In this document: one piece after another, positions 1 through 64,000 of the stretch
Layout of the letters: each line of letters starts with the position of its first letter
How positions within the stretch are numbered: position 1 is the first letter of the stretch
The notes under the pieces: model-generated
Databases searched by the model: none
The model's input: the letters and a program-made list of their open reading frames with translations, nothing else
What the model was told of the DNA's origin: nothing
Origin: a bacterium
Lineage (GTDB): Bacteria > Hinthialibacterota > Hinthialibacteria > Hinthialibacterales > Hinthialibacteraceae
Assembly: GCA_963662285.2 (NCBI GenBank)
Contig: CAXXMV010000001.1
Coordinates: 832,001 to 896,000 of the forward strand
DNA length: 64,000 bases
Direction: 5' to 3'
Translations under genes and position numbers: made by a program

Positions 1-948
1 ACTGGGATTTACTCTGTCGAAATTATTATATTTTTTTCCCTTAAAAAGATTCCAAAGTTGATCAAGACTCTTTTCTGATAGAATATTCTCAGAAATGTAG
101 GGAAATTCGATCCTGACATTTGCATCATTTATCGGATTTATTTTTAACTTGATAGAAGAATGTTGATAAATTTTTTCGATTTCTTCTGCTAATGAGCATT
201 CATAATGAAGTTCTTTGGATTCCATCCCGGGTATTTTGATAAAAAAAGATCCAATAATCCAACTCAAGCGAATATGACTCAGTGGTTTAGCAAATGACCT
301 CAAATGTTTTAAGTATGAATGTGACTGATGGAAAGGCAGCCGTTCAATTGAATCATTCTTTATTTTCAATTGTAAGATTTGAGTATACCGCATATCATCC
401 CATACATCATTATCAAATAATTGAAGAAAAATCAGGTTGATATCCTTAAAAGTTTTTATAAGTTTGGGAATACGGAAATAGAAATCAGAGGGGCTGGTCC
501 CTCGAATCCCGGCGTTAATACATTCAATGCTATGGTTGGAATCTTTTTCTATTAATTCGGTAAAACTCTCTTCATGTTCAACTCCAAAGCCCTCAGTAAG
601 AGAATCGCCGATAAATAGACAGCGTAATCCGTTATGCTGCTTATATTTGTAATTCTCTTCATCCCGTAATCCTTTAGAGTTGATTTTGTAATGATTTTGA
701 AATTCCGCAGTTGATGATATGGCGATAGATTCTGTATTGGGAACAAAGCGGACAAATTCCGGGTAACTTGGAAGAGTCATCCCATTCATAGCGAAACAAT
801 CAACTTTTTCGGGGATGTTCAGGTTGGTGTAACGAATAAATATTTCAACTATAACTAGAGAGAAAGTAGTTGATAAACAGACAAGAATAAAATTTATTGA
901 AAAATTCCGTAAACGGTTTATCCAAGGTGATTTTACATTTGTATGCAT
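1..948 (-). CDS. SGNH/GDSL-family hydrolase-like membrane-anchored protein, running off the left edge (partial)
   Basis: Not in the ORF track. Manual translation from ATG at 948 is open to position 1: N-terminal TM (FILVCLSTTFSLVIVEIFIR), INSKGLRD, block I LFIGDSLTEGFGV, block II INAGIRGTSP, block III LQLFDND. Confidence 0.8.
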   Translation of the reverse strand, partial: MHTNVKSPWINRLRNFSINFILVCLSTTFSLVIVEIFIRYTNLNIPEKVDCFAMNGMTLPSYPEFVRFVPNTESIAISSTAEFQNHYKINSKGLRDEENYKYKQHNGLRCLFIGDSLTEGFGVEHEESFTELIEKDSNHSIECINAGIRGTSPSDFYFRIPKLIKTFKDINLIFLQLFDNDVWDDMRYTQILQLKIKNDSIERLPFHQSHSYLKHLRSFAKPLSHIRLSWIIGSFFIKIPGMESKELHYECSLAEEIEKIYQHSSIKLKINPINDANVRIEFPYISENILSEKSLDQLWNLFKGKKYNNFDRVNPS

Positions 949-1143
949 TGTGAATATTATAAGATCGTTAGAGTAGTTTTCATAATAATGTTCTGATTGA
1001 CTTTTTCGAAGACCAAGTGTGATAATAAACAAACATAATTTTGCTAATCGTTCTAATAATAATTTACTAAACTCCAAGGCAGATTATTATCTTCATAACG
1101 CTTTTGATACCTATATTAGCGTTAAGGATTGGATGTTGCATGA

Positions 1144-1662
1144 CTAGAGTGGTTCTTTTGATTGAAGGCCGATCCAATCAATGGAGATATTATCTATGGC
1201 TTTTAGTCGCTCGATCAGTTGGCCTGCGTGGTGTTGTATATGCCTGATATTGATAAACTGAAATTCCATCTTATTGCAAGGATACCACCAGAACCCCGAT
1301 TCCGCTTCCATATCCAATTGAGCCGTTCTGGTTTCGACCTCTTGGCGGCAGAATTGATAATACTCAAGAATATCTTCTTTGCTGTATGGTTCGCCGATTT
1401 TCGGTTCACGATGCGGCGGCCAGGGGAGAGGCCCCATGAATTGGTGCTCATCCCGGTGTTTGATCCAGGCAGTAAACTGTTTGTCAGAATTCTGAAGATA
1501 GAGGTGAGTGAAAAACAGCGTATGGTATGAGATATGCCAGAACTTATTATGATAGGCCGGATCATTCCAGGCGTCATCGGGACATTTGGTGATAGCGTTG
1601 CGCAGCATTTCGAGAGAAACAAGATATTGATCTTTAACAATACTATTAATGTCCATTTTCAT
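1144..1662 (-). CDS. DinB/YfiT-superfamily four-helix protein
   Basis: WHISYH...RHIQHHAGQL metal-binding His pattern; 172 aa. Confidence 0.75.
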   Translation of the reverse strand: MKMDINSIVKDQYLVSLEMLRNAITKCPDDAWNDPAYHNKFWHISYHTLFFTHLYLQNSDKQFTAWIKHRDEHQFMGPLPWPPHREPKIGEPYSKEDILEYYQFCRQEVETRTAQLDMEAESGFWWYPCNKMEFQFINIRHIQHHAGQLIERLKAIDNISIDWIGLQSKEPL

Positions 1663-1749
1663 TCACCCCTCTCACGGTAGGATGTGAAACTTTATCTTGC
1701 ATCAGCATATCGATAGAAGAAACAATTTTAAGTGATTATAGTTTCATTT

Positions 1750-2439
1750 TCATATATCATCCAAGGCAGTTTCCTGCTGCTTTGGAATCAGGCTTTGGCG
1801 TGAGGTTTGGTGAATGGCGCCATCCTGGAAGATGAAGATTTGGTCTGCCAGTTTTATTGCTTCATTGCGGTTATGGGTTATGTGCAGCGTGGTGACTCCG
1901 GTTTCCTGGACGATTTTTTTCAGCAAGCTGCACATATCGTTGCGCGTATCGTAATCCAGTGCGCTGAGCGGTTCGTCCAGACAAAGGATATCCGGTTTAA
2001 AGGCTAACGCCCGCGCCAGAGCGATGCGCTGGCGCTCGCCGCCGCTTAGGCCATGCGGTTTACGATCCAGCAGATGAGTGACGCCTACCGCCTCGGCTAT
2101 TTCATCAACCCGCTCGTAGATGGCTTGGCGTTTCCATTTACGCACGGACAGGGCGAAGCCGATGTTTTTCCGTACTGACATGGTGGTGAAGATAGCGCCT
2201 TCCTGGGGTACGAATCCAATGCCGCGCTCCGCAGGTTTAAGGTTGGTGACATCACGTCCACCGAGATGGATTGATCCACTGGCGACGCGGCGTAAACCGC
2301 AAATGGCTTCGAGGACAGTGGTTTTGCCGCAGCCGGTTTTGCCCATTAAGACGCCGTATTGGCTCTTCTCGATGGTCATGTTGACCTGATGTAATTTGAA
2401 ATGCCCCAAGCGGATGGATAAATCGTTTATAATAATCAT
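1750..2439 (-). CDS. modC: Oxyanion (molybdate/tungstate-type) ABC transporter ATP-binding subunit
   Basis: Walker A GKTGCGKT, signature LSGGERQR, Walker B LCLDEP, H-loop HITH; overlaps the permease gene; no TOBE domain. Confidence 0.8.
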   Translation of the reverse strand: MIIINDLSIRLGHFKLHQVNMTIEKSQYGVLMGKTGCGKTTVLEAICGLRRVASGSIHLGGRDVTNLKPAERGIGFVPQEGAIFTTMSVRKNIGFALSVRKWKRQAIYERVDEIAEAVGVTHLLDRKPHGLSGGERQRIALARALAFKPDILCLDEPLSALDYDTRNDMCSLLKKIVQETGVTTLHITHNRNEAIKLADQIFIFQDGAIHQTSRQSLIPKQQETALDDI

Positions 2440-3383
2440 ACCGCCCCCCGCTGACTTTCGAATGTTTTTCCACCAAACATGCGAACCACCACCAAGACCA
2501 ACACCGCTACGGCCACCATGATGAGGGAGACGGCCAAGGCGCCTTTGACATTACCGATGCCTAATTCGAGAAATACGGAGACAGGCAACACCTCGGTACG
2601 CATACGCACCGAACCGGCGAACACCAGAATCGGTCCAAACTCGCCCAAGGCCCTGGCCCAGGACAGGGTGAAGGCGGTCATGACGCCGCGCCAGGACTGA
2701 GGAAACACTACGCGCCAGAAAGCCTGACCATGGCTGCAACCAAGAGTAAGAGCGACATCTTCATGACGCCGCGATATCTGGTCATAAGTGGCCCGCATAG
2801 TTCGTACAGCGAAAGCGCAGGCAACCAAGAACTGTGCGAGAATAACCGCCGGAATTTGAAAGACTATGCCTAAGTCGCGTCCCAGGATGAGGTTTGATAG
2901 ATAACGGAAGGCATCATCAATAGTGAATGGATCGGATTCGGTTCCACCAATGGGCAGGCCAAAAAGTATCAGCAAACTAAGCCCGATAACCAGGGGAGGC
3001 AGAATGATCGGTATATCGAGTACTGAATCGATCAGGAAACTACCAGGGAATTGATAGCGCGACATCAGGTATCCTATGGGCACGGAAACTATCACGGATA
3101 GAATAGCTGTGATAGTGCAGGTGATAAGACTTAGACGTATGGCGTACTGAATGTTCTGGTCGGACAGCGCGTTGACGAAATCCTGATATTCTATTTTGAT
3201 AATCCCGGCGCCGATCATGGCGACAATGGCCAAGACATATAATGCGCTGGTTAAACCGAAGGCAGTGAAAAAAGGCATATCGCTTTTAACGCGATATGCC
3301 TTGCCGTGTTTCAATTCTGTAGAGATGGCTGGATTATTCTCCGGCTCACCGTGATTTGCAATATTATTGGTCGGATGGTTCAT
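2436..3383 (-). CDS. modB: Oxyanion ABC transporter permease (ModB/NifC-like)
   Basis: DIPIILPPLVIGL, EAA-loop EDVALTLG, WARALGEFG motifs. Confidence 0.85.
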   Translation of the reverse strand: MNHPTNNIANHGEPENNPAISTELKHGKAYRVKSDMPFFTAFGLTSALYVLAIVAMIGAGIIKIEYQDFVNALSDQNIQYAIRLSLITCTITAILSVIVSVPIGYLMSRYQFPGSFLIDSVLDIPIILPPLVIGLSLLILFGLPIGGTESDPFTIDDAFRYLSNLILGRDLGIVFQIPAVILAQFLVACAFAVRTMRATYDQISRRHEDVALTLGCSHGQAFWRVVFPQSWRGVMTAFTLSWARALGEFGPILVFAGSVRMRTEVLPVSVFLELGIGNVKGALAVSLIMVAVAVLVLVVVRMFGGKTFESQRGAV

Positions 3384-4875
3384 TTAATTTAAATTCAAAA
3401 CCGGCTTTTTTGTATCGATCTTCTGTATGTTCCAGCGCGGCGAGAAAACGTTGCAATAGATATTTATGCTTCGACTGCTTGCCTATGGTATAGGTTTGAA
3501 CCGCCACGGCGCCGGAATGGTCTATAGGAACAATGGCGGCGTCTCCCTTTTGGGTCACCAGGGTGGCGTTTGATTCATAGCATAGCGCGGCATCCAGGTT
3601 TCCGGTAAGGATGGGCGCCACTAGAAATTCACCAGTGGGAACCTGGACGGCGATATTACCGGATTTTTGCAGTTTATCCCATTTTCCCATCTCTTGCAGC
3701 ATTTTAACCGTCAGATGCCCCATAGCGCTCTGTTGGGGATTGCCCATACCTACTTTGATGCCCGGCTTGAGTAGATCATCAACAGATTTAATGCGGTCTT
3801 TGAAAGCAGGGGCGACGATAATGACAATATTCATAGATGACACTGCTTTGACGTCAAAAAATAAGTCGGTCACATCCGCCATGAAAGAGGCGTCGCAGGA
3901 ATGGTAAACATCAGGTCTCTGCCCCAGTTTCATTTGTCCTACCAGAATACCGCATCCATTGTAAACCGTATTGAAAAGCACGTTTTCACGTTCGGCAAAC
4001 TCTTTCAGAGTTTCTTCGATGGCGCGTCGATTGACGCCTCCGGCGAAATAGGTAATCTGTGGTTTCTCAGCCCAGGCGTCGCCATCTTCAATGGTCGGCC
4101 ATTGCTTCTCTGCGAATCGTTTCAAGCCCCGGTCACGCGCAGATAGATAGCGGGCGAACTTGAGCGCCTCGGTGGGAGTACGGGAAAAAGATAAAACGCC
4201 GATAGTCACTTGATCGATGAAATCATCGGTTTGGGGAATAGCGATCATCTCCAACTGTTGGCTATATTGCAATACGGTTGAATCCCAGATGAGCCCGACA
4301 TCAACCATGCCCAAGAGCAGATCGTTGGCCACTTCGTTGACGGTTGGTTTGTAGACGCCATTTTTATCGACGCGTGTTTTTACTTTATCCCACAGATTGA
4401 ATTTTTGCAGCAGGGCGACTGAGGCCCGTCCTACTGCAGCTGTTTGGTTAGCCAGAGAGACGACGACATCTTCACGGGCTAAGTCGCTAAGCGTTTTAAT
4501 TTTTTTGGGATTGCCTTTCCTGACCGCAATAACCGGGCGCTGATAGGCGATAGGCATGGCTTCGCGCACCAGACCTTTTTGACGCGCAATGTTAATATGA
4601 TCCTGATCAGCCGCCAGGTACAAGTCGCCCTTCCTGGCTACATCCATGATGCTGATAAGAGCGCCTGAACCCGCCCAGATGGGCTGTACTTCGACGCCGT
4701 ATTCTTTTTTATAATCCTTAATCACATCTTCAACCGCATAACGTATGCCAGCAGCGCAATAGAGGGTTAAGGTTTTAGGTTGAGCCGCGCGGCTGTTGAT
4801 ACCAGTAGAATTAAAGAAAATACATAGCGCCAGAATTCTTACAACATATATGGAACAATATAGAACTCGATTCAT
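3364..4875 (-). CDS. modA: ModA-family substrate-binding protein with two tandem binding domains
   Basis: Signal peptide; two ModA-like units (YCAAGIR..AGSGAL..GDLYLAAD..VRKGNPKKI and YFAGGVNR..NGCGIL..PDVYHSCD..GMGNP); 503 aa, about twice ModA length. Confidence 0.75.
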   Translation of the reverse strand: MNRVLYCSIYVVRILALCIFFNSTGINSRAAQPKTLTLYCAAGIRYAVEDVIKDYKKEYGVEVQPIWAGSGALISIMDVARKGDLYLAADQDHINIARQKGLVREAMPIAYQRPVIAVRKGNPKKIKTLSDLAREDVVVSLANQTAAVGRASVALLQKFNLWDKVKTRVDKNGVYKPTVNEVANDLLLGMVDVGLIWDSTVLQYSQQLEMIAIPQTDDFIDQVTIGVLSFSRTPTEALKFARYLSARDRGLKRFAEKQWPTIEDGDAWAEKPQITYFAGGVNRRAIEETLKEFAERENVLFNTVYNGCGILVGQMKLGQRPDVYHSCDASFMADVTDLFFDVKAVSSMNIVIIVAPAFKDRIKSVDDLLKPGIKVGMGNPQQSAMGHLTVKMLQEMGKWDKLQKSGNIAVQVPTGEFLVAPILTGNLDAALCYESNATLVTQKGDAAIVPIDHSGAVAVQTYTIGKQSKHKYLLQRFLAALEHTEDRYKKAGFEFKLNEPSDQ

Positions 4876-4997
4876 AATACAAGAAACTCCAATTCATTGA
4901 GATAACGAATTATAAACTTTCTCATTATAGAATACAAAATTCCACCAGTGTTAATAGCGTGTTAATAATGCACTATGAATATGCCGATTAGAAGAAA

Positions 4998-6008
4998 TTA
5001 AAACATAACCGGGGCGCCGTTTTTTTGCAGGGACTTTGAAGCGCCTTCGAGAACTTTGACCACCCGCAGACCATCACGCCCATCACTGCGCGGCGTTTGA
5101 CCGGAAAGTATGCAATCGACGAAATGCTGGATTTCGGTGATTAATGGTTCTGATTGGGATACAACGGGAATATGAATAGCTCCATGCCGAACCGAAATAG
5201 CTTCGATGGTATCAGCGCTGGATTTCTTAACCGTGGCGCTTTTGTCATAAATACGGATTTTTTCGCTGGGATGCATATCATCGAAAACGACCATTTTCTC
5301 CGAGCCGACAATTACCAGTTTGCGTTCTTTGTTTGGATCCAGCCATGAAACATGAAACTGCGCCATACGATTTCCAGGGAACATCATGGAGACAAAAACC
5401 ACATCTTCTATAGTTGGTTGGATAGATGCCAGCCCCGTCGCCGAGACCGATTCCGGTTCTAATCCCATAAGATAGAGGATCACCGAGACGTCATGGGGCG
5501 CCAGGGACCATAGGGAATTTTCATCCTGCCGCACTACGCCCAGATTCAAGCGTTTTGAATAAAGATACCTTATCTCTCCCAATTCACCTTGATCAACCAG
5601 GTCTTTTAATTGATTTACGGCGGCATGATACTCCAGCAGGTGACCCACCATCAAGGTGCGATTCAACCGCTCCGCCTCATCCACCAGGGTTTGCGCATCA
5701 CTGGAGGTAAGGGTCATGGGTTTTTCGACGTACACATGCTTGCCCGCCTGAAGCGCTTGCATAGCCATAGAGAAATGCATCGGCGCGGGAGTAGCCAACA
5801 GCACAGCATTGATCTCGTCAGAGTTCAATACCTCTGAATATTCATGATATATTTTTGCGGATGGATAGAGCGCTGAGTATTTCTTCAACTCATCCGGATT
5901 GGAATCGCAAATGGCGGCCAACCGGGCGTTCTTGACGCTACTGGAGACGCGCAGAACATTCTTACCCCACAAACCTAAACCGATGGAAGCTATGTTTATA
6001 TTATTCAT
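4998..6008 (-). CDS. Gfo/Idh/MocA oxidoreductase (WbpB/WlbA-like nucleotide-sugar dehydrogenase type)
   Basis: GLGLWG Rossmann motif, HVYVEKP, LAPHD. Confidence 0.85.
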   Translation of the reverse strand: MNNINIASIGLGLWGKNVLRVSSSVKNARLAAICDSNPDELKKYSALYPSAKIYHEYSEVLNSDEINAVLLATPAPMHFSMAMQALQAGKHVYVEKPMTLTSSDAQTLVDEAERLNRTLMVGHLLEYHAAVNQLKDLVDQGELGEIRYLYSKRLNLGVVRQDENSLWSLAPHDVSVILYLMGLEPESVSATGLASIQPTIEDVVFVSMMFPGNRMAQFHVSWLDPNKERKLVIVGSEKMVVFDDMHPSEKIRIYDKSATVKKSSADTIEAISVRHGAIHIPVVSQSEPLITEIQHFVDCILSGQTPRSDGRDGLRVVKVLEGASKSLQKNGAPVMF

Positions 6009-6178
6009 TTTTCCCCAACAACCTTTTGCGCAAGAGTAAAAATACAGAATGTTTTAGAGACGACAGCTATCATTGTAGCATGGTTGTAGTGTATTATTTA
6101 TAATAATTGAAGCATGACATTAGCAATTATTGTAGAATATTGTGGTTAATATCAGTTTAGAAAAGTGGAGATGGGAAA

Positions 6179-7489
6179 ATGAAAAAGAAAACTAATCGCA
6201 GAAATTTCATTAAAACCGCATCGGCGTTATCGGCCTCAACTTTTATAATTCCCGCCAGCGTGTTGGGTATGGGAAAACAGGCCTCCGCCAATGACCGCAT
6301 CAATGTGGGATGCATCGGGGTTGGTCCGCGTGGGACGGATGGTCTCCGTGGTTTGTTAAAAAATAAAACCTGTCAGGTTACAACGCTATGCGACCTGAAA
6401 AGCAATGTGCTTGAAGAGAAGAAGAACCTTGTCAACGAGTTCTATGAAAATAAAGATTGCCAGACTTATCACGACTTTAACCAGTTAGTCGCCCGTAAGG
6501 ATATCGATGCCTGTCTGGTCGCTACCTGCGACCATTGGCATGTTCTAACCTCGCTGGCGGCGGTTCGTTCTGGCAAAGATGTTTATATGGAAAAACCGAT
6601 GGGGCTGACCCTCGAAGAGGATCAGGTCATGCGCGAGGCAGTTCATAAGCATAAACGGATTTTCCAATTCGGAACCCAGCAGCGTTCAGACGCCAAGTTC
6701 CGCCAGGCATGTGAATTGGTGCGCAATGGCAAGATAGGCGAGCTTAAGTCAATCAATGTTTGGTCGCCGGGTAGTATAGAGGGAGGCGAGTCAACCCAGG
6801 TACCAGCCCCGGAATGGCTTGATTATAATTTCTGGCTGGGACCATCAAAATTCACGCCTTACACAATAGACCGCTGCTCTAACAGCCTGTGGTGGTTTAT
6901 ATCCGATTATGCGCTTGGTTTCATCGCCGGCTGGGGCATCCATCCGATTGATATAGCCCTATGGGGCGCCGAAGATAAATTCGATGGTCCCTGGGAAGTA
7001 GAAGGTACCGGAACATTCCCGACCACCGGCGTTTGCGACACTGCTATGAACTGGAATGTGAAAATAAAGTTAGGCAGCGGAGTAAAGATTAATTTCACCG
7101 GCACGCCCTGCCCTGCTGAATGGTTAAAACGCTATGATGATATGGAAAGCAGTCATGGAACAGCGTTTGAAGGCAGCGAAGGCTGGATTTATGTTAAACG
7201 CGGTGTGATTAAAGCCAGTTCAGAAAGCATATTGAAAGCCAAAATCGATCAGCCATTATACAAGAGCGATAACCATGTCGACAATTTCCTCGATTGCATC
7301 CGCAGCCGCAAAGAAGCCGTCAGTTCGATTGATGCTGCGGTACGCGGTGATACGCTATGTCATATCAGTGATATTGCTATCCGGCGGGAAGAAAAGATGG
7401 TCTTTGATCCCAAGACTGAAAAATTTATCGATAACAATGAAGCCAATAAACGCTTGATGCGCCCCATGCGCGCGCCTTGGCATTTGTAA
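6179..7489 (+). CDS. Tat-exported Gfo/Idh/MocA oxidoreductase
   Basis: NRRNFIK Tat motif, IGVGPRG, DVYMEKP, GTQQRS, WGIHPID. Confidence 0.85.
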   Translation: MKKKTNRRNFIKTASALSASTFIIPASVLGMGKQASANDRINVGCIGVGPRGTDGLRGLLKNKTCQVTTLCDLKSNVLEEKKNLVNEFYENKDCQTYHDFNQLVARKDIDACLVATCDHWHVLTSLAAVRSGKDVYMEKPMGLTLEEDQVMREAVHKHKRIFQFGTQQRSDAKFRQACELVRNGKIGELKSINVWSPGSIEGGESTQVPAPEWLDYNFWLGPSKFTPYTIDRCSNSLWWFISDYALGFIAGWGIHPIDIALWGAEDKFDGPWEVEGTGTFPTTGVCDTAMNWNVKIKLGSGVKINFTGTPCPAEWLKRYDDMESSHGTAFEGSEGWIYVKRGVIKASSESILKAKIDQPLYKSDNHVDNFLDCIRSRKEAVSSIDAAVRGDTLCHISDIAIRREEKMVFDPKTEKFIDNNEANKRLMRPMRAPWHL

Positions 7490-7518
7490 TATTACAGAAT
7501 AGTTATTTCTTATTCATA

Positions 7519-7562
7519 TTGGCCATACCCCAAGCAGTTGCTGGAGCATGGCCAATTTTTTT
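7519..7562. terminator. Hairpin between convergent genes, probable intrinsic terminator
   Basis: ttggccat...atggccaa inverted repeat followed by a T-tract. Confidence 0.55.
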
Positions 7563-7579
7563 GCTCTTTTGATAATTCT

Positions 7580-8491
7580 TTATTTCCAAACAGGTACGCC
7601 TGCGTTTTTCAGTTTGACCATATATAGTCCACGACGGGCGGTAATGAATAGCGTCTGGTTATCCCGGTCGCCGAAGCCGCAATTGGAGGGATTTTCTGGA
7701 ACTATTATTGTTGTAATAAACTTTCCCGATGGACTAAATATTGCTACGCCAGTGCTTGAGGTCGAATACAGGTTGCCAGCCAGATCAACTTTGATGCCAT
7801 CCGGATGAGGCACTTCGGTAAAAACCTTGCCATTTGATAAGTTCCCATCTTTAGCGACGTCAAAGACCCGTACATTTGAATCTGCTGAATCAGCAATATA
7901 TAGCAGTTTCTCATCCGGTGAGAGAGCGATGCCGTTGGGTTTATTGAAATCCTTAATCAGCAAGACAGGTTCTTCTCCAGGCATTACCCGATAGACGCCG
8001 TTAAATGGAATATCGCGTTGCGCTTTATCTGTCAAACCATAATCAGGATCAGTGAAGAAGATCATCCCATCAGAACGAATAGCGCAATCGTTGGGGCTGT
8101 TAAAACGCTTGCCCTCCCATTTATCAGCAATGGAGACGACAGAACCATCCACTTTAGTGATAGAGACGCGGCGGTTTCCATGTTCACAAGCGACCAGATT
8201 ACCTTTTTTGTCAAATGTCAAACCGTTGGAGTTGCCGCAATCGCTGCTCCAGATTTCCGCGCCATTTTTAGCGCTCCATTTATAAATCTTGTTGGGAGGG
8301 ATATCGCTGAACAGCAGATAACCGTCTTTATGCCACACAGGACCTTCGGTAAAATCGAAACCAGCGGCGATCTGCTCTACATCTGAGACGATGATGGAAT
8401 CGGTTTCTGATGCAAATGTCGAGAAAGTGGTTAATCCAAAAAAGATCGAACATACAAGTAGTAATCCAAAATTTCTTCGTGCATTGAACAT
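7580..8491 (-). CDS. SMP-30/gluconolactonase/LRE family beta-propeller, exported
   Basis: Signal peptide; FTEGPVW, SNGL, NSPND, PNGI, PDGI motifs. Confidence 0.9.
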   Translation of the reverse strand: MFNARRNFGLLLVCSIFFGLTTFSTFASETDSIIVSDVEQIAAGFDFTEGPVWHKDGYLLFSDIPPNKIYKWSAKNGAEIWSSDCGNSNGLTFDKKGNLVACEHGNRRVSITKVDGSVVSIADKWEGKRFNSPNDCAIRSDGMIFFTDPDYGLTDKAQRDIPFNGVYRVMPGEEPVLLIKDFNKPNGIALSPDEKLLYIADSADSNVRVFDVAKDGNLSNGKVFTEVPHPDGIKVDLAGNLYSTSSTGVAIFSPSGKFITTIIVPENPSNCGFGDRDNQTLFITARRGLYMVKLKNAGVPVWK

Positions 8492-8543
8492 TTTGTTTCT
8501 CCTTATTTATATACTATTTTTATCGAATTATCTTCTTATTTCG

Positions 8544-8570
8544 CCCTCACTATAAACCTCTCCCGGAGAG
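8544..8570. repeat. Degenerate REP-like element
   Basis: ccctcactataaacctctccc matches the reverse complement of the 41429-41449 element at 18/21 positions. Confidence 0.5.
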
Positions 8571-8613
8571 ATGATCTTCCTAGAGTGGTTTTGAGATATG
8601 TAGGTGATCGCAT

Positions 8614-8646
8614 CAAGGGCTGACCGCAATGCGGTCTTGCCCTTGG
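8614..8646. terminator. GC-rich hairpin downstream of the cyclophilin-like gene
   Basis: caagggc-tgaccgca / tgcggtc-ttgcccttg inverted repeat. Confidence 0.5.
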
Positions 8647-8677
8647 CACCCATGCTATTTATTTATTCCCTGTTTTT

Positions 8678-9046
8678 TTATCTGAGTTTCTTGATCTTGA
8701 TAGACGAAGCGCTTGCATCGCGTAAAATGGTTGCGTCTCCATCTACTTTACCGATCAGAACCACTTCGCTGGCCGCACGGGGACGGTCATCCGTCGACGC
8801 AGGAGTGCGTCCATAAAAGATGCAGAAGGCATGTCCCGGAGGCCAATAGGCCAAGTCGCCGATTTCCATAATCTCCTGTCCAGGTTCTTCCATATCCAAG
8901 TGAACCGGGATGCTGAAATAGATTTCATCGCCCCAGACATTATATGGAAGATCAAAGGGCATGGCGTCATAGATGGCTTGAGCGGTTGCATTATCTTCAA
9001 GGGTTGCTGACAATACTGCATCCCCGACCGTGATTTGAATTGTCAT
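8678..9046 (-). CDS. Cyclophilin-like fold protein (DUF369/TM1367 type)
   Basis: WGDEIYF, GDLAYWPPGHAFCIFYGRTP motifs. Confidence 0.85.
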   Translation of the reverse strand: MTIQITVGDAVLSATLEDNATAQAIYDAMPFDLPYNVWGDEIYFSIPVHLDMEEPGQEIMEIGDLAYWPPGHAFCIFYGRTPASTDDRPRAASEVVLIGKVDGDATILRDASASSIKIKKLR

Positions 9047-9058
9047 GGCGATGTTTCC

Positions 9059-10606
9059 TTATTTCTTTTCGGGGCCATCCAGAACAATTGCCTTATCAAC
9101 ATAAATCATGCAATCCTCAGAAACAGGTTGCTTATTTCCAGTGACTACGACGGTGATGGTATGCTTGCTTCTGGGCAATCCCATTACATGGTAAATGCTT
9201 TCAGCGCCCTTGCTGCGCTCATAATAGAGATTAATCGAACGTTTTTTGGCGCCATCCAGATAGACGTCGGCGATACCGGCATCTTTATTATATGAACCAA
9301 GAACCAAGGCGCCGGTTCCTTCAAAGGTAAAGGTTGCTTTTGCGCCGGTCTGATTGGATATCATGGCGCCGTTTTTCTTTCGCCAATCGCCTTGCCATGA
9401 GAAAGCCGGCTGATCTTCTTGAACTACCGCTACGGGTTGATCCTGTTCCCACTGTTCTAGTTTGGCGGGGATGGGCTGCTGAATGGCTACTTTAATCTGA
9501 TCCCGGTCGATTGAACCGCCTTGTTGAACAATTAATTTTTTGGCGCGTTTAAGAGTGCTTTGGCAGATTTCAGCAAAAGAGTAATCGGTATAACTAAATT
9601 TTTCATCTTTAATTGCTTCGATCTCAGTTGTCCATTGTTCAGGAAGATTGTCATAACCCAGAACGATGCCGAGAACGCCAGCCGCGCTGGCCGGATTGCA
9701 ATCAGAATCCTGACCGCACATGGTTGAGATGTTGATGGTTTTTTCCAAGTCGCCTTCTCCATAGAGAAGACCGATTGCGATATAAGCGCCATTGGTTTTG
9801 GCATCTATATCAAAGTTATTCTTTACACCTTGGGAACATAGGTCGCGGTTAGCCCATTTGTCCTCAAACAACTGCCAGGTTTTCTGCCAATCAGTCGGGT
9901 GTTGTTTACTCCATTCGACGACATCAACAAGACAACGGGCGTATTCACTTTCTGCAGGCAAGGCATCGATACCCGCTTGAACGATTTTCTTGACGTCATT
10001 TTCGAAATATGCAACTGAGTACATGGCGCATACGAACATGCCGCCATATACGCCGTCACCGTAATTCATGACATGACCAATGCGGTCGCAGAAGAAATTT
10101 GATGAAGCGGGCATTCCTGGGCACATCAATCCGATAAAATCGGCCTCTATCTGGAAATCGATATCATCAGCATGTATATTATAAAGAGGATGCCCGGACT
10201 GTGGTGGAAGGATGCCATTACGGCAATTTTGACGGCCAATAAAATTAGCGTGCCACAACCGGTATTTGCTTCTGGCGAATGCCTGTCCATAGGAAACCGC
10301 CGGAGCATCAAGCCCTTCGACATCCATGACCTCAGCAAAGGTCATGTCGACATACAAATCATCCTGATTAATAGCGCTGCGCACTGAAGATGGATTCCAC
10401 TCGATTGGTTTATCATAGGTCTGCGCCTGTGCGCGAAACTCGGTCGGTCCGCCAACCGCCACGCCAATCATTTGTCCGGCCCAACCACCGCGGATTTTAT
10501 TGAGTAAATCCGCTTCAGTGATAACATGAGTTGAATCTGCACTGAAAGAAAGCGAGGCCCCAATAAAGGTCAAACAAAATATTACGCCGAAATAGAAATT
10601 ACGCAT
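9059..10606 (-). CDS. Exported ADP-ribosylglycohydrolase-family protein with C-terminal beta-sandwich domain
   Basis: Signal peptide; GGWAGQMIG, QDDLYVD, GQDSDCNP acidic motifs; C-terminal ATFTFEGT..DVYLDG..HTITVVVTG carbohydrate-binding-like fold. Confidence 0.8.
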   Translation of the reverse strand: MRNFYFGVIFCLTFIGASLSFSADSTHVITEADLLNKIRGGWAGQMIGVAVGGPTEFRAQAQTYDKPIEWNPSSVRSAINQDDLYVDMTFAEVMDVEGLDAPAVSYGQAFARSKYRLWHANFIGRQNCRNGILPPQSGHPLYNIHADDIDFQIEADFIGLMCPGMPASSNFFCDRIGHVMNYGDGVYGGMFVCAMYSVAYFENDVKKIVQAGIDALPAESEYARCLVDVVEWSKQHPTDWQKTWQLFEDKWANRDLCSQGVKNNFDIDAKTNGAYIAIGLLYGEGDLEKTINISTMCGQDSDCNPASAAGVLGIVLGYDNLPEQWTTEIEAIKDEKFSYTDYSFAEICQSTLKRAKKLIVQQGGSIDRDQIKVAIQQPIPAKLEQWEQDQPVAVVQEDQPAFSWQGDWRKKNGAMISNQTGAKATFTFEGTGALVLGSYNKDAGIADVYLDGAKKRSINLYYERSKGAESIYHVMGLPRSKHTITVVVTGNKQPVSEDCMIYVDKAIVLDGPEKK

Positions 10607-10626
10607 TTATCCATCTCCTATAATTC

Positions 10627-13287
10627 TTAAAATGAATCTTCCCGCTCCAAACCATAAATAACCGGTTGAATCCATGTTGATGAATCGCATTGCATAAGCC
10701 ATGACAGTTGGTTGCTTCCCCGCTGCAAAGGAATACGGTAGCGATATGGCAAAATGCTATCATCCTCTACATCGAAGCGGGTAACATCCTTACCTGTCAA
10801 AAGGACATTATTAATCAGCAAACGGTTTTTCAGCTGGGTAATTTTACCTGAATCTTTTCGAAATATAAATGGGACAATTTCCGCAGGATTTATTTCAAAA
10901 CGATAAATTCCCGACTGCTCTACGTCGATATTCCAAGTAAGAAAACAGAGTCCTTCTGAGATTTTTTGAGCAGATAAAACCTCGCCGAGATTAAAACGCT
11001 TACTTTTCTTATCCTTTGAGATATCCTGCTCATTTTTGTTTTTTGAATTAATAAAACCGAGCAGCAAACTGTCTCCATCCAAGGTTTTGATTGTATATGG
11101 CGTTTTCCGATCGGGATCATCCGGCATAGCGAAAGAGCCTTGTAATAGGAGTGATTGAGGCGCCTTTTGGGTGGGAACCAACATTAAAGAATCGACGCCG
11201 ACGGAATATCCGGAAGAATTTTTATTCTTATCATTAACTAGAAAATTGATGCGCGGAGAATCAGAGGCATGAATAAAAAACGGAGTCTTGGGATTGAGGG
11301 GCTTTGGCTTCTTGATCCGATCATATAAATCCACCTTGTCAGATATCAACTGTTGATTAATCAGAATAGAAATGATTGCTCCAGACGGATCAGATGTGAG
11401 GCTGCATTTTAAACGATTCCACCCGGAATATACCTGACGAGGCAAAGTGAGCGCAATAGATGCACCTGCTTGAAAGGCGTCAAAATTAATTTGTTGATTG
11501 CCGCTCCAATCAGAACCATAAGGCAGCATGTCTTGTGGATCATAAACACCCATAACAGACTCGACAGGAAGAGTTTCCGCCTCCAATTGGCCTTCAAGAT
11601 ATTGCTCAGTTGAATCCATAACAATAACTGGTTGATTAATAGGCAGAGTTCTGAAATGACGCGCTCCGGCAGGGAGTATTACAGGAGTGATTCTTTCAAT
11701 ATTTTCCTGATATAAAAACACGGTTGATGCGTAATCTTTTCGTTTGATATTCCCTTTACCGTGTTCAAGAGTAATAATTGCGCCCTCTTCAAACTCGATA
11801 GGAGCAGGAAGGAATAATCTTAGAAGTTCGTTTCTAAAAGGCTTACTATTTTTCCCAGCCGTAAAAAGATGGTTTGTTGATAACACATTCCCCGCCATAT
11901 CAAAGAAACCATAGTTCCCGGCGCCATGGAAAGCCGGAATCTCGCTAAATGATGAAGTTAACAGCATGACGTCGCTCTGTGGAAAAGGAGAAGCATCAAG
12001 TTCCCATGCAATTAAATGCCCCGCTCCTTTAACGGATAGAGCAACATAGTTTTCTTCGCCCTTGCTTAAAAATTCCTTTCGCTGTTGATTCCATTTGAGA
12101 TTGCGAACCACCGTTTCATTATCTCTATGCCAATATGCATGAAAAGTTCGCAGGCGCTTAGGCAGAGTTGATTCCTGTTGAAGATATAGAACAAATTCAA
12201 AGGTATAGGAATTCCTGTCTGATCCATTTTCAATGACAAAGCGAGCTGATTCATAAAACGGCATCGGAAAATAGCAATACCCCCAACCACTGGTCTCTTC
12301 TCCAAGAGCGAAGGTACGCATTCCCCCTCCAAAAAAATCATACACCGGCGCCAGAATACTGGGGTGCTCTTCATTATCCCAATAAGCGCGTAAAACCAAA
12401 TCTCGCCCGGCATCATCTCCACCAGACCATTGCATCCTTATCCCCCGAATAACGGCGGGGCCTTCCATAGTAGTAAGGTTGATATGTTCTCCTGCGGCGA
12501 TGGAATGAGGTATTGAATATTCTTCGATATGGCTGCCGCTTTTGAAAGGAGGTATATCTGATAGTTTGTATCGTTGCGCTATTGAAGATAACTTGTTATC
12601 ATCCTTTTTAGGGAAAGGGAAATCAAAAGGGCTAACCTGCTCTTCAAAAGGAAAGTTGACGTATTCTATCTGGAAGTAATTTAAATCACTAACGGCAATT
12701 TTACAGAATTTTTGATATGGGATGGGTATGTATGACCAATATGCCCCGGATTTTTTATCAACATACACAAAAGGTTCGATGAAAGGCTTAATCTTTCCTT
12801 GAAAAAGATCCTGGAAATCAGTTTGGATTTTTGGAGAAGCTCCATCATCAATAAAAATACGTATCATTCCCGTAGGCGCCATACTCCAAATACGGGTAAT
12901 CGCCCCCGGTCCCTGCATTTCAGCAATTACAAACCAGTCTCCCTCCTTGCGGATGAAACCTGTTCCGTCCTGGTTTCCACCGAGTCGATCATAGCTGGAA
13001 GCCATGTTAACCGTATGATTTGGAGGAAGATATAGAGTATCGAGAGAAATTGAATCACCTAATAATGTGAATAAATCTTTATCAGGAGACGCAGATTGAA
13101 CCGGATTAATACATAAGGAGAGAATAATCGAATAAAATGCTGCGCGTAGAATTAACGCGCAGGCGATTTTCTTATTTGGCGTAACGTGGTCTTGACATTG
13201 ACGGCATAAAGCCGGGAGCCACGCTTGACCTCGAAACGAATAATTTCGTTGGGTTCTGTTTTGGAAATGAAATCTATTAAATTCCAA
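10627..13287 (-). CDS. DUF2961/GH172-like exported multidomain protein, probably catalytically inactive (true start possibly ATT at 13152)
   Basis: SSYDRLGGNQD, GPGAITRIW, GPAVIRGI, LRAYWDNEEHPS..PVYDFFG, YFPMPF, ITLEHG; canonical GEGD and GTEDYF motifs not found. Confidence 0.75.
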   Translation of the reverse strand: MEFNRFHFQNRTQRNYSFRGQAWLPALCRQCQDHVTPNKKIACALILRAAFYSIILSLCINPVQSASPDKDLFTLLGDSISLDTLYLPPNHTVNMASSYDRLGGNQDGTGFIRKEGDWFVIAEMQGPGAITRIWSMAPTGMIRIFIDDGASPKIQTDFQDLFQGKIKPFIEPFVYVDKKSGAYWSYIPIPYQKFCKIAVSDLNYFQIEYVNFPFEEQVSPFDFPFPKKDDNKLSSIAQRYKLSDIPPFKSGSHIEEYSIPHSIAAGEHINLTTMEGPAVIRGIRMQWSGGDDAGRDLVLRAYWDNEEHPSILAPVYDFFGGGMRTFALGEETSGWGYCYFPMPFYESARFVIENGSDRNSYTFEFVLYLQQESTLPKRLRTFHAYWHRDNETVVRNLKWNQQRKEFLSKGEENYVALSVKGAGHLIAWELDASPFPQSDVMLLTSSFSEIPAFHGAGNYGFFDMAGNVLSTNHLFTAGKNSKPFRNELLRLFLPAPIEFEEGAIITLEHGKGNIKRKDYASTVFLYQENIERITPVILPAGARHFRTLPINQPVIVMDSTEQYLEGQLEAETLPVESVMGVYDPQDMLPYGSDWSGNQQINFDAFQAGASIALTLPRQVYSGWNRLKCSLTSDPSGAIISILINQQLISDKVDLYDRIKKPKPLNPKTPFFIHASDSPRINFLVNDKNKNSSGYSVGVDSLMLVPTQKAPQSLLLQGSFAMPDDPDRKTPYTIKTLDGDSLLLGFINSKNKNEQDISKDKKSKRFNLGEVLSAQKISEGLCFLTWNIDVEQSGIYRFEINPAEIVPFIFRKDSGKITQLKNRLLINNVLLTGKDVTRFDVEDDSILPYRYRIPLQRGSNQLSWLMQCDSSTWIQPVIYGLEREDSF

Positions 13288-14321
13288 ACTATTTTTTCCC
13301 GTCTTCCATTAAATCCGAGGATAAGATCGCCTTTTTTCAATCCTGCTAAAGCAGCAGAACTATCCGGGATCACCTCTTCAACAACAATACCATTTATATC
13401 TTGCCCTAAACCTACGCCTGAAATCCAGCCCCGCTCGCGTTTCCCGGTTCGAATAATTGCAAGAGCTGAATCGGCGATGATATCTGATGGTATCAGAAAT
13501 GTGATTCCTGGCCATCGTCCCAGGGAAAATTCAGAGGCCATCACGCCAACCAGTTTGCCAGAAGGACTGAAAACCGGGGCGCCTTCATTGCCTGGATAAA
13601 AGGGCAGATCTGTTTGAATATATTTCTCTATATCATATAACCCAAGCAATCGATTGTATCCACCTATAACGCCAGAAAATGGAGATGCAGGAAGATCATA
13701 AGGTCGTTGAATCGCCATAACATACGAAGCGATAGGCAATTGGTTATTCCAGTTGTTCAGAGAATCATTAGCGCCCTGATTACTATTATATTCTTTCAGA
13801 TCAATGTAATTACTGAAAGTGACGTCTTCAACACGTAGTACGGCAATGCCGCTCAATTCATCTATGCCATGCAATACGGCTTTGCTTATCCAACGGTAAT
13901 CATCTTTAATAGCAATCACGGCGCCAAAAGTGGCGCTTTTTACTACGGCGCTTAGCGTTAAAAGATGGTGCGGGCTTATTGCCAATCCAGCGCCTCTCAC
14001 ACGATTATTGCTCAACATTTGCTCTTTCATCAAATCCAATTTACGCCGCATGGCGTTCATCACATTCTTGAACATATACTGACCAGCCAGGGCGCCGGAG
14101 CCGTCTGATACGATATCTGAATAATTATCCTGCAAATCGCTAAACTGATCCACCAAAACCTGGTGTCTCTCGATAATGTAATCTTTGGGGATTTCAACGT
14201 TAATAGAATAAACCGCCGGAGAATAACGGCTAAAAGTATCATAGATCGCCATATCTCCCTGGGCGGGAGCATAATAAGGCAAACAGCACAATCCTAGAAT
14301 AAATAGAGCGAATCGTTTCAA
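13152..14321 (-). CDS. HtrA/DegP-like S1C protease-fold + PDZ protein with no catalytic triad
   Basis: Signal peptide; YIQTDLPFYPGNEGAPV, GITFLIP, PDZ (RGWISGV..SSAALAGLKKGDLI). Confidence 0.85.
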   Translation of the reverse strand: MKRFALFILGLCCLPYYAPAQGDMAIYDTFSRYSPAVYSINVEIPKDYIIERHQVLVDQFSDLQDNYSDIVSDGSGALAGQYMFKNVMNAMRRKLDLMKEQMLSNNRVRGAGLAISPHHLLTLSAVVKSATFGAVIAIKDDYRWISKAVLHGIDELSGIAVLRVEDVTFSNYIDLKEYNSNQGANDSLNNWNNQLPIASYVMAIQRPYDLPASPFSGVIGGYNRLLGLYDIEKYIQTDLPFYPGNEGAPVFSPSGKLVGVMASEFSLGRWPGITFLIPSDIIADSALAIIRTGKRERGWISGVGLGQDINGIVVEEVIPDSSAALAGLKKGDLILGFNGRREKIVWNLIDFISKTEPNEIIRFEVKRGSRLYAVNVKTTLRQIRKSPAR

Positions 14322-14594
14322 GGCAATCCTCCAAACATTACGTATGATAATACTTAACCCAAGCGTACATAAGAACGCGCTTCGAGCATTAAGGTAACGA
14401 TCATATTTGGGGAAGTCACTCTAGTAGTGCGTCCTGAATCGTTTTACCGGGGAATATTTTACTCCCTTACCCCTGATCCTCTTTTGGCTGGAGAAGGGAT
14501 TTTGTGACCCTGAATTTATGTTTAGACATAGTGCTGGAGGGAAAATTACTGAGAATATATGCTCCTGAAATATAATAGCGCTTTTTACGCAGGT

Positions 14595-15710
14595 TTATGG
14601 TTTTATTCTTGATCCCAAAAGACGCATGATGAGTTTATATATTCGGTAACTCCTGCGTTGTTCAAGATCATTTCGCCAGCGCTGAGCTTCAGTTATATTA
14701 TGAAGGGCGGAGGCATAGGTCTCCTCCCAATTCTGCACGCCTAATTCCAACTTGGAGATATAGTCTTCCACTTCAGCAGTTAATTCTGGTTTTGCCGGGG
14801 AAACATCTACTGCGTCATCTTCATCAGTTTTATCATCTGATTTATCATCTGATTTATCAACTACTTGTTTATCATCTATTAATGCATCTTGATCATCAGA
14901 TTTAGGCGCAACGCTCTGATTTTGAGAGACGAGATCAAGAAGACCTTGCGTAACGATCTTCTGGAAAACAATCTCAGATTCGACCTGCTCATTGATAGGA
15001 GTTTCTATCATGCTTAAAGATATGGGTTGGTCAGCATGAAACAGATGTAAAAGTACTTTCCTATAAGCAGGCGACTTAAAATCGTGGATATAGAGTTCGT
15101 CCTGATAAATCTGGTTTATACGCGATGCAAGATCGAGAGATTTCGGCAAAGCCTCAAGGAGAACATCCAATAGTTGAAGATGCACCCAGCGGGAAATATC
15201 ACCCAGATCAAAAACCGCCACCTGTCCGCCAAAGGATTGCAATTGCTGAATAATCTCCTCAGTATCAGGCAGAGGATTCTGGGCATGCTCCGCCAACCAG
15301 GGGTGATCTTTATGATGAAGGTGAGTATAGGCGTCGCAAACCTGTTTCTCCGCAGCCTCTACCAGGGTATCCTTAAAAGGAAAGGTAAGGATCAAACCAG
15401 TACGCGAAACGCGAATCATTTCCTGTAAGACGCTAGCGCGATCCTTCGGATCGATATGCTCTAGAACATCCAAAGAGACCGACATATCAAAAGATTGATC
15501 GCGAACAGGAAGATGAACAGCGCTGCCGCGCATTTGTTCGCCTGGCGCATCAACCAGAGGATCGCAAATAATCCATTCGTGATCAGGCGCCATACTACGC
15601 ATACGGCCTGGATATCCACCGACATCCAGCACTCGTCCAGGATCGGGAAGCGCCCAATTAAGCAGATGCTTTACTGTTTCACACCGTTGCCACGAATCGA
15701 AATCAAGCAT
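14595..15710 (-). CDS. Class I SAM-dependent methyltransferase with acidic linker and C-terminal coiled coil
   Basis: VLDVGGYPG, LPVRDQSFD..SLDVLEHI; C-terminal coiled coil ending RSYRIYKLIMRLL. Confidence 0.8.
   Translation of the reverse strand: MLDFDSWQRCETVKHLLNWALPDPGRVLDVGGYPGRMRSMAPDHEWIICDPLVDAPGEQMRGSAVHLPVRDQSFDMSVSLDVLEHIDPKDRASVLQEMIRVSRTGLILTFPFKDTLVEAAEKQVCDAYTHLHHKDHPWLAEHAQNPLPDTEEIIQQLQSFGGQVAVFDLGDISRWVHLQLLDVLLEALPKSLDLASRINQIYQDELYIHDFKSPAYRKVLLHLFHADQPISLSMIETPINEQVESEIVFQKIVTQGLLDLVSQNQSVAPKSDDQDALIDDKQVVDKSDDKSDDKTDEDDAVDVSPAKPELTAEVEDYISKLELGVQNWEETYASALHNITEAQRWRNDLEQRRSYRIYKLIMRLLGSRIKP
14829..14859. repeat. 12-bp in-frame tandem repeat (tttatcatctga, about 2.6 copies) encoding DKSDDKSDDK
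   Basis: Direct repeat read from the sequence. Confidence 0.7.
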
Positions 15711-15868
15711 CGAGTATTATCCTTACTGATTTTGTGAATTGCTCACTAGAAAACAACTCAATATCACATATCCAAATTCAAACTAATAGGGATATAGAAC
15801 CATATAAAATTACTCTTTAGAATTATTTTACTTTTAATTGTCCTTTTCAAGTCAACTTGAATATTTTT

Positions 15869-16582
15869 TCACCCGATAAGCGTAGGTAATTCTAATGATA
15901 TGGGTCGATCAGAACCATATCCTTCCGCATAGGTCACGCCAATTTTCGCTCCTATAGTCCGATTATAAGCCTTAATCTGAGATAAATAATCACTGGTTCC
16001 AACATATTTATACCCATCAGGTAATTGCGGCTCAACGAATTGCGAGCGAAAAGCGGTGAGCGCCTGTAATTTTACTTCAAATTGATCTGAAATATCTATG
16101 GCGAATGTCATATTTTTTATTTCATGCAGAAAATAATACAAACACCATTGAGCAGAAAAAGCAGCCGATTCAGTCTCTACTTTGGGTAACCGGGCCAGAA
16201 AAAACGCCGCCTGAACAAGTTGTCCACCGGCTCGATGATCTGGATGAGGATCATGCGGCGAACAGACAAAAACATAGGGACTGCGAAACCGGCGGATCAT
16301 TTCGGCAACCTTCAGGCGATTTTCATGAGAATCAGTTATTTGACCGTCTCCCAGATCAAGATTTCCCCGGTGATGCAGTCCGAGAATGCGTGAAGATTCT
16401 TCAACCTCTAAAGCGCGAGTTTCAGCATCACCTTTTGTGCCAAGTTCTCCCCGGCATAGATCAATCACGCCAATCCGTTTACCGGCTTTGACCATTTTCA
16501 CAATGGCGCCGCCCATCCCCAATTCGGCGTCATCAGGATGGGGAGCGAAGATCAATACGTCTAATGGATTCTTATCACTCAT
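15869..16582 (-). CDS. bshB1: PIG-L family deacetylase, BshB1-like
   Basis: APHPDDAELGMGG, GELGTKG, DPHPDH, FRSQF, YAEG. Confidence 0.75.
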   Translation of the reverse strand: MSDKNPLDVLIFAPHPDDAELGMGGAIVKMVKAGKRIGVIDLCRGELGTKGDAETRALEVEESSRILGLHHRGNLDLGDGQITDSHENRLKVAEMIRRFRSPYVFVCSPHDPHPDHRAGGQLVQAAFFLARLPKVETESAAFSAQWCLYYFLHEIKNMTFAIDISDQFEVKLQALTAFRSQFVEPQLPDGYKYVGTSDYLSQIKAYNRTIGAKIGVTYAEGYGSDRPISLELPTLIG

Positions 16583-16675
16583 GACGAGAAACGCCTTTCC
16601 GCTATATATAAAACAACATTCTGATATCCTACGAGGGAAACGTGATCAACACAACCAGATCAGGAGAATAGTTCA

Positions 16676-17665
16676 ATGATATATCGGCTTGGAATGATAG
16701 GTCTTTGGGATCATACATCATACACATTAGGACCATTGCCGGAAGTTAAGAACGTCAAACTAACCGCCTGTACATGCAGCGAACCAGGCCTTATCGAAAA
16801 ACACCGCAAAAATTTCCCCTATTTTGATGAATCGGTGAATATCTATACCGATTTTCATGAAATGCTCGAAAAAGAATCACTGGATATAGCCGTTATCCAT
16901 ACAACCCACGGTCTCCGGCCTGAAGCCATTATCGCCGCCGCTAAAGCAGGCGTGCACATATTTACCGAAAAACCAATGGCCACCAACCTGAAAGACCTGG
17001 AAAATATCAAAAAAGTTATCGAACAATCAGGCGTTAATTTGACTATGATGTTGAGCATGCGCGGCTATGGTATATACCGTAAAATACATGAGTTAGTACA
17101 TAAAGGCGTAATTGGGGAAGTGGTTCTGGCCACGGCTCAGAAATCGTATAAATTGGGGGATCGGCCTGACTGGATGAAAAACCGGGGAACCTTCGCCGGA
17201 ACCATCCCATACATCGCCTGCCATTCCCTCGACCTGATCCGTTGGACTACCGGACTGGAATTCGTCAAAGGCGCAGCATTTCATAATAATATCGGGCGAC
17301 CTGAAATTGGATTAATGGAAAACAGCGCTAATATGATTTTACTGGCGCAAAACGGGGCTACTATATCATCCCGGCTGGATTACTGCCGTCCCGAAATTGC
17401 ATCATCCTGGGGCGACGACCGCCTGCGCATCGCCGGGCTGGATGGCGTTGTAGAGGTAATGAATGACAAAATCACATTAATAACCAAACAGGAAAATATT
17501 CACGAAGTAAAATTCGATAAAGACATATCTCTATTCAAAAATTTTATAGGCGCTATCGAAGGTAGGGAAAAACTTATTGTTCCTATGGAGGATTGCTTCA
17601 GAATTACCGAAGTGGTTCTTAAACTACGCGACGCAGCCGATAGTGAAAGCATGACGACTCTTTAA
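16676..17665 (+). CDS. Gfo/Idh/MocA oxidoreductase
   Basis: HIFTEKPMA, ACHSLD motifs. Confidence 0.8.
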   Translation: MIYRLGMIGLWDHTSYTLGPLPEVKNVKLTACTCSEPGLIEKHRKNFPYFDESVNIYTDFHEMLEKESLDIAVIHTTHGLRPEAIIAAAKAGVHIFTEKPMATNLKDLENIKKVIEQSGVNLTMMLSMRGYGIYRKIHELVHKGVIGEVVLATAQKSYKLGDRPDWMKNRGTFAGTIPYIACHSLDLIRWTTGLEFVKGAAFHNNIGRPEIGLMENSANMILLAQNGATISSRLDYCRPEIASSWGDDRLRIAGLDGVVEVMNDKITLITKQENIHEVKFDKDISLFKNFIGAIEGREKLIVPMEDCFRITEVVLKLRDAADSESMTTL

Positions 17666-17701
17666 GAAATCGTAATAGGTCAGCCAATTGAAGTGCGTTA
17701 T

Positions 17702-17788
17702 CCCTCCCCCAAGCCTGGGGGAGGTTAGGTGGGGGTTGATTCGTCGAAACGCAACCCCCCTCTAATTCCCCCCAAACTTGGGGGGAGA
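17702..17788. repeat. Inverted REP doublet (REPIN-like)
   Basis: ccctcccccaagcctgggggagg-ttaggtggggg followed by an inverted copy cccccctctaa-ttccccccaaacttggggggaga. Confidence 0.7.
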
Positions 17789-17884
17789 ATTCATACATAA
17801 ACGTTTTGTATAAAGCATAGTTATTATGCTATTAATTCAATGGGATTGAACTGTCACAATAAACCTACAGGTAAACAGACATCA

Positions 17885-18844
17885 ATGAAAAAAGCACTAC
17901 TACGCAGCATCGGCATTGGCATATTCGCATATCTACTGATTTACGTCATCGATATATCAGAATTGGCGACGGTTCTGCGTTCGTTCAATTTATGGGCGTT
18001 AGTATATGTCCTCCCATTCCACTTTAGTTTATGGACATTACGCGTTTTGCGTTGGAAAATTCTGCTTAAAAACGAAGATATTAATCTTCCCTTTTTCGAT
18101 ATCCTGGCTATAGCGGCATCCGGTTTTTTTCTGGGCTGCATGACGCCGGGACGTTTAGGCGAATTCGCCAAAGTCAAGTTTTTGATGAACGCAGGTTATC
18201 CATTTCGCGGGGCCTTTATGTCATCACTGCTGGAACGTTTCCTTGATCTGGCGGCATTGTTTTTTTACGTGGTTTTCGCTGTAGTAGTATGCTGGACTGT
18301 ACTGCCAGACGCTTTGATCTTTTATCTGGTTATAGCGGCGCTTGGTTTCATTGGGCTGCTGACGACATATATTAAACGAAGAAGAATCAAAACCATCATC
18401 CTGCAATTGATCCCGGAAACAGTTTCGGGAAACGTTGAAGAGAAACTAAGCATTCTCAGTTATTCGATCAATGCAACACGCGGCAGTCAACGCTGGGGGC
18501 TGTTGGGATGCTCTATCGCCATGTGGGGATTAAACCATATAATCATATACCTGTTATTCCAGGGAGCGGGATTCACTCTACCACTGTATTACACCTTCGC
18601 TTTTTCAACCATTGGATCACTGGCATCATTGATCCCCATATCAATCTATGGCGTGGGCATCCGGGAATCGATAATGATCGCTATGCTGCCCCTAGTTGGC
18701 TACTCACCAACAGAAGCCAAAACAGCCGGTTTCATGTTTGGCTTTATGTTCGTTATCCTGCTTATATATCATACGTTATGGGGTTTTATATGGTGGATGA
18801 GTCCGATCATGCAGCGTTATTTTTCGAAAGAATCAACTCCGTGA
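17885..18844 (+). CDS. Lysylphosphatidylglycerol synthase TM / flippase-like (UPF0104) membrane protein
   Basis: RVLRW, TPGRLGEFAK, ERFLD, PISIYGVGIRE motifs; start moved to MKKALL. Confidence 0.85.
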   Translation: MKKALLRSIGIGIFAYLLIYVIDISELATVLRSFNLWALVYVLPFHFSLWTLRVLRWKILLKNEDINLPFFDILAIAASGFFLGCMTPGRLGEFAKVKFLMNAGYPFRGAFMSSLLERFLDLAALFFYVVFAVVVCWTVLPDALIFYLVIAALGFIGLLTTYIKRRRIKTIILQLIPETVSGNVEEKLSILSYSINATRGSQRWGLLGCSIAMWGLNHIIIYLLFQGAGFTLPLYYTFAFSTIGSLASLIPISIYGVGIRESIMIAMLPLVGYSPTEAKTAGFMFGFMFVILLIYHTLWGFIWWMSPIMQRYFSKESTP

Positions 18845-20137
18845 CCGTTTATGCTGGCCAACCTCTCCCGATTGCACCAATGCGTATTTCATCAGTATCG
18901 GGCCAAGAATTTGATTAATGGCTATGCATGCGATAACCACTGTCTTCAAGTCGCTGGCCCAGATAAATTCATCCTGATGCAATAGAGCAACCAATCCCAA
19001 ACTGACCCCCGCTTGAGGAAGAAAAACCATCCAATATGAACGGGGAGAAGGTATTGCGAGTTTGCTGACGCGCGATGCAAACCAGGTGGAGAAGGCCACC
19101 ATAATCATCCGGAAACTGACTAGCAACAATGCTAAAGGCCACATTTTGGCTAAGGCGCCCAAGTTAAGAGAAGCCCCGGCAACGCAGAAGAATATCACAT
19201 AAATTATCAGCGATCCCTCTTCAATAGTCTCGATCAATTCAACGCCCTGGCTGGAAGCGTTAGTAACCCATATTCCAGCCGCAACGCAGACCAATAGTGG
19301 ATCGAGCTGAATCGAATGTGCTCCGATTGATATCAAGTAACAAAACGCCAAAAGAAATAGAATCGCATCCAAGCGAATTCGTGACAGATAATAGGAGATG
19401 CAGACGCCCGCCAATACGCCAAATAAAATAGAAAAAACTATCTCTTTTACTAAAGCGAATAGTTTTATCCATTCCCAAGCGTCCATCCCCTGCTCCATAA
19501 CGCCGACGGTCATCAGAACGCAAGTATACATAACAATGACGATGACATCTTTGACTACGGCAACGCCCAAAGCCAGATCGGTGCACATACCTGCGGATTT
19601 GGTTTCGGTGATTATGGCGATAGTGGTTGATGGAGACTGAGCGATGGCGATCACGCCAATGATCAATGCAACGCTCCACTGGGCAACATTGGAATAAGAG
19701 CCGAACCACGGGGTGAAAGTAATCAGCGCCCAGGTTGAGATAGTTCCCAGGGCGAAAAGCCATATTGTCTGACTGAGGGTTATGGAGACAATTCCTCTCC
19801 AACACTTTTTTATTGCTTCAAGACGCAGTTCTCCACCAGCAGTCAGAGCAATTAAGGTTAGAGCGATTTGGTCGATCAACTGGAAATCGGCGACCGAAGC
19901 ACGGGTAATCAATCCCCCTAGATAAGGTCCAATCAACATACCGCCGATCAGATAACCCGTGATTTTAGGTAATTTGATACTGGCAAGAATTTCCCCTAGA
20001 AGATAGCCCGTTAAAATAACGAAGCCTAATGAAAATGCATTGGCGCCATGCAGATTGGGCAGTTCACCAAAAGGATAGAGCCGCACAATCAGCACTAAAG
20101 CAATAATAAGAAAGAGAGCGCTTAAACGATTAATCAT
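18833..20137 (-). CDS. CPA2-family cation:proton antiporter
   Basis: LPKITGYLIGGMLIGP, AGGEL, SPSTT, FFCVAGASL, PQAGVSLGL, INQILGP. Confidence 0.85.
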   Translation of the reverse strand: MINRLSALFLIIALVLIVRLYPFGELPNLHGANAFSLGFVILTGYLLGEILASIKLPKITGYLIGGMLIGPYLGGLITRASVADFQLIDQIALTLIALTAGGELRLEAIKKCWRGIVSITLSQTIWLFALGTISTWALITFTPWFGSYSNVAQWSVALIIGVIAIAQSPSTTIAIITETKSAGMCTDLALGVAVVKDVIVIVMYTCVLMTVGVMEQGMDAWEWIKLFALVKEIVFSILFGVLAGVCISYYLSRIRLDAILFLLAFCYLISIGAHSIQLDPLLVCVAAGIWVTNASSQGVELIETIEEGSLIIYVIFFCVAGASLNLGALAKMWPLALLLVSFRMIMVAFSTWFASRVSKLAIPSPRSYWMVFLPQAGVSLGLVALLHQDEFIWASDLKTVVIACIAINQILGPILMKYALVQSGEVGQHKRSRS

Positions 20138-21528
20138 AAAACCGGCTCCTCTACTGATTGGCGAGAATTTGTGGAAGAACCGTTTTTGTCAACGTCATTA
20201 GGTCGAGGCTTGACATCTCCGTATGATTTCAACACGGATGTCAGTAAATATGGACCAATCAACTGCTGGATCAACACGGCGAGAATCACGACGCCTATAG
20301 CGGTTTCACCAATAGCGCCGGGATGAATCAATGCAAAATCTACTACCATTGCCAGCGCCACGCCGCCTTGAGGAAGCATCGCCCAGCCCAGCCTGCCTTT
20401 GGTGCGTTGTTTGGGTTCTAATAACCAGTCCACTGCAATCCAACTTCCCAGCCAAAAACCTCCTAACCTGGCGACGCAATAAACCATGGTTAAAAGTAAA
20501 ACGGTTGGAGTAATAGGAGGCCACATGGCGCCTACCAAAATCATGAAGATTACAAAAAAAGGCTTTTCTGTTTCCAGCATGCGTGAGGTAATTCTGCTTC
20601 GAGCAAAGTTTGGCAGATTGACCAGGGTAATACCCATAATCATATTGACGAACAACGGAGAAAGCCGCAGGTATGAAGATAAACCACCAGAGAAGATTAC
20701 CGCCCCGGCCAGCAATAACAACATCTCATTATTGCCCAACCGGTGATTGGTTAAATAATGGAGCAGCCATCCTAATATATAGCCCAGCAGTAAAGTTAAT
20801 CCCAACCACTCAAAACCACTCATAATGTGTACTATGGGAGTTGCGATTGGGTTGAAGACGCCAATATCAGAAACGGAGGAAGACGCCCCGGATAGAATAC
20901 CAACATAACCAATGGATGTGGGATGATTAAAACAATACCAGATTCCCATAGCCAACACAGCAATTGGCGAACGGATCTCAGTCAAAAGTTGAAGCAATTT
21001 GGTAATATCGCCTTTAGCATCCAAGTCGCGCTTCAATAAAGCCAATGCTGAATATGTAGAAACAGCCGCGATGCAACCCAGCAGGAAAGCAAGATCAGAT
21101 ATTCCCACACGCCTTCCTTGAGAGGCGATTCCATTCGAGATAAATCCTATCCCGAATAAATGCAAAAACCATGGTGTTGAAATCAAGATAAATCCATAAC
21201 AGACGACAAAGGTGATAATGGATATAATCGCTCCCACCATCCATACTTTCAATGGAATACGCGCAATCACCTTTTTGTCAAATTGCAATCCGATCAGCAG
21301 ACCTATCCATCCCAGGCATAGACTTATAACCGGGGATAACTGCCGTAATGCGTCATGATTCAATACATTTGATACAGAAGGACCAGCCAGTAAACCAATA
21401 ATAAGGAATTCGGTTCCCGCCAAAAATAAATATTGCGTTCCCAAAGAGAAACGTTCGCGGAACAAGGTCAACCTCGACGCGGAGAAGCCAATCAATAAAA
21501 GAATAACAAAACCGAGAACAACATTCAT
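20134..21528 (-). CDS. CPA2-family antiporter-like protein (divergent)
   Basis: FLIIGLLAGP, LGWIGLLIGLQF, LSPLFVNM, PQGGVALAM, QLIGP; 4-bp overlap with the next antiporter. Confidence 0.8.
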   Translation of the reverse strand: MNVVLGFVILLLIGFSASRLTLFRERFSLGTQYLFLAGTEFLIIGLLAGPSVSNVLNHDALRQLSPVISLCLGWIGLLIGLQFDKKVIARIPLKVWMVGAIISIITFVVCYGFILISTPWFLHLFGIGFISNGIASQGRRVGISDLAFLLGCIAAVSTYSALALLKRDLDAKGDITKLLQLLTEIRSPIAVLAMGIWYCFNHPTSIGYVGILSGASSSVSDIGVFNPIATPIVHIMSGFEWLGLTLLLGYILGWLLHYLTNHRLGNNEMLLLLAGAVIFSGGLSSYLRLSPLFVNMIMGITLVNLPNFARSRITSRMLETEKPFFVIFMILVGAMWPPITPTVLLLTMVYCVARLGGFWLGSWIAVDWLLEPKQRTKGRLGWAMLPQGGVALAMVVDFALIHPGAIGETAIGVVILAVLIQQLIGPYLLTSVLKSYGDVKPRPNDVDKNGSSTNSRQSVEEPVL

Positions 21529-21670
21529 TTATATTTCTCAAAGTTATTATTTATTAATAGTTTATCTAATAATATTAATAAATTACGTAGATTTTCATTA
21601 AATTAATGTAGTAGGCGAATTATTTGGATTTCAGCATAATAATGCATGTAAGTTTAATTATATGGAAGGA

Positions 21671-21997
21671 TCATCGAGAGAGTATAAAATCAACCGGAAC
21701 GGTAAAAAGTTTTCCTACGCTGGGATCAGTAAGATCAATATCCAAGTCTCGGAGGACATTCAACAACCTATCAACGATTTCTTTGCCAGGTATAAGCGCG
21801 AAAATATTTTTGTTGAAATCACGCGATCCACGAGTAGATTGCAATAATCCGGCAAATATAGGGACGTCTTTAGCCAGGACGCGCTCCATGGCTACGCCAT
21901 CAATAACCGTTGCATTGACAATTTCCAATTCAACCAATTCCGCGAGTATATCATCAAGAAATTCTTCCTGATTTAATATAATTACAAGAAGTTGCAT
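21671..21997 (-). CDS. PII-like (GlnB-fold) signalling protein
   Basis: MQLLVIIL..LDDILAEL..ATVIDG..PIFAGL..GKLFTVPV pattern; about 108 aa. Confidence 0.65.
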   Translation of the reverse strand: MQLLVIILNQEEFLDDILAELVELEIVNATVIDGVAMERVLAKDVPIFAGLLQSTRGSRDFNKNIFALIPGKEIVDRLLNVLRDLDIDLTDPSVGKLFTVPVDFILSR

Positions 21998-22119
21998 AGA
22001 AATAACCAAAAATCAAAATTCTTATTTAGAAACATAAAAACGATTTTTACATAATAAATCAAAAATTAATTGGAAACAGAATTATTCTTATCTCCCTCAT
22101 ATTCGGATAGATAAGGTAA

Positions 22120-22578
22120 TCATATTTCTTCACGGGACTTAATTAACGAAAGGATATCTTCAGCTGATTCAGATTTTAGTACTTGATTACGAAAATCAGC
22201 TTTCCGGAAGAAACGGGATATTTTACTGAGGATACTTAAGAAAGAAGTTTGCAATCGCGGCTCTCCCGCCAGCATGAATATTAAATTCACTGGTTGCCCG
22301 TCAAGCGAATCAAAATCAACGCCTTGAGAACATATACCAAGGCTCAAAACTAATCCCTGAACTCCCTTAGCAGTAGCATGTGGAATAGCAATTCCCTGAC
22401 CGATGCCCGTGGTTTGGATATTCTCACGCGCAAGAAGAGCCTCTACCAATGCATCAATATCAGCCACATTACAGCTTTGAGCGGCGAGTTGCGCCATTTC
22501 AGACATGACGCTCGGTTTAGATTGACCTTGGATATCTAGCGATATACAGTTAACCGAAAGAATTTCAGACAGATTCAT
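22120..22578 (-). CDS. PTS EIIA component (PtsN/fructose-mannitol IIA family)
   Basis: ARENIQTTGIGQGIAIPHA with the phosphorylatable His, GVDFDSLDGQPV; start corrected to MNLSEIL at 22578. Confidence 0.9.
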   Translation of the reverse strand: MNLSEILSVNCISLDIQGQSKPSVMSEMAQLAAQSCNVADIDALVEALLARENIQTTGIGQGIAIPHATAKGVQGLVLSLGICSQGVDFDSLDGQPVNLIFMLAGEPRLQTSFLSILSKISRFFRKADFRNQVLKSESAEDILSLIKSREEI

Positions 22579-22907
22579 GTAGTATATTCCTATCATCCAA
22601 GACTTTTGAATATTATACAAAAAGGAGAACGAGTAACAATACTTGTGCATAAACGTTTTAAAAATAATCTGAAAAATATTGTAAAAATTCGTTAAAATTT
22701 TCTTTTTAAAATCCTGTAAAACTTGCCTTTTTGGGATAAAAAGCACTTATTTGCAAGCATATTTTCGCGAATCGATCTAACAAAAAAAAGTATCCGCGAT
22801 ATATTTCAAACCAGACAATTATATGAGAATCAGATTAAATTCATAAAAAGCAAAATAATGCTTGATTTTTGCCGTATGTTTAATGACAATATTATATATA
22901 GAGGAAA

Positions 22908-23342
22908 TTGAAGATGAGCAAATTTTGGAAATCATTAGTAATACTAATTGTTTTATTTATTGGAGTAAATATTGCCAAAAAAGTCATCAACATCACCAAA
23001 ACAGCATTGACATCATCCGATGGCAAATACGATGTCATTGATGGCATGGTTGGCAAGGTTGGCGTCGATAAGTTTTTGGAGATAAAAGAAAAACGGGATA
23101 CTTTCAACCTTCCAGCATTTAAAACTGGATTAATGATGTTCCAAACTCAGCATGGACGGCTTCCAAAAGATATGGCTGAATTAGAAAACGCAGGAGATGT
23201 TGGATCAGAAGTAACCCGAGACCGCTTCGGGAATCAGTTTCATATGCAGATAATGAACAACAAATCAGTAATTCTGATGAGCGCAGGTAAAGATAAGATT
23301 AAAGGAACAACAGACGATTTGAAATATAATATCTCATTGTAG
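22908..23342 (+). CDS. Membrane-anchored protein with GspG/pseudopilin-like globular domain
   Basis: N-terminal TM; MFQTQHGRLP..DRFGNQF..LMSAGKDKIKGTTDDL resembles the GspG C-terminal domain. Confidence 0.6.
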   Translation: MKMSKFWKSLVILIVLFIGVNIAKKVINITKTALTSSDGKYDVIDGMVGKVGVDKFLEIKEKRDTFNLPAFKTGLMMFQTQHGRLPKDMAELENAGDVGSEVTRDRFGNQFHMQIMNNKSVILMSAGKDKIKGTTDDLKYNISL

Positions 23343-23417
23343 AGATGAGCCATATATTTATTATTCGTTTTTGTAATTAGACTAAAGGTCAATAGGCCCC
23401 GAACGGAGGACCTAGTC

Positions 23418-24020
23418 ATGGAAACGATCCTTCATGAAGAAGAACAAATTTCGCTGTTGGGGAAGATGCTGTATTATTCAGCAAAAAATCTAACATCCCG
23501 CGAACGTGAAATCTATGATCATCTTGTCGAATCTTTGCTGCGTAAAGTTCACAAAAAACGTGAGGTCGAACAACGACATCACTCCAGCGATCACTATTTA
23601 CTTAACGCCCAGCATGAAGCGATTAAGAATTCGATTCGCAACAAAAGCCCGGAAGATATTTGCCGCATGTTTGTTGAAGCCTGGAACAAGCAAGATTTCG
23701 AGACGGAATTTTTCTGCTTGGCGAATTGCTTTCCTATGAGGAAAAAGAAAACCAACGATGTCAATGAATATGTGCTGCAACGTATGGGGAAATATCAAGA
23801 CCGGAAAAATGTCGGTCCAATCATCAAAAAAGCCCTTGATATCACATCATCACAAACCCAAGGCAACAAGATATCAATCTACTGCATAGAACTCCATAAG
23901 ATGCCGAATAGAGACTTGACGCTTCACCGTGAATACGAGTTCTTGTATGAGAATAATGCCTGGCGAATCGCCGATTATGAAACAATAAAAAGCCATGAAA
24001 TCGCTTCTGAACGGAAGTGA
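23418..24020 (+). CDS. Hypothetical protein, possible NTF2-like C-terminal domain
   Basis: SD ggagg; PEDICRMFVEAWNKQDF...FLYENNAWRI is NTF2-like. Confidence 0.6.
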   Translation: METILHEEEQISLLGKMLYYSAKNLTSREREIYDHLVESLLRKVHKKREVEQRHHSSDHYLLNAQHEAIKNSIRNKSPEDICRMFVEAWNKQDFETEFFCLANCFPMRKKKTNDVNEYVLQRMGKYQDRKNVGPIIKKALDITSSQTQGNKISIYCIELHKMPNRDLTLHREYEFLYENNAWRIADYETIKSHEIASERK

Positions 24021-24328
24021 TTTCATGCATATTGCCTTCTAAACAAAAATACGCCTGTTCATTTTTCAACACTTAATTGATATTTTTTGTCTCATTTTTA
24101 AAAAAAATTTATTAATTTGACTCTATCTTGTATGTTTATATCTTCCCGAAATACTCTTCACACTCAAAAGAACCATTCAAAAAGCCATTAATCATAAATT
24201 AATGCCATTTTATTTTTTTTGAGATATCGTTACAAAACATGAAATATTACGTATTGAATGAACGTTTGATTATAAAGCGAATGATTATTCAAAAAATAAA
24301 TCGCAGGAATTTCAAGAACCTAATTGAT

Positions 24329-24345
24329 TAGGAACAAGAATTGCA
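24329..24345 (+). promoter_or_regulatory. Possible sigma-54 (-24/-12) promoter upstream of the lytic transglycosylase
   Basis: taGGaacaagaattGCa: GG-N10-GC spacing with TTGCA. Confidence 0.35.
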
Positions 24346-24448
24346 GTAGAGTTTACTGCAAGGAATCCTGCAGAAGACATTACATCTATGTCCTTGCAAC
24401 AAAAAAAAGTCCGTTTTTAAGATATAATATCATTTTTGAGGGATTATA

Positions 24449-25309
24449 ATGACTATGTGGTTGGAACGTCTTCGTCGTAAATCTCCTTCGATAAATAAGG
24501 AGATATTGGGAAAGAGGTATATTCAGACATCCTCAATCCTACTAATTCTTATCTTCCTGACTACCGTTGGTTTTGCAGGCGGGTCAATCTATTGGATAGT
24601 TAAAAAGGATAACGAATTAGAAAAATCCCGCCGCATCGAATTAGAACTACGCAACAACATCAAAGAGAGAGATTACGTTATTCAGCAATTTCGCCAGCGA
24701 ATTCAACAACTGGAAAGGCGCGTTGAAATCTTAGACGCCATACAGGAATTAAGCGCTAATAACGTATCAAAAGAAGACCAACTCAAAATTGCAAAACAGG
24801 TTGATGAAACCTGTTCAAAATATGGCCAGAATCCTTTTTTGATTTTAGCTATTATGTCTACCGAATCATCTATTCAACCCTGGGCTGCTTCTAGCAAAGG
24901 CGCCAGCGGCTTGATGCAGATTATGCCCAGCACTGGTCGCTATCTATCCAAACAGGTAAAAGAATCACCACAGTTAATCGGCGTCAAAGAGGATGAAGAA
25001 TTCGACGTTCCTCATTACCGCAATATCAATGGCAATATCGAATTGGGAACGCTTTACCTGACCCAGTTAATGCTCAAATATAAAAGCCTGGAATACGCCA
25101 TTTACGCCTACAACCTGGGGCCTGGACTCTTTGAAAAACGGCGTGAAACAAGTGGACCTTATCCCAGAAAATATCTGGCTAAAATAATGAAACGATACGC
25201 CAAATTAGCTTCTGATCATAATTTTGAAGATAATCAAGTCGCTGCTTCACTTTACACCTCCAACGATATTAATAAGCTTCTGGTTTTAGCCAATATTCCT
25301 ACCTATTAA
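24449..25309 (+). CDS. Membrane-anchored SLT-family lytic transglycosylase with coiled-coil stalk
   Basis: TM, coiled coil, AIMSTESS (catalytic Glu), GASGLMQIMP, AYNLGPG. Confidence 0.9.
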   Translation: MTMWLERLRRKSPSINKEILGKRYIQTSSILLILIFLTTVGFAGGSIYWIVKKDNELEKSRRIELELRNNIKERDYVIQQFRQRIQQLERRVEILDAIQELSANNVSKEDQLKIAKQVDETCSKYGQNPFLILAIMSTESSIQPWAASSKGASGLMQIMPSTGRYLSKQVKESPQLIGVKEDEEFDVPHYRNINGNIELGTLYLTQLMLKYKSLEYAIYAYNLGPGLFEKRRETSGPYPRKYLAKIMKRYAKLASDHNFEDNQVAASLYTSNDINKLLVLANIPTY

Positions 25310-25430
25310 ATTAAGATATGCTATGATTCTTTATTCTCAGAGCATAAATCATTAATTTACCTGTTTATAACGCATCAATACAAATTTATACCGGTGGCTT
25401 TTTAGAACTATTTAAGAAAAATCGCTCTAT

Positions 25431-26282
25431 ATGAAGAATGAAATTGATATGAAACCTCAGGAATCAAACACTTTATGGACAGAGGACTTGGCTTTCGGCA
25501 TCCCTGTGATTGACCGTGATCATAAAATGCTGATTGAATTTATGCAAGATTTTTTAGAGAATATAAAAGAGGACTATAGTCTGAATAAATTGCAAACCAC
25601 CTTATCTTTTCTAAAAGATTATACCAATATGCATTTTGAACACGAAGAAGCGCTTATGAAGGATATTGAGTATGAGGATTTCGAGAAACATCAAGTTATG
25701 CATATCAAATTTTGTTATAACATCGAGAAAATAGAAGGAGAATTTGTTCCCGGATTCGATATAAAAAAGTCGTTATCACAGACCCGTTTCCTGCTATACA
25801 CTTGGTATACCAATCATATTAAAAATACCGACCGGCAATATGTCGCTTTGTTTAAACAAAAGCGCGGCGAGCATTCAAAACCTGGATCATACAAACTATG
25901 GGATAACAGCATGTTGATCGGAATTCCCGAAATCGACCGGGAGCACAAAGCCCTGGTTGAGACTGTTGAAGACTTGATTAACGCCGTTTCCCAGAAAAAA
26001 CATTATACCGAAACACTAGTCAGACGCACGATCCAGTTCCTGAAGAATTATACCAAACTTCATTTTAACCACGAAGAACTTTATCTCGAAGAACGGAAAT
26101 ACCTTGATTTACCGGATCATAAAATTCTGCATCAAATATTCACCAATAACATTAAAGAGATCGGCGTTCAACTGGAATTGCATCCCCATTCAAAAGAGAC
26201 GCTGACATCCATCCAATCACTGTTGCTAAAGTGGTTCTTAGATCATATCTGCGATGAAGACCAGAAATACGCCCTGATCTAG
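25431..26282 (+). CDS. Tandem two-domain bacteriohemerythrin
   Basis: Two complete ligand sets: IDxxH, HFxxEE, HxxxH, HIxxxD. Confidence 0.9.
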   Translation: MKNEIDMKPQESNTLWTEDLAFGIPVIDRDHKMLIEFMQDFLENIKEDYSLNKLQTTLSFLKDYTNMHFEHEEALMKDIEYEDFEKHQVMHIKFCYNIEKIEGEFVPGFDIKKSLSQTRFLLYTWYTNHIKNTDRQYVALFKQKRGEHSKPGSYKLWDNSMLIGIPEIDREHKALVETVEDLINAVSQKKHYTETLVRRTIQFLKNYTKLHFNHEELYLEERKYLDLPDHKILHQIFTNNIKEIGVQLELHPHSKETLTSIQSLLLKWFLDHICDEDQKYALI

Positions 26283-26393
26283 AGTTATTGCCTAACAACA
26301 TTCTGATTCGAAATACGGAAAATCAATAAAAGAATGGCTTTTCCATAGACCGAATGTGATCATAAACCTATAAAATATTATAACCACTCTAGT

Positions 26394-28295
26394 TTACTGA
26401 GGCATCCGGTTTTTACATGATTCCAAAATACTGTCCAACATTTTACTGTATGACATGTCCTGTATTTTAGCCATTTTCGCTAAGTGTCCATCCCAGCACC
26501 AACCGGGGTTAGGATTGACTTCTAATAGTCGCGGCGTGTCATTGTTATCAAGTCGCCAGTCAAAACGCGCATAATCACGGCAATCCAGGCGCTCAAACAA
26601 CTTTAGACAACTTGCTTCTAAAAATCTCTCGGTATATTCCACTAAGTTGGCCGGGATGGATTTGATTTTCCAATAGGGTGAATTCGGATCCCATTTAGCT
26701 TCATATCCGCAAATTTTCGGTAAACCTTTAGGTAAAACCGAATAATCCTCTTCAATAATAGGTAGTATGGTATATGAATTGGGTGGATTTCCGATAATGC
26801 CAACGCTTATATCTTTTCCCGTTAAAAATTCTTCGACCAGAATTGGATTGTTGTAGCCAAATTTTTCTCTGATTACAATGATCGCGCTTTCCAATGAGTG
26901 TAGATCATAACAGACATTCTTTTGCGTAATGCCGAAACTCGAATCTCCGAAATTAGGTTTAACAATAACAGGAAAGGTAAGCGGAAACTCGACAAATTGA
27001 ATATCCTCTGGTTTTATCATAAAGGCTTTTGGAACAGGGATATCCATTTCTTTGGCTATACCGCGTATCAGTGATTTATCATAACAGTAAGAAAGACATT
27101 GGGGAGTGCCGCCTGAGTAATGAAATCCCAGCAATTCCAAAAGCGCGGTAATATGCAATTCCTTGGATGCTTCATTGTTAAAACCTTCATCACATAGATT
27201 AAGTACAAAACTACATTTTTCTTTTATCTTTTGCAGATCTTTGATCAAGTTGTCATGTTGGTTCAGGTAAATAAAATTATATTTTGACAAACCGGATAAA
27301 GCTCTTTTTAACTCGTTAATAGTATGATAATCATCCTCATCAAAGATTGATTCAGGCTTAATCACATCCGTTTTACTGGGATCACCCATCAAGACAATGA
27401 CTGATTCCTTCACTTTTGAGCGTTTTTTAACCGGCGACCATTCCTTTTTAGCAACAGCAATAACAACTATACGTTCCGCCATCATGCCTAAATCTTGATT
27501 CCGTTTTGATTCAGAGGATACTTTTGAGTAGTTTATGAAATTTACAAATCCCGCTTTTGTCAATATATCCTTAAGATCATCATTGGAATAAAGCCGTTCC
27601 GCATAGAATTGATCAGCGACAACGCCTTTGTGTACATGAGTGATAACTTCTCTGGATACTAACCGTTCCATACTTTCAGAGAGAGAACGTTCACGGCATA
27701 CAAAATAGTTCTTGTCAATCCACTCCCAACTACGCGGTTGAAAATTATCCCGCATATAGTTGCCATCTGTGATATCGATCAACAATTTTCCTTCCGGCTT
27801 TAATACGCGCATAACTTCATCCAGGATTTTCATATCATCCTGAGTGGATTCAAAATATCCGAAACTGTTTCCGGCAATTATTACGGCGTCAAAGTTATCA
27901 TTTGGGAAGGGTAATTTTCTGGCGTCACCTTCTTTGAAAATGACATTTAGACCTTTGGTTTTGTTGATTTTTCTCGCCCGATCTATCAGGTAATGCGAAC
28001 GATCAAAACCCACAACATTGGTATACTCTCTTTTCGCAATTTCCAAAGCATGGCGTCCTTGACCACAGCAGAGGTCCAAGATAGAACTGCTCTTTGAGGC
28101 TTCTATCGCAGCCAGGAAAATATCTACCTCTTTTTCGGTTATATCTTTATCTTCTACAACGTCTCCATCGGTTCGCAGATAATTTGCATTAAAAATATGA
28201 CGCCACCAATCGGCTTTTACATAACTTTCCAGATTGTCAACAGGACCTAATACATCGATTAATTTTTTATTGCTGTTTTGCGGATTCTTTGACAT
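26394..28295 (-). CDS. SAM methyltransferase fused to D-Ala-D-Ala-ligase-like ATP-grasp domain
   Basis: ILDLCCGQGRH, GDARKLP, NSFGYF; VIVKPNFGDSSFGI, ILVEEFLTG, YEAKW, YARFDWR, LEVNPNPG. Confidence 0.85.
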   Translation of the reverse strand: MSKNPQNSNKKLIDVLGPVDNLESYVKADWWRHIFNANYLRTDGDVVEDKDITEKEVDIFLAAIEASKSSSILDLCCGQGRHALEIAKREYTNVVGFDRSHYLIDRARKINKTKGLNVIFKEGDARKLPFPNDNFDAVIIAGNSFGYFESTQDDMKILDEVMRVLKPEGKLLIDITDGNYMRDNFQPRSWEWIDKNYFVCRERSLSESMERLVSREVITHVHKGVVADQFYAERLYSNDDLKDILTKAGFVNFINYSKVSSESKRNQDLGMMAERIVVIAVAKKEWSPVKKRSKVKESVIVLMGDPSKTDVIKPESIFDEDDYHTINELKRALSGLSKYNFIYLNQHDNLIKDLQKIKEKCSFVLNLCDEGFNNEASKELHITALLELLGFHYSGGTPQCLSYCYDKSLIRGIAKEMDIPVPKAFMIKPEDIQFVEFPLTFPVIVKPNFGDSSFGITQKNVCYDLHSLESAIIVIREKFGYNNPILVEEFLTGKDISVGIIGNPPNSYTILPIIEEDYSVLPKGLPKICGYEAKWDPNSPYWKIKSIPANLVEYTERFLEASCLKLFERLDCRDYARFDWRLDNNDTPRLLEVNPNPGWCWDGHLAKMAKIQDMSYSKMLDSILESCKNRMPQ

Positions 28296-28539
28296 TAGTT
28301 TTCCCTATATCTCAAAAGATATTTACTTAAGGCGATACATTGAATTGATAAATTTCGCTCTATTCAATTGCTGCATCCAATTTTCTTGAAAATATATTAT
28401 TTCTTTAGAGCGGCTCTCAAAATCATGTTCACTATACTCGCTTTTGATTGTAGAAAAAACCTATCTTATACAACTTTGCGATACCAAAATATATACATTA
28501 TTAATAAATTGCAACATACTGAAACAACAGCAGAATAAG

Positions 28540-29742
28540 TTATTTCTCCAAAGCCTGCTCCAGGTCAGATATTAAATCGTTGACGTCTTCGATCCCAACC
28601 GCAAGACGGAAAAGGGTATCACTGATGCCTATAGCGATACGTTCTTCCCGTGAATAGTTATAATAGCTAACCATAGCGGGATGAGTGATAAGAGTTTCAA
28701 CGCCGCCCAGACTAGGTCCGATATAACATAATTCAATAGCATCCATAAATCTTTTGGCGGTTGATAAATCACCGTCAATTTCAAAACTGACCACGCCCCC
28801 GCCTCCGCTCATCTGTTCTTTGGCGATGGAGTAATGAGGATGGCTTTTCAGGAATGGATAAAAGACTTTTGTGATTTTGGGATGATCTTCCAGGAACTGG
28901 GCAATTTGCAGAGTCGACTCATTTTGTCGGGCGACGCGCAATGGGAAGGTTTTTAAGCCGCGCAGCAGCAAGTAGCTGCAATGAGGATCCATGACTCCTC
29001 CCATGGTTTTATGTAAATCCCTGATCTGATCAATCAAATCTTTTCGTCCCAGAACCGCTCCAGCCAGGATATCATTATGCCCGGCCAGATACTTGGTTGC
29101 GCTTTGCAGAACCAGATCAATGCCGAATTCTATGGGTCTCTGATTAAATGGAGTGCTAAATGTACTATCGATCAAAGTAAGCACATTATTTCTATCAGCG
29201 ATTTCTTTGAGTTTGACCAGGTCAAAGATATTCAAATAGGGATTAGTAGGCGATTCAGAGAATATAAAACGGGTATTCTGGTTGATGGCGCCCTCTATGG
29301 CCTCGTAATCGCCAAAAGGAACAACCGTGCAATCAACATGGAAATTCTTCAAAAAGGTATTACAGAATTCCAAAGTTTTTTTATAACTATCATCAGTAAA
29401 AACAATATGATCGCCCGCCTTTACCAATGACAAAATCGTAGTGGTTATGGCGCTCATACCTGAAGAAAAGGCAATGCCGTCTTCCGCCCCTTCCAAATCA
29501 GCTAATCGTCTTTCAGCGATTTGAACGGTTGGATTTCCATACCGCCCATATTCATAATGTTCTTTCCCATGTTGGGTATAGTCTTCTATTCTCTGGGCGT
29601 TTTCAAAAACAAAAGTCGAAGACTGAATAATAGGCGTCGTTATGGAATCCGCATATTTCTTCTTTGATTCTGCCGCGTGTATTGCTCGCGTGAAAATTGA
29701 TTTGCCTTTGGTTGTTTTATCTTTTGATGAAGATTGACTCAT
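28540..29742 (-). CDS. Cys/Met metabolism PLP enzyme (cystathionine gamma-synthase-like)
   Basis: YGRYGNPT, SSGMSA, ESPTNP, DSTF, SATKYLAGH (PLP lysine), SLGGVETL, RLAVGIED. Confidence 0.9.
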   Translation of the reverse strand: MSQSSSKDKTTKGKSIFTRAIHAAESKKKYADSITTPIIQSSTFVFENAQRIEDYTQHGKEHYEYGRYGNPTVQIAERRLADLEGAEDGIAFSSGMSAITTTILSLVKAGDHIVFTDDSYKKTLEFCNTFLKNFHVDCTVVPFGDYEAIEGAINQNTRFIFSESPTNPYLNIFDLVKLKEIADRNNVLTLIDSTFSTPFNQRPIEFGIDLVLQSATKYLAGHNDILAGAVLGRKDLIDQIRDLHKTMGGVMDPHCSYLLLRGLKTFPLRVARQNESTLQIAQFLEDHPKITKVFYPFLKSHPHYSIAKEQMSGGGGVVSFEIDGDLSTAKRFMDAIELCYIGPSLGGVETLITHPAMVSYYNYSREERIAIGISDTLFRLAVGIEDVNDLISDLEQALEK

Positions 29743-30287
29743 TCTTTATCCCCTTCTTCGTTCTCATGAAAATGCATACTCCAATTTCGCCAATCGCGTA
29801 ATATATTATGCTTCAAGGCTTCATAAATGAACCTGAATAAGCATTTCAATCAGAATATTAATAGTTCCCGCTTTTCATTGAGAAGAACACAGCCGGTTTA
29901 ATTAACAATAATTCATCCATGTATCCCAATTTTCCCCAAAACCTAACCACATGGAATCTAACCATTAGAATATATGCAAGTAACAAATACTCAATCCATA
30001 TTAGTCCTTATGCTGAAATTGTTTAGATATTATTTTCATGACCAATATTAACAAAAAACTACGCTAACAAGATGATTTACTTATATTATTTTAAGAAAAT
30101 ATCGCTGAAATCAGCAGAATGTGTGACGATGGCTTTTTCTCAATCGTTTTCTCATTAGAATGGCAAAAGATTAAAAAAAGAGTTATGGTAGTCAAAAACC
30201 AATAAATTCCAATTTCTGAGTTAACGTTACAGCTATTGAAATAAAAAATAAATAAAATCGCCAGACCGCTTGCTAAGGAGCAGAAAC

Positions 30288-31880
30288 ATGGACGTAATTA
30301 TTTGTCCTCAGTGTAGACATGAAAATCCTCTTGAGGCTTTTGTTTGCGAACAATGCAACGCAAACCTCAAACCTGTTAAATCTATCATCGATACAGCCAA
30401 TTCCCACTACAACGAAGCATTATCACTTGCCCATGAAGGCAAATTGGATGAGGCAATCGGTCAATTGGATGCGGCGATTGCTCTTTCTTCTCAAAATGCG
30501 GTTTATTTCAACCTTCTGGGAACCATTCAGGCGCAAAAAGGTCTTTTTAGCGAAGCCATCCATGCGTGGGAACAATGCCTTAATCTTAATCCGGAAATGG
30601 AAACAGCGCATCAAAATATCGAAAAAGCCCGTCGAATGGAAGAAATTCGCGCTGAAGATTTCGAAGAACAACCACAAAAGGTCAATTCTTTATTGATTGC
30701 CGCCGCTGCATGCGTGTTTCTGCTCACCACAATATTCGGCGGAATCAGTTCCTATATGAAATCCAATCGCATCACAACCTTAACCAATGATTTGATGGCA
30801 ATTCAGAAAGAATCAAGTTCCTGGAAGTCACAATTTGAATCTTTAACCGCTCAGTTTCCTCAAGAGGGAATTAACGGCGTTTTGAAAAAACTGACCCAAA
30901 ATGAAACACTCATCGCCGACAGAGATAAACGAATTGAAGCGCTCGAACTCAAGATTGAGAGAGCCAGCAGTAATTACAAAGAGCGCATGGATGGCTTTCG
31001 CTTGAAACTTCAGGAAAGCCAACAAGAAAAGAACCAGATGGCGACCGAATTAAAGATGATCGATAGTTTGAAAGAAATAATCGTTAATAACGAAACCCAA
31101 ATCGATCTGCTGCAGGAAAATATTACTTCCTTAAAAGAACAACTGGATTTAGCAAACAAACGAATAGAAACACATCGAAAGAATTTATTATTAGCCCAAG
31201 ACAATTTACGAGACATAAAAGAAAACCGCGATAGGATTCTTGAATCAAGTCGGAAAATCAATGAAAAATCAATCCAGGAACTGCGTAGCCAAATTTTGGA
31301 ACAACGCGATGAAATCGCAATTTGGCAAAGAAAATCTACCGATCAACAATATGCCGACACCTTGGTCATAGAAGCGCTAGATCACCTTAACAACAATAAA
31401 TTCAACCTTGTACAGCAGAATATCGAAACCGCCCTGGAGCGCTCTCCGGGACACCTGGTAGCACTCTATCTGCAAGAATTAATTGCAAAAATCCTAGACG
31501 ATCCTCTTGAACAGGAGATTCGTCGCCTGGAAACAATTGAAAGAAACACTCGTAGAGAAGAAATAAAAACGAAATTAATCGCTTTTAATCTGGAAAAAAC
31601 CAGGAAGCACTATGATTCTGGTAATTTCAGCCAGTCTATCAACTTAGCCCAACGCACGCTGGACCTAGAACCCCAAAATGCCAAAGACATCCAAAAACTC
31701 CATTCATTAATTTCTCAATCAGAAGAGCGAAACAAAGAAATTGTTTTATCACTGATTAAAGTGCGTAAAGACATAAAGTTGAAGAAATATAAGGAAGCTA
31801 ATGCATTGCTTCAACAAGTGTTAAAATACGCTCCGTCCCATGATGAAGCCATAGAATTACTAAAGGAAATCCCCCGGTAA
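30288..31880 (+). CDS. Zn-ribbon + TPR + TM + long coiled coil + TPR protein (paralog of 57039-58631)
   Basis: SD aaggag before ATG 30288; CPQC..CEQC; TPR helices; TM LLIAAAACVFLLTTIFGGI; heptad-rich middle. Confidence 0.8.
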   Translation: MDVIICPQCRHENPLEAFVCEQCNANLKPVKSIIDTANSHYNEALSLAHEGKLDEAIGQLDAAIALSSQNAVYFNLLGTIQAQKGLFSEAIHAWEQCLNLNPEMETAHQNIEKARRMEEIRAEDFEEQPQKVNSLLIAAAACVFLLTTIFGGISSYMKSNRITTLTNDLMAIQKESSSWKSQFESLTAQFPQEGINGVLKKLTQNETLIADRDKRIEALELKIERASSNYKERMDGFRLKLQESQQEKNQMATELKMIDSLKEIIVNNETQIDLLQENITSLKEQLDLANKRIETHRKNLLLAQDNLRDIKENRDRILESSRKINEKSIQELRSQILEQRDEIAIWQRKSTDQQYADTLVIEALDHLNNNKFNLVQQNIETALERSPGHLVALYLQELIAKILDDPLEQEIRRLETIERNTRREEIKTKLIAFNLEKTRKHYDSGNFSQSINLAQRTLDLEPQNAKDIQKLHSLISQSEERNKEIVLSLIKVRKDIKLKKYKEANALLQQVLKYAPSHDEAIELLKEIPR

Positions 31881-32161
31881 GACTAGCGGTTTGGATTCAG
31901 AATACATCATTTGCCTCGATGCTTGAGGAGATAGCCCATTTTTAAATGATATTGGTTAATCGGATTCACATAAAACGTTCTATAAGCGCCCACAAAGATT
32001 GGCTCGTTGACGACAAAACTTGATTAAAACTGGATATAGCGTTGAGAATATCTAAAGCCGAATATCTGCAATTCACAAAGAATAGAAAAAAGGAGTTAAA
32101 TTGGTTTATCATCTTAAAAAGAAGTTATTAACTCCTTGACATCAATAAGTACTGCTCCCTC

Positions 32162-32190
32162 TTGTATATATTTTTCACTGATAGTATAAT
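32162..32190 (+). promoter_or_regulatory. Sigma-70-type promoter of the nusA operon
   Basis: TTGTAT-17 bp-TATAAT. Confidence 0.7.
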
Positions 32191-32201
32191 TAGTATCGCG
32201 G

Positions 32202-32230
32202 AAGGTGGGGCATATCCCTGCCTTTTTTTT
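32202..32230 (+). terminator. Leader attenuator hairpin + T-tract upstream of nusA
   Basis: aaggtgggg-catat-ccctgcctt followed by a T run, just downstream of the promoter. Confidence 0.65.
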
Positions 32231-32333
32231 ACGCTATTGCCCCCTTATTCATTCCCAGCAAAAGCAGCAGGTTTTATATGGCGGGCATCTAAAGTATGGC
32301 GTGCGCGGATCAAAATCAATTTTGGTGTGAACG

Positions 32334-33764
32334 ATGTCAAAAGAAGTTCTCGATATTCTTAGCCGAATCGGTCTAGAGAAGAACATTCCTACCAGTACGC
32401 TCTTCGATGCACTGGAAGCAGCTCTAATTTCCGCTTCGAAGAAAATGCTCCCTCCAACCATGGAAGTAGCTGAAGCCGAACTAGACCGCGAAACTGGAGA
32501 TTTCCGTATTTACGCTAACATGGAAGTCGTGGAAACTGTAGAGGATGAAAACACGGATATTTCTCTCACAGAAGCGCGCGAATACGTTGAAGGCGTAGAA
32601 ATCGGAGAGGAATTGGTCATCGACGTAACTCCCGATGACTTTGGTCGTATAGCGGCCCAAAGCGCAAAACAAGTGATAACGCAACGCATCCGCGAAGCGG
32701 AGCGCGAAGTCATATTTGATAAATATAAGAACCGGATAGGCGATTTAGTCGCTGGTACAATTCAACGATACGAACGCGGTAATGTAATAGTCGATTTAGG
32801 AAATGCTGATGCAGTTCTTCCATCTAAAGAACAAGCGACTGGCGAACGATATCGTTACGGAGAGCGCATAAAAGCTATAATTGCTGACATCCAGAAATCA
32901 TCCAAAGACGCTCAAATTATTCTCTCACGCACCAATCCAGCATTGGTTCTCAAACTATTTGAACAAGAAGTCGCTGAGATTCGTGATGGCATCGTAACCG
33001 TGCGCCTTATTGCCCGCGAACCGGGAAAACGCACCAAGATTGCGGTTCTTTCATCGGACAGCGATGTTGATCCAGTCGGAGCCTGTGTAGGCATGAAGGG
33101 TTCCCGCGTACAGATGGTTGTACAGGAATTACGTGGAGAACGTATTGATATCATTGAATATAGCAGTGATAAACGCAGATTCGTCGCCAATGCGTTAAAA
33201 CCAGCCAATATTGAAAGCGTTGAATATGATGAAGATCGTGGTCGCGCTATGCTGGTGGTTAGAGATGAAGAACTTGCCCTAGCTATCGGAAAAGGCGGAC
33301 TAAACGCACGCCTGGCCTCCAATCTTACCGGCGTTGAAATTGATATCATTTCAGAGTCTCAGGTAGCGGAACGCGAACGTATGGCCAAACAGGAACTATT
33401 GAAAATCCCTTCAGTTGGCGATAAATGGGCCGACTCATTCCTGGCCAAAGGTATAATTAAAGCAAAAGACATTATCTCAACTGGACTGGAAGGTCTATCT
33501 GAGATTGAAGGACTCGACAAGGAGACCGCTGCAAAAATTATTCAAGAAACAAATGATTTTCTCAGCGGTAAGAGCATAGTTCAAGCAGAAAATGAACCTA
33601 CAACCTCGGAAGAACCAGAAATAAGCGATTCTTCCGATAATGCACTTGCTAGCGAAACTTCTGCAGAAGATCAATCAGAGAAATCCCGCGTCGATAATTC
33701 ACCTGTTGAAGTTTATGAAGATGAGTCTTCAGAACTTGAACAGGAAACAGAGGTTTCATCATAA
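32334..33764 (+). CDS. nusA: Transcription termination/antitermination factor NusA
   Basis: FGRIAAQSAKQVI, AREPGKRTKIAV, DPVGACVGMKGSRV, AIGKGGLNARLA; acidic tail. Confidence 0.98.
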   Translation: MSKEVLDILSRIGLEKNIPTSTLFDALEAALISASKKMLPPTMEVAEAELDRETGDFRIYANMEVVETVEDENTDISLTEAREYVEGVEIGEELVIDVTPDDFGRIAAQSAKQVITQRIREAEREVIFDKYKNRIGDLVAGTIQRYERGNVIVDLGNADAVLPSKEQATGERYRYGERIKAIIADIQKSSKDAQIILSRTNPALVLKLFEQEVAEIRDGIVTVRLIAREPGKRTKIAVLSSDSDVDPVGACVGMKGSRVQMVVQELRGERIDIIEYSSDKRRFVANALKPANIESVEYDEDRGRAMLVVRDEELALAIGKGGLNARLASNLTGVEIDIISESQVAERERMAKQELLKIPSVGDKWADSFLAKGIIKAKDIISTGLEGLSEIEGLDKETAAKIIQETNDFLSGKSIVQAENEPTTSEEPEISDSSDNALASETSAEDQSEKSRVDNSPVEVYEDESSELEQETEVSS

Positions 33765-33818
33765 CGATTATATTGATTTGCGAATTAGGTAAATCACCCT
33801 TCAAAGGTAATTGCTTTT

Positions 33819-36575
33819 ATGAGAATTAATCAGATTGCTCGGAAATATGGGCTCGAAAACAAAATCATCATTGACTACCTGGACTCGATTGGCGTTCCGG
33901 GCAAAAGCCACAGTTCTTCAGTCGATGAGAGCACCATAGAGCTTGTACTTCAACATTTTGACATGTTGAAATCTAAAGCAGAAGCAGAAGAACCTAAAGA
34001 AGTTAATAAAAGATTTGCAAAAATTCGTCGACCAAAAAGTTGGAAACCTTCAGATCAAGATAGCGACCATGATAACGCCAAATCACTGGAAGACATCAAA
34101 GAGGTCGAGCCGCCGCAAATTGTGGAACAGCCCAAACCTCCCCTTGCGCCAGTTACAGCCGCATCAACATCAGAAATCACGCCCCAACTGGATAAAGAAG
34201 ATATGATGCTTCCCGCAGAAGAAGTTCTAACTGAAAAGAATGCCGAAAAAACCGCTGATAAGGTTCCTGTACAGGTTGCTGAACAGAACGTGATTGATAT
34301 TCCCAAACCGCAGCAACCAGTCGCTCAAAGACCTCCTAAAGAAAAAAAAGCGGCGAAAAGAAATAAACTTAAACCGATTCCTCTGGATGTTATAAAAATC
34401 CGCCAAGGAGAACCTCAGATAATTATTGAAGCGCCTGAAATTCCTACTGCAAGTATAGATGCTACTGATTCATTCACAGAAATAAAAGAGAAAAAGCCCA
34501 AAATAAAAGAGCGCGCCAAAGGGCACGATGAAGATGAGGCTATCCGCCGCGAAATTCAAAAATTGAAGATGAAGCAGCGGAAAGCGGCGGAACCAGAAAA
34601 ACCGCCAAAGCAAAAACACGAGCCAGTTCAAAAACAGCAGGAAGTAACGCCGCAAAAGCAACAACCCAAATCTGCTGTTAAACCTGCTCGCCCTACTCAT
34701 CGCAGACCGGCAAAACCCCCTTCACGAGGCAAAAAGGGCAAACAAGCATGGAAGCGTGAAAAACGTGAAAAACGCGAAATGCTCATCGCCAGAGAAGCGG
34801 AACAGTTTGAGCGCGACAAGACAATCCTCAAGGTGCATGATGCTACTACGGTAGCTGATGTCGCTAATGGATTAGGCATCATGCCCGCCACTCTGATTCA
34901 AAAACTAATTACTTTAGGCGTGATGGTATCCATTAATCAGCCGCTTGAATTTGACACAATCCAGATCATAGCCGACGAATTTGATTTTCAGGTTGAAAAA
35001 GTTGATCTGTTTAATAATGATATTTTCGCTCAGCTATGGCAGGAAGATACTAAACAAGAACAGATGATCCCTCGGTCTCCTGTAGTTACAATCATGGGAC
35101 ATGTGGATCATGGTAAAACCAAATTACTTGACGCCGTACGCAGTTCCGATGTTGTTTCAGGAGAAGCTGGTGGCATTACACAGCATATCGGAGCGTATCA
35201 CGTCAATACTCCAGGCGGAGATATAGTTTTCCTCGATACGCCTGGCCACGAAGCATTTACCGCCATGCGCGCACGCGGCGCCATGGTTACTGACATAGTT
35301 ATTCTTGTCGTCTCCGCAGCGGATGGCGTGATGCCTCAGACTATTGAAGCCATACACCACGCCAAAGCGGCTGACGTACCTATAATTGTCGCCATTAACA
35401 AAATTGATCTGGAAAGCGCTAATCCCGACCGGGTCAAGCAGCAATTGGCCGAACACGGTTTAACGCCAGAGGATTGGGGCGGGGACGTCGTTATGATCCA
35501 TCTTTCCGCCCTAAAGAAAATCGGTATTGAAGATCTGCTGGAAAGCGTTCTTCTGCAATCTGAAATTTTAGAACTCAAGGCTGATCCTGCTGCTCGAGCG
35601 CGAGGCACAATTATTGAAGGCCGCCTGGAACAAGGTCGCGGCCCCATCGCTACAGTTTTAATTCAACAAGGTTCGCTTAAAATCGGGGATCCCTTCGTAA
35701 CCGGAGTATACTCCGGACGCATCAAGGCTATGCAAGACGAGCATGGCAACCCGATTTTAGAGGCGGGGCCATCAACTCCGGTTGAAATTCTGGGCATTGA
35801 AGACGTGCCCAGCGCAGGCGATCCATTCATCGTAGTTAAAGATGATGCGCAAGCTAAACATATCAGCGCCAAATTACAGCAAATTCAACGCGAACGAGAT
35901 CTGCGCCGCACGCATCACGTTACTCTGGAAGACTTGCATACTCAGATTGAAGAGGGCGCTATCAAAGACCTTCAGGTGATTATCAAAGGCGATGTACAAG
36001 GCTCCGTCGGCGCCGTATGCGAAAGCCTGATGAAGATTGAAAGCAGTAAAGTGCGTATTGACATTCTCCATAGCGGAGTTGGAGCAATATCCGAATCAGA
36101 CGTTATGCTCGCCTCGGCATCTAACGCCCTAATAATCGGCTTTAACGTCCGGCCTCATCCGCAGGTTTCTGATATTGCCAAGCGGGAACATGTTGATATC
36201 CGCACATATCGTATTATTTATCAAATAATTTCTGATATCAAAAACGCCATGGAGGGAATGCTGGAAAAGACCTACGAGGAAAAAATCCTCGGTCGCGGCG
36301 AAGTACGGGAAGTATTCCGTCTGTCACGTGGTCTCAGCATCGCTGGATTATTCATCCAGGATGGCAGTCTTTTACGCAATTTACCGGTTCGTTTATTACG
36401 CGATTCAGTCGTAATTCACGAAGGAAAGTTATCTTCTTTACGACGTTTCAAAGAAGATGTACGTGAAGTTCAATCAGGATTCGAATGTGGTATTGGTCTG
36501 GAAAGGTTTAACGATATTAGAGATGGCGACATCCTTGAGTGTTACAAACTTGAGGAATTAGCGCCCTCCCTTTAG
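33819..36575 (+). CDS. infB: Translation initiation factor IF-2
   Basis: [46 protein letters not shown]. Confidence 0.98.
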
Positions 36576-36614
36576 CAGTCAGCGCATGTCTTGCGAAGTT
36601 ATCGGCGGTTAAAA

Positions 36615-36896
36615 ATGTTTGTCGGAGTACTCGAAGTTTCCTTCCAAATTCCAGCAGCTAATTCGCTTAAAGATAAGCGGAAAATCGTCAAAAGCATCAA
36701 GGATCGCATCCAACATAGATTCAATATTTCGCTCGCCGAGACCGAAGGACAAAATACATGGCAACTATGCAGTTTTGCCGTTGCCATGGTAGCAAATCAA
36801 AAAATTGCTATAGAACGGGATCTTAACCGGATTATTGATCTAATAGAATCTGTACCGGAAATCAACCTGACGGATCAAATCATCGAATATTACTAG
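36615..36896 (+). CDS. DUF503 (YlxP-like) protein
   Basis: SLKDKRKIVKSIKDRI..FNISLAE; conserved position between infB and rbfA. Confidence 0.85.
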   Translation: MFVGVLEVSFQIPAANSLKDKRKIVKSIKDRIQHRFNISLAETEGQNTWQLCSFAVAMVANQKIAIERDLNRIIDLIESVPEINLTDQIIEYY

Positions 36897-36958
36897 GTAG
36901 AAACAATCCCCAAACTATAATTTCTTTATGAAATTCATTTTTGGGATCAAATTTTCAA

Positions 36959-37333
36959 ATGACCCAGCATAAAACATATAGAATTCAACAGATTAATAAA
37001 TTACTAAAAGATGAAATATCTGCAATTCTTCTTACGGAATTACAAGATGATCGCCTTTTATCAATTACCGTTACAGAAGTACGCGCTTCGCGCGACTTGC
37101 ATAATGCAATTGTGTTTATTACAACGCATAAAAATGAGAATATTACCCAATTTCTTGATATAGTTAATAAAAGAAGCGGTTATATTCGCAAGTTACTCTA
37201 TGCACGATTGCGGCTTAAACGCATTCCCGCCATGGAATTCCGTTACGATGATTCTCTTGATATAGCTGAACGCATTTTTAGTACACTAGAAATAATCGAC
37301 CAGGGCGCTGAAGATGAAATGCCTGAGGTATAA
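36959..37333 (+). CDS. rbfA: Ribosome-binding factor A
   Basis: ITVTEVRASRDL..A.VF, LRLKRIPAMEFRYDDSL; synteny. Confidence 0.92.
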   Translation: MTQHKTYRIQQINKLLKDEISAILLTELQDDRLLSITVTEVRASRDLHNAIVFITTHKNENITQFLDIVNKRSGYIRKLLYARLRLKRIPAMEFRYDDSLDIAERIFSTLEIIDQGAEDEMPEV

Positions 37334-38281
37334 ATGAAATCGAAACCGATAATAAACGGTGTAATTAATATTGATAAACCTGCGCATATGACATCGCATG
37401 ATGTTGTAGATGTAATTCGCAGAGCTGCAAATGAGCGCCAGGTCGGTCATACCGGCACTTTAGATCCCATGGCCACAGGCGTTCTACCTATTTGCATTGG
37501 CCAGGCAACCAAAATCCAACAATTTCTGATCGCTCAAAATAAAGAATATGTGGTCGATATGCAACTAGGTTTAGTTGCTGATACTCAGGATACTACAGGT
37601 AAAATCCTCGAAGAAACTGAAGTTAAAAAATTCTCTGAGCAGGATATTCTTAATGTATTAGAAGATTTTAAGGGCGAATTAGAGCAAATACCCCCTATGG
37701 TTTCAGCAAAACATCATAAAGGAAAACGTCTTTATGAACTTGCTCGTCAAGGGATTGAGGTGAAACGAGACCCTTGTAAGATTATCATCGACCAACTAAT
37801 ATTAGAAGATGTATCTCTGCCCTTTATTAAATTTCGGGTAGTATGTGGAAAAGGTACTTATATTCGCACATTATGCCATGATATTGGACAAATATTAGGC
37901 TGTGGGGCAGTTATGTCCGGTCTGGTTCGCACTCGTTGCGGATCATTTCATATTGATGACTCTACTCCCTTGAATGAACTAAAATCTAAAGACGATGTCG
38001 AGCAGAAAATATGCAGCCTTAATGATGCGCTTTCAGTCTATCCTTCCATTGTAATCGGACAGGATGGAAAAGCAGCTGTCCGTTGCGGTCGCCCTCTTTC
38101 CGGAGGTTCGATAACACGACGTAATGGAGAATTTGTGATCGGGGAACTGGTGCGTATAACAGGCCGTGATGGTTCCTTGATTGGAATCGGAGAAGCAGTG
38201 ATGAATTCAGAACAACTGGATTCGCTTGCAGGAAATATGAGAGTAATTAAGCCAGTGAAAATTTTTCAGCCAACTCATTAA
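37334..38281 (+). CDS. truB: tRNA pseudouridine(55) synthase
   Basis: IDKP..TSHDVV, GHTGTLDPMATG, PPMVSAK, KGTYIRTL. Confidence 0.97.
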   Translation: MKSKPIINGVINIDKPAHMTSHDVVDVIRRAANERQVGHTGTLDPMATGVLPICIGQATKIQQFLIAQNKEYVVDMQLGLVADTQDTTGKILEETEVKKFSEQDILNVLEDFKGELEQIPPMVSAKHHKGKRLYELARQGIEVKRDPCKIIIDQLILEDVSLPFIKFRVVCGKGTYIRTLCHDIGQILGCGAVMSGLVRTRCGSFHIDDSTPLNELKSKDDVEQKICSLNDALSVYPSIVIGQDGKAAVRCGRPLSGGSITRRNGEFVIGELVRITGRDGSLIGIGEAVMNSEQLDSLAGNMRVIKPVKIFQPTH

Positions 38282-38381
38282 AGTGATTATCTAATTACCC
38301 AGGTAAGTTTGATGATCCCTTTGATATTGGCAAAATTTATCCTATAAAAAATAGTTATTTTGATTTCCAGGAGGTTAAACC

Positions 38382-38651
38382 TTGTCCATCACAATTGAAA
38401 AAAAACAAGAATTAATTGAATCATTTAAGATTCACGAATCTGACACCGGGTCGCCTGAAGTGCAAATTGCGATTTTGTCTGAAAAAATCAAAAACCTGAC
38501 AGAACATTTCAAGATCCATAAGAAAGATCATCATTCACGTCGTGGATTAATTATGATGGTAAGCCATCGTCGACGTTTGTTAGATTACTTAAAAGGTAAA
38601 GAAGTAGGTCGTTACCGCAAAATTATCGGAGAATTAGGGCTGCGCCGCTAA
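38382..38651 (+). CDS. rpsO: 30S ribosomal protein S15
   Basis: [21 protein letters not shown]; TTG start with ggaggt SD. Confidence 0.98.
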
Positions 38652-38686
38652 TTGGTATAAACGCCGCCCTCGATGAAAGAAGCGCT

Positions 38687-38810
38687 CAGGAAAGGGAGTT
38701 ATAAAGGATTTTATGTTTCCCGCCACCCTGATTAGGAGGTTGAAGGTTTTACTTGAACCTTTCACCTCCTAGTCTGGGTGACGTAGGGCTTTCCTTTACT
38801 CCCATTCCTG
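38687..38810 (+). promoter_or_regulatory. Long stem-loop in the rpsO-pnp intergenic leader (probable RNase III processing stem)
   Basis: 38724-38748 pairs with 38756-38780 (23/25 including G-U); outer arm 38687-38708 pairs with 38792-38810. Confidence 0.7.
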
Positions 38811-38951
38811 CCGCATATTCAACTTACGTTAGAGGGATTCTGGCGATTAACCGCTTTTTGAATCCTTCTTCACTACCAGTTTATCCTTTCATCGAGTTTT
38901 GGCATGTATTACGCTGCTATTTCAGTCAGCCAAAGATGAAAGGAAAACTCA

Positions 38952-41321
38952 ATGAATGAAACGTCACCTGTATTAAATCCCAATGTAACATCCATATCCA
39001 AAGAAATCGGCGGAAGGCAACTAACGCTGGAATTTGGAAAACTAGGCAAGCAAGCCGGCGCCACTGTAACTGCCCGTTATGCGGACACTATGGTTATGGC
39101 TTCTGTTTGCTCCGCAGTTTCACGCCGTGAGGACATCGATTTCTTCCCCCTTACCGTGGATTATCGTGAACCCATGTGGGCCGCTGGCAAATTCCCCGGA
39201 GGATTCTTCAAACGCGAAGGACGTCCGACTGATCGCGAAACTCTCACTTCACGCTGCATTGATCGCCCCATTCGCCCTCTGTTTCCTGAAGGATATAAAG
39301 ATGAAGTTCAACTTCTTCTTAAAGTATTAGCCTACGATGGAGTAAACGATTCTGATATCGTTGGCATGATTGCCGCCTTTGCAGCTTTAGAGGTTTCCGA
39401 CATCCCGTTCCAGGGTCCAGTCGGAGCAGTACGTATTGGCCGCAACGACGATGTCCTAGTCGTCAATCCAACCGCCTTACAAGTTGAAGATGGAACCATT
39501 AATTTCACCGTCGCTGGTTCCAAAAAAGCCATCATGATGGTCGAGGGCGCGGCTAATGAACTTCCCGAAGATATTATCCTCGACGCCTTGGATCTTGCTC
39601 AGCAAACTATCCGCGAAGTTATTGAACTTATCGAGGAATTCAAATCCAAATGCGGTAAAGAGAAGAAAGAATTCATCCCACCCGAAGTTGATCAGGCGCT
39701 TAAAGACCGCGTTAGTGAGTTGGCTTCAAGCCGGGTTTCTGAAGCAAACACTATTCCTGACAAACACGAACGCCAGGAAGCCTTGGACGCTATTCTTGCC
39801 GAAACCGCGGAACAAATTATCAAGGAAATTGAAGACGCGCATAAATCGGCTGTAGAAAACGGCGCCATTTCGGCTGATGACGATGAAGCAAAAGAAGCCC
39901 ACAAGAAACAAATCAAAGATGCTGCTAAAGATATTAAAAATCTTTATCACGATCTTGAAAAAAAGGTCATGCGCGACCGGATTCTCTATGAGCGTTTGCG
40001 CAGCGACAACCGTAAAACAGATGAAATTAGACAGATCAGCTGTGAATTAGGCATAATTCCCCGTGCACACGGTTCGGCGCTATTTACCCGTGGTCAAACC
40101 CAGGCTTTGGTTGTTGCTACTCTGGGAACTATTGACGATGAACAGAAAATCGATGGCATTCGACCTGATTACTTTAAAAAATTCGTTTTACATTATAATT
40201 TCCCTCCATTCAGCGTTGGCGAAGTCCGACCAATGCGTGGTCCAGGCCGAAGAGAAATTGGACATGGAGCGCTGGCTGAACGCGCCCTTGTTCCACTACT
40301 GCCAGGCCACGAAGATTTCCCTTATACGGTCCGCCTTGCATCGGAAATTCTCGAATCCAACGGTTCATCTTCCATGGCTAGCGTGTGCGGCGGTTCTCTG
40401 GCATTAATGGATGCAGGCATCCCGCTTAATGCCCCAGTTGCCGGTATCGCCATGGGATTGATATCAGATGGCGATAAATACGCCATCCTCTCAGATATCC
40501 TGGGTGTTGAAGATCACTTGGGCGACATGGACTTCAAAGTAACCGGAACCCGTAATGGCATCACCGCCTTCCAGATGGATCTTAAGATCGAAGGAATTGA
40601 TCGATCTATCATGGCCGAAGCCCTTGAGCAAGCGAAAAATGGACGGCTTCACATTTTGGGAATCATGGATCAAACTATCGATAAACCACGTGAAGCCATC
40701 AGCCCATTTGCGCCAAGGATTCAGATAATCAAGATTCCGATTGAGAAAATTCGCGACGTCATAGGACCAAGCGGCCGAATGATCCGCAAGATCATCCAGG
40801 AGACCGGCGCCAAGATCGATATCGACGATGACGGTCAGGTGGTAATTGCGGCAAATGATGAAGAAGCTGGAACCAAGGCTCGTGAGTGGATCGAAACCCT
40901 TACGGAAGAAGTCGAGGTTGGCAAAGTTTATAAAGGCAAGGTTACCCGCTTAATGAACTTCGGCGCCTTTGCCGAAATCATCCCTGGACAGGAAGGCTTG
41001 ATCCATATTTCTGAACTGGCCGAGGGTCGTGTTGAAGCAGTCGAGGATGTAATTAATGAAGGCGACAAAATTGATGTCCAGGTTATCGAGATCGATGATC
41101 TGGGCCGCATCAACTTAAGCAAGAAAATGGCTGACCGTACTTTAGGCCGAACTGCCCCGGAAGATTATCAAGATCGCGAGAAGAAGCGTGATAGCGACCG
41201 AGGCGGACGAAGCGGCGGCGGTCGCCCCGGCGGTGACCGCGGTGGACGTAGCGGCGGCGGCGACCGTGGTGGTCGCAGCGGCGGTGGTGGACGCCCCGGC
41301 GGCGGCGGTGGTCGACGCTAA
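38952..41321 (+). CDS. pnp: Polyribonucleotide nucleotidyltransferase (PNPase) with RGG-rich tail
   Basis: FFPLTVDY, GGFFKREG, RREIGHG, ESNGSSSMA, GDMDFKV, KH and S1 domains. Confidence 0.98.
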   Translation: MNETSPVLNPNVTSISKEIGGRQLTLEFGKLGKQAGATVTARYADTMVMASVCSAVSRREDIDFFPLTVDYREPMWAAGKFPGGFFKREGRPTDRETLTSRCIDRPIRPLFPEGYKDEVQLLLKVLAYDGVNDSDIVGMIAAFAALEVSDIPFQGPVGAVRIGRNDDVLVVNPTALQVEDGTINFTVAGSKKAIMMVEGAANELPEDIILDALDLAQQTIREVIELIEEFKSKCGKEKKEFIPPEVDQALKDRVSELASSRVSEANTIPDKHERQEALDAILAETAEQIIKEIEDAHKSAVENGAISADDDEAKEAHKKQIKDAAKDIKNLYHDLEKKVMRDRILYERLRSDNRKTDEIRQISCELGIIPRAHGSALFTRGQTQALVVATLGTIDDEQKIDGIRPDYFKKFVLHYNFPPFSVGEVRPMRGPGRREIGHGALAERALVPLLPGHEDFPYTVRLASEILESNGSSSMASVCGGSLALMDAGIPLNAPVAGIAMGLISDGDKYAILSDILGVEDHLGDMDFKVTGTRNGITAFQMDLKIEGIDRSIMAEALEQAKNGRLHILGIMDQTIDKPREAISPFAPRIQIIKIPIEKIRDVIGPSGRMIRKIIQETGAKIDIDDDGQVVIAANDEEAGTKAREWIETLTEEVEVGKVYKGKVTRLMNFGAFAEIIPGQEGLIHISELAEGRVEAVEDVINEGDKIDVQVIEIDDLGRINLSKKMADRTLGRTAPEDYQDREKKRDSDRGGRSGGGRPGGDRGGRSGGGDRGGRSGGGGRPGGGGGRR

Positions 41322-41343
41322 GCCAAATCAATAAGATAACTAT

Positions 41344-41381
41344 AAAGCCAGCAGCTATGTTATTAGCTGCTGGCTTTTTTT
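41344..41381 (+). terminator. Intrinsic terminator after pnp
   Basis: aaagccagcagcta-loop-tagctgctggcttt followed by a T run. Confidence 0.9.
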
Positions 41382-41414
41382 ATAACGCATTACTTTTTTT
41401 GGCGAATAACCAAG

Positions 41415-41451
41415 TCCCCTCGCCCGCCGGGAGAGGGTTAGGGTGAGGGGG
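41415..41451. repeat. REP-like element
   Basis: ccctcgccc-gcc-gggagaggg hairpin plus a ttagggtgagggg tail. Confidence 0.7.
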
Positions 41452-41490
41452 AAATACAAATCACATCACTTTTTATCCATCACCTGCAGA

Positions 41491-42493
41491 TTATTCCTTA
41501 CAACGATCAAATCGGTTTTCGAAATCAGCCAGATAATTGGCTCTCCATTGGTTTACTGTCTTGGCGCCGGGTTTGTCTTTTTCCTTGAAGGCTGGATCGG
41601 GATCATCCACCCACCAGTGAGTTCGGCCTGATTTTTTGACGAAACGGCCTCCCCAGCTGGGAGTGGTTGGATCATTGGGATCGCCGCGCAGCAGATAACT
41701 GACTGATGGCGTATCCCCCATTTTGATTACCCCATTTAACAGGTGAGCGTAATAATTTCCCAAGGCGCCATGGTTTTTGGCATTCTGCTCAACGAATGAC
41801 TGATTGCCAAGGTCGCCTTTTTGGTCGCCCCCCATGTACCAGCCCCGAAAAGTAGTATCGCAGAAGATAAACCAGGTATCGGGATGTTTCTGGTCTATGT
41901 ACTTGAAGGCATTCTGGTCGTGTCGCAGGTTCCAGGAAGCGATGAAATAGACCCGAATTTTATCTTTGATCGAAGGGTCGTCATGCAGCGCCTGAGCCAC
42001 ATCGGTGATTGAACCCCATCAGGACATACAAAGGCCTTGGATCATCGCGCTGTGCGCATTTAATGATCCAATCCGAGCCATCGGTGGACTCACTGAAACC
42101 CGCTTCAGGCGATGGATCAACCGCGCCCTGCTTGGAGATTGACCTCAGATAATCCGGCGTAGGATACTTATCCGAGTGCGTCTTCAGCCGGGGATAATCC
42201 TTCTCATAGACATCAATCACATGCAGAATATCCCCCACCCGCCCTTTCTTGGGCGGTGAAGAGATCAAGCCTTCAGTATCAAAAACATCCGCATAAAGCA
42301 GATAATGAACCATCGACTGCTTGTCGTCATCATCATCGCCCCCGATATCAGAAGAAACAAGCACCCGAATACGCTCCCCAGCCAAAGCGCCCCCCTGAGG
42401 ATCAGCAACTGAATCAAAACAAACGCATAACATTAATGCAATAGTTAAACCATAACAAAAATATCGCTGAGCAATTGGTTTATGAATATCCAT
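41491..42493 (-). pseudogene. Frameshifted DUF1593 / nucleoside-hydrolase-like exported protein
   Basis: 5' part SSDIGGDDDDDKQSMVH..PRPLYVL continues in another frame as WGSITDVAQALHD..MGDTPS..SWGGRF; break near 42020. Confidence 0.8.
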
Positions 42494-42779
42494 GATTTTC
42501 TCCAATAAGTAGTTTAAGCAGATATCATACATTTTGACGCACGCCAAGGGAAAGGCGCCAACCAGAATTTGATTTTATCACTTCACATAATCGTAATCCT
42601 TGACTTATAAACGGTTTATCAGTAGAGATCAATTCTATTTAATCTTGAACTATATTATAATTTTAATATGCACATACTACCTATCACTGTTGCGTAAAAC
42701 TTGCATAAAGCGCAAAATAACTATTAGTATAATAATTTAAAGTTATTGAAGCAATTTATCAACAGAAGGAAACAAACAT

Positions 42780-44776
42780 ATGGAAAGATCATATTATTCT
42801 AATAAAATTTCAGGATTCATTTCAGATAATAATGATAAAATCCTTGGAGAATTAAGTAGAAATCATAATCATGCACTGGAAGACCTTCAAAAAGATGCAT
42901 GGATGATACAAATAAAAATATTGAAAGAATCTCTATCTAATATAAATAAAGGGCAAATTTATTTCGAATTTATAATACCAAGAATGGGAAAACGAGTAGA
43001 TAATATTATATTAATTAACGACATAGTTTTTGTTGTTGAATTTAAGGTGAACAACAAAAAATTTGAGAAGTATGCCATTGAACAGGTCATTGATTATTCA
43101 CTTGATTTAAGAAATTTTCATGAAGGGAGTCATTATGCAAAACTAATACCGATTCTAATCTCAACTGAGGCACCAAATATTGGAAATGTTTTTCACATAG
43201 AAGATAACCCAGTCGTACCAATCAAAGCCAATAAAAAGAATTTTAAGTACATAATAAATCAATGCCTTCAATTATCTTCAGGCAAAAGAATAAATCCAAT
43301 TAAATGGGAAAATTCAATTTACAAACCTACGCCTACAATTATTGAAGCAGCACAAGTTTTATACAGAGGTCATAATGTTCTCGAAATATCTCGTTCTGAT
43401 GCAGGAGCAATTAACCTATCCAAAACAACAGATTGTATAAATCAAATCATTGAAAAATCTAAAAAAAATCATGAAAATCTATTTGTTTTGTAACTGGCGT
43501 TCCTGGAGCAGGAAAAACATTAGCCGGACTTAATATTGCAAATGAAAGAATGAAAGTTGATAAGAATGAACATGCTGTTTTTCTTTCAGGCAATGGTCCT
43601 TTAGTACAAGTATTGAGAGAAGCTTTAACTAGAGATAGAAAAAATACTTCAGATAAAAATGGAAACATGCTAAAAGCAAATGATACAAGAAGAGAAGTAA
43701 GTACTTTCATACAAAACATTCACCATTTCAGAGATGAATATTTAAAATGCGACATAACTCCTACTGAAAAAGTCGTGGTTTTTGATGAAGCACAGAGAGC
43801 TTGGAACAGAAAAAAAACAAGCGCTTTTATGAAAAATAAAAAGGGGAATCCAAAATTCCAAATGTCTGAGCCTGAATTCTTAATTGATATAATGAACAGG
43901 CATGTCGATTGGTGCACAATAATATGTTTGATTGGCGGTGGACAAGAAATAAATACAGGTGAAGCAGGTCTTGAAGAATGGATCGAATCTCTTAAAAATC
44001 ATTATCCGAAATGGAATATACATTTTCCTAAGTCAATTATTTCTTGCTCTTCTTATTTTTCTTCAGATAATTTAAAAAACTGGATTAGTAAAAATGGATA
44101 TAATGGTGAAAAACTTCATCTTTCAGTATCTCTCAGGTCATTTCGATCAGAAAAGTTATCTACTTTTGTTGAAGCATTACTAAGCATTGAAAAAACAAAT
44201 GCAAAAGATATATATAACGAAATCAAAGAAGATTATCCAATACTTATTTCAAGAAATCTTGATTTATCTAAAAAATGGATCAGAAATAAAGCTAGGGGTA
44301 ATGAAAGAATAGGTATATTAGTATCCTCTGGATCTCGTAGGCTTAGACCTTGTGGTATTGACGCAGAAAATGGAATTCGGTCTGATTCTGGAAAAGATAA
44401 AATTTCAAATTGGTTTTTGAATGATAAAGAAGACATAAGATCATCATCATTTTTGGAAATTCCTGCAACAGAGTTTGCTGTGCAAGGTTTAGAGTTAGAT
44501 TGGATTTGTCTATCTTGGGGTGGAAATTTTCATTACGATAATGGCAAATGGATTTATATGCAATTCAGAGGAAATAAATGGAATAGCATTAGACAAGAGA
44601 TAAATCAAAACTACTTGATTAATACTTTTCGTGTTCTATTGACAAGAGCAAGACAAGGCATGGTTATATATATACCTGAAGGCAGTGAGGAAGATATCAC
44701 CAGACCTAAGAAATTTTATGATGGGACTTTTAAGTATTTAAAAGATATTGGAATAAACGTACTAACAGATGAATAA
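42780..44776 (+). pseudogene. Frameshifted PD-(D/E)xK-like nuclease + DUF2075 (Schlafen group-3 type) helicase
   Basis: RVDNII..VVEFK in ORF1; Walker A VTGVPGAGKT lies out of frame directly after; VVFDEAQR, EFAVQGLELD, FRVLLTRARQG in ORF2; visibly AT-rich. Confidence 0.8.
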
Positions 44777-44855
44777 TAATTTTCTGGCAACAATAGTATA
44801 ATAAAACATAAAAAGCGCGGTCAGCTGGATTAGATATTTCAAAAATTCAGCAAAA

Positions 44856-44885
44856 CAGAAAAAGGGACGCTTGTTCAGCGTCCCG
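44856..44885 (-). terminator. Intrinsic terminator after rplU
   Basis: gggacgc-loop-gcgtccc hairpin with an A-run on + (U-tract on -). Confidence 0.7.
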
Positions 44886-44916
44886 TGGTGGTTCGTAAAT
44901 TTGGGTTATGGCAGGA

Positions 44917-45231
44917 TTATTCGGAAACTATTTCCTGAATACGGATGCGGGTGTAATCCTGGCGATGACCTTGGGTGCGACGATATTGTTTGCGTTTTTT
45001 GAACTTAAAGACGATAATTTTCTTGCCGCGTCCATGAGCCATAACTGTGGCTTTTATGGATGTATTCTCGACAAAAGGCGTTCCAACGCGCAGGCGGTCA
45101 TCATCTTTTACCAACAAAACGTCATTAAGAGCAACCTCGTCACCCTCAGCGGCGGATAGCTTTTCAATTTCAATGATATCTCCAGGAGAAACGTTATATT
45201 GCTTTCCACCAGTTTTAACGATTGCGTACAT
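44917..45231 (-). CDS. rplU: 50S ribosomal protein L21
   Basis: MYAIVKTGGKQY, GTPFV, KKRKQYRRTQGHRQDYT. Confidence 0.98.
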   Translation of the reverse strand: MYAIVKTGGKQYNVSPGDIIEIEKLSAAEGDEVALNDVLLVKDDDRLRVGTPFVENTSIKATVMAHGRGKKIIVFKFKKRKQYRRTQGHRQDYTRIRIQEIVSE

Positions 45232-45376
45232 CATGTCCTCCAAAGGGCGAAGCCCGATTTTTTTACATTCACAGAACGTGAATTATAGATGCATGTCAGA
45301 AAAACGCAATCCGTATGGCGTGTACCTGGGATATTTCAGTAAGTATATGCTGATCAGCCATATAATATATACCAAT

Positions 45377-45757
45377 CTATTTATATTGGGCCGGAGTCTT
45401 TCCTGCGGCGATGATGCTGCATGCCTGGATAATATTCAATCCCAGTTCATTGGCGCGCTGCACAACCTGGTCGTCTTCCGTACCGGGATTCAAAAAAATG
45501 GTTTCAACTTCCTTTGCAGCCAGGTCGTCCAGAACCATCAGAGTGTACTTGGGCGGTAGATAAAGGCTGGCTATATTTACCTCACCGGGGATATCCAGGA
45601 TTGATTTATAACATTTCAAGCCTTCGATAGTCTCCGCCCGTGGATTGACCGGATAGACTGTGTATCCCTGATCCTGATAAGCGCGAACCGCGATATTGCC
45701 GAATTTCTCACGGTCGCTTGATGCGCCGATAATTGCCACGCTTTGTTCTTGATTCAT
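45377..45757 (-). CDS. CoA-binding domain protein (YccU-like)
   Basis: VAIIGAS, YPVNP, FLNPG, QACS. Confidence 0.85.
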   Translation of the reverse strand: MNQEQSVAIIGASSDREKFGNIAVRAYQDQGYTVYPVNPRAETIEGLKCYKSILDIPGEVNIASLYLPPKYTLMVLDDLAAKEVETIFLNPGTEDDQVVQRANELGLNIIQACSIIAAGKTPAQYK

Positions 45758-45767
45758 TATAAAACTC

Positions 45768-46523
45768 CTATCTTCTAAGGCCTAAATTATTCAATTGCCA
45801 CGAAGGGACAATGGTATGCTCGTTGGTATCAAATCCCGGTGGAAGCGCACAAAATTGTTCTACCATTTCTGCGATCATTTCCGGTTCGACGTAATGTTTT
45901 TCCGGGGGATGGGGACGCCCTGTTTCATAGGCGTCGAAGAACCGCGTCTCGGTCATGCCGGGGCAGATAATGTGGACGTGTACTCCATGCTCCTGCAAAT
46001 CCTTGGCCACGCAATGGGCGAAGCCGTTCACCGCCCACTTGGACGCGAAATAGAGAGAATGATCTTTGCGGTAATACTGCGAGGATATGGATGATATAAA
46101 TATAATGCGGCCTTGTTTGGCTTTAATCATCTCAGCAGCAGCCCGTTTGGTGCATAAAAATGGTCCACGGCAATTGACGCTGATAGTTTTATCCCATTGC
46201 GCTTCATTGATTTCCTCTAAAGTCCCGGCGCCGGAAATGCCTGCATTATTAACCAGAATGGTCGCCGATCCGAAACGCTGCTCTGTTTCAAAGAACCATC
46301 GTTCGACATCGTCTTCCAATGAGACATCCGCTTGAACCGCAATTACCTCAATACCCGATGCTTCGAGTGAATCATTGGCTTCGCGTAACGCATCCTCCCG
46401 GCGGCCGCAGATGCTGATCCTGGCGCCGGACGCTCCCAATCGCCGCGCCGTGGCTAAACCGATTCCCAGACTGCCTCCGCTGATCATGGCTATTTCATTT
46501 TGAAATTTCTTGGTTATAGTCAT
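45768..46523 (-). CDS. Short-chain dehydrogenase/reductase
   Basis: SGGSLGIG, VNNAG, YFASK. Confidence 0.9.
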   Translation of the reverse strand: MTITKKFQNEIAMISGGSLGIGLATARRLGASGARISICGRREDALREANDSLEASGIEVIAVQADVSLEDDVERWFFETEQRFGSATILVNNAGISGAGTLEEINEAQWDKTISVNCRGPFLCTKRAAAEMIKAKQGRIIFISSISSQYYRKDHSLYFASKWAVNGFAHCVAKDLQEHGVHVHIICPGMTETRFFDAYETGRPHPPEKHYVEPEMIAEMVEQFCALPPGFDTNEHTIVPSWQLNNLGLRR

Positions 46524-46530
46524 TGGCGCC

Positions 46531-47259
46531 TCAATATTCTTTCCGGTGAGCGGTTGAGGTGTAGTTCAATTCAGGAACCTGAGCGTGTTCCGGCAGTCGC
46601 AGTAAAAAGTCCACCGCATCAGCAATCTCTTCGGGTTCAATCCAATCGATATCCATATCCGGTTTGCCGATTTCGTCAAAGATAGAGGTATCCGTCATGC
46701 CCGGACGCAGAGTATGAACTTTGATGCCATACTCGCATAATTCCTGGCCTATGCATCCGGCGAATCCATCAAGCCCCCGTTTTGTGGCGGAATAACATGA
46801 ATGCTGAGGGATAGACATAACCGCCACCATCGAAGATATAAATATGATGGTTCCACTTTTTTGCGCCTTCATACCTGGAACCACAGCACGGGTCATCAGA
46901 AAAGGCCCCTTAAGATTAACTGCGAATTGCGCGTCCCAATCTTCGGTGGAATTCTCCAATAGCCCGGCGTAACGGTAAATCCCCGCGTTATTTATCAGGA
47001 TATCAACCGCCCCCCAGGCGTCATTTATCTGCTTGATGCATGCGTCCACATCTTTTGATTGGGATGCATCAGTTTGAATGCCAAGAATATCGGGAGATAT
47101 CAGTCGTAATTGATCGACGGCTTTATCCAGGCTATCTTGACGACGGGCGCAGATAGCCACTTTGGCGCCAGCCCTCGCCGCTTTCACCGCAATGGCGTTG
47201 CCGATTCCCCTGCTGCCGCCTGTCACCAAAATAACTTTATCTTTGAGATATTGATCCAT
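46531..47259 (-). CDS. Short-chain dehydrogenase/reductase
   Basis: TGGSRGIG, INNAG, YSATK. Confidence 0.9.
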   Translation of the reverse strand: MDQYLKDKVILVTGGSRGIGNAIAVKAARAGAKVAICARRQDSLDKAVDQLRLISPDILGIQTDASQSKDVDACIKQINDAWGAVDILINNAGIYRYAGLLENSTEDWDAQFAVNLKGPFLMTRAVVPGMKAQKSGTIIFISSMVAVMSIPQHSCYSATKRGLDGFAGCIGQELCEYGIKVHTLRPGMTDTSIFDEIGKPDMDIDWIEPEEIADAVDFLLRLPEHAQVPELNYTSTAHRKEY

Positions 47260-47265
47260 GATAAA

Positions 47266-49080
47266 TCAGGTCGCCGCCTCCTGTCTTGCTACAGCGGATT
47301 GATCCTTATACTGCAATTGATAAAGACGGTTATATAGTCCGTCAATTTTAAGCAATTGATCATGGCTGCCCCGCTCAGCAATTTTCCCCTTGTGCAAAAC
47401 CATGATCTCATCGGACTGCTGGATGGTGGATAATCGATGGGCTACCACAAGGCAAGTGCGTCCTTTCATCAATTTTTCCATAGCTTTTTGAATCAGATGT
47501 TCGGTTTCGGTATCGACGCTGGAGGTAGCTTCATCCAGCATTAATATCCTGGGATCAGCCGCCAAAGCGCGGGCGAAGGAGAGCAATTGACGTTGACCTA
47601 CCGAGAACATGGAGCCGCGTTCTTTGACTATGCCCTGGTATCCTCCCGGCAGTTTCTCTACGAAACGATCGATCTGAACCATTTTGGCTGCATCGACAAT
47701 ATCCGATTGTGAAATATCTTCACGTCCCATGCCGATATTGTCAGCGATGTTGCCCGAAAAAAGAAACACGTCCTGTAATACAAGCCCCATTTGAGAACGT
47801 AGGGTGGTCGGGTCATACTGATTTATATTAACGCCGTCAATCAGGATTTCACCTTTTTGAATATCATAAAAACGGAACAACAAATTAATAATGGTTGATT
47901 TTCCTGAACCGGTGGCGCCGACCAGCGCCATACGCATTCCCGGTTCAATGGTAAATGATACATCACGTAATACCCAATCTTCATCATTATAGGCGAACCA
48001 TACATTCCGAAATTCAATGGTTCCATCAAACTGTTTCTGGATTGGATTTTTAACGCAGGGAAGAGTTTCATCAGTATCCAACAGTTTAAAGACGCGCTCA
48101 GCAGCAACCATCGCAGTCTGCATAATATTAAATTTATCAGCCAAATCACGGATCGGTTGCAGAAATTTCTGTGAAGCCTGCAGAAATGCCACCAGCGTTC
48201 CAAAGGTCACAACCGAAGAACCGTCTATCATCGCGCCGCCGCCAAACCATAATAAAAGCGCAATAGCCACGGAACCCAATAATTCAACTGTGGGAAGGAA
48301 AAAAGCAAAGTTTATAACGCTGCGCATGTTCGCATCATAGAATTCACTTGTGACGCCTGAGAATCGAGCGGAATTTTTCACTTGCTTACAAAAAACCTGA
48401 ACCGTTTCCATCCCAGTGATATTTTCCTGCAAGAAAGTATTCATACTGGAAAGCAGACGCCTGACTTCTCGATAGGATGACCTGATCCGTTTATGAAAAA
48501 TAAAACTGGCTAATGCAATCAAAGGAAGAACGGATACAAGAACCAGAGTTAATAGCGGGCTGAGATAAAGCATAATAGCCAGCAAACCCACAATCATTAA
48601 AATATCATTAAAAGTAAAAACGATGCAATTGGCGAACATGGAATCCAGCGCTTCGATATCGCTGGTAATGCGGGTCAAGAGGCTGCCAACCGGACGGCGG
48701 TTAAAGAAGGATAGCGACATTTTTTCTAAATGCTGAAAAAGTTCGAGCCGTAAGTCAAACATGCTTTTCTGGCTCATAACGTTGACTAAATAGAATTCGA
48801 TATATTGGAAAAAGAGACCGACCGCTAATAAGAGTCCATATATTAAAGCCAGAAAACGCAATCCGTCTTCTATACCATTCTGTATATAATGATCGACCAC
48901 CACCTTATATAAATATACCGAAGCGAAGAGCTCGATTGATGTAAAAACAGTCAATGCCAGAAAAGAATAAACCAAGTGCTTGCGGTATGGGTATATATAC
49001 GACAACAGACGTTTCATAAGGCGAACGTCGTAAGCCTTGCCAACAATTGTTTCTTCGTCAATATTATTTAAAGATCGCAT
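47266..49080 (-). CDS. ABC exporter, fused permease/ATPase (MdlB-like half transporter)
   Basis: TMD plus GATGSGKS, FSVGQRQ, LMLDEATS, VAHRLS. Confidence 0.92.
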   Translation of the reverse strand: MRSLNNIDEETIVGKAYDVRLMKRLLSYIYPYRKHLVYSFLALTVFTSIELFASVYLYKVVVDHYIQNGIEDGLRFLALIYGLLLAVGLFFQYIEFYLVNVMSQKSMFDLRLELFQHLEKMSLSFFNRRPVGSLLTRITSDIEALDSMFANCIVFTFNDILMIVGLLAIMLYLSPLLTLVLVSVLPLIALASFIFHKRIRSSYREVRRLLSSMNTFLQENITGMETVQVFCKQVKNSARFSGVTSEFYDANMRSVINFAFFLPTVELLGSVAIALLLWFGGGAMIDGSSVVTFGTLVAFLQASQKFLQPIRDLADKFNIMQTAMVAAERVFKLLDTDETLPCVKNPIQKQFDGTIEFRNVWFAYNDEDWVLRDVSFTIEPGMRMALVGATGSGKSTIINLLFRFYDIQKGEILIDGVNINQYDPTTLRSQMGLVLQDVFLFSGNIADNIGMGREDISQSDIVDAAKMVQIDRFVEKLPGGYQGIVKERGSMFSVGQRQLLSFARALAADPRILMLDEATSSVDTETEHLIQKAMEKLMKGRTCLVVAHRLSTIQQSDEIMVLHKGKIAERGSHDQLLKIDGLYNRLYQLQYKDQSAVARQEAAT

Positions 49081-49137
49081 GTTTTACCAAAAAATATTTT
49101 CAAAAACAGATCAAAACCAGATATATAAAATTATACT

Positions 49138-50046
49138 ATGAATACCATGCAAACCGAAGGAACTTTCAAAAACTCAAGCCAATGGAGTGACCACGTTGTT
49201 TTAACCGTCGACGTCGAAGATTACTTCATGAGTCCGGAATGCATAGCATTTGAATCATGGAACTCTTTTGAACCAGCCATTCACAAAGGTATGGAACGCG
49301 TCCTCGCTCTACTGGATGAATACCAGGCCAAAGCCACCTTCTTTTTTGTCGGCTGGCTGGCTGAGCGTTATCCTGAATTGGTGCAATGGACCGTCGAAAA
49401 AGGGCATGAAATCGCCAGCCATACCTACGATCACACTTTTGTTTCAGAATTAAACGCTGAGCAATTTGATCAAAGTTTATGCAAAAGTCTGGAAATTCTC
49501 CGCCAGCTGGCCCCCAACCAACCAGTCCATGGTCACCGGGCGCCCGCTTTTTCTCTCGATGCCAGCCAACCATGGCAATTTGAAATTTTGCGCAAAAACG
49601 GCATCGTATACGACTCTTCCATTAATCCTCGATCCACATACTTATATGGGGATAGCATGGCGAACCGCCACCCTTCTACCATTCATGGAATTGTGGAAAT
49701 GCCGCCTGGAGCAGTTAAATTCGGGGGGATGAGGATGCCGGTCGGCGGTGGAGGAACTTTAAGGATATTACCACAATGGTATCTCAAGTGGGCGCGTAGC
49801 AGATATCAAGCCGAGGGATTCCCACCAGTTATTCATATCCACCCATGGGAATTCGTCCCCGATCAACCCAAAATTAAATTACCGGCGCTGCTTCACCTGA
49901 TTCATTGGATTGGCATCAAATCCACCGTCCTAAAGATGCGAAAAATCCTTGAAGAGAACAAGATTTTAACAATGAGCCAGTATTATTCTGGCTTAACAGG
50001 CAATATTTCTGATAGTGAAAATTTGCATTACAACGATTTGCTTTGA
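49138..50046 (+). CDS. Polysaccharide deacetylase (DUF3473-type)
   Basis: TVDVEDYF, ATFF, HEIASH, RAPAFS, YDSS, HPWE. Confidence 0.88.
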   Translation: MNTMQTEGTFKNSSQWSDHVVLTVDVEDYFMSPECIAFESWNSFEPAIHKGMERVLALLDEYQAKATFFFVGWLAERYPELVQWTVEKGHEIASHTYDHTFVSELNAEQFDQSLCKSLEILRQLAPNQPVHGHRAPAFSLDASQPWQFEILRKNGIVYDSSINPRSTYLYGDSMANRHPSTIHGIVEMPPGAVKFGGMRMPVGGGGTLRILPQWYLKWARSRYQAEGFPPVIHIHPWEFVPDQPKIKLPALLHLIHWIGIKSTVLKMRKILEENKILTMSQYYSGLTGNISDSENLHYNDLL

Positions 50047-50133
50047 TTCAATGAATGCTATAATTCAATAATATAGACTGGTTTTCATACTATTTTTTTA
50101 TCGAATTAATGGATATTTCGGGAAGGCTCTAAA

Positions 50134-50505
50134 TTGTCTTATAATAACTTAGCAAAAGCTCCGTTCATTTTTTCCGCCAATGAAAACGAAAAAGGCATAG
50201 TGATTATTGAGGTAGAGGGTGCGGTTAATTCAAGACACTCTCCAATGTTACGTGAATCTATCCAAAAATCTTTTAAGAAAAAAAAGCGCATTGTTATCAT
50301 CAATATGGAAAAAATTGAGTATATGGATAGTTCCGGGCTAGCTACGATTGTTGAAGGAATGCAATTAGCCGAATCCACTAAAGGAAAATTCGTCCTTGCC
50401 GGAAAAATCCATCAAAAAATAATGCACCTTTTTGAGATATCGCGGCTGGATAACCTATTTGAATATTATGACTCGGTAGAAGAAGCCAAAAGCAAATTAA
50501 TTTAA
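50134..50505 (+). CDS. STAS-domain anti-sigma-factor antagonist
   Basis: IEYMDSSGLATIV with the phosphorylatable Ser; FEISRLD. Confidence 0.88.
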   Translation: MSYNNLAKAPFIFSANENEKGIVIIEVEGAVNSRHSPMLRESIQKSFKKKKRIVIINMEKIEYMDSSGLATIVEGMQLAESTKGKFVLAGKIHQKIMHLFEISRLDNLFEYYDSVEEAKSKLI

Positions 50506-50537
50506 TCATTATCTTAAAATTTGAGAGGTTTTCATAA

Positions 50538-51086
50538 TCATTTAATTTTTCCGATATTATTCCCCATCGAATCTGTGTATAAGTACCCAACACTCCCATG
50601 ACCATTGGTTGGATCATACGGCGCGGATAAAAAGTGGAACGAGCGAATATTATCGGCATCAACCGTTTCGGTTATTTCGGTGATTTCTCTGGCGGCGCCA
50701 TTGCTCCAAACAAACCAAATCGGCTTAACATCTGTCTTTTCAGCAGGCGGCGTCCATTCACAGTGGCTCACAAATCCATAACGCAATTGCAAAAAACGGT
50801 GAGTTTGATCTTTCGCCAAAAAAGGATCAATAAGCGCCTTGGGGGGCGTATTCGGATATTCTTTGGATAAGAACGGCATCAAATTACCCTCTTGATGCTT
50901 AAAAGAATTGATCACTGGTCTTGATTCTGAATCAAAACTATCTCTAACCGCCATTGTAAGAGTGAATTTTGCATTATTGAAAAAACGTGTATTATCGGCT
51001 TCAATGCGCAACTGTTCATAACGATGAATTACCAGCCACGTAAGTATAAATATAACAGATATTAACAGTACAATTCGACGAATCAT
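50538..51086 (-). CDS. Membrane-anchored protein with pilin-like C-terminal YDPTNG motif
   Basis: N-terminal TM; DPF..Y..WFVWSNG..PYDPTNGHGSVG; no prepilin G/FxxxE motif. Confidence 0.55.
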   Translation of the reverse strand: MIRRIVLLISVIFILTWLVIHRYEQLRIEADNTRFFNNAKFTLTMAVRDSFDSESRPVINSFKHQEGNLMPFLSKEYPNTPPKALIDPFLAKDQTHRFLQLRYGFVSHCEWTPPAEKTDVKPIWFVWSNGAAREITEITETVDADNIRSFHFLSAPYDPTNGHGSVGYLYTDSMGNNIGKIK

Positions 51087-51095
51087 TCATTCCCC

Positions 51096-52211
51096 TCAAA
51101 AACCGAATAATCTCTGATAATCCTTTTGGGCGAAGCGATCCGTCATTCCCGATATATAATCAGCGACAGATCTAGACAATCCATCAGTTTCAATCCGCTT
51201 TTGGAATGATAAAGGCAACTGATCAACATTCTGGTGGTAATATTCTAACAATCGGGAAAGCACAGTATGACAATGACTGCTGGCCCGCATAACCTTGGGA
51301 TGCCGATACAATTGGGCGAACAGAAAATCCTTGGCTTCATGAAGCTTAACTGACATCACATCACTATAATCAACCATATTATCTAAACACTGGCCATCGT
51401 TATTATCCAAGCGTTTACGGGTTTCATTTAAAACATCCGTCACCTGAGTATTGATAACGGCAATAATTACTTGAAACCAGGTGCATTTTTTATCCAGACC
51501 GGCATTACGCCCTTGAACAATTTCATGCGACTCCCGCCAAAGCGTTACCTGCAGAATATCCTCGGGATCAAGAAATCCAGCCGATATCCCATCATCCAGA
51601 TCATGACTGGTATAAGTTATTTCATCAGCAATATCAACCACTTGCGCTTCAATGGAGAGATTATTCGCCAGACTATTGATAGTGCCTTTATATGGCTTTT
51701 TGTTTTTCAATACCCCACGACGCAATTCAGCAGTTAGGTTCAAACCGGGGAAATCAGGATAACGCGACTCCAGGCAATCTAAAATTCGCAAAGCCTGAGC
51801 ATTATGCTCGAAACATAGGTCGTCACCGAGCAACTTATTCAAAACGCGCTCTCCGGTATGCCCGAATGGAGGATGACCCAGGTCATGCGCCAAAGCCAAC
51901 GCCTCGGTTAAATCTTCGTTAATACATAAGACTCGAGCCAAGGTGCGGGCGATTTGAGAAACTTCAAGCGTATGAGTCAAACGAGTCCGATAATAGTCGC
52001 CAGAGCCAGTCACAAACACCTGCGTTTTATACTCTAAACGGCGAAACGCCTCAGCGTGGACAATGCGGTCGCGGTCCCGTTGAAAGCAGGTGCGGTAATC
52101 ATGCTCCTTTTCTGGATAACGTCTCCCCAACGAATTCGCCGAACAGACAGCATAAGGAGCAAGTTGGTTCGCTTCTCGCTGTTCATATATCATTCGTGTT
52201 TTTTGATTCAT
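51096..52211 (-). CDS. dgt: Deoxyguanosinetriphosphate triphosphohydrolase (HD family)
   Basis: FQRDRDRI, FRRLEYKTQV, RTRLTHTLEV, AHDLGHPPFGH, DYISGMTD. Confidence 0.93.
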   Translation of the reverse strand: MNQKTRMIYEQREANQLAPYAVCSANSLGRRYPEKEHDYRTCFQRDRDRIVHAEAFRRLEYKTQVFVTGSGDYYRTRLTHTLEVSQIARTLARVLCINEDLTEALALAHDLGHPPFGHTGERVLNKLLGDDLCFEHNAQALRILDCLESRYPDFPGLNLTAELRRGVLKNKKPYKGTINSLANNLSIEAQVVDIADEITYTSHDLDDGISAGFLDPEDILQVTLWRESHEIVQGRNAGLDKKCTWFQVIIAVINTQVTDVLNETRKRLDNNDGQCLDNMVDYSDVMSVKLHEAKDFLFAQLYRHPKVMRASSHCHTVLSRLLEYYHQNVDQLPLSFQKRIETDGLSRSVADYISGMTDRFAQKDYQRLFGF

Positions 52212-52226
52212 CTTTGCACCATCATT

Positions 52227-52829
52227 TTACCCTATCGAATCAGGCGGAATATACCCCGGCCTAACTGAACTCATGTCTACGATATCGCTGCCTACCCGGT
52301 AGCGGCTTCCTCCCAGGTAATAAATCAAGCAAGCTTCACCAGTCCAATTATTATCATAATAACATTGCTCGGCAGTAACGCTAAGCACTTCCCCAGTAAT
52401 AAAAGGTCTGTCACCCACCGGAGAAATATGCCTGACGCGGCATTCAATACTGGCCATACAATTGCTTATCAGCAAGGGACTGACAGATTTAGCTCGGGTC
52501 GTAGTTAAATTCAAATGGCTGATTTTATCAACATCACGACCCGAATGAACTCCACAAAAATGGACAGCCTTGACCATTGAACCACCAGGGACGCCTAACA
52601 GGAAATCGCCGCTCTTACGTATAAAATGATAACTTATATTGCTCGGTTTAAGTGAAATTCCAATCAAAGGTGGATCCAAACTCATGGGTGAATACCAGAC
52701 AAGCGGCATCAAAGAATTATTGCGTCCACTTCGTGAAGAAAGGAGCAGCAACGGATGAGTTAGCAGCATTTTGGAAAAACAATCATTTGCAACTACAACC
52801 ATAAGAGTAACATCTCTTTCATTTATCAT
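52227..52829 (-). CDS. Flavin reductase-like (flavoredoxin family) protein
   Basis: SLDPPLIGI, CGVHSGRDVDK, IECRV, ITGEV. Confidence 0.85.
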   Translation of the reverse strand: MINERDVTLMVVVANDCFSKMLLTHPLLLLSSRSGRNNSLMPLVWYSPMSLDPPLIGISLKPSNISYHFIRKSGDFLLGVPGGSMVKAVHFCGVHSGRDVDKISHLNLTTTRAKSVSPLLISNCMASIECRVRHISPVGDRPFITGEVLSVTAEQCYYDNNWTGEACLIYYLGGSRYRVGSDIVDMSSVRPGYIPPDSIG

Positions 52830-52948
52830 TATATCATATAGACCAAACTAATGTGATAATCGTATATAAGCCATTATAATTAAATGTCTTAAAGCATAAT
52901 TTCATAAAAAAAATATCAATTCATGAACGATTGAATGCGCTATAACCG

Positions 52949-52977
52949 TTGCATTTCCGCGCTGCAATAATTACAAT
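52949..52977 (+). promoter_or_regulatory. Sigma-70-type promoter of the J-TPR/grpE/hsp70 operon
   Basis: TTGCAT-17 bp-TACAAT, about 75 bp before the GTG start. Confidence 0.5.
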
Positions 52978-53051
52978 CGCTCATACCGTACATATTTCTT
53001 AGCGCCAAATTCCTGGCGTTAACAGACCAAAAGAAATGAGAGTAAACGACT

Positions 53052-54326
53052 GTGGCTACTGAAAGCACAACACTGACTCGTTCACCATATCAAATACTTA
53101 AGATTTCACGCTGGTCAGATGTGGAAGAAATTAAAGCAAAATACTTCCAACTAGTGAAACAATTCAATCCTGAATATTTCCCTGATGAGTTTATAGAAAT
53201 TCGTACGGCTTATGATATATTAAAAGATGCAAATACTCGTGCGGCAACCGATGTGGAACTAATGGTAACGCCGCCAGCTTTCCATTGCCCGGATTTCCCT
53301 GACTTCCCAAAACAGATTTTATCCCTTTTCAAGTTAAATCAAGAATTAAAAACGCTCTGCGGAGACCGATCGCTTGAAAGCCTAACCGGGCAGGACCGTG
53401 AACAGGCCACCCATCTTTTGCGCGGAATCGGGCTTTATCACAGCTCTCACGATCAGATGGAAGAAGCCGTTCAATCCTGGGAGCAAGCCATTGCTCTTGA
53501 CGCCGATGATCAGTCATCTCTTCAAAACATTTATTTCGCCCGTTGGGCGGAAGGATGCAAAGCGGCTAATGAAGAACAATATGAAGCCGCCGAAAAATGT
53601 TTTACCGAGATTATCGAAAAAGGGGTGCAGCACGGCGCATTATATCAAAACCTTGCGCTTGCTCAGGAGAAACAAGGTAAAAAAGAAGAATCAGCCGAAT
53701 CCTGGAGTAAAGTTCTTGAATTCTACAATAAAGAACTTAAAGTAGACCCGGAAAACGATTACCTCAAACATTTCGTTATTGCAATTCATAAATATACCGG
53801 AGGAAAATTCATGGAAAGCGGACAAAATGTCTCAGTCGGCAATTCAGGATCTTCCAAAGAACTGGGATACGCCTGCATCCAAAAGGGCAACTGGAAACAA
53901 GCAGTTGACGCCTTCGAACGCGCCCTGAACGAAAACGAAGATGATGTAGATATTCTTTGCCAACTTGGCTGGGCTTATCTCAACACCAATGCTCATAACA
54001 AAGCGTTCCACATGTGGAATAGCGCCATGAAGAAAGCGCCGGGGAAACGGTCAATAGTTGATCATCTCGTGCGCGGCTATTCGGTGTTTGGCAAAAGACT
54101 CAAAGAACAGCGCATCTTCAATCAAGCTCTGGTTCAATTTAAAATAGCACTTAAGCATGAACCAAATAACCTTGAAATTAGACTTCTTTTGGCTGATACA
54201 TATTTCCAGATGAGAAATTTCACATCTTCGTTGCTAGAATACCAGAAAGTAATTGATATAGAGCCAAGAAACAAAGTTGCTCGTCAGGGTCTTAGAGAAG
54301 CTAAACGGCTTGGAGGGCTTCGATAA
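53052..54326 (+). CDS. J-like domain (HPD replaced by NPE) + multiple TPR repeats
   Basis: PYQILKI..EEIKAKYFQLVKQFNPE..FIEIRTAYDILKD..R J-domain signature; many TPR helices. Confidence 0.85.
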   Translation: MATESTTLTRSPYQILKISRWSDVEEIKAKYFQLVKQFNPEYFPDEFIEIRTAYDILKDANTRAATDVELMVTPPAFHCPDFPDFPKQILSLFKLNQELKTLCGDRSLESLTGQDREQATHLLRGIGLYHSSHDQMEEAVQSWEQAIALDADDQSSLQNIYFARWAEGCKAANEEQYEAAEKCFTEIIEKGVQHGALYQNLALAQEKQGKKEESAESWSKVLEFYNKELKVDPENDYLKHFVIAIHKYTGGKFMESGQNVSVGNSGSSKELGYACIQKGNWKQAVDAFERALNENEDDVDILCQLGWAYLNTNAHNKAFHMWNSAMKKAPGKRSIVDHLVRGYSVFGKRLKEQRIFNQALVQFKIALKHEPNNLEIRLLLADTYFQMRNFTSSLLEYQKVIDIEPRNKVARQGLREAKRLGGLR

Positions 54327-54853
54327 TGGGGTGGTTCCAAGGATCAATTGATCCCAAAGAGGCCTTTCCCATAGAAAACCTTCCCCTTGAGACAATGGGA
54401 AACCAAAAGGGTGATGCTCTTGCTTTACTATATAATCAACCTAAAGAGAATAATAATTCAGTTGGCAGACTTCCCGCTCCAATAAATATTGACAGACCGA
54501 AAGAAGATTTTTTCCGTAGAATTCTGCCAATTTTAGACGGTTTTGATAATATATTCCGCTATGCGGATCGAGCTAATCTTGAGGGTGATGATACTCTTTC
54601 AAATTGGTTGAAAACTCTTGAGACTTTATATAGAAGACTCTTATCTACTCTAGAAAAAGAAGGTCTTGTTGCGATAGAATCAAAAGGATTGCCGGTGGAT
54701 TTCTCGATACACGAAGTGATCGATACGCGTGAAGATCCAAATGTTTCAGATAACACTATTATCGAAGAGATGGTTAAAGGTTATAAGTTTGGCAGGAGAG
54801 TTTTAAGAGACGCAAAGGTTATTGTCGCCAAAAAAATCATACCGGGAAAATAA
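54326..54853 (+). CDS. grpE: GrpE-like nucleotide exchange factor (short form)
   Basis: LPILDGFD, LEKEGL..I..KG..D..HE, IIEEMVKGY..RVLRDAKVIV; TAATG overlap with the upstream gene. Confidence 0.85.
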   Translation: MGWFQGSIDPKEAFPIENLPLETMGNQKGDALALLYNQPKENNNSVGRLPAPINIDRPKEDFFRRILPILDGFDNIFRYADRANLEGDDTLSNWLKTLETLYRRLLSTLEKEGLVAIESKGLPVDFSIHEVIDTREDPNVSDNTIIEEMVKGYKFGRRVLRDAKVIVAKKIIPGK

Positions 54854-55006
54854 TCCGGTGAATTTATAGTATATTATTCAATAGTATTTCTTAGTATTGA
54901 TTAAAGATATTAATGCAGCTGGAGAAAACCAGCGACAAAAATTTAATTTTAAGATAATATATGATATCCGATGTATATAAAAAAGCATCGGGGGAGCAGG
55001 TATTTC

Positions 55007-56761
55007 ATGGCACGTATTTTGGGCATTGATCTTGGAACAACCAATTCAGTTGTTGCGATTATGCAAGGGGATTCACCAAGCATTATCCCCAATGATGTAG
55101 GAGACCGCATAACACCCTCCATCGTCTATTTTCAGGATAATGGATCTCTTTTAGTCGGGAAAAAAGCCCGTCGCGCTGCTGGTCTAAATCCGGAAAGATC
55201 CGTCTTTTCCATTAAAAGACACATGGGCACAGCGTTTAGAGTAGAAGTAGACGGTCAAAAACACACTCCTCAAGAAATCTCCGCCGCTATCTTGCAAAAG
55301 ATGAAAGTCGACGCCGAAAATTATTTAGGCGAAGAATGCACTCAAGCCGTCATTACGGTTCCTGCTTATTTTACCGATGCTCAACGCCAGGCGACTCGTG
55401 ACGCTGGTCAGATTGCCGGATTCCATGTTCGCCGCATCATCGACGAACCTACGGCTGCTGCAATTTCTTATGGTCTTGAAAAAGAACAAGATCAAGTCCT
55501 TATGGTCTATGACCTTGGCGGTGGAACCTTCGACGTTTCCATCATCGAGATGGTGGAAAGCGTATTTCAGGTTCTTTCCATCAAGGGTAACAACCACTTG
55601 GGCGGTGACGATTTCGACCAGAGGATCGTTGAATATCTGATTAAGCGATTCAAGGAAAAAGAAGGCATTGATCTATCCAATGACACCAAAGCGCTCTTCC
55701 GGCTCAGAGAAGCGGCTCAAGAAGCTAAAATTGAACTTTCTGGAGTAACCAATACGCAAATTATTATTGATGCGATTGCAATGACCTCCAGTGGTCCTTT
55801 GACTTTAGATGAAGAACTCACCCGCGCAAATTTCGAGAGTTTAGTACACGATCTCTTGGAAATGACTATCGAACCAACTCGGCAAGCCATTAAAGACGCT
55901 GGATTAACTCCTGAAGATATTTCTAATGTACTTCTGGTTGGTGGCAGCACGCGCATCCCGGCGGTTCAACAGTTAGTCGCCAAAATCGTTTCCAAAGAGC
56001 CTCGAAAAGACGTCAATCCTGATGAATGCGTCGCCTTGGGCGCTGCGGTTCAAGCCTCTATCCTGGCGCCGCTGGATGATGAATTGGAAATGACCTCTGC
56101 TGACCAGATCAGCAAAGACGGTCCGGTTATCGTCCACTTGACGCCTTTCTCACTTGGCGTAGGGTTATCTGACGACCGTTATGGGGTTCTAATTGAGAGA
56201 AACTCCACTTATCCGACTGAAGCGCGTGATATGTTCACCACTACCCGTGATTTCCAGTCCGCCATCAGCTTCCCGATTTACGAAGGTGAAGAGATGATCG
56301 CTTCTCAAAACACATTTCTGGATATGCTGCGCATCGACGATATTCCACCGGCGCCGCGCGGCGTGCCTAGGATTGAAGTCACCTTCCGTCTGAATCAAGA
56401 CCGTATTCTTGAAGCAACCGCCAAAGATTTAACCACTAACAGAGAAATCAGCATTACCGTTCTTTCTACCGATAACCGGTTGACTGAAGAGCAAGTTGGC
56501 GATCTACGTATAAAAGCCCATGAACGCGTTAATGTTATGGTTGATAAACGTAAAGAAGATGAGATGGCCAACGAAGTGGACAGCCTCGTGTTTCGCGCCA
56601 GACGACTCTTCACCGACCAGGAAGATCCTCTGGCAGAAGAGGCCATGCAGATTATAAGAGAATTGGAAAATGCGCGTAATGAATCCAATGAAGAGTCTGT
56701 ACAAGAGAAATTCGGTCAACTCTCTGAAATGCTGGCTAAATACGATTCAGACGACTATTGA
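55007..56761 (+). CDS. Hsp70/DnaK paralog (non-canonical)
   Basis: GIDLGTTNS, TVPAYF, EPTAAA, YDLGGGTFD, GGSTRIP, PAPRGVPRIEVTF; atypical linker and short lid. Confidence 0.93.
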   Translation: MARILGIDLGTTNSVVAIMQGDSPSIIPNDVGDRITPSIVYFQDNGSLLVGKKARRAAGLNPERSVFSIKRHMGTAFRVEVDGQKHTPQEISAAILQKMKVDAENYLGEECTQAVITVPAYFTDAQRQATRDAGQIAGFHVRRIIDEPTAAAISYGLEKEQDQVLMVYDLGGGTFDVSIIEMVESVFQVLSIKGNNHLGGDDFDQRIVEYLIKRFKEKEGIDLSNDTKALFRLREAAQEAKIELSGVTNTQIIIDAIAMTSSGPLTLDEELTRANFESLVHDLLEMTIEPTRQAIKDAGLTPEDISNVLLVGGSTRIPAVQQLVAKIVSKEPRKDVNPDECVALGAAVQASILAPLDDELEMTSADQISKDGPVIVHLTPFSLGVGLSDDRYGVLIERNSTYPTEARDMFTTTRDFQSAISFPIYEGEEMIASQNTFLDMLRIDDIPPAPRGVPRIEVTFRLNQDRILEATAKDLTTNREISITVLSTDNRLTEEQVGDLRIKAHERVNVMVDKRKEDEMANEVDSLVFRARRLFTDQEDPLAEEAMQIIRELENARNESNEESVQEKFGQLSEMLAKYDSDDY

Positions 56762-56802
56762 TCTTCTCGTCGTACTACCCCTTAGTCCTTTACTGCATTA
56801 TC

Positions 56803-56831
56803 ATGAGACGGCTAATCAGCCGTCTCATTTC
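56803..56831 (+). terminator. Hairpin terminator after hsp70
   Basis: atgagacggct-aatc-agccgtctcat, perfect 11-bp stem, weak T-tract. Confidence 0.7.
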
Positions 56832-57038
56832 GTTGATTGAGATTAATAGATTTTTTTCGTGACGCGCTATTCTTGTCAATCGTTACCATTTTAGAGAGTA
56901 GTTTGTATAATGACGTTCTGATACGCGTCTCTAAAAAATAAATAAACCTGATTTTTTAAATATATCGTGATTCGAATCCTGATTTATTTTTGAAGATTCG
57001 CTTCTAAAGTTTTCAGGTATGGAGAAAGGAATAATCGA

Positions 57039-58631
57039 ATGGATACCCTCCAGTGTCCTGCATGTGGAACCATAAACTCCGGACAAGCGTTAGTTTGCCA
57101 GGAGTGCAATGAAGACCTCAATACAATCAAAAACGTTCTCGATACAGCTAAACAGCATTACAACGAGGCGCTTGCCTTAGCGCAGAGTAATAGATTGGAT
57201 GAAGCTATCGGCCAGATAGAAGCGGCGTTAGCCATAACATCACATGATCCGAACTATCATCTCCTTCTGGGAACTCTGAATGCTCAAAAAGAGAACTATG
57301 ATGGCGCCATCATGGCATGGGAACGCTGCCTGTCTATAAATCCCGATATTGAAAAAGCTTACCACAACATCGAGAAAGCCCATCAAATGCACGAGGAGGA
57401 AGAATACGAGCAACGCAAGCGCCCTTTCCTGCTCGGCGCCATAGGCGCAGGCGTTGCGGCTGTTATATTCCTCTTTTCCACCGGATTCTTAGCTGGACAG
57501 CTCTATTTCAAGAATAGAGAAATCACTCAACTTACGTCAATCCTGGAAACAAAAAACAATGAGACCAATGACTGGCGTCAAAAATTTATCACCCTTAGTG
57601 AGAATTTCCCCAAAGAAGGTCTACAAGGGCTTCTAGCCCAAGTTTCACAATGGAAAACGCTGGCGGAACAACGTCAAATAACCATTGAACAAACTGAAGC
57701 ACGCTATAAAACCAGCATTGATCAACGTAATCAGGAAATTCAATCTCGACAGCAAAAAATCCAGGAATTAGAAAGTCAGATTGCCAATCTGCGCAAATCG
57801 ATAACTCAAATCAATCCATTAAGACACTCTCTCGTGGTCAAAAGCAAGGATATTGAAAAAAAAGATACTGTTATAAATGCGCAAAATGCCAAACTACTGG
57901 AAAACAAGAATCAAATCAGTCTGCTATCACAACAATTAGCAGCAGCGCAGCAACAAATCGATGCGAATAAAGCCAGTCATCAGGATGCTCTGACCCAAAC
58001 GCAATCCAACGCTGGTAAAGAGATCGAAAACCTGCGTATAGAGATACAAAAACTGCTCGACCAAATTGCCGAGAAAGATCGTGAATTGACCGACTTGGAA
58101 TATGCCGATAATTTAGTCGTAGAAGCGATTCAGAAATTTGAAGACAATAAATTCACCGAATCTTCATCTCTGGTTCAAAATGCTCTGGAACGGAGAAAAG
58201 ATCACGCTCCTTCTCTTTATATCCAAAAAAATCTTCAAACAATTCTTTCTAATCCAGTAGAAGAGGAAGTCTATCGACAGATTGCAGCAAACCGACCATC
58301 AATGCGTACTCAAATTCGTACAGAATTAGCCAACCGGAAAATAAACCAGGCCATGAACTATCTTGGCCAAGGAGAATTCGATAACGCTATTAAAACCGCT
58401 CAGACCACCTTGGCTTTTCTCTCTGCTGATTCAAACGAAGCAAAACAATGCAACCAGCTAATTCAAAAAGCCGAAAAAGATGAAGCGGATATAACCCGTC
58501 AACTTTCTGAAGCGCGTATCTACATTGACGACAAAAATTTCAGAAAAGCCAAAACGCTACTGAAAGATATAATTAAGCGGTCGCCGTCTTTCACCGAAGC
58601 AAGCGTTCTTTTAGGCCAGATTGATCAATAA
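57039..58631 (+). CDS. Zn-ribbon + TPR + TM + long coiled coil + TPR protein (paralog of 30288-31880)
   Basis: CPAC..CQEC; HYNEALALA..LDEAIGQ..LLGT.AQK..AWERCL..NIEKA; TM; coiled coil; YADNLVVEA. Confidence 0.82.
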   Translation: MDTLQCPACGTINSGQALVCQECNEDLNTIKNVLDTAKQHYNEALALAQSNRLDEAIGQIEAALAITSHDPNYHLLLGTLNAQKENYDGAIMAWERCLSINPDIEKAYHNIEKAHQMHEEEEYEQRKRPFLLGAIGAGVAAVIFLFSTGFLAGQLYFKNREITQLTSILETKNNETNDWRQKFITLSENFPKEGLQGLLAQVSQWKTLAEQRQITIEQTEARYKTSIDQRNQEIQSRQQKIQELESQIANLRKSITQINPLRHSLVVKSKDIEKKDTVINAQNAKLLENKNQISLLSQQLAAAQQQIDANKASHQDALTQTQSNAGKEIENLRIEIQKLLDQIAEKDRELTDLEYADNLVVEAIQKFEDNKFTESSSLVQNALERRKDHAPSLYIQKNLQTILSNPVEEEVYRQIAANRPSMRTQIRTELANRKINQAMNYLGQGEFDNAIKTAQTTLAFLSADSNEAKQCNQLIQKAEKDEADITRQLSEARIYIDDKNFRKAKTLLKDIIKRSPSFTEASVLLGQIDQ

Positions 58632-58645
58632 ACACACAGTAAACT

Positions 58646-58689
58646 AGTTGGTGAAATGCTTGGGATCACCCGGCATTTCACCAACTTTT
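58646..58689 (+). terminator. Long hairpin after the TPR gene
   Basis: agttggtgaaatgc...gcatttcaccaact followed by ttt. Confidence 0.7.
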
Positions 58690-58927
58690 ATGTTGTAAAT
58701 CCAGCAAATAAATCCATTTAACATAAATGCCATCAGGTTAATAAACTATCAGTTAATTGGCGCCCTCTCTTAGTTTTTCTCATTCATCCATTTTTATGCA
58801 GTTCCAGATTGGATAATTCATCCGTTTTGCGTTACCATTATAGTAATTGATATGAGGATGTCTTTATTTTCTAAATTACATAATTTCAGAAACCGCTATA
58901 GCGGAAATTTAACAACGGATTCATCGT

Positions 58928-59695
58928 ATGTATTCAGATCAGATCAAATTATTGCTTGAGCAGGTTCGTGGAAATAGCATCTCCATTGAAGACGCTATGA
59001 CTGCTCTCAAACACCTGCCCTATGAAAGTTTAGGATTCGCCACAATTGATCACCACCGCTCATTGCGGCAGGGAGTACCTGAAGTAATATTCTGTCAAAA
59101 CAAGACGCTTGAAGAGATTACTGAAATTATTCATTGTCTACAAAACAAGAATCAGCCTGTACTGGCAACCAGAGCAACGCAGGAAACCTTTGAAGCATTA
59201 AAAGATATTTTCCCTGATGGTGAATTTTATGAACGATCCCGCGTAATCACCATCGGAGGTGATCATGCGCCTACTCCAGTTGGAAATGTTTTAATCGCCT
59301 GCGCCGGGACTTCTGATCTGCCGGTTGCTGAAGAAGCCGCTGTCACTGCTCAGTTCACCGGATCGAACGTGACCCGGTTAACCGATGTCGGCGTAGCAGG
59401 CATCCATCGTTTATTGGGTCGCCTGGATATTATCCACCAGGCCAATGCTATTGTGGTGGTTGCAGGTATGGAAGGCGCTTTAGCCAGCGTTATTGGAGGT
59501 TTAGCCGAGGCGCCTGTTATCGCCACGCCCACCAGTGTGGGATATGGCGCCAGTTTCGGCGGCATTGCTGCTCTTCTATCAATGCTGAACAGTTGCAGCG
59601 CAGGCGTTACGGTAGTTAATATAGATAATGGTTTTGGAGCCGGATTCGCGGCCAGTTTGATCAATAAACGCATCTGCCAAGCCAAAACGGAGTAA
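58928..59695 (+). CDS. larB: Nickel-pincer cofactor biosynthesis carboxylase LarB (PurE-like)
   Basis: DHHRSLRQGVPEV, AGTSDLPVAEEA, DVGVAGIHR, AGMEGAL, PTSVGYG, VVNIDNGFGA. Confidence 0.92.
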   Translation: MYSDQIKLLLEQVRGNSISIEDAMTALKHLPYESLGFATIDHHRSLRQGVPEVIFCQNKTLEEITEIIHCLQNKNQPVLATRATQETFEALKDIFPDGEFYERSRVITIGGDHAPTPVGNVLIACAGTSDLPVAEEAAVTAQFTGSNVTRLTDVGVAGIHRLLGRLDIIHQANAIVVVAGMEGALASVIGGLAEAPVIATPTSVGYGASFGGIAALLSMLNSCSAGVTVVNIDNGFGAGFAASLINKRICQAKTE

Positions 59696-59700
59696 TCAGG

Positions 59701-61092
59701 ATGATAGATTCTTTTTCCCAACTCAATCCATTCAGGCGAAGTTATGCCCTCCTGCTTAAATGTTGTATTCTGCTAATCATTTCTTTGTCCACGCTTACGC
59801 TTTATGCTGATATAGTCACGCTTAAAGACGGCGCCACTTTGCGCTGTCAGGTGATCCGGGAGACCCAGTCGCCTGCCACAGGTGAACGCTATATCGAAAT
59901 CCGCATCGCCCAATCGATTATTTGGATTAACCGGGATGCAGTGGATCGGATCGACTCCACTCCGCCGCCTCAATCCACCAGCCTTGAAATGCAACAATTG
60001 ATAAAACGTTTGACTGCGGAAGGCATATTGGTTCCTTCAGTTCAAAAACAACTAGATTTTGACCAGAAGATAGTTCCAGAACCAGAAAAAGAGCAGAAAA
60101 TCCCCATAACTATCACAGACCTGCGCGGTTGGGCTTATATCTACCAAAACGAAAAGGCCATGAATGATGGACAGCGCATACTAGTGGCCATTGGTGATAC
60201 ATTGCCGCTTGGTTATATCCTTTCGCTTTCTCCTAATACCCGTATGACAATGAACTTAAAAGATGTGGGAGACATTGGGCTGGAAGCGGGAGCAGAAATT
60301 CGCTTTGATGAGATGACCAAAAACTCTTCAATGCTAAAATACACAATAGCGCTGCGACTGGAAAAAGGGCGCTGCTGGTTTGATATTAAATCAACCGAAA
60401 ATGTCATCCTCCGCACCAATTCAGTTCGCTGCATAATCCAGGAAGCTGTATTCTTTACCAATACTACAGATAAACCCGGCGCAATAGATATTACATACCT
60501 AAGAGGGAAAGACAGTCTCCGCTTTTCCAGAAACAGATTATCCGAAGAACCATCTATGGTTGATGTCGGGCAGATTCTGAAAGTTGATCCGGCGTCAAAT
60601 AAACTCCCTGTAGAAGCGGCATCCAACATTTCCGATCTGGAAGAGACAATAAAAACTTGGAAGGATTGGCAGCCTGAAAAATTGGATATTGCCATCGAAC
60701 AGGTTATTCCGCCATTAATGACCTTCCCTTCATTCCGGGCGCTGCCAGCGTTGCATCCTTACAAATTGAATATTGATCAAAGTTTAATGCTGCCGCCCGA
60801 AACCCGCAGTTTGGGTGAGATTCTCAACGTCTACAAAAAAGCGCTGCAACAATACCGAATCGACACTGGCGCTTATCCAACTTTTGATCAGGGTTTGGAC
60901 GCATTATTTCAAAGTAATGATAAAGCCGGATGGAAGGGTCCATACGTTTCGTTGGCTCTGCCGCGGCGTGATTCATGGGGTGAACCTTTCTTATATGATA
61001 TTTACACTGAAAAAGGGCGTACTTACGTAGATATCCGCAGCAAAGGACCCAACCGCAAAGATGATAAAGGATTGGGAGATGATTTCCGTTAG
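59701..61092 (+). CDS. Exported protein: N-terminal beta domain + FecR-like domain + C-terminal GspG-like domain
   Basis: Signal/TM then ADIVTLKDG; FecR-like ALRLEKGRCW..RTNSV; ALQQYRIDTGAYPT.DQGLDAL..WKGPY..DSWGEPFLY..SKGP..GDD. Confidence 0.7.
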   Translation: MIDSFSQLNPFRRSYALLLKCCILLIISLSTLTLYADIVTLKDGATLRCQVIRETQSPATGERYIEIRIAQSIIWINRDAVDRIDSTPPPQSTSLEMQQLIKRLTAEGILVPSVQKQLDFDQKIVPEPEKEQKIPITITDLRGWAYIYQNEKAMNDGQRILVAIGDTLPLGYILSLSPNTRMTMNLKDVGDIGLEAGAEIRFDEMTKNSSMLKYTIALRLEKGRCWFDIKSTENVILRTNSVRCIIQEAVFFTNTTDKPGAIDITYLRGKDSLRFSRNRLSEEPSMVDVGQILKVDPASNKLPVEAASNISDLEETIKTWKDWQPEKLDIAIEQVIPPLMTFPSFRALPALHPYKLNIDQSLMLPPETRSLGEILNVYKKALQQYRIDTGAYPTFDQGLDALFQSNDKAGWKGPYVSLALPRRDSWGEPFLYDIYTEKGRTYVDIRSKGPNRKDDKGLGDDFR

Positions 61093-61231
61093 GAATTTTT
61101 GCTGCTCAACAGCCACCTGAGATAATCAATTTGTCATAGGGATTGTTTTTGCAGCCGTTTTCCATCAATCTATTAATCAGGATTTATATATACTGATTAG
61201 ATAAATATTCTAAAACATGAGGAGAGTAAAT

Positions 61232-62110
61232 ATGAAGACAGTTTTATTCAGAATCTTATTGGTAATGATTATTGCATCAACATCGATACTAGTATGCCCG
61301 GAGGCTCCATTGGCTAAAGATTTCCCCAATGAATTGTATATCGGCGGCTTTCTTATCGGACCGCAGGTTTACAGTTTTAACAGATTCAGTTTTTTAGAAG
61401 CCATTGATATGGCCAAACAAGCCGGCGCCAGCGTCATTGAAGCCTATCCCGGTCAGAAACTGAGCCAGGATGATCCCCGGCCATTCAGCCATGACGCCAC
61501 GCCTGATGTATGGGCTAAAGCCAAAATCAAACTGGAACAAACCGGCATCCGCCTCGTAAACTATGGCGTAACGGGATTAAGTACAGATGAAGCAGCCAAC
61601 CGCAAGGTTTTCGATTTCGCTAAAATCATGGGCATCCCCTGCATCACGACCGAACCGGCGGATGAAGCATCATTTGACGTAATCGAAAAACTGGTTAAAG
61701 AATACGATATCAAGATCGCTATCCACAACCATCCACAACCCAGTAAATATTGGGATCCGAATTATGTACTTAAATGCGTCAAAGGCCGTGACTTACGCAT
61801 CGGCGCCTGCGCGGATACCGGGCACTGGATGCGCTCCAAAATTAAACCACTGGAAGCATTGAAGATTCTTGAAGGTAGAATCATCAGCGCTCATCTCAAA
61901 GACCTCGACAAATTCGGAGTGAAGCATGAGGGCGAACATGATGTACCCTTTGGTCAAGGCGTTGGACAGGTTAAGGAAGTTCTAGACGAACTGCGCCGCC
62001 AGAACTTTGATGGCAACATTTCCATTGAATATGAGCACAACTGGGAAAAGAATGTCGGTGAAGTCGCTCAGTGCATTGATTTTGTCCGCGAATATGGCAA
62101 AAACAATTAA
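61232..62110 (+). CDS. Exported sugar phosphate isomerase/epimerase (xylose-isomerase-like TIM barrel)
   Basis: Signal peptide; AIHNH, ADTGHW, HLKD, SIEYE. Confidence 0.88.
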   Translation: MKTVLFRILLVMIIASTSILVCPEAPLAKDFPNELYIGGFLIGPQVYSFNRFSFLEAIDMAKQAGASVIEAYPGQKLSQDDPRPFSHDATPDVWAKAKIKLEQTGIRLVNYGVTGLSTDEAANRKVFDFAKIMGIPCITTEPADEASFDVIEKLVKEYDIKIAIHNHPQPSKYWDPNYVLKCVKGRDLRIGACADTGHWMRSKIKPLEALKILEGRIISAHLKDLDKFGVKHEGEHDVPFGQGVGQVKEVLDELRRQNFDGNISIEYEHNWEKNVGEVAQCIDFVREYGKNN

Positions 62111-62131
62111 TTATTGAATCCAATAATTAAC

Positions 62132-62169
62132 AAAAGGCCGCCCAAATATCCCACGGGCGGCCTTTTTTT
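62132..62169. terminator. Bidirectional intrinsic terminator
   Basis: aaaaggccgccc-loop-gggcggcctttt with a T run, between convergent genes. Confidence 0.85.
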
Positions 62170-62192
62170 GATATATATACTACAGTAATTAA

Positions 62193-63164
62193 TTACGATT
62201 CCCGTTGTTGCTTCCAGGTTGTCCCATCCGGGAAAACAGAAAGATAGGAATAACTTTTCTGTCCGGGAAGAATTTCGATCAAAGTTCCTCCTTTGGCCAC
62301 CTTGTCCGCTCCATAACCGCCAAATCCGGTCGCTCGACCGTATACCAGATTCACCCCACAGGATTCGCCCGAATAATCGTTCACATGATCATGTCCGACA
62401 AACATCGCCGAAACACGCCCGGTCTCAGCAATCTTTGGAAGCGCTTTTCCATTCTCCTTTTCATTGCATACTTTTTCATGCTTGATCCCTATCGCTTTCC
62501 CATTTTCCCATATCTCGTCATACTGAAGAACGGGAATATGACAAAAGACAAATCCAGGGGTTTTGGGCAACGATGCGCATTCGTTCTTCAACCAGTCCGT
62601 CTCCCGCGTCGAGACGCCTACTTTTTCCGTATGCAGCATATAGAATTGCCACAGAGGTTTTTGGGTCTTTTTATCCTGCAATTCAATCCGGTAATTCCCG
62701 TTTCCATCTCCGCGCGAGTAAAGCGTATTAGGCATACTTTCTAAAATGGAATGGGCCTTGGGACGGTCTAATACCTCATCGTGGTTGCCCCACGCAAACA
62801 ACCAGGGAAATCCAAAACTATCGATTCGCTTTGCGCATTGCTCACAGAACGACACTCCCTGCCCACCTTGATCATTGCTCCAAAAATCACCAGTTACCGC
62901 GATCAAGTCTGGTTCAAACTTTTGCAACATATTTTCGATCAACTTCATCGTCTTGGGATCGTCGACATCCCTATTCTTCCCGAAAAAATGAATATCGGTA
63001 ATTTGTAAAATACGAAACGGTTGATCTGGAGCCACCAAAATAATTTGCCGCTGATCCAACGTCGAAGATTCCGACGCAGCGCTAATCAATGACGAGGAAC
63101 TCAATAATGCCGCCGAAGCGGACGAAAGCAAAAACGAACGCCGGTTAAGAGTTAAATGATCCAC
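62193..63164 (-). CDS. Tat-exported calcineurin-like metallophosphoesterase
   Basis: NRRSFL; TDIH, TGD, GNHD, HIP, GHDH. Confidence 0.88.
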   Translation of the reverse strand: MDHLTLNRRSFLLSSASAALLSSSSLISAASESSTLDQRQIILVAPDQPFRILQITDIHFFGKNRDVDDPKTMKLIENMLQKFEPDLIAVTGDFWSNDQGGQGVSFCEQCAKRIDSFGFPWLFAWGNHDEVLDRPKAHSILESMPNTLYSRGDGNGNYRIELQDKKTQKPLWQFYMLHTEKVGVSTRETDWLKNECASLPKTPGFVFCHIPVLQYDEIWENGKAIGIKHEKVCNEKENGKALPKIAETGRVSAMFVGHDHVNDYSGESCGVNLVYGRATGFGGYGADKVAKGGTLIEILPGQKSYSYLSVFPDGTTWKQQRES

Positions 63165-63318
63165 GAAAATCCCTTTCCAAAACAGTGTGATGATTTTTTA
63201 TTATTTTACACGAACCGGGATTTTTCAAGAGAACACGTAAATAATTAGCGTTGCTTCTGAGTCAAGGTTATCTGCCTTCATAATCTGTATAACGCCAACC
63301 AGTTACTATATAAATACA

Positions 63319-63999
63319 TTAATTACTCGACATCATCATTGTTGTGCTCATCATCGACATCATAATCACCGCCATAACCTGGGCTTGAACCGCCTGCTGA
63401 GTCGCTTTGGCGACGCAATCTCCTATCGCTTCTTTCTCGACCAGCAGTTTTATTCTCTCTTTAGCCTTTTTACGTTGATCTTTTTCAAATAGAAAATCAC
63501 TCCAATTACAAGCCTGGATCAGGCTCAGCAAACAGAGCATTCGAGCATCAGGATCACTCCGTCGTAAAACCACAGAACGCAGTCGATCCATCATTTCGCG
63601 CTTGGCCCGTTTGTTCCTGACAGGATACCAGGTTGTAGGAAAAAGCCACAAAACATGACCTTTTTCTTCTTTGAGATACTTGGAATGCACCAGGCGTTCG
63701 ATCACTGGTTGGCGGATCAATTTACGGTTATTGGTAAACCGCTGAATCCATGTGGATATCTTTCGCGGCTTTTGGTCTTTGACTATTTCATCCAGGATGC
63801 TCTTCAATATTGGATCGCCCGTCTTTGAATCACGAATCGATAGATATTCATTATCCACCCGTAGTTTATCCTCGAAGGATAATTCCAATAAAACAGCGCC
63901 CGCCAATCCCACGCCCAAGGTGTTTATCGCACCGCCATAGAACTTTCCCGTATCTTTATTTATAGCCAACATCACTAATTCTTCTGCAAGACTCAGCAT
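63319..63999 (-). CDS. GPP34/GOLPH3-family protein
   Basis: LSLAEELVMLA, GLAGAVLLEL, TGDPIL, VLWLFPTTWYP pattern. Confidence 0.8.
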   Translation of the reverse strand: MLSLAEELVMLAINKDTGKFYGGAINTLGVGLAGAVLLELSFEDKLRVDNEYLSIRDSKTGDPILKSILDEIVKDQKPRKISTWIQRFTNNRKLIRQPVIERLVHSKYLKEEKGHVLWLFPTTWYPVRNKRAKREMMDRLRSVVLRRSDPDARMLCLLSLIQACNWSDFLFEKDQRKKAKERIKLLVEKEAIGDCVAKATQQAVQAQVMAVIMMSMMSTTMMMSSN

Positions 64000-64000
64000 A

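What the first reader, a model, noticed from the sequence alone, without database searches (positions are those of the whole stretch)
52949..56761. Self-contained, non-canonical Hsp70 machine: J-like(NPE)-TPR + short GrpE + divergent DnaK
Seen: three co-oriented genes (TAATG coupling of J-TPR to grpE) behind a sigma-70-like promoter, with no CIRCE. All three partners deviate from the canonical forms. The J domain has FNPE where HPD is normally invariant and carries TPRs instead of G/F and Zn-finger regions. GrpE lacks the long N-terminal coiled coil. The Hsp70 has IIDEPT where DnaK has IINEPT, and its hydrophobic linker (DVLLLDV in DnaK) is replaced by an acidic insert plus PVIVHL. Established: HPD contacts the Hsp70 linker/NBD surface around R167/N170 (E. 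coli numbering) to trigger ATP hydrolysis. Inference: co-evolved changes insulate this triad from the housekeeping DnaK/DnaJ, making it a dedicated chaperone with TPR-mediated client selection. I know of no characterised function for it.
Basis: partly seen in the sequence, partly recalled or inferred. Interest (0 to 1): 0.85.

Follow-up and report, generated by a model that had tools for sequence, protein, structure and literature searches.

The report
Hsp70 operon with histidine-less J-domain
This bacterium has, besides its normal DnaK chaperone, a second Hsp70 with its own exchange factor and a TPR helper protein whose J-domain always lacks the histidine thought to be indispensable, and the Hsp70 carries matching changes where that motif normally acts.

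Summary
The three genes are real. They are J-TPR (53052-54326), a short GrpE (54326-54853, TAATG overlap) and a divergent Hsp70 ("Hsp70b", true start 55007, end 56761). A conserved fourth gene follows (57039-58631): zinc ribbon, three TPRs, one membrane helix and a coiled coil.

The genome also holds a canonical grpE-dnaK, a full DnaJ and a CbpA-like protein. The NPE motif is not a private mutation. Of 166 family members, none has His and all 166 have Glu (N/S-P-E in Hinthialibacter-type sequences; DPE, PPE, EPE or DQE in Sumerlaeota-type).

All 40 Hsp70b-type proteins carry N170D, D393H, E217Q/R and D477R/K (E. coli numbering). They keep R167, Q378, P419 and the catalytic residues. On the J side, the basic residues that pair with E217 and D477 are lost.

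Hsp70b forms its own deep clade, separate from housekeeping DnaK. The operon is syntenic across the phylum. A complex model docks the NPE loop on the linker in the canonical way (ipSAE 0.64, best control 0.00); this may reflect likeness to the solved DnaK-J structure.

Function and client are unknown, and insulation and TPR client choice are untested. The promoter is not above chance. Earlier notes of this scan describe the same module on other genomes. I found no publication describing it.

The parts
53052..54326 (+). J-TPR co-chaperone gene (424 aa): N-terminal J-like domain, linker, two TPR blocks (residues 113-249 and 268-421), basic C-terminal tail KRLGGLR
   Evidence: ORF. Pfam DnaJ plus TPR families. 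AF2 model with pLDDT 91. Orthologues in 35 of 35 genomes of the phylum.
53085..53255 (+). J-like domain (residues 12-68), four helices
   Evidence: Pfam DnaJ at residues 12-67. Helices 12-16, 24-37, 44-58 and 60-67 in the model. It is the most conserved part of the protein between the two phyla: 38% identity against 11-28% elsewhere.
53166..53174 (+). N39-P40-E41, the motif in the place of HPD
   Evidence: His is absent in all 166 sequences and Glu is present in all 166. In the complex model, residues 39-42 touch linker residues 374-377 of Hsp70b.
54326..54853 (+). Short GrpE (175 aa), start overlapping the J-TPR stop (TAATG)
   Evidence: No NCBIfam GrpE equivalog reaches its cut-off; the best is 60.5 against 137.
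55007..56761 (+). Hsp70b (584 aa from the revised start; the longest ORF begins at 54971)
55442..55444 (+). Codon for Asp146 (= Asn170 of E. coli DnaK)
   Evidence: Asp in 40 of 40 Hsp70b-type proteins. Asn in 29 of 29 canonical DnaKs of the phylum and in E. coli DnaK, HscA and HscC.
56072..56140 (+). Acidic insert (LDDELEMTSADQISKDG) followed by the interdomain linker P-V-I-V-H-L (= V389-V394; His377 = Asp393)
   Evidence: His in 40 of 40 Hsp70b-type proteins; Asp in 29 of 29 canonical DnaKs.
56803..56828 (+). 11-bp hairpin 42 nt after the Hsp70b stop; terminator-like but with a weak T tract
   Evidence: Read. Fold energy -19.1 kcal/mol, z -4.4, and 0 of 200 shuffles as stable. The terminator scan did not list it.
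57039..58631 (+). Conserved neighbour (530 aa): zinc ribbon, three TPRs, one transmembrane helix (about 128-157), long coiled coil
   Evidence: Pfam. Hydrophobic segment and orthologues. It follows Hsp70b in 14 of 20 extended phylum loci (one of them a partial match) and in 16 Sumerlaeota-type or metagenome loci.

Best explanation
This is a dedicated second Hsp70 machine. It has been inherited vertically since before the Hinthialibacter-type and Sumerlaeota-type lineages split.

Hsp70b is an active ATPase. It depends on its own short GrpE for nucleotide exchange. It is partnered by a J-TPR co-chaperone whose J-like domain docks at the usual NBD/linker/SBD-beta site, but through a remodelled interface.

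On the J side:
- Glu41 stands in for Asp35 towards the retained Arg167 and Gln378.
- The His of HPD is dispensable.
- The basic residues of helices II and III are gone.

On the Hsp70 side:
- The linker Asp393 has become His.
- Asn170 has become Asp.
- The acidic partners Glu217 and Asp477 are neutralised or reversed.

The likely consequence is a pair that works with itself and poorly with the housekeeping DnaK/DnaJ. The altered peptide pocket (A429T, V436I, I438F), the TPR blocks and the neighbouring membrane-anchored zinc-ribbon/TPR protein suggest a narrow client set handled at the cytoplasmic face of the membrane.

Shown: the genes, their conservation and linkage, the residue states, the separate clade, and the presence of a canonical system. 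Inferred: ATPase stimulation without His, orthogonality, membrane location and client.
For: Separate canonical system. The own genome has a grpE-dnaK pair, a class-A DnaJ and a CbpA-like protein. Canonical DnaK at 71% identity or more appears in 31 of 35 phylum genomes.

Linkage. J-TPR > GrpE > Hsp70b is found in 28 of 30 short loci and 19 of 20 extended loci. The same order holds on Sumerlaeota-type contigs.

Motif. The Hinthialibacter-type set has N 33 and S 13, with P and E in 46 of 46. Four distant orthologues are SPE. The Sumerlaeota-type set has DPE 108, PPE 10, EPE 1 and DQE 1 of 120.

Hsp70b residue states in 40 of 40 sequences:
- Changed: D170, H393, V390, Q/R217, R/K477, Y418.
- Kept: R167, Q378, P419, D8, K70, E171, T199.
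- The 29 canonical DnaKs of the phylum keep N170, D393, E217 and D477.

J side: DnaJ K26/R27 correspond to F/Y/V/I and H/E, and K48 to I/M. The genome's own DnaJ keeps basic residues at these positions.

GrpE dependence. The segment that HscA and HscC lack at the GrpE signature is present in Hsp70b (feature named in PMC8215388).

Trees. Hsp70b-type rows form one clade. It is cut off from DnaK plus HscA by a branch with support 93 (unstarred) in FastTree and 95* in IQ-TREE quick. Its internal order mirrors that of the canonical DnaKs.

Conservation. The J domain is the best-conserved region of J-TPR.

Complex model. Score 0.64 against a best control of 0.00. That mark was reached by 58 of 80 solved complexes and 2 of 110 mismatched pairs. 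The runs agree in at least 72% of contacts, and partner pLDDT is at least 83. The contacts are J residues 32-52 with Hsp70b 183-188, 352-354, linker 374-377, 401-405 and 463-464.
Against: In every system tested, replacing the His or Asp of HPD abolishes stimulation. Only HPE is regarded as tolerated (PMC8215388 passages; PMC13254874 section 7). A His-less J-domain may therefore not stimulate at all.

The reciprocal changes define two sister clades, so they count as one or two events, not as statistical covariation.

The complex pass may come from likeness to the solved DnaK-J-domain structure (5NRO, named in PMC10410713). It shows likeness, not binding.

Arg143 (= R167) was not among the confidently placed contacts.

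In one genome (G027) the J-TPR-like gene is unlinked from grpE-hsp70b. On four Sumerlaeota-type contigs (L119-L122) no J-TPR was found upstream.

The fourth gene lies behind a hairpin with its own promoter-like site, so co-transcription is not shown.

There is no expression or biochemical data.
Confidence: 0.6

Rival explanations
1. The J-like domain is a non-stimulating tether or regulator, a 'type IV' J protein like Pam16. It brings Hsp70b to TPR-bound partners or holds it in check. ATP hydrolysis is triggered by the client alone or by the housekeeping DnaJ or CbpA-like protein.
For: The His equivalent to H33 is absent in all 166 sequences. H33Q/A and D35N/A variants do not stimulate in tested systems (simulations). 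The Pam16 precedent is described in PMC13254874 section 7. The genome has two HPD J proteins available.
Against: Glu at the D35 position, Pro34, Tyr25, Phe47 and the Hsp70 residues R167, Q378 and P419 are all kept. That is what one expects if the loop still acts at the trigger site.

Hsp70b has lost E217 and D477, which pair with basic residues of canonical J-domains. This argues against service by DnaJ.

A dedicated GrpE implies a full ATPase cycle.
Confidence: 0.25
2. Hsp70b is an ordinary stress or redundancy paralogue of DnaK. It does general protein folding, and the motif changes are neutral drift.
For: DnaK duplication is common; 6.4% of bacterial genomes have two or more copies (PMC11019930 passages). 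Hsp70b just reaches the NF001413 DnaK cut-off (660 against 648).
Against: Hsp70b forms a deep separate clade. It falls below the TIGR02350 cut-off (634.8 against 822.55). The changed interface and pocket residues are invariant in 40 of 40 sequences across two phyla, which is constraint rather than drift. It has its own co-chaperones in fixed order.
Confidence: 0.1
3. The cassette is part of a mobile conflict or anti-phage system that uses an Hsp70/GrpE pair.
For: An earlier scan note (e1-2084361) names Hsp70/GrpE themes in conflict systems as the closest known; I did not check this. There is one weak PADLOC hit, PDC-M61B at 19.2 bits.
Against: The cassette is present in all 35 genomes of the phylum, and its tree mirrors that of the housekeeping DnaK. 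The J-TPR, GrpE and fourth protein have no PADLOC match. No effector-like gene is conserved next to it.
Confidence: 0.03

Closest known systems
E. coli HscC (Hsc62) with DjlB/DjlC
   Same: Both are specialised Hsp70s with their own J proteins, and in both the Asp of HPD is Glu. HPE was read in DjlB and DjlC and is stated. Both lack DnaK residues 76-101. Both have short lids and lengths of 550-590 aa. [quoted passage not shown]
   Different: HscC partners keep the His, while here it is never His. HscC lacks the GrpE signature and needs no GrpE; Hsp70b keeps that segment and has its own GrpE. HscC keeps N170 and D393. HscC has the L1,2 insertion and the helix-B deletion, and Hsp70b has neither. 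Identity is 31% to HscC against 46% to DnaK.
Canonical DnaK-DnaJ-GrpE
   Same: Same three-part logic and same folds. The catalytic residues and the allosteric residues R167, Q378 and P419 are kept. The predicted J docking mode is the canonical one.
   Different: HPD is replaced by N/S/D/P-P-E. The G/F, zinc-finger and C-terminal domains of DnaJ are replaced by TPRs. The GrpE stalk is truncated. N170D, D393H, E217Q/R and D477R/K are present, with an acidic insert before the linker, an altered peptide pocket and no disordered C-terminal tail.
Eukaryotic TPR-containing J proteins DNAJC7 (TPR2) and DNAJC3 (p58IPK)
   Same: A J-domain and several TPR units sit in one polypeptide. In DNAJC7 a TPR domain binds the Hsc70 EEVD tail, and this is needed for J-domain action (PMC13254874 passages).
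   Different: The domain order is reversed: J is N-terminal here. HPD is absent here. PMC10410713 reports the DNAJC3/C7 architecture only in eukaryotes. A conserved Hsp70b C-terminus (..YETADY) exists, but no TPR-tail contact was named by the complex model.
'Type IV' J proteins without HPD (Pam16, DNAJB13, Plasmodium exported JDPs)
   Same: They have the J fold with a changed tripeptide. The review says it 'remains enigmatic' whether such deviations are accidents or selected.
   Different: Here the variant sits in a conserved operon with its own Hsp70 and GrpE. Glu is invariant, and the Hsp70 side is changed too. That points to selection and gives a defined partner to test.
Second DnaK of Myxococcus xanthus (MxDnaK2)
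   Same: It is a non-essential second DnaK with a largely separate client set enriched in membrane proteins (PMC11019930 passages). From recall, not from a call: it is also called SglK and lies next to a GrpE-like gene, grpS.
   Different: The two Myxococcus DnaKs have almost identical linkers. Both are PRK00290-type DnaKs; no His-less J partner came up in the passages I read.

Membership tests
Hsp70 (Pfam PF00012) | Score over the gathering cut-off across NBD, linker and SBD | tested here: met
   598.4 bits against 20.6. D8, K70, E171, T199, P143 and R151 are kept in 40 of 40 sequences.
DnaK equivalog (housekeeping DnaK) | Reaches the curated equivalog cut-offs and clusters with housekeeping DnaK | tested here: not met
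   TIGR02350 gives 634.8 against 822.55. NF001413 gives 660 against 648, only just over. Hsp70b forms a separate clade from the phylum's DnaKs and E. coli DnaK. A true DnaK lies elsewhere in the genome.
DnaK equivalog (housekeeping DnaK) | Conserved linker DVLLLD | tested here: not met
   The linker is PV[IV][IV]H[LM] in 40 of 40 sequences and D393 is His. The linker motif is named in PMC13580251.
HscC-type Hsp70 | GrpE signature segment absent, no GrpE partner | tested here: not met
   The segment is present in the alignment where HscA and HscC have gaps. A cognate GrpE is encoded upstream.
HscC-type Hsp70 | Deletion of DnaK residues 76-101 in NBD lobe I | tested here: met
   According to PMC8215388 many non-proteobacterial DnaKs share this deletion, so it is not diagnostic.
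HscC-type Hsp70 | 4-8 residue insertion in loop L1,2 of SBD-beta and 9-residue deletion in helix B | tested here: not met
   HscC shows both in alignment A2 and Hsp70b shows neither.
HscC-type Hsp70 | J partner with HPE | tested here: inconclusive
   Glu is shared, but the His is absent in all 166 sequences. DjlB and DjlC have HPE.
J-domain protein | J-domain fold (Pfam DnaJ over cut-off, four helices) | tested here: met
   37.7 bits against 27.8. Four helices are present in the AF2 model.
J-domain protein | HPD tripeptide between helices II and III | tested here: not met
   NPE in the window. 0 of 166 relatives have HPD or HPE.
J-domain protein | Stimulates the ATPase of its Hsp70 | not testable with these tools
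   There is only a docking model. It needs biochemistry.
GrpE | Pfam GrpE over cut-off, four-helix-bundle helices plus beta domain | tested here: met
   83.5 bits against 25.8. The model has helices 57-82 and 89-111 and strands 114-169.
GrpE | Long N-terminal paired helix (stalk), and NCBIfam equivalog score | tested here: not met
   Only profile positions 60-165 are matched. Residues 1-56 have low confidence with no long helix. The best NCBIfam equivalog score is 60.5 against 137. The length of the E. coli stalk is recalled, not measured here.
DNAJC7/DNAJC3-like TPR J proteins | TPR clamp binding of the Hsp70 C-terminal tail | tested here: inconclusive
   The tail is conserved. No TPR or tail residue was among the confident contacts, which is not evidence against binding.

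The most novel reading that the evidence does not exclude
This may be a naturally orthogonal Hsp70/J pair in which ATP hydrolysis is triggered without the His of HPD.

The trigger would be rebuilt as follows. The acidic charge moves from the linker to the NBD strand (D393H with N170D). Glu replaces Asp towards R167. The electrostatic steering contacts (K26/R27-E217 and K48-D477) are erased or reversed on both partners.

The machine would work at the inner membrane, docked through the zinc-ribbon/TPR anchor. The conserved Hsp70b C-terminus would act as a bacterial counterpart of the EEVD-TPR docking seen in eukaryotes.
Probability: 0.35. Interest if true: 0.85.

Novelty: new variant of a known kind. 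Interest (0 to 1): 0.66.

Why it matters
HPD is treated as the defining and indispensable feature of J-domains. A 2026 review states that whether natural deviations are accidents or selected 'remains enigmatic'.

Here a His-less variant is fixed in two candidate phyla. It is always next to its own Hsp70 and GrpE, and it comes with reciprocal changes on the Hsp70. This gives a defined, expressible pair on which to test three things: whether and how an Hsp70 can be triggered without the His, what sets partner specificity between co-resident Hsp70 systems, and how to build orthogonal chaperone pairs.

It also adds a membrane-anchored TPR protein as a possible docking partner. Such partners are known so far from eukaryotic organelle import.

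Tried and rejected
**TPR-tail docking idea.** The Hsp70b C-terminus is conserved..YETADY/EAAEF in 19 of 20 Hinthialibacter-type sequences, and ..ELEAAG-like in Sumerlaeota-type. The full-length complex model named only J-domain contacts, so I do not claim this.

**Promoter.** Not above chance.

**CIRCE.** Absent from the window, and at chance level in the whole genome, so uninformative.

**RNA evidence.** No RNA holder was listed. The two runs holding the stretch are of unrecorded kind. I did not lay reads.

**Fold search of J-TPR.** It returned only generic TPR superhelices with TM 0.20-0.31.

**PADLOC.** One 19-bit hit only.

**Genome-collection scan with the J-TPR alignment.** It used a single peptide pattern and returned 21 loci, whose titles name only uncultured bacteria or 'Candidatus Omnitrophota' MAGs; many are the same contigs as the phylum loci. 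It says little about other phyla.

**Rows dropped or lost.**
- From the 59 hits, I left out 7 partial proteins (P0034, P0038, P0039, P0045, P0046, P0047, P0050) and 7 weak TPR-only hits (P0053-P0059) before alignment A1.
- My motif patterns failed on some rows (printed 'None'). These were covered later by alignment A6.

**Literature.** Searches found no description of this module. Barriot et al. 2020 (J Mol Biol) is not in the library; I saw it only as a citation, and it or its supplements may list this architecture. Supplements were closed.

Full report
**What is there.**

One search lists three co-oriented ORFs on the + strand: 53052-54326 (424 aa), 54326-54853 (175 aa) and 54971-56761 (596 aa).

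Pfam gives the following:
- First ORF: a DnaJ domain at residues 12-67 (37.7 bits, cut-off 27.8) followed by many TPR families.
- Second ORF: GrpE (83.5 bits), covering only profile positions 60-165 of 165.
- Third ORF: HSP70 (598 bits).

The first stop and the second start overlap as TAATG. Orthologues of the Hsp70 begin at the residue encoded at 55007, and a GGGGGAG Shine-Dalgarno lies just upstream. I therefore take 55007-56761 (584 aa) as the gene and call it Hsp70b.

A stable 11-bp hairpin follows its stop. Then comes a fourth gene, 57039-58631. It encodes a zinc ribbon, three TPRs, one transmembrane helix at about 128-157 and a long coiled coil.

- FNPE aligns with KYHPD of DnaJ, and IIDEPT aligns with IINEPT of DnaK.
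- The linker is not replaced. It reads P-V-I-V-H-L against V-L-L-L-D-V, so it is still hydrophobic but with Asp393 changed to His. An 11-residue acidic insert precedes it.
- The GrpE N-terminus (residues 1-56) is modelled with low confidence and has no long helix. Helices 57-82 and 89-111 and the beta domain follow. The genome's canonical GrpE matches Pfam positions 6-164.
- The promoter claim does not hold up.
- CIRCE is absent from the window. It is also at chance level in the whole genome, so its absence says nothing here.

**The rest of the genome.**

The 7.29-Mb assembly has a canonical grpE-dnaK pair (PF00012 883 bits; GrpE 161 bits). It also has a class-A DnaJ with zinc-finger and C-terminal domains, and a CbpA-like class-B protein. 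Hsp70b is therefore not the housekeeping DnaK.

It is 46% identical to the genome's own DnaK and to E. coli DnaK, 34% to HscA and 31% to HscC. It scores below the TIGR02350 cut-off and only just above that of NF001413.

**Distribution and linkage.**

The word-index search with J-TPR gave 59 hits. Of these, 52 are relatives at 40-88% identity, some named Candidatus Hinthialibacter or Omnitrophota by their sources.

In the genome collection, all 35 genomes of the phylum have a match. J-TPR is followed by GrpE and Hsp70b in 28 of 30 short loci; one exception is cut by a contig end and the other is G027. The same order holds in 19 of 20 extended loci.

In G027 the grpE-hsp70b pair is split over two contig ends, with the zinc-ribbon gene downstream, and the J-TPR-like gene lies on a third contig.

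Canonical DnaK at 71% identity or more was listed in 31 of the 35 genomes. One further genome has a 62%-identical copy with four in-frame TGA. Three fragmented assemblies showed none.

The fourth gene follows Hsp70b in 14 of the 20 extended loci, one of them a partial match.

A metagenome scan with the nearest outside relative of Hsp70b (P0210, 58% identical) found the same gene order on many contigs. The J-TPR proteins of that set are named Candidatus Sumerlaeota or BRC1 by their sources, with 179 proteins at E of 1e-20 or better. On four of these contigs (L119-L122) no J-TPR was seen upstream.

**The motif.**

- In 46 aligned Hinthialibacter-type proteins the tripeptide is N (33) or S (13), then P (46) and E (46).
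- Four distant members of the phylum have SPE.
- In the 120 Sumerlaeota-type proteins listed, it is DPE 108, PPE 10, EPE 1 and DQE 1.
- On metagenome contigs I read DPE 10, PPE 5 and DNE 2.

No member has His and every member has Glu. In contrast, the 31 canonical grpE-dnaK-dnaJ loci in the same scan where my pattern read the motif all had HPD, together with I[IV]NEPT and [VI][LV]L[LV]DV.

The J domain is the best-conserved part of J-TPR between the two phyla, at 38% identity against 11-28% for the other regions.

**The Hsp70 side.**

I aligned 40 Hsp70b-type proteins with 29 canonical DnaKs of the phylum and the three E. coli Hsp70s.

| Position (E. coli DnaK) | Hsp70b-type (of 40) | Canonical DnaKs of the phylum (of 29) |
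|---|---|---|
| N170 | D, 40 | N, 29 |
| D393 | H, 40 | D, 29 |
| L390 | V, 40 | L, 29 |
| E217 | Q 37, R 3 | E, 29 |
| D477 | R 36, K 4 | D, 29 |
| D479 | N, 39 | D, 29 |
| I418 | Y, 40 | I, 29 |
| N147 | T, 40 | N 26, D 3 |

Kept in all 40 are R167, Q378, P419, T417, N415 and the catalytic and allosteric residues D8, K70, P143, R151, E171 and T199.

Pocket residues change as A429T, V436I and I438F in all 40, and the arch residue M404 is variable.

Published structure and simulation work says the following (PMC8215388 passages; preprint 10.1101/2020.03.25.008359; PMC13012618):
- H33 bonds the backbone of linker L391.
- P34 packs on P419.
- D35 bonds R167 and Q378.
- K48 pairs with D477.
- Y25 contacts E217; helix-II residues Y25 and K26 are among the J residues that contact NBD residues including E217.
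- R167 also pairs with D393 and D481 within DnaK.

On the J side, the positions of DnaJ K26, R27 and K48 are F/Y/V/I, H/E and I/M in the family. The genome's own DnaJ keeps basic residues there. So three contact sites are altered on both partners, while the Pro/P419 and acid/R167/Q378 contacts are kept.

**Phylogeny.**

A FastTree tree of 121 rows, rooted on HscC, and an IQ-TREE quick tree of 48 rows under a mixture model agree on three points:
- Hinthialibacter-type and Sumerlaeota-type Hsp70b form one clade. Support is 99* for the Hsp70b rows with P0060/P0210, and 99* again when the outlier P0141 is added; it is 92 for the 13 Hsp70b rows and 99* with P0141.
- This clade is separated from the set holding the phylum's DnaKs, E. 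coli DnaK and HscA, with support 93 (unstarred) and 95* respectively.
- E. coli HscC lies on the other side, on a very long branch.

Within the clade the branching order follows that of the canonical DnaKs, as expected for vertical descent.

**Docking model.**

I submitted full-length Hsp70b with J-TPR residues 9-424, each with its own alignment.
- The median score was 0.64 (runs 0.62, 0.67 and 0.64) against a best control of 0.00.
- That mark was reached by 58 of 80 solved complexes and 2 of 110 mismatched pairs.
- The runs agree in at least 72% of contacts, and the partner's pLDDT is at least 83.

The confident contacts are J residues 32, 35-36, 39-42, 44, 47-48 and 51-52. They touch these Hsp70b residues:
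- 183-186 and 188, which correspond to the E. coli 208-217 region;
- 352-354;
- 374-377, which correspond to linker L390-D393;
- 401 and 403-405, which correspond to T417-K421;
- 463-464, which correspond to D479-A480.

This is the canonical mode. Because a DnaK-J-domain complex has been solved (5NRO, named), the pass shows likeness rather than proof of binding. No TPR residue and no C-terminal residue of Hsp70b was named.

**Reading.**

The best-supported account is a dedicated, vertically inherited second Hsp70 system. It has a cognate short GrpE and a J-TPR co-chaperone acting at the canonical site through a remodelled interface. It probably has a narrow client set, and it possibly works at the membrane with the zinc-ribbon/TPR protein. 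I put this at about 0.6.

Stimulation without His, orthogonality to DnaK/DnaJ, membrane location and TPR-based client choice are all inferences.

The main rival, at about 0.25, is that the J-like domain only tethers or regulates, as Pam16 does. A generalist paralogue (0.1) and a conflict system (0.03) fit the data poorly.

**Comparison with what is known.**

HscC with DjlB/DjlC is the nearest described system. It has HPE, the lobe-I deletion, a short lid and a membrane link. Hsp70b fails three HscC features: it has the GrpE signature, it lacks the L1,2 insertion, and it lacks the helix-B deletion. Its partners also lack the His.

Reviews state that only HPE seems tolerated and that other deviations are enigmatic. 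They note that about 1% of J-domains are HPE and that bacterial DnaK derivatives are largely unexplored.

Searches found no description of this module. Barriot et al. 2020 and all supplements could not be read.

Earlier notes of this scan describe the same module in another Hinthialibacter-type genome and in a Sumerlaeota genome. They also describe related five-gene cassettes with a separate TPR scaffold, a His-less J protein, GrpE, Hsp70 and a zinc-ribbon protein in other phyla. I reached the Sumerlaeota link independently. I did not test the wider cassettes.

Noticed in passing
L200 (G000:C1:205000-217000), about 620 kb upstream of the window on the same contig: A further divergent GrpE-like gene (212 aa, 20 bits) is followed by an Hsp70-like gene split into two ORFs of 223 and 325 aa. 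A 663-aa Transposase_29 gene (671 bits) sits between them, so this looks like an IS-disrupted third Hsp70 module.
   Followed up: partly
L201 (G000:C8:1295500-1302500) and L202 (G000:C6:966000-971500): There are two more weak GrpE-like genes. One (195 aa) overlaps the start of a very divergent 536-aa Hsp70-like protein (72 bits). The other (234 aa) lies behind an unannotated 438-aa ORF. The genome thus has several GrpE/Hsp70-like pairs.
   Followed up: partly
window 58928-59695 and 59701-61092: An AIR-carboxylase-family (LarB-like) gene and a 463-aa protein ending in a T2SS protein-G domain follow the fourth gene. They recur in 11 of 20 phylum loci but in only 1 of the 33 metagenome loci compared (L119-L151), so this is lineage-level synteny rather than part of the module.
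   Followed up: partly
window 52227-52829 (- strand): A flavin-reductase-like gene lies divergently upstream of J-TPR. It is conserved there in 9 of 20 phylum loci.
   Followed up: no
G001:C1:528696-530525 (not fetched as a locus): In one genome of the phylum, the DnaK-like match at 62% identity carries four in-frame TGA codons. This could be a pseudogene, an assembly problem or TGA recoding.
   Followed up: no
G011:C2, G004:C45, G005:C14 and others: Some genomes of the phylum hold a third full-length DnaK-like gene, at 60-62% identity to the canonical one or at 46-49% but on contigs other than the J-TPR operon.
   Followed up: no
window 54303-54323 (J-TPR residues 418-424) and 54362-54385 (GrpE residues 13-20): Two short conserved end motifs are unexplained. 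J-TPR ends in a basic-hydrophobic tail: KRLGGLR here, and LKLRR or IRLRA in the Sumerlaeota type. The short GrpE starts with an F-P/V-I-D/E-x-x-P motif. Either could be a pseudo-substrate for the Hsp70b peptide pocket.
   Followed up: no
window 56741-56758 (Hsp70b C-terminus): Hsp70b has no disordered tail. It ends in a conserved acidic-aromatic motif: ..YETADY/EAAEF in 19 of 20 phylum orthologues, KYDSDDY here, and ..ELEAAG-like in the Sumerlaeota type.
   Followed up: partly

Follow-up and report, generated by a model that had tools for sequence, protein, structure and literature searches.

Bacterial Hsp70 biology rests largely on the DnaK-DnaJ-GrpE system of the cytosol, and the targeting of Hsp70 to membranes is little understood beyond a few membrane J-proteins. 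The locus analysed here raises this question in a concrete form. In a stretch of 64,000 nucleotides from a bacterium of the Hinthialibacterota (hereafter, the window), genes for a J-like-TPR protein, a GrpE-like protein and an Hsp70 paralog are followed on the same strand by a gene for a membrane protein that combines a Zn ribbon with tetratricopeptide repeats (TPRs), which we call ZnTPR (Table 1). What does such a protein do beside a dedicated Hsp70 system? A preliminary description of the locus proposed either a trans-envelope scaffold that docks the specialised Hsp70 at the membrane by its acidic tail, or a protein that needs this Hsp70 for its own assembly. Judging from sequence comparison and gene order, we favour a different answer and think it somewhat likelier than its competitors taken together: ZnTPR would be a membrane tether or regulator for an alternative nucleotide-exchange factor. 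It would thus probably hold chaperone machinery at the inner surface of the cell membrane.

Table 1. Features of the ZnTPR locus, its neighbours and its paralog, in window coordinates.
Feature	Position	Strand	Basis
J-like domain + TPR protein, 424 aa	53052..54326	+	Pfam DnaJ 37.7 bits vs 27.8, plus TPRs
GrpE-like protein, 175 aa	54326..54853	+	Pfam GrpE 83.5 bits vs 25.8; N-terminal motif F-P-I-E-N-L-P
Hsp70 paralog, 596 aa, C-terminus KYDSDDY	54971..56761	+	Pfam HSP70; own-genome search; tree
Hairpin between hsp70 and ZnTPR gene	56803..56828	+	11-bp perfect stem; fold -18.3 kcal/mol
ZnTPR gene	57039..58631	+	ATG-started ORF, 530 aa; Pfam, hydrophobicity, AlphaFold2 model, homologues
Zn ribbon, residues 1-27 (C6, C9, C20, C23)	57039..57119	+	Conserved cysteines; Pfam ribbon models below cut-off
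Two TPR motifs and capping helix, residues 28-129	57120..57425	+	Pfam TPR models above cut-off; invariant columns; register against consensus TPR
Transmembrane helix, residues ~130-152, preceded by R-K-R	57426..57494	+	Kyte-Doolittle scan; belongs to unbroken helix 105-187 of the model
Long heptad-repeat helix, residues 199-368, predicted periplasmic coiled coil	57633..58142	+	AlphaFold2 single helix; heptad periodicity
C-terminal helical-hairpin (TPR-like) domain, residues 372-529	58152..58625	+	AlphaFold2 hairpins, pLDDT 81-92
Strong hairpin just 3' of the ZnTPR stop codon	58639..58691	+	Fold -31 kcal/mol, z = -6.55
LarB	58928-59695	+	NCBIfam LarB 292 bits vs 175; conserved downstream neighbour within phylum
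463-aa protein, GspG-like C-terminal domain	59701-61092	+	Pfam T2SSG; NCBIfam GspG below cut-off; conserved downstream neighbour
ZnTPR paralog, 530 aa, 33% identity, same architecture	30288..31880	+	Own-genome search; BLASTP 2e-93; Pfam

Architecture of ZnTPR

ZnTPR is a bitopic membrane protein of probable N-in topology: a Zn ribbon and a TPR domain would lie in the cytoplasm, one transmembrane (TM) helix would cross the membrane, and a coiled coil that ends in a TPR-like domain would lie in the periplasm. Full-length homologues of ~530 aa number 19 at E <= 3e-75, and the AlphaFold2 model has a mean pLDDT of 82.4.

The putative zinc ribbon has the form CxxC...CxxC, with short strands at residues 3-5 and 12-14 in the model. 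All 17 aligned homologues of the phylum have C6 and C9, and at least 90% of them have C20 and C23. All Pfam ribbon models score below cut-off, including DZR_2 (19.1 bits vs 27) and Zn_ribbon_3 (17.6 bits vs 27). Note that the ribbon is missing from the ZnTPR proteins of f2, f3 and f6, where f1 to f6 denote the families of the window's phylum.

ZnTPR is a TPR repeat protein by the Pfam cut-offs, which residues 37-103 exceed for TPR_16 (47.1 bits vs 32.7), TPR_2 (45.0 vs 27) and TPR_1 (33.5 vs 27.8). The AlphaFold2 helices agree with this assignment: in the N-terminal half, short strands at 3-14 are followed by TPR helices at 28-100 and by a helix at 105-187, that is, a capping helix that runs into the TM segment. 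Residues 28-129, which include the motif H-Y-N-E/Q-A-L, are the best-conserved part of the protein and the core that it has in common with the Chloroflexota proteins described below. A Foldseek search of the PDB gave a designed TPR as the top match (TM-score to target 0.93); this search, a sequence search of solved structures and a search of the ESM Atlas returned generic TPR matches only.

The protein contains a single hydrophobic segment, at about residues 129-152, where the Kyte-Doolittle 19-residue mean rises to 2.19. A TM segment follows the TPRs in all phylum representatives examined and in the Chloroflexota genome G031, and 24 of 29 small Chloroflexota-type proteins have a hydrophobic helix at the C-terminus (best 19-residue mean of at least 1.45, by our own count). 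In these small forms, basic residues come after the C-terminal helix, which does not fit a simple positive-inside reading.

Beyond the membrane, the model has a break at 188-198, one helix from 199 to 368, and helical hairpins from 372 to 529. The heptad periodicity of the long helix is 0.50, compared with 0.226 +/- 0.036 in shuffled sequences, and 0 of 300 shuffles reach the observed value; its roughly 170 residues would extend ~25 nm if straight. The open reading frame, the CxxC..CxxC ribbon, the N-terminal TPRs, the single TM and the long coiled coil had all been recognised in the preliminary description, and the cysteine conservation, the Pfam TPR scores, the hydrophobicity scan and the heptad test bear these out. 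The distal TPRs listed there stand in part. They are supported by the AlphaFold2 hairpins and by the paralog, in which TPR_19 scores 28.9 bits (cut-off 25) at 498-525, whereas in ZnTPR itself TPR_6 at 492-516 reaches 23.2 bits, below the cut-off of 26.3. This paralog lies upstream of nusA-infB-rbfA-truB-pnp and has no Hsp70 neighbour.

The periplasmic part is the least conserved region of the protein. It comprises 90 residues in f4, a LysM domain in G031 and almost nothing in the small forms. A trans-envelope scaffold is plausible only in the window's lineage, with its ~25 nm helix. The TPR domain with its membrane anchor persists, while the Zn ribbon, the periplasmic coiled coil and the Hsp70 tail motif discussed below each drop out somewhere.

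Gene order and the constant partner of ZnTPR

In the window's genome, canonical DnaK is encoded elsewhere, and canonical grpE lies beside dnaK on contig 8. The clade of the Hsp70 paralog is separate from canonical DnaK (support 99/99 and 96/95). The J-like-TPR protein has N-P-E in the window, at the position that we take to be that of H-P-D in J domains, and S-P-E in the f2-f4 representatives; this protein is an equally possible reader of any docking motif.

The ZnTPR gene is, as first described, downstream of hsp70 and beyond a hairpin; the gap is 278 bp. The centroid fold of this hairpin (-18.3 kcal/mol) has z = -4.4, and 0 of 200 shuffles are equally stable, although the hairpin is absent from the list of the terminator scan and its T-tail is weak. 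Since hairpins flank the ZnTPR gene on both sides and the gene has its own 278-bp upstream region, it is probably transcribed apart from hsp70 in the window. Promoter-like sites in the scan were at chance level (13 found vs 13.1 expected).

For the window's phylum, which is known from metagenomes only, we searched 35 genomes, 20 of them from f1 (G000 among these), and a search with the N-terminal domain (N-domain) found a ZnTPR match in 34. The block of J-like-TPR, GrpE-like, Hsp70 paralog and ZnTPR genes recurs across families f1-f5. In f1, where counts were obtained by comparing contigs and coordinates, the GrpE-like gene lies at most 3.1 kb upstream of the ZnTPR gene on the same strand in 14 of the 20 genomes, including G000, with only hsp70 in between wherever the locus was fetched; two further f1 genomes have this order with insertions. 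The same GrpE-like/ZnTPR arrangement is found in both f2 genomes, in one of the four f3 genomes and in the single f4 genome. Fetched loci have the full order in f2, f3 and f4, where the f4 gap between the Hsp70 and ZnTPR genes is ~17-23 bp, and Hsp70 followed by ZnTPR in f5.

Thus, the conservation of synteny with hsp70 that the preliminary description singled out for checking holds in most genomes of the phylum; adjacency to the module is nevertheless gone in three of the four f3 genomes and in G424, and inverted in G421. LarB still adjoins the ZnTPR gene at loci where Hsp70 does not, namely in L021-L023 and in f6. Moreover, about 15 genes around the locus are collinear within the phylum, and therefore synteny within the phylum is not independent evidence.

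Outside the phylum, the N-domain is present in 3 of 401 sampled Chloroflexota genomes (G001, G318 and G031), and full-length matches to the GrpE-like protein (153-205 bits) occur in exactly the same three. All other Chloroflexota GrpE-like matches score at most 84 bits and leave the N-terminal part uncovered, and none of the 398 remaining genomes carries either family in full. The genes for both families are adjacent in each of the three carriers, in G031 through Hsp70. In G001, G318 and a further genome, G002, the GrpE-like gene ends 7-13 bp 5' of the ZnTPR gene. The order in G031 is a TPR protein, a weak J-like protein, GrpE-like, an Hsp70 with a Zn-ribbon insert, and a ZnTPR-TM-LysM protein, the last two genes overlapping by 4 bases.

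A scan of metagenomes yielded 20 loci, which together with the genome loci form 14 clusters at 90% identity; subtracting one cluster that is a fragment of the window's own type and one that starts at a contig end leaves 12 testable lineages. GrpE-like is directly upstream of ZnTPR in 11 of these 12 (gap -3 to 46 bp) and is connected through Hsp70, with overlapping genes, in the twelfth. The Chloroflexota-type ZnTPR proteins of these lineages have a median pairwise identity of 43%. The Chloroflexota lineages are probably mostly related Anaerolineae, and the independent events are therefore few: G031, the Anaerolineae group and the window's phylum. A word-indexed search returned ~19 small-form clusters and a 104-aa Kitasatospora protein; for longer relatives, it gave mostly TPR noise and one LysM-bearing form. 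When the N-domain profile was run against 1.84 billion representative proteins, giant multi-TPR proteins swamped the output (287,624 hits at E <= 0.001), and the recognisable relatives were the ~530-aa forms and two shorter proteins of 250 and 286 aa.

Because the Anaerolineae genomes G001, G002 and G318 each have a single, canonical Hsp70 and no dedicated one, the invariant partner of ZnTPR is the GrpE-like protein. The functional link to the specialised Hsp70 system that had been proposed is thus well supported, by the block in f1-f5 and by the linkage of the N-domain to GrpE-like in Chloroflexota, with GrpE-like rather than Hsp70 as the partner that stays constant in the latter.

This GrpE-like protein is a distinct subfamily, separate from canonical GrpE. 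The window's member belongs to the GrpE family, with a Pfam match that covers profile positions 60-165 of 165, and the Chloroflexota partners score 50.9 and 51.3 bits with the same model; the window's protein falls below every NCBIfam GrpE equivalog cut-off (best 60.5 bits vs 137). In a tree, a single branch (support 92/87) parts the GrpE-like proteins of both phyla from the canonical GrpEs that these genomes also encode, and the split corresponds to one change in 98% of 200 bootstrap trees. In the Hsp70 tree, the Hsp70 of the G031 operon is on a very long branch, and we do not assign it to the same Hsp70 subfamily. Among the anti-phage defence families of PADLOC-DB, none matches ZnTPR, J-like-TPR, GrpE-like or either protein of the Chloroflexota pair, and the window's Hsp70 has one weak match (E = 1.1e-4).

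Candidate ligands of the TPR groove

We propose the following mechanism. The cytoplasmic N-domain, which consists of an optional Zn ribbon, two TPRs and a cap continuing into the TM helix, would place a peptide-binding groove at the inner membrane face. This groove would dock or regulate the dedicated GrpE-like nucleotide-exchange factor (NEF) and, through it, act on an Hsp70, namely the upstream-encoded paralog in the window and the housekeeping DnaK in paralog-free lineages. The membrane would thereby become the place where ADP/ATP exchange, and hence client release, occurs or is gated. In the window's phylum, the ~25 nm coiled coil and the TPR-like domain would be an extension peculiar to this lineage, which could direct the module to particular envelope sites or report the envelope state.

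The most likely ligand of the groove would be the N-terminal F-P-[I/V/L] motif of GrpE-like. The window's phylum has F-P-I-E/D-N-L-P at this place, whereas the Chloroflexota sequence is F/Y-P-V-P-P-x-A; one proline column is invariant, and the motif lies in a region that canonical GrpE matches leave uncovered. On the side of ZnTPR, in the register of a consensus-TPR alignment, Y41, N42, L45, L76, T79, K106, N110 and K113 would presumably line the groove. In the 17-sequence phylum alignment, Y41, N42, L45, L76, N110 and K113 are invariant, T79 is kept in at least 90%, and K106 is neither. A complex prediction for GrpE-like and the ZnTPR N-domain gave scores of 0.24 and 0.19 against a mark of 0.32, which speaks neither for nor against binding.

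The original proposal for the groove was an EEVD-type carboxylate clamp that docks the specialised Hsp70 at the membrane by its acidic C-terminal tail. The EEVD motif of Hsp70 binds TPR co-chaperones, according to the abstract of PMC8913300. The acidic end (YDSDDY) reported for the window's Hsp70 is confirmed, and the extreme C-terminus is strictly conserved in the f1 type, which suggests a docking motif: all 19 f1-type paralogs (the window, 17 loci between L001 and L018, and L050) end in Y-E/D-T/S-x-D-Y/F, and those of L065 and of the f2 and f3 representatives in E-T/M-A-D-Y. The ZnTPR gene is directly 3' of hsp70 in most genomes of the phylum, and Hip, SGT and CTPR390, whose TPRs bind Hsp70/Hsp90, appear in the Foldseek list amid many generic TPR matches. 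However, the tail motif (Y/M/L-E/D-x-x-D-Y/F at the C-terminus) is limited to f1-f3 and is missing from the Hsp70s of f4 (which ends TQMER), f5 and the G031 operon, in lineages that keep the TPR domain with its invariant residues; the three Anaerolineae genomes have the GrpE-like/ZnTPR pair without a dedicated Hsp70. In addition, the groove of an EEVD-type clamp, such as those of Hop TPR1/TPR2A, CHIP or Tom70, is formed by three TPRs, whereas ZnTPR has two and a cap whose helix extends into the TM segment. At the positions taken for those of the clamp residues K, N, N, K and R on helices A1-A3, the consensus-TPR register places Y41, L45, L76, K106 and N110, of which one in five fits, although a presumed mapping makes this a soft test. 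The upstream J-like-TPR protein, which has many TPRs, is an equal or better candidate for reading the tail. We consequently regard the clamp as unlikely.

The other possibility raised at first was that ZnTPR is a client, i.e., a single-pass or tail-anchored protein that needs GrpE-like and Hsp70 for insertion or assembly, with the gene linkage reflecting this dependence. The small Chloroflexota forms look tail-anchored and would require post-translational insertion, the window's form may need help in assembling its long coiled coil, and the ZnTPR gene comes after the chaperone genes. Nevertheless, we hold this to be improbable: conservation is highest in a folded TPR groove, where surface residues are invariant, rather than in the TM or in the exported part, and it would be unusual for a single small client to have an exchange factor of its own. 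Clients are rarely known as conserved neighbours of chaperones across phyla.

A further alternative dispenses with any functional tie to Hsp70 and makes ZnTPR a structural or spacer protein of the envelope, with a loose likeness to CpoB or TolA, whose position after hsp70 is inherited gene order. The collinear region of ~15 genes, the putative transcription unit of its own, the paralog beside nusA, the LarB linkage that outlasts the Hsp70 linkage in f6 and genus g22, and a coiled coil of about periplasm length would all suit such a protein. What it leaves unexplained is the Chloroflexota co-occurrence (3/3 carriers, 0/398 others) with 0-46 bp gaps in 11 of 12 lineages; a periplasmic domain is wholly lacking in the small Chloroflexota forms, and in ZnTPR that part is the least conserved. 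We give it little credence.

Equally doubtful in our judgement is a trans-membrane switch, in which ZnTPR acts as an 'anti-NEF' that holds GrpE-like at the membrane, as an anti-sigma factor would hold its partner, and releases it upon an envelope change sensed by the periplasmic domain. The architecture is identical to that of the tether or regulator that we favour, the variable extracytoplasmic domains (coiled coil and TPR-like here, LysM in G031) could bind a ligand or the wall, and the putative N-terminal zinc ribbon is reminiscent of zinc-binding anti-sigma factors. But the small Chloroflexota forms have essentially no extracytoplasmic domain for sensing, the ribbon is of the CxxC...CxxC type without H-x3-C-x2-C and is dispensable in f2, f3 and f6, and neither a sigma factor nor a protease is found among the conserved neighbours.

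Two candidates were rejected: a true zinc-binding anti-sigma factor (ZAS), given that H-x3-C-x2-C, a feature of these proteins, is absent and that the neighbours are hsp70 and larB with no sigma-factor gene; and the GTPase-centred Hsp70/GrpE conflict systems (PMC7159879), given that no GTPase is found among the annotated genes around the module.

Comparison with known systems and significance

The tether or regulator proposed here has partial parallels in several systems. The eukaryotic Hsp70/Hsp90 docking receptors Tom70, Toc64 and Sec72 likewise have a TPR domain at the cytosolic membrane face, a single TM and a link to Hsp70, and the f1-f3 Hsp70 paralog likewise has a conserved acidic C-terminal motif. 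In contrast, ZnTPR is bacterial, has two TPRs and a cap instead of three or more TPRs, and differs in the presumed clamp residues; its conserved gene partner is GrpE-like, not an Hsp70 tail, and its sequence kinship is that of generic TPRs only. Yeast Snl1, a membrane-anchored BAG-domain NEF, and the mitochondrial import motor Tim44/mtHsp70/Mge1, in which Mge1 belongs to the GrpE family, resemble the proposed logic in that Hsp70 nucleotide exchange takes place at a membrane. Here, however, the tether and the exchange factor would be separate polypeptides, there is no BAG or Tim44 homology, and no translocon gene is linked.

Among bacterial proteins, LapB (YciM) likewise has a TM anchor, cytoplasmic TPRs and a Cys4 zinc module, the last putative in ZnTPR, and acts at the inner face as an adaptor, as ZnTPR would. 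Its TM is N-terminal and its rubredoxin-type zinc site C-terminal, i.e., the order is reversed relative to ZnTPR, and its partners are FtsH/LpxC, not GrpE. ZnTPR has no match to the NCBIfam LapB model at E <= 0.001, and the J-like-TPR neighbour reaches 26.7 bits against a cut-off of 474. DjlA, and DjlC with HscC, are similar in that a single-pass co-chaperone brings a bacterial Hsp70 to the membrane, but they act through a J domain; ZnTPR has none, and the J-like domain of the module itself lacks H-P-D.

In Myxococcus xanthus, the DnaK homolog SglK, the GrpE homolog GrpS and the J-domain protein SgmC are involved in exopolysaccharide and type IV pilus motility (bioRxiv 10.64898/2026.08.28.747804). 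The likeness is that a large-genome bacterium devotes a DnaK paralog, in one transcript with a GrpE homolog of its own, to an envelope-related process; the phylum is different, and the available part of that preprint mentions no membrane TPR partner. Literature searches on Hsp70/GrpE/TPR modules, sglK/grpS and Hinthialibacter returned no description of the module and no described family that matches it. The main text of PMC9324843, which describes Candidatus Hinthialibacterota, contains 0 occurrences of DnaK, Hsp70, chaperone, tetratricopeptide, GrpE and pseudopilin; its supplements may list such genes.

More speculatively, and with less than even confidence, we suggest that the two families may form a two-part device found in at least two phyla: a mini-TPR membrane receptor and a GrpE-like protein with an F-P-x docking peptide. 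Together they would bring DnaK or the Hsp70 paralog to the cytoplasmic side of the membrane and set off the release of clients at that site, as a prokaryotic counterpart of the Tom70/Sec72/Tim44-Mge1 logic, and in the window's phylum the periplasm-spanning coiled coil would couple this device to the envelope.

If binding fails, the finding reduces to an uncharacterised, phylum-wide envelope protein. Two protein groups emerge from the analysis as well: a subfamily of GrpE marked by its own N-terminal motif, and a clade of Hsp70 paralogs whose conserved C-terminus is EEVD-like. A compact, conserved gene pair, one gene for an alternative GrpE and one for a TPR protein anchored in the membrane, which occurs whether or not a dedicated Hsp70 is present, would make the question of Hsp70 at the membrane directly testable, and its parts, a 125-residue domain and a ~175-residue protein, are small and expressible.

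Architecture of ZnTPR and its gene neighbourhood

ZnTPR, a membrane protein that carries a zinc ribbon and TPR motifs, contains all of the elements named in the preliminary description (ribbon, TPRs, one membrane span, coiled coil and distal TPRs), as judged from its open reading frame, Pfam searches, hydrophobicity and an AlphaFold2 model. The ribbon has the form CxxC-x10-CxxC (C6, C9, C20, C23), with cysteines that are kept across the family, and Pfam ribbon models score only below their cut-offs. Residues 37-103 contain two TPR motifs above the Pfam cut-offs, and the only hydrophobic segment (residues 129-152, approximately) is preceded by R-K-R. In the model, which is based on 17 homologues and has a mean pLDDT of 82.4, the TPR capping helix (residue 105 on) runs unbroken into the transmembrane (TM) segment; a short break at a conserved F-P..G motif (residues 188-198) is followed by a single helix (199-368) and then by helical hairpins (372-529). 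The heptad periodicity of helix 199-368 is 0.50, compared with 0.226 +/- 0.036 in shuffled sequences (reached by none of 300), and its calculated length is about 25 nm if straight. The C-terminal domain is TPR-like, and the Pfam cut-off there is reached only by a paralog of ZnTPR in the window.

Features of the window discussed in the text
Feature	Position	Strand	Remarks
ZnTPR paralog	30288-31880	+	530 aa; 33% identity; like architecture; directly 5' of nusA-infB-rbfA-truB-pnp
J-like domain + TPR protein (J-like-TPR)	53052-54326	+	Pfam DnaJ 37.7 bits
GrpE-family protein (GrpE-like)	54326-54853	+	175 aa; above Pfam cut-off; far below all NCBIfam GrpE equivalog cut-offs
GrpE-like N-terminal motif	54326-54400
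Hsp70 paralog	54971-56761	+	C-terminal end KYDSDDY
Hsp70 paralog extreme C-terminus	56741-56761
Hairpin hsp70/ZnTPR	56803-56828		11-bp perfect stem; -18.3 kcal/mol, z = -4.4
ZnTPR	57039-58631	+	ATG start; 530 aa
LarB + GspG-like protein	58928-61092	+	downstream of ZnTPR

The genes for J-like-TPR, GrpE-like and the Hsp70 paralog all lie 5' of ZnTPR on the same strand. In the host genome (7.29 Mb, 8 contigs), canonical dnaK and grpE genes sit together on a different contig, so the Hsp70 and GrpE-like of the window are paralogs; in a tree, the Hsp70 paralogs of the phylum form a clade (99/99) separate from the canonical DnaKs (96/95). At the position that we take to correspond to the H-P-D of J domains, J-like-TPR has N-P-E, and its representatives in three other families (f2, f3 and f4) have S-P-E. 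The chaperone module may be one without a canonical ATPase-stimulating J domain. Outside the window, contig 1 of the host genome may hold one more atypical Hsp70 system at about 209,400-213,700 (L028, L031, L087), where weak matches cluster: 72 and 40 bits for Hsp70-like and 21 bits for GrpE-like.

A gap of 278 bp separates hsp70 from ZnTPR. The hairpin in this gap has a weak T-tail and is not among the terminator-scan output, and a second, stronger hairpin (-31 kcal/mol) lies 3' of the ZnTPR stop codon. Given the flanking hairpins and the gap, ZnTPR looks like its own transcription unit in the host genome. Downstream, LarB scores 292 bits against a cut-off of 175; this protein acts in the synthesis of the nickel-pincer cofactor, and no LarC or LarE was seen near this locus. 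Its GspG-like neighbour (463 aa) has a signal-like N-terminus and a GspG-like domain at the C-terminus. The LarB/GspG-like pairing is found phylum-wide and survives at loci that have lost their link to Hsp70 (L021-L023, L073). The second ZnTPR copy of the window is also present in some relatives, for example at L013 and L020.

Conservation of the block within the phylum

Full-length homologues of ZnTPR number 19 at E <= 3e-75, nearly all of 526-536 aa, and come from metagenome-assembled genomes only, with records labelled Candidatus Omnitrophota or 'bacterium'; a further, partial homologue carries the label Candidatus Hinthialibacter sp., a genus of Candidatus Hinthialibacterota. The genome collection holds only 35 species genomes of this phylum (4-8 Mb), and a profile of the N-domain (ribbon plus TPR part) matches 34 of them. 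Conservation is highest in the N-terminal 125 residues and low in the sequence of the coiled coil.

The gene order at most phylum loci is J-like-TPR, GrpE-like, Hsp70, ZnTPR, LarB and GspG-like. Within-phylum synteny alone is little proof, since collinearity extends to the flanking genes (ABC transporter, deacetylase, HD hydrolase, flavin reductase and others). The arrangement is given here family by family, from a comparison of contigs and coordinates over the 35 genomes. In f1, the family of the host genome, GrpE-like lies within 3.1 kb upstream of ZnTPR on the same strand in 14 of 20 genomes; two more have insertions (4.2 and 7.8 kb), one has the pair inverted and 7 kb apart, one (G424) is unlinked and two have the genes at contig ends. 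The two genes are linked in both genomes of f2, in the only genome of f4, and in one of the four of f3, the three unlinked ones belonging to genus g22. The single f5 genome has hsp70 directly 5' of ZnTPR, with the contig end beyond. The seven f6 genomes have a weaker TPR-TM relative beside LarB and GrpE matches of canonical level only, and no Hsp70 is nearby at the one f6 locus examined (G436).

Because this arrangement recurs across f1-f5, the GrpE-like/Hsp70/ZnTPR block is old within the phylum. The linkage to the Hsp70 paralog recurs across f1-f5, but it is lost in g22 and in G424, and it is absent from the f6 locus examined. The linkage of ZnTPR to LarB is at least as persistent as that to Hsp70. 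The protein itself also varies: the zinc ribbon is absent from f2, f3 and f6, the periplasmic part is down to about 90 residues in f4, and what is constant is a TPR part followed by a TM segment. As a separate observation, the canonical dnaK match of the related genome G405 (L092, G405:C1:528705-530483) contains four in-frame TGA codons, and a second Hsp70 match there contains two TGA and one TAG.

Recurrence of the pair in Chloroflexota

A genome scan found two Anaerolineae contigs in which a 188-aa Zn-ribbon-TPR protein is encoded 7-13 bp 3' of a GrpE-family gene, whose products have about 190 aa and score 50.9 and 51.3 bits with Pfam GrpE. When 401 Chloroflexota genomes were searched, the N-domain was found in three, and full-length matches to the GrpE-like profile (153-205 bits) occurred in exactly those three; all other GrpE-like matches scored at most 84 bits and were without the N-terminal region. 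Note that this tally includes one genome flagged unpublished (G042), which adds a canonical-level match only. In genome G318 the two genes are adjacent. The contig of G031 carries a larger operon in the order 798-aa TPR protein, a protein with a weak J-like match (22.8 bits to Pfam DnaJ, under its cut-off), GrpE-like, Hsp70 and ZnTPR-TM-LysM; the start of the last gene and the hsp70 stop share 4 bases. Two features stand out at this locus (L046, G031:C123, 3694-6240 and 7379-8341): in the operon Hsp70 the nucleotide-binding domain is followed by a double-zinc-ribbon insert (33 bits to Pfam DZR), and the gene 3' of ZnTPR-LysM encodes a LIM + DA1-like peptidase protein.

A metagenome scan added 20 more ZnTPR loci. 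The pooled Chloroflexota-type proteins form 14 clusters at 90% identity, 12 of them testable; of the two left out, one is a fragment of a protein of the window's type and the other starts at a contig end. GrpE-like is directly upstream in 11 of the 12 (gap -3 to 46 bp) and is connected via Hsp70 in the other; the median pairwise identity among these proteins is 43%. In a tree, the GrpE-like proteins of both phyla fall on one side of a branch, away from the canonical GrpEs that their own genomes encode (92/87), and of 200 bootstrap trees 98% show this split as one change. Three Anaerolineae genomes (G001, G002 and G318) have a single Hsp70 each, the canonical DnaK, and the GrpE-like/ZnTPR pair persists wherever the dedicated Hsp70 is absent. 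A 104-aa hypothetical protein of Kitasatospora (Actinomycetota; P0188) also matches the profile of the N-domain (E = 2.4e-16), a hint that this domain extends to a third phylum.

Most of the small Chloroflexota-type proteins have a conserved hydrophobic helix at the C-terminal end; in 24 of 29, the Kyte-Doolittle mean over the best 19-residue stretch is 1.45 or more. The G031 protein has its TM segment before the LysM domain, and that of G318 combines a TM segment at the C-terminus with a long linker of low complexity. What the family has in common is a small TPR domain, predicted to be cytoplasmic, fixed to the membrane; the extra-membrane part is lineage-specific.

Candidate partner and function

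The preliminary description had proposed that a TPR clamp binds the acidic tail of the Hsp70. This tail, which is reminiscent of the eukaryotic EEVD, is strictly conserved in f1-f3 as Y/M/L-E/D-x-x-D-Y/F (L001-L018, L050, L065, L069, L070, L072). However, neither f4 nor f5 has it, nor does the operon Hsp70 of Chloroflexota, and only one of five positions that we provisionally take to form a carboxylate clamp matches in ZnTPR, so this mechanism is unsupported. A possible alternative reader of the f1-f3 tail is J-like-TPR with its many TPRs.

GrpE-like has an N-terminal motif (alignment A4), F-P-I-E/D-N-L-P in the window's phylum and F/Y-P-V-P-P-x-A in Chloroflexota, with a proline column invariant across both phyla; this F-P-[I/V/L] region is outside the reach of canonical GrpE matches. 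With the TPR register taken from an alignment to the consensus TPR, the positions presumed to line the ZnTPR groove are Y41, N42, L45, L76, T79, K106, N110 and K113. In the 17-sequence phylum alignment, T79 is at least 90% conserved, K106 is neither invariant nor kept at 90%, and the other six are invariant. The groove so assigned reads as hydrophobic with two asparagines and basic edges, and might suit an extended hydrophobic or proline-rich peptide somewhat better than an EEVD-type ligand.

The nearest functional parallels come from eukaryotes. They are the TPR receptors that serve Hsp70/Hsp90 at membranes (Tom70, Toc64, Sec72) and the membrane-localised exchange factors (Snl1; Tim44 with Mge1). 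Bacterial analogies are the membrane J-proteins DjlA and DjlC and the specialised SglK-GrpS-SgmC system of Myxococcus (bioRxiv 10.64898/2026.08.28.747804). The homology of these analogues to the module goes no further than generic TPR, GrpE or Hsp70 folds. PADLOC found nothing for the module, and the GTPase-centred Hsp70/GrpE conflict systems (PMC7159879) differ in their core gene. The module is not described in the literature searched or in the main text of the paper describing the phylum (PMC9324843).

The survey covered two phyla and metagenome contigs, and it is from such wholly comparative evidence that we infer that ZnTPR binds a partner, which ligand it takes, how it lies in the membrane and how it affects the Hsp70 ATPase cycle. 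The tie to the chaperone system proposed in the preliminary description is likely, given the linkage and co-occurrence with GrpE-like in both phyla, and the evidence points to this GrpE-like factor, rather than the Hsp70 tail, as the conserved partner. The module would be a kind of membrane-tethered Hsp70 co-chaperone: at the membrane, ZnTPR would tether or gate GrpE-like as an alternative nucleotide-exchange factor, and the release of Hsp70 clients would thereby be localised there.
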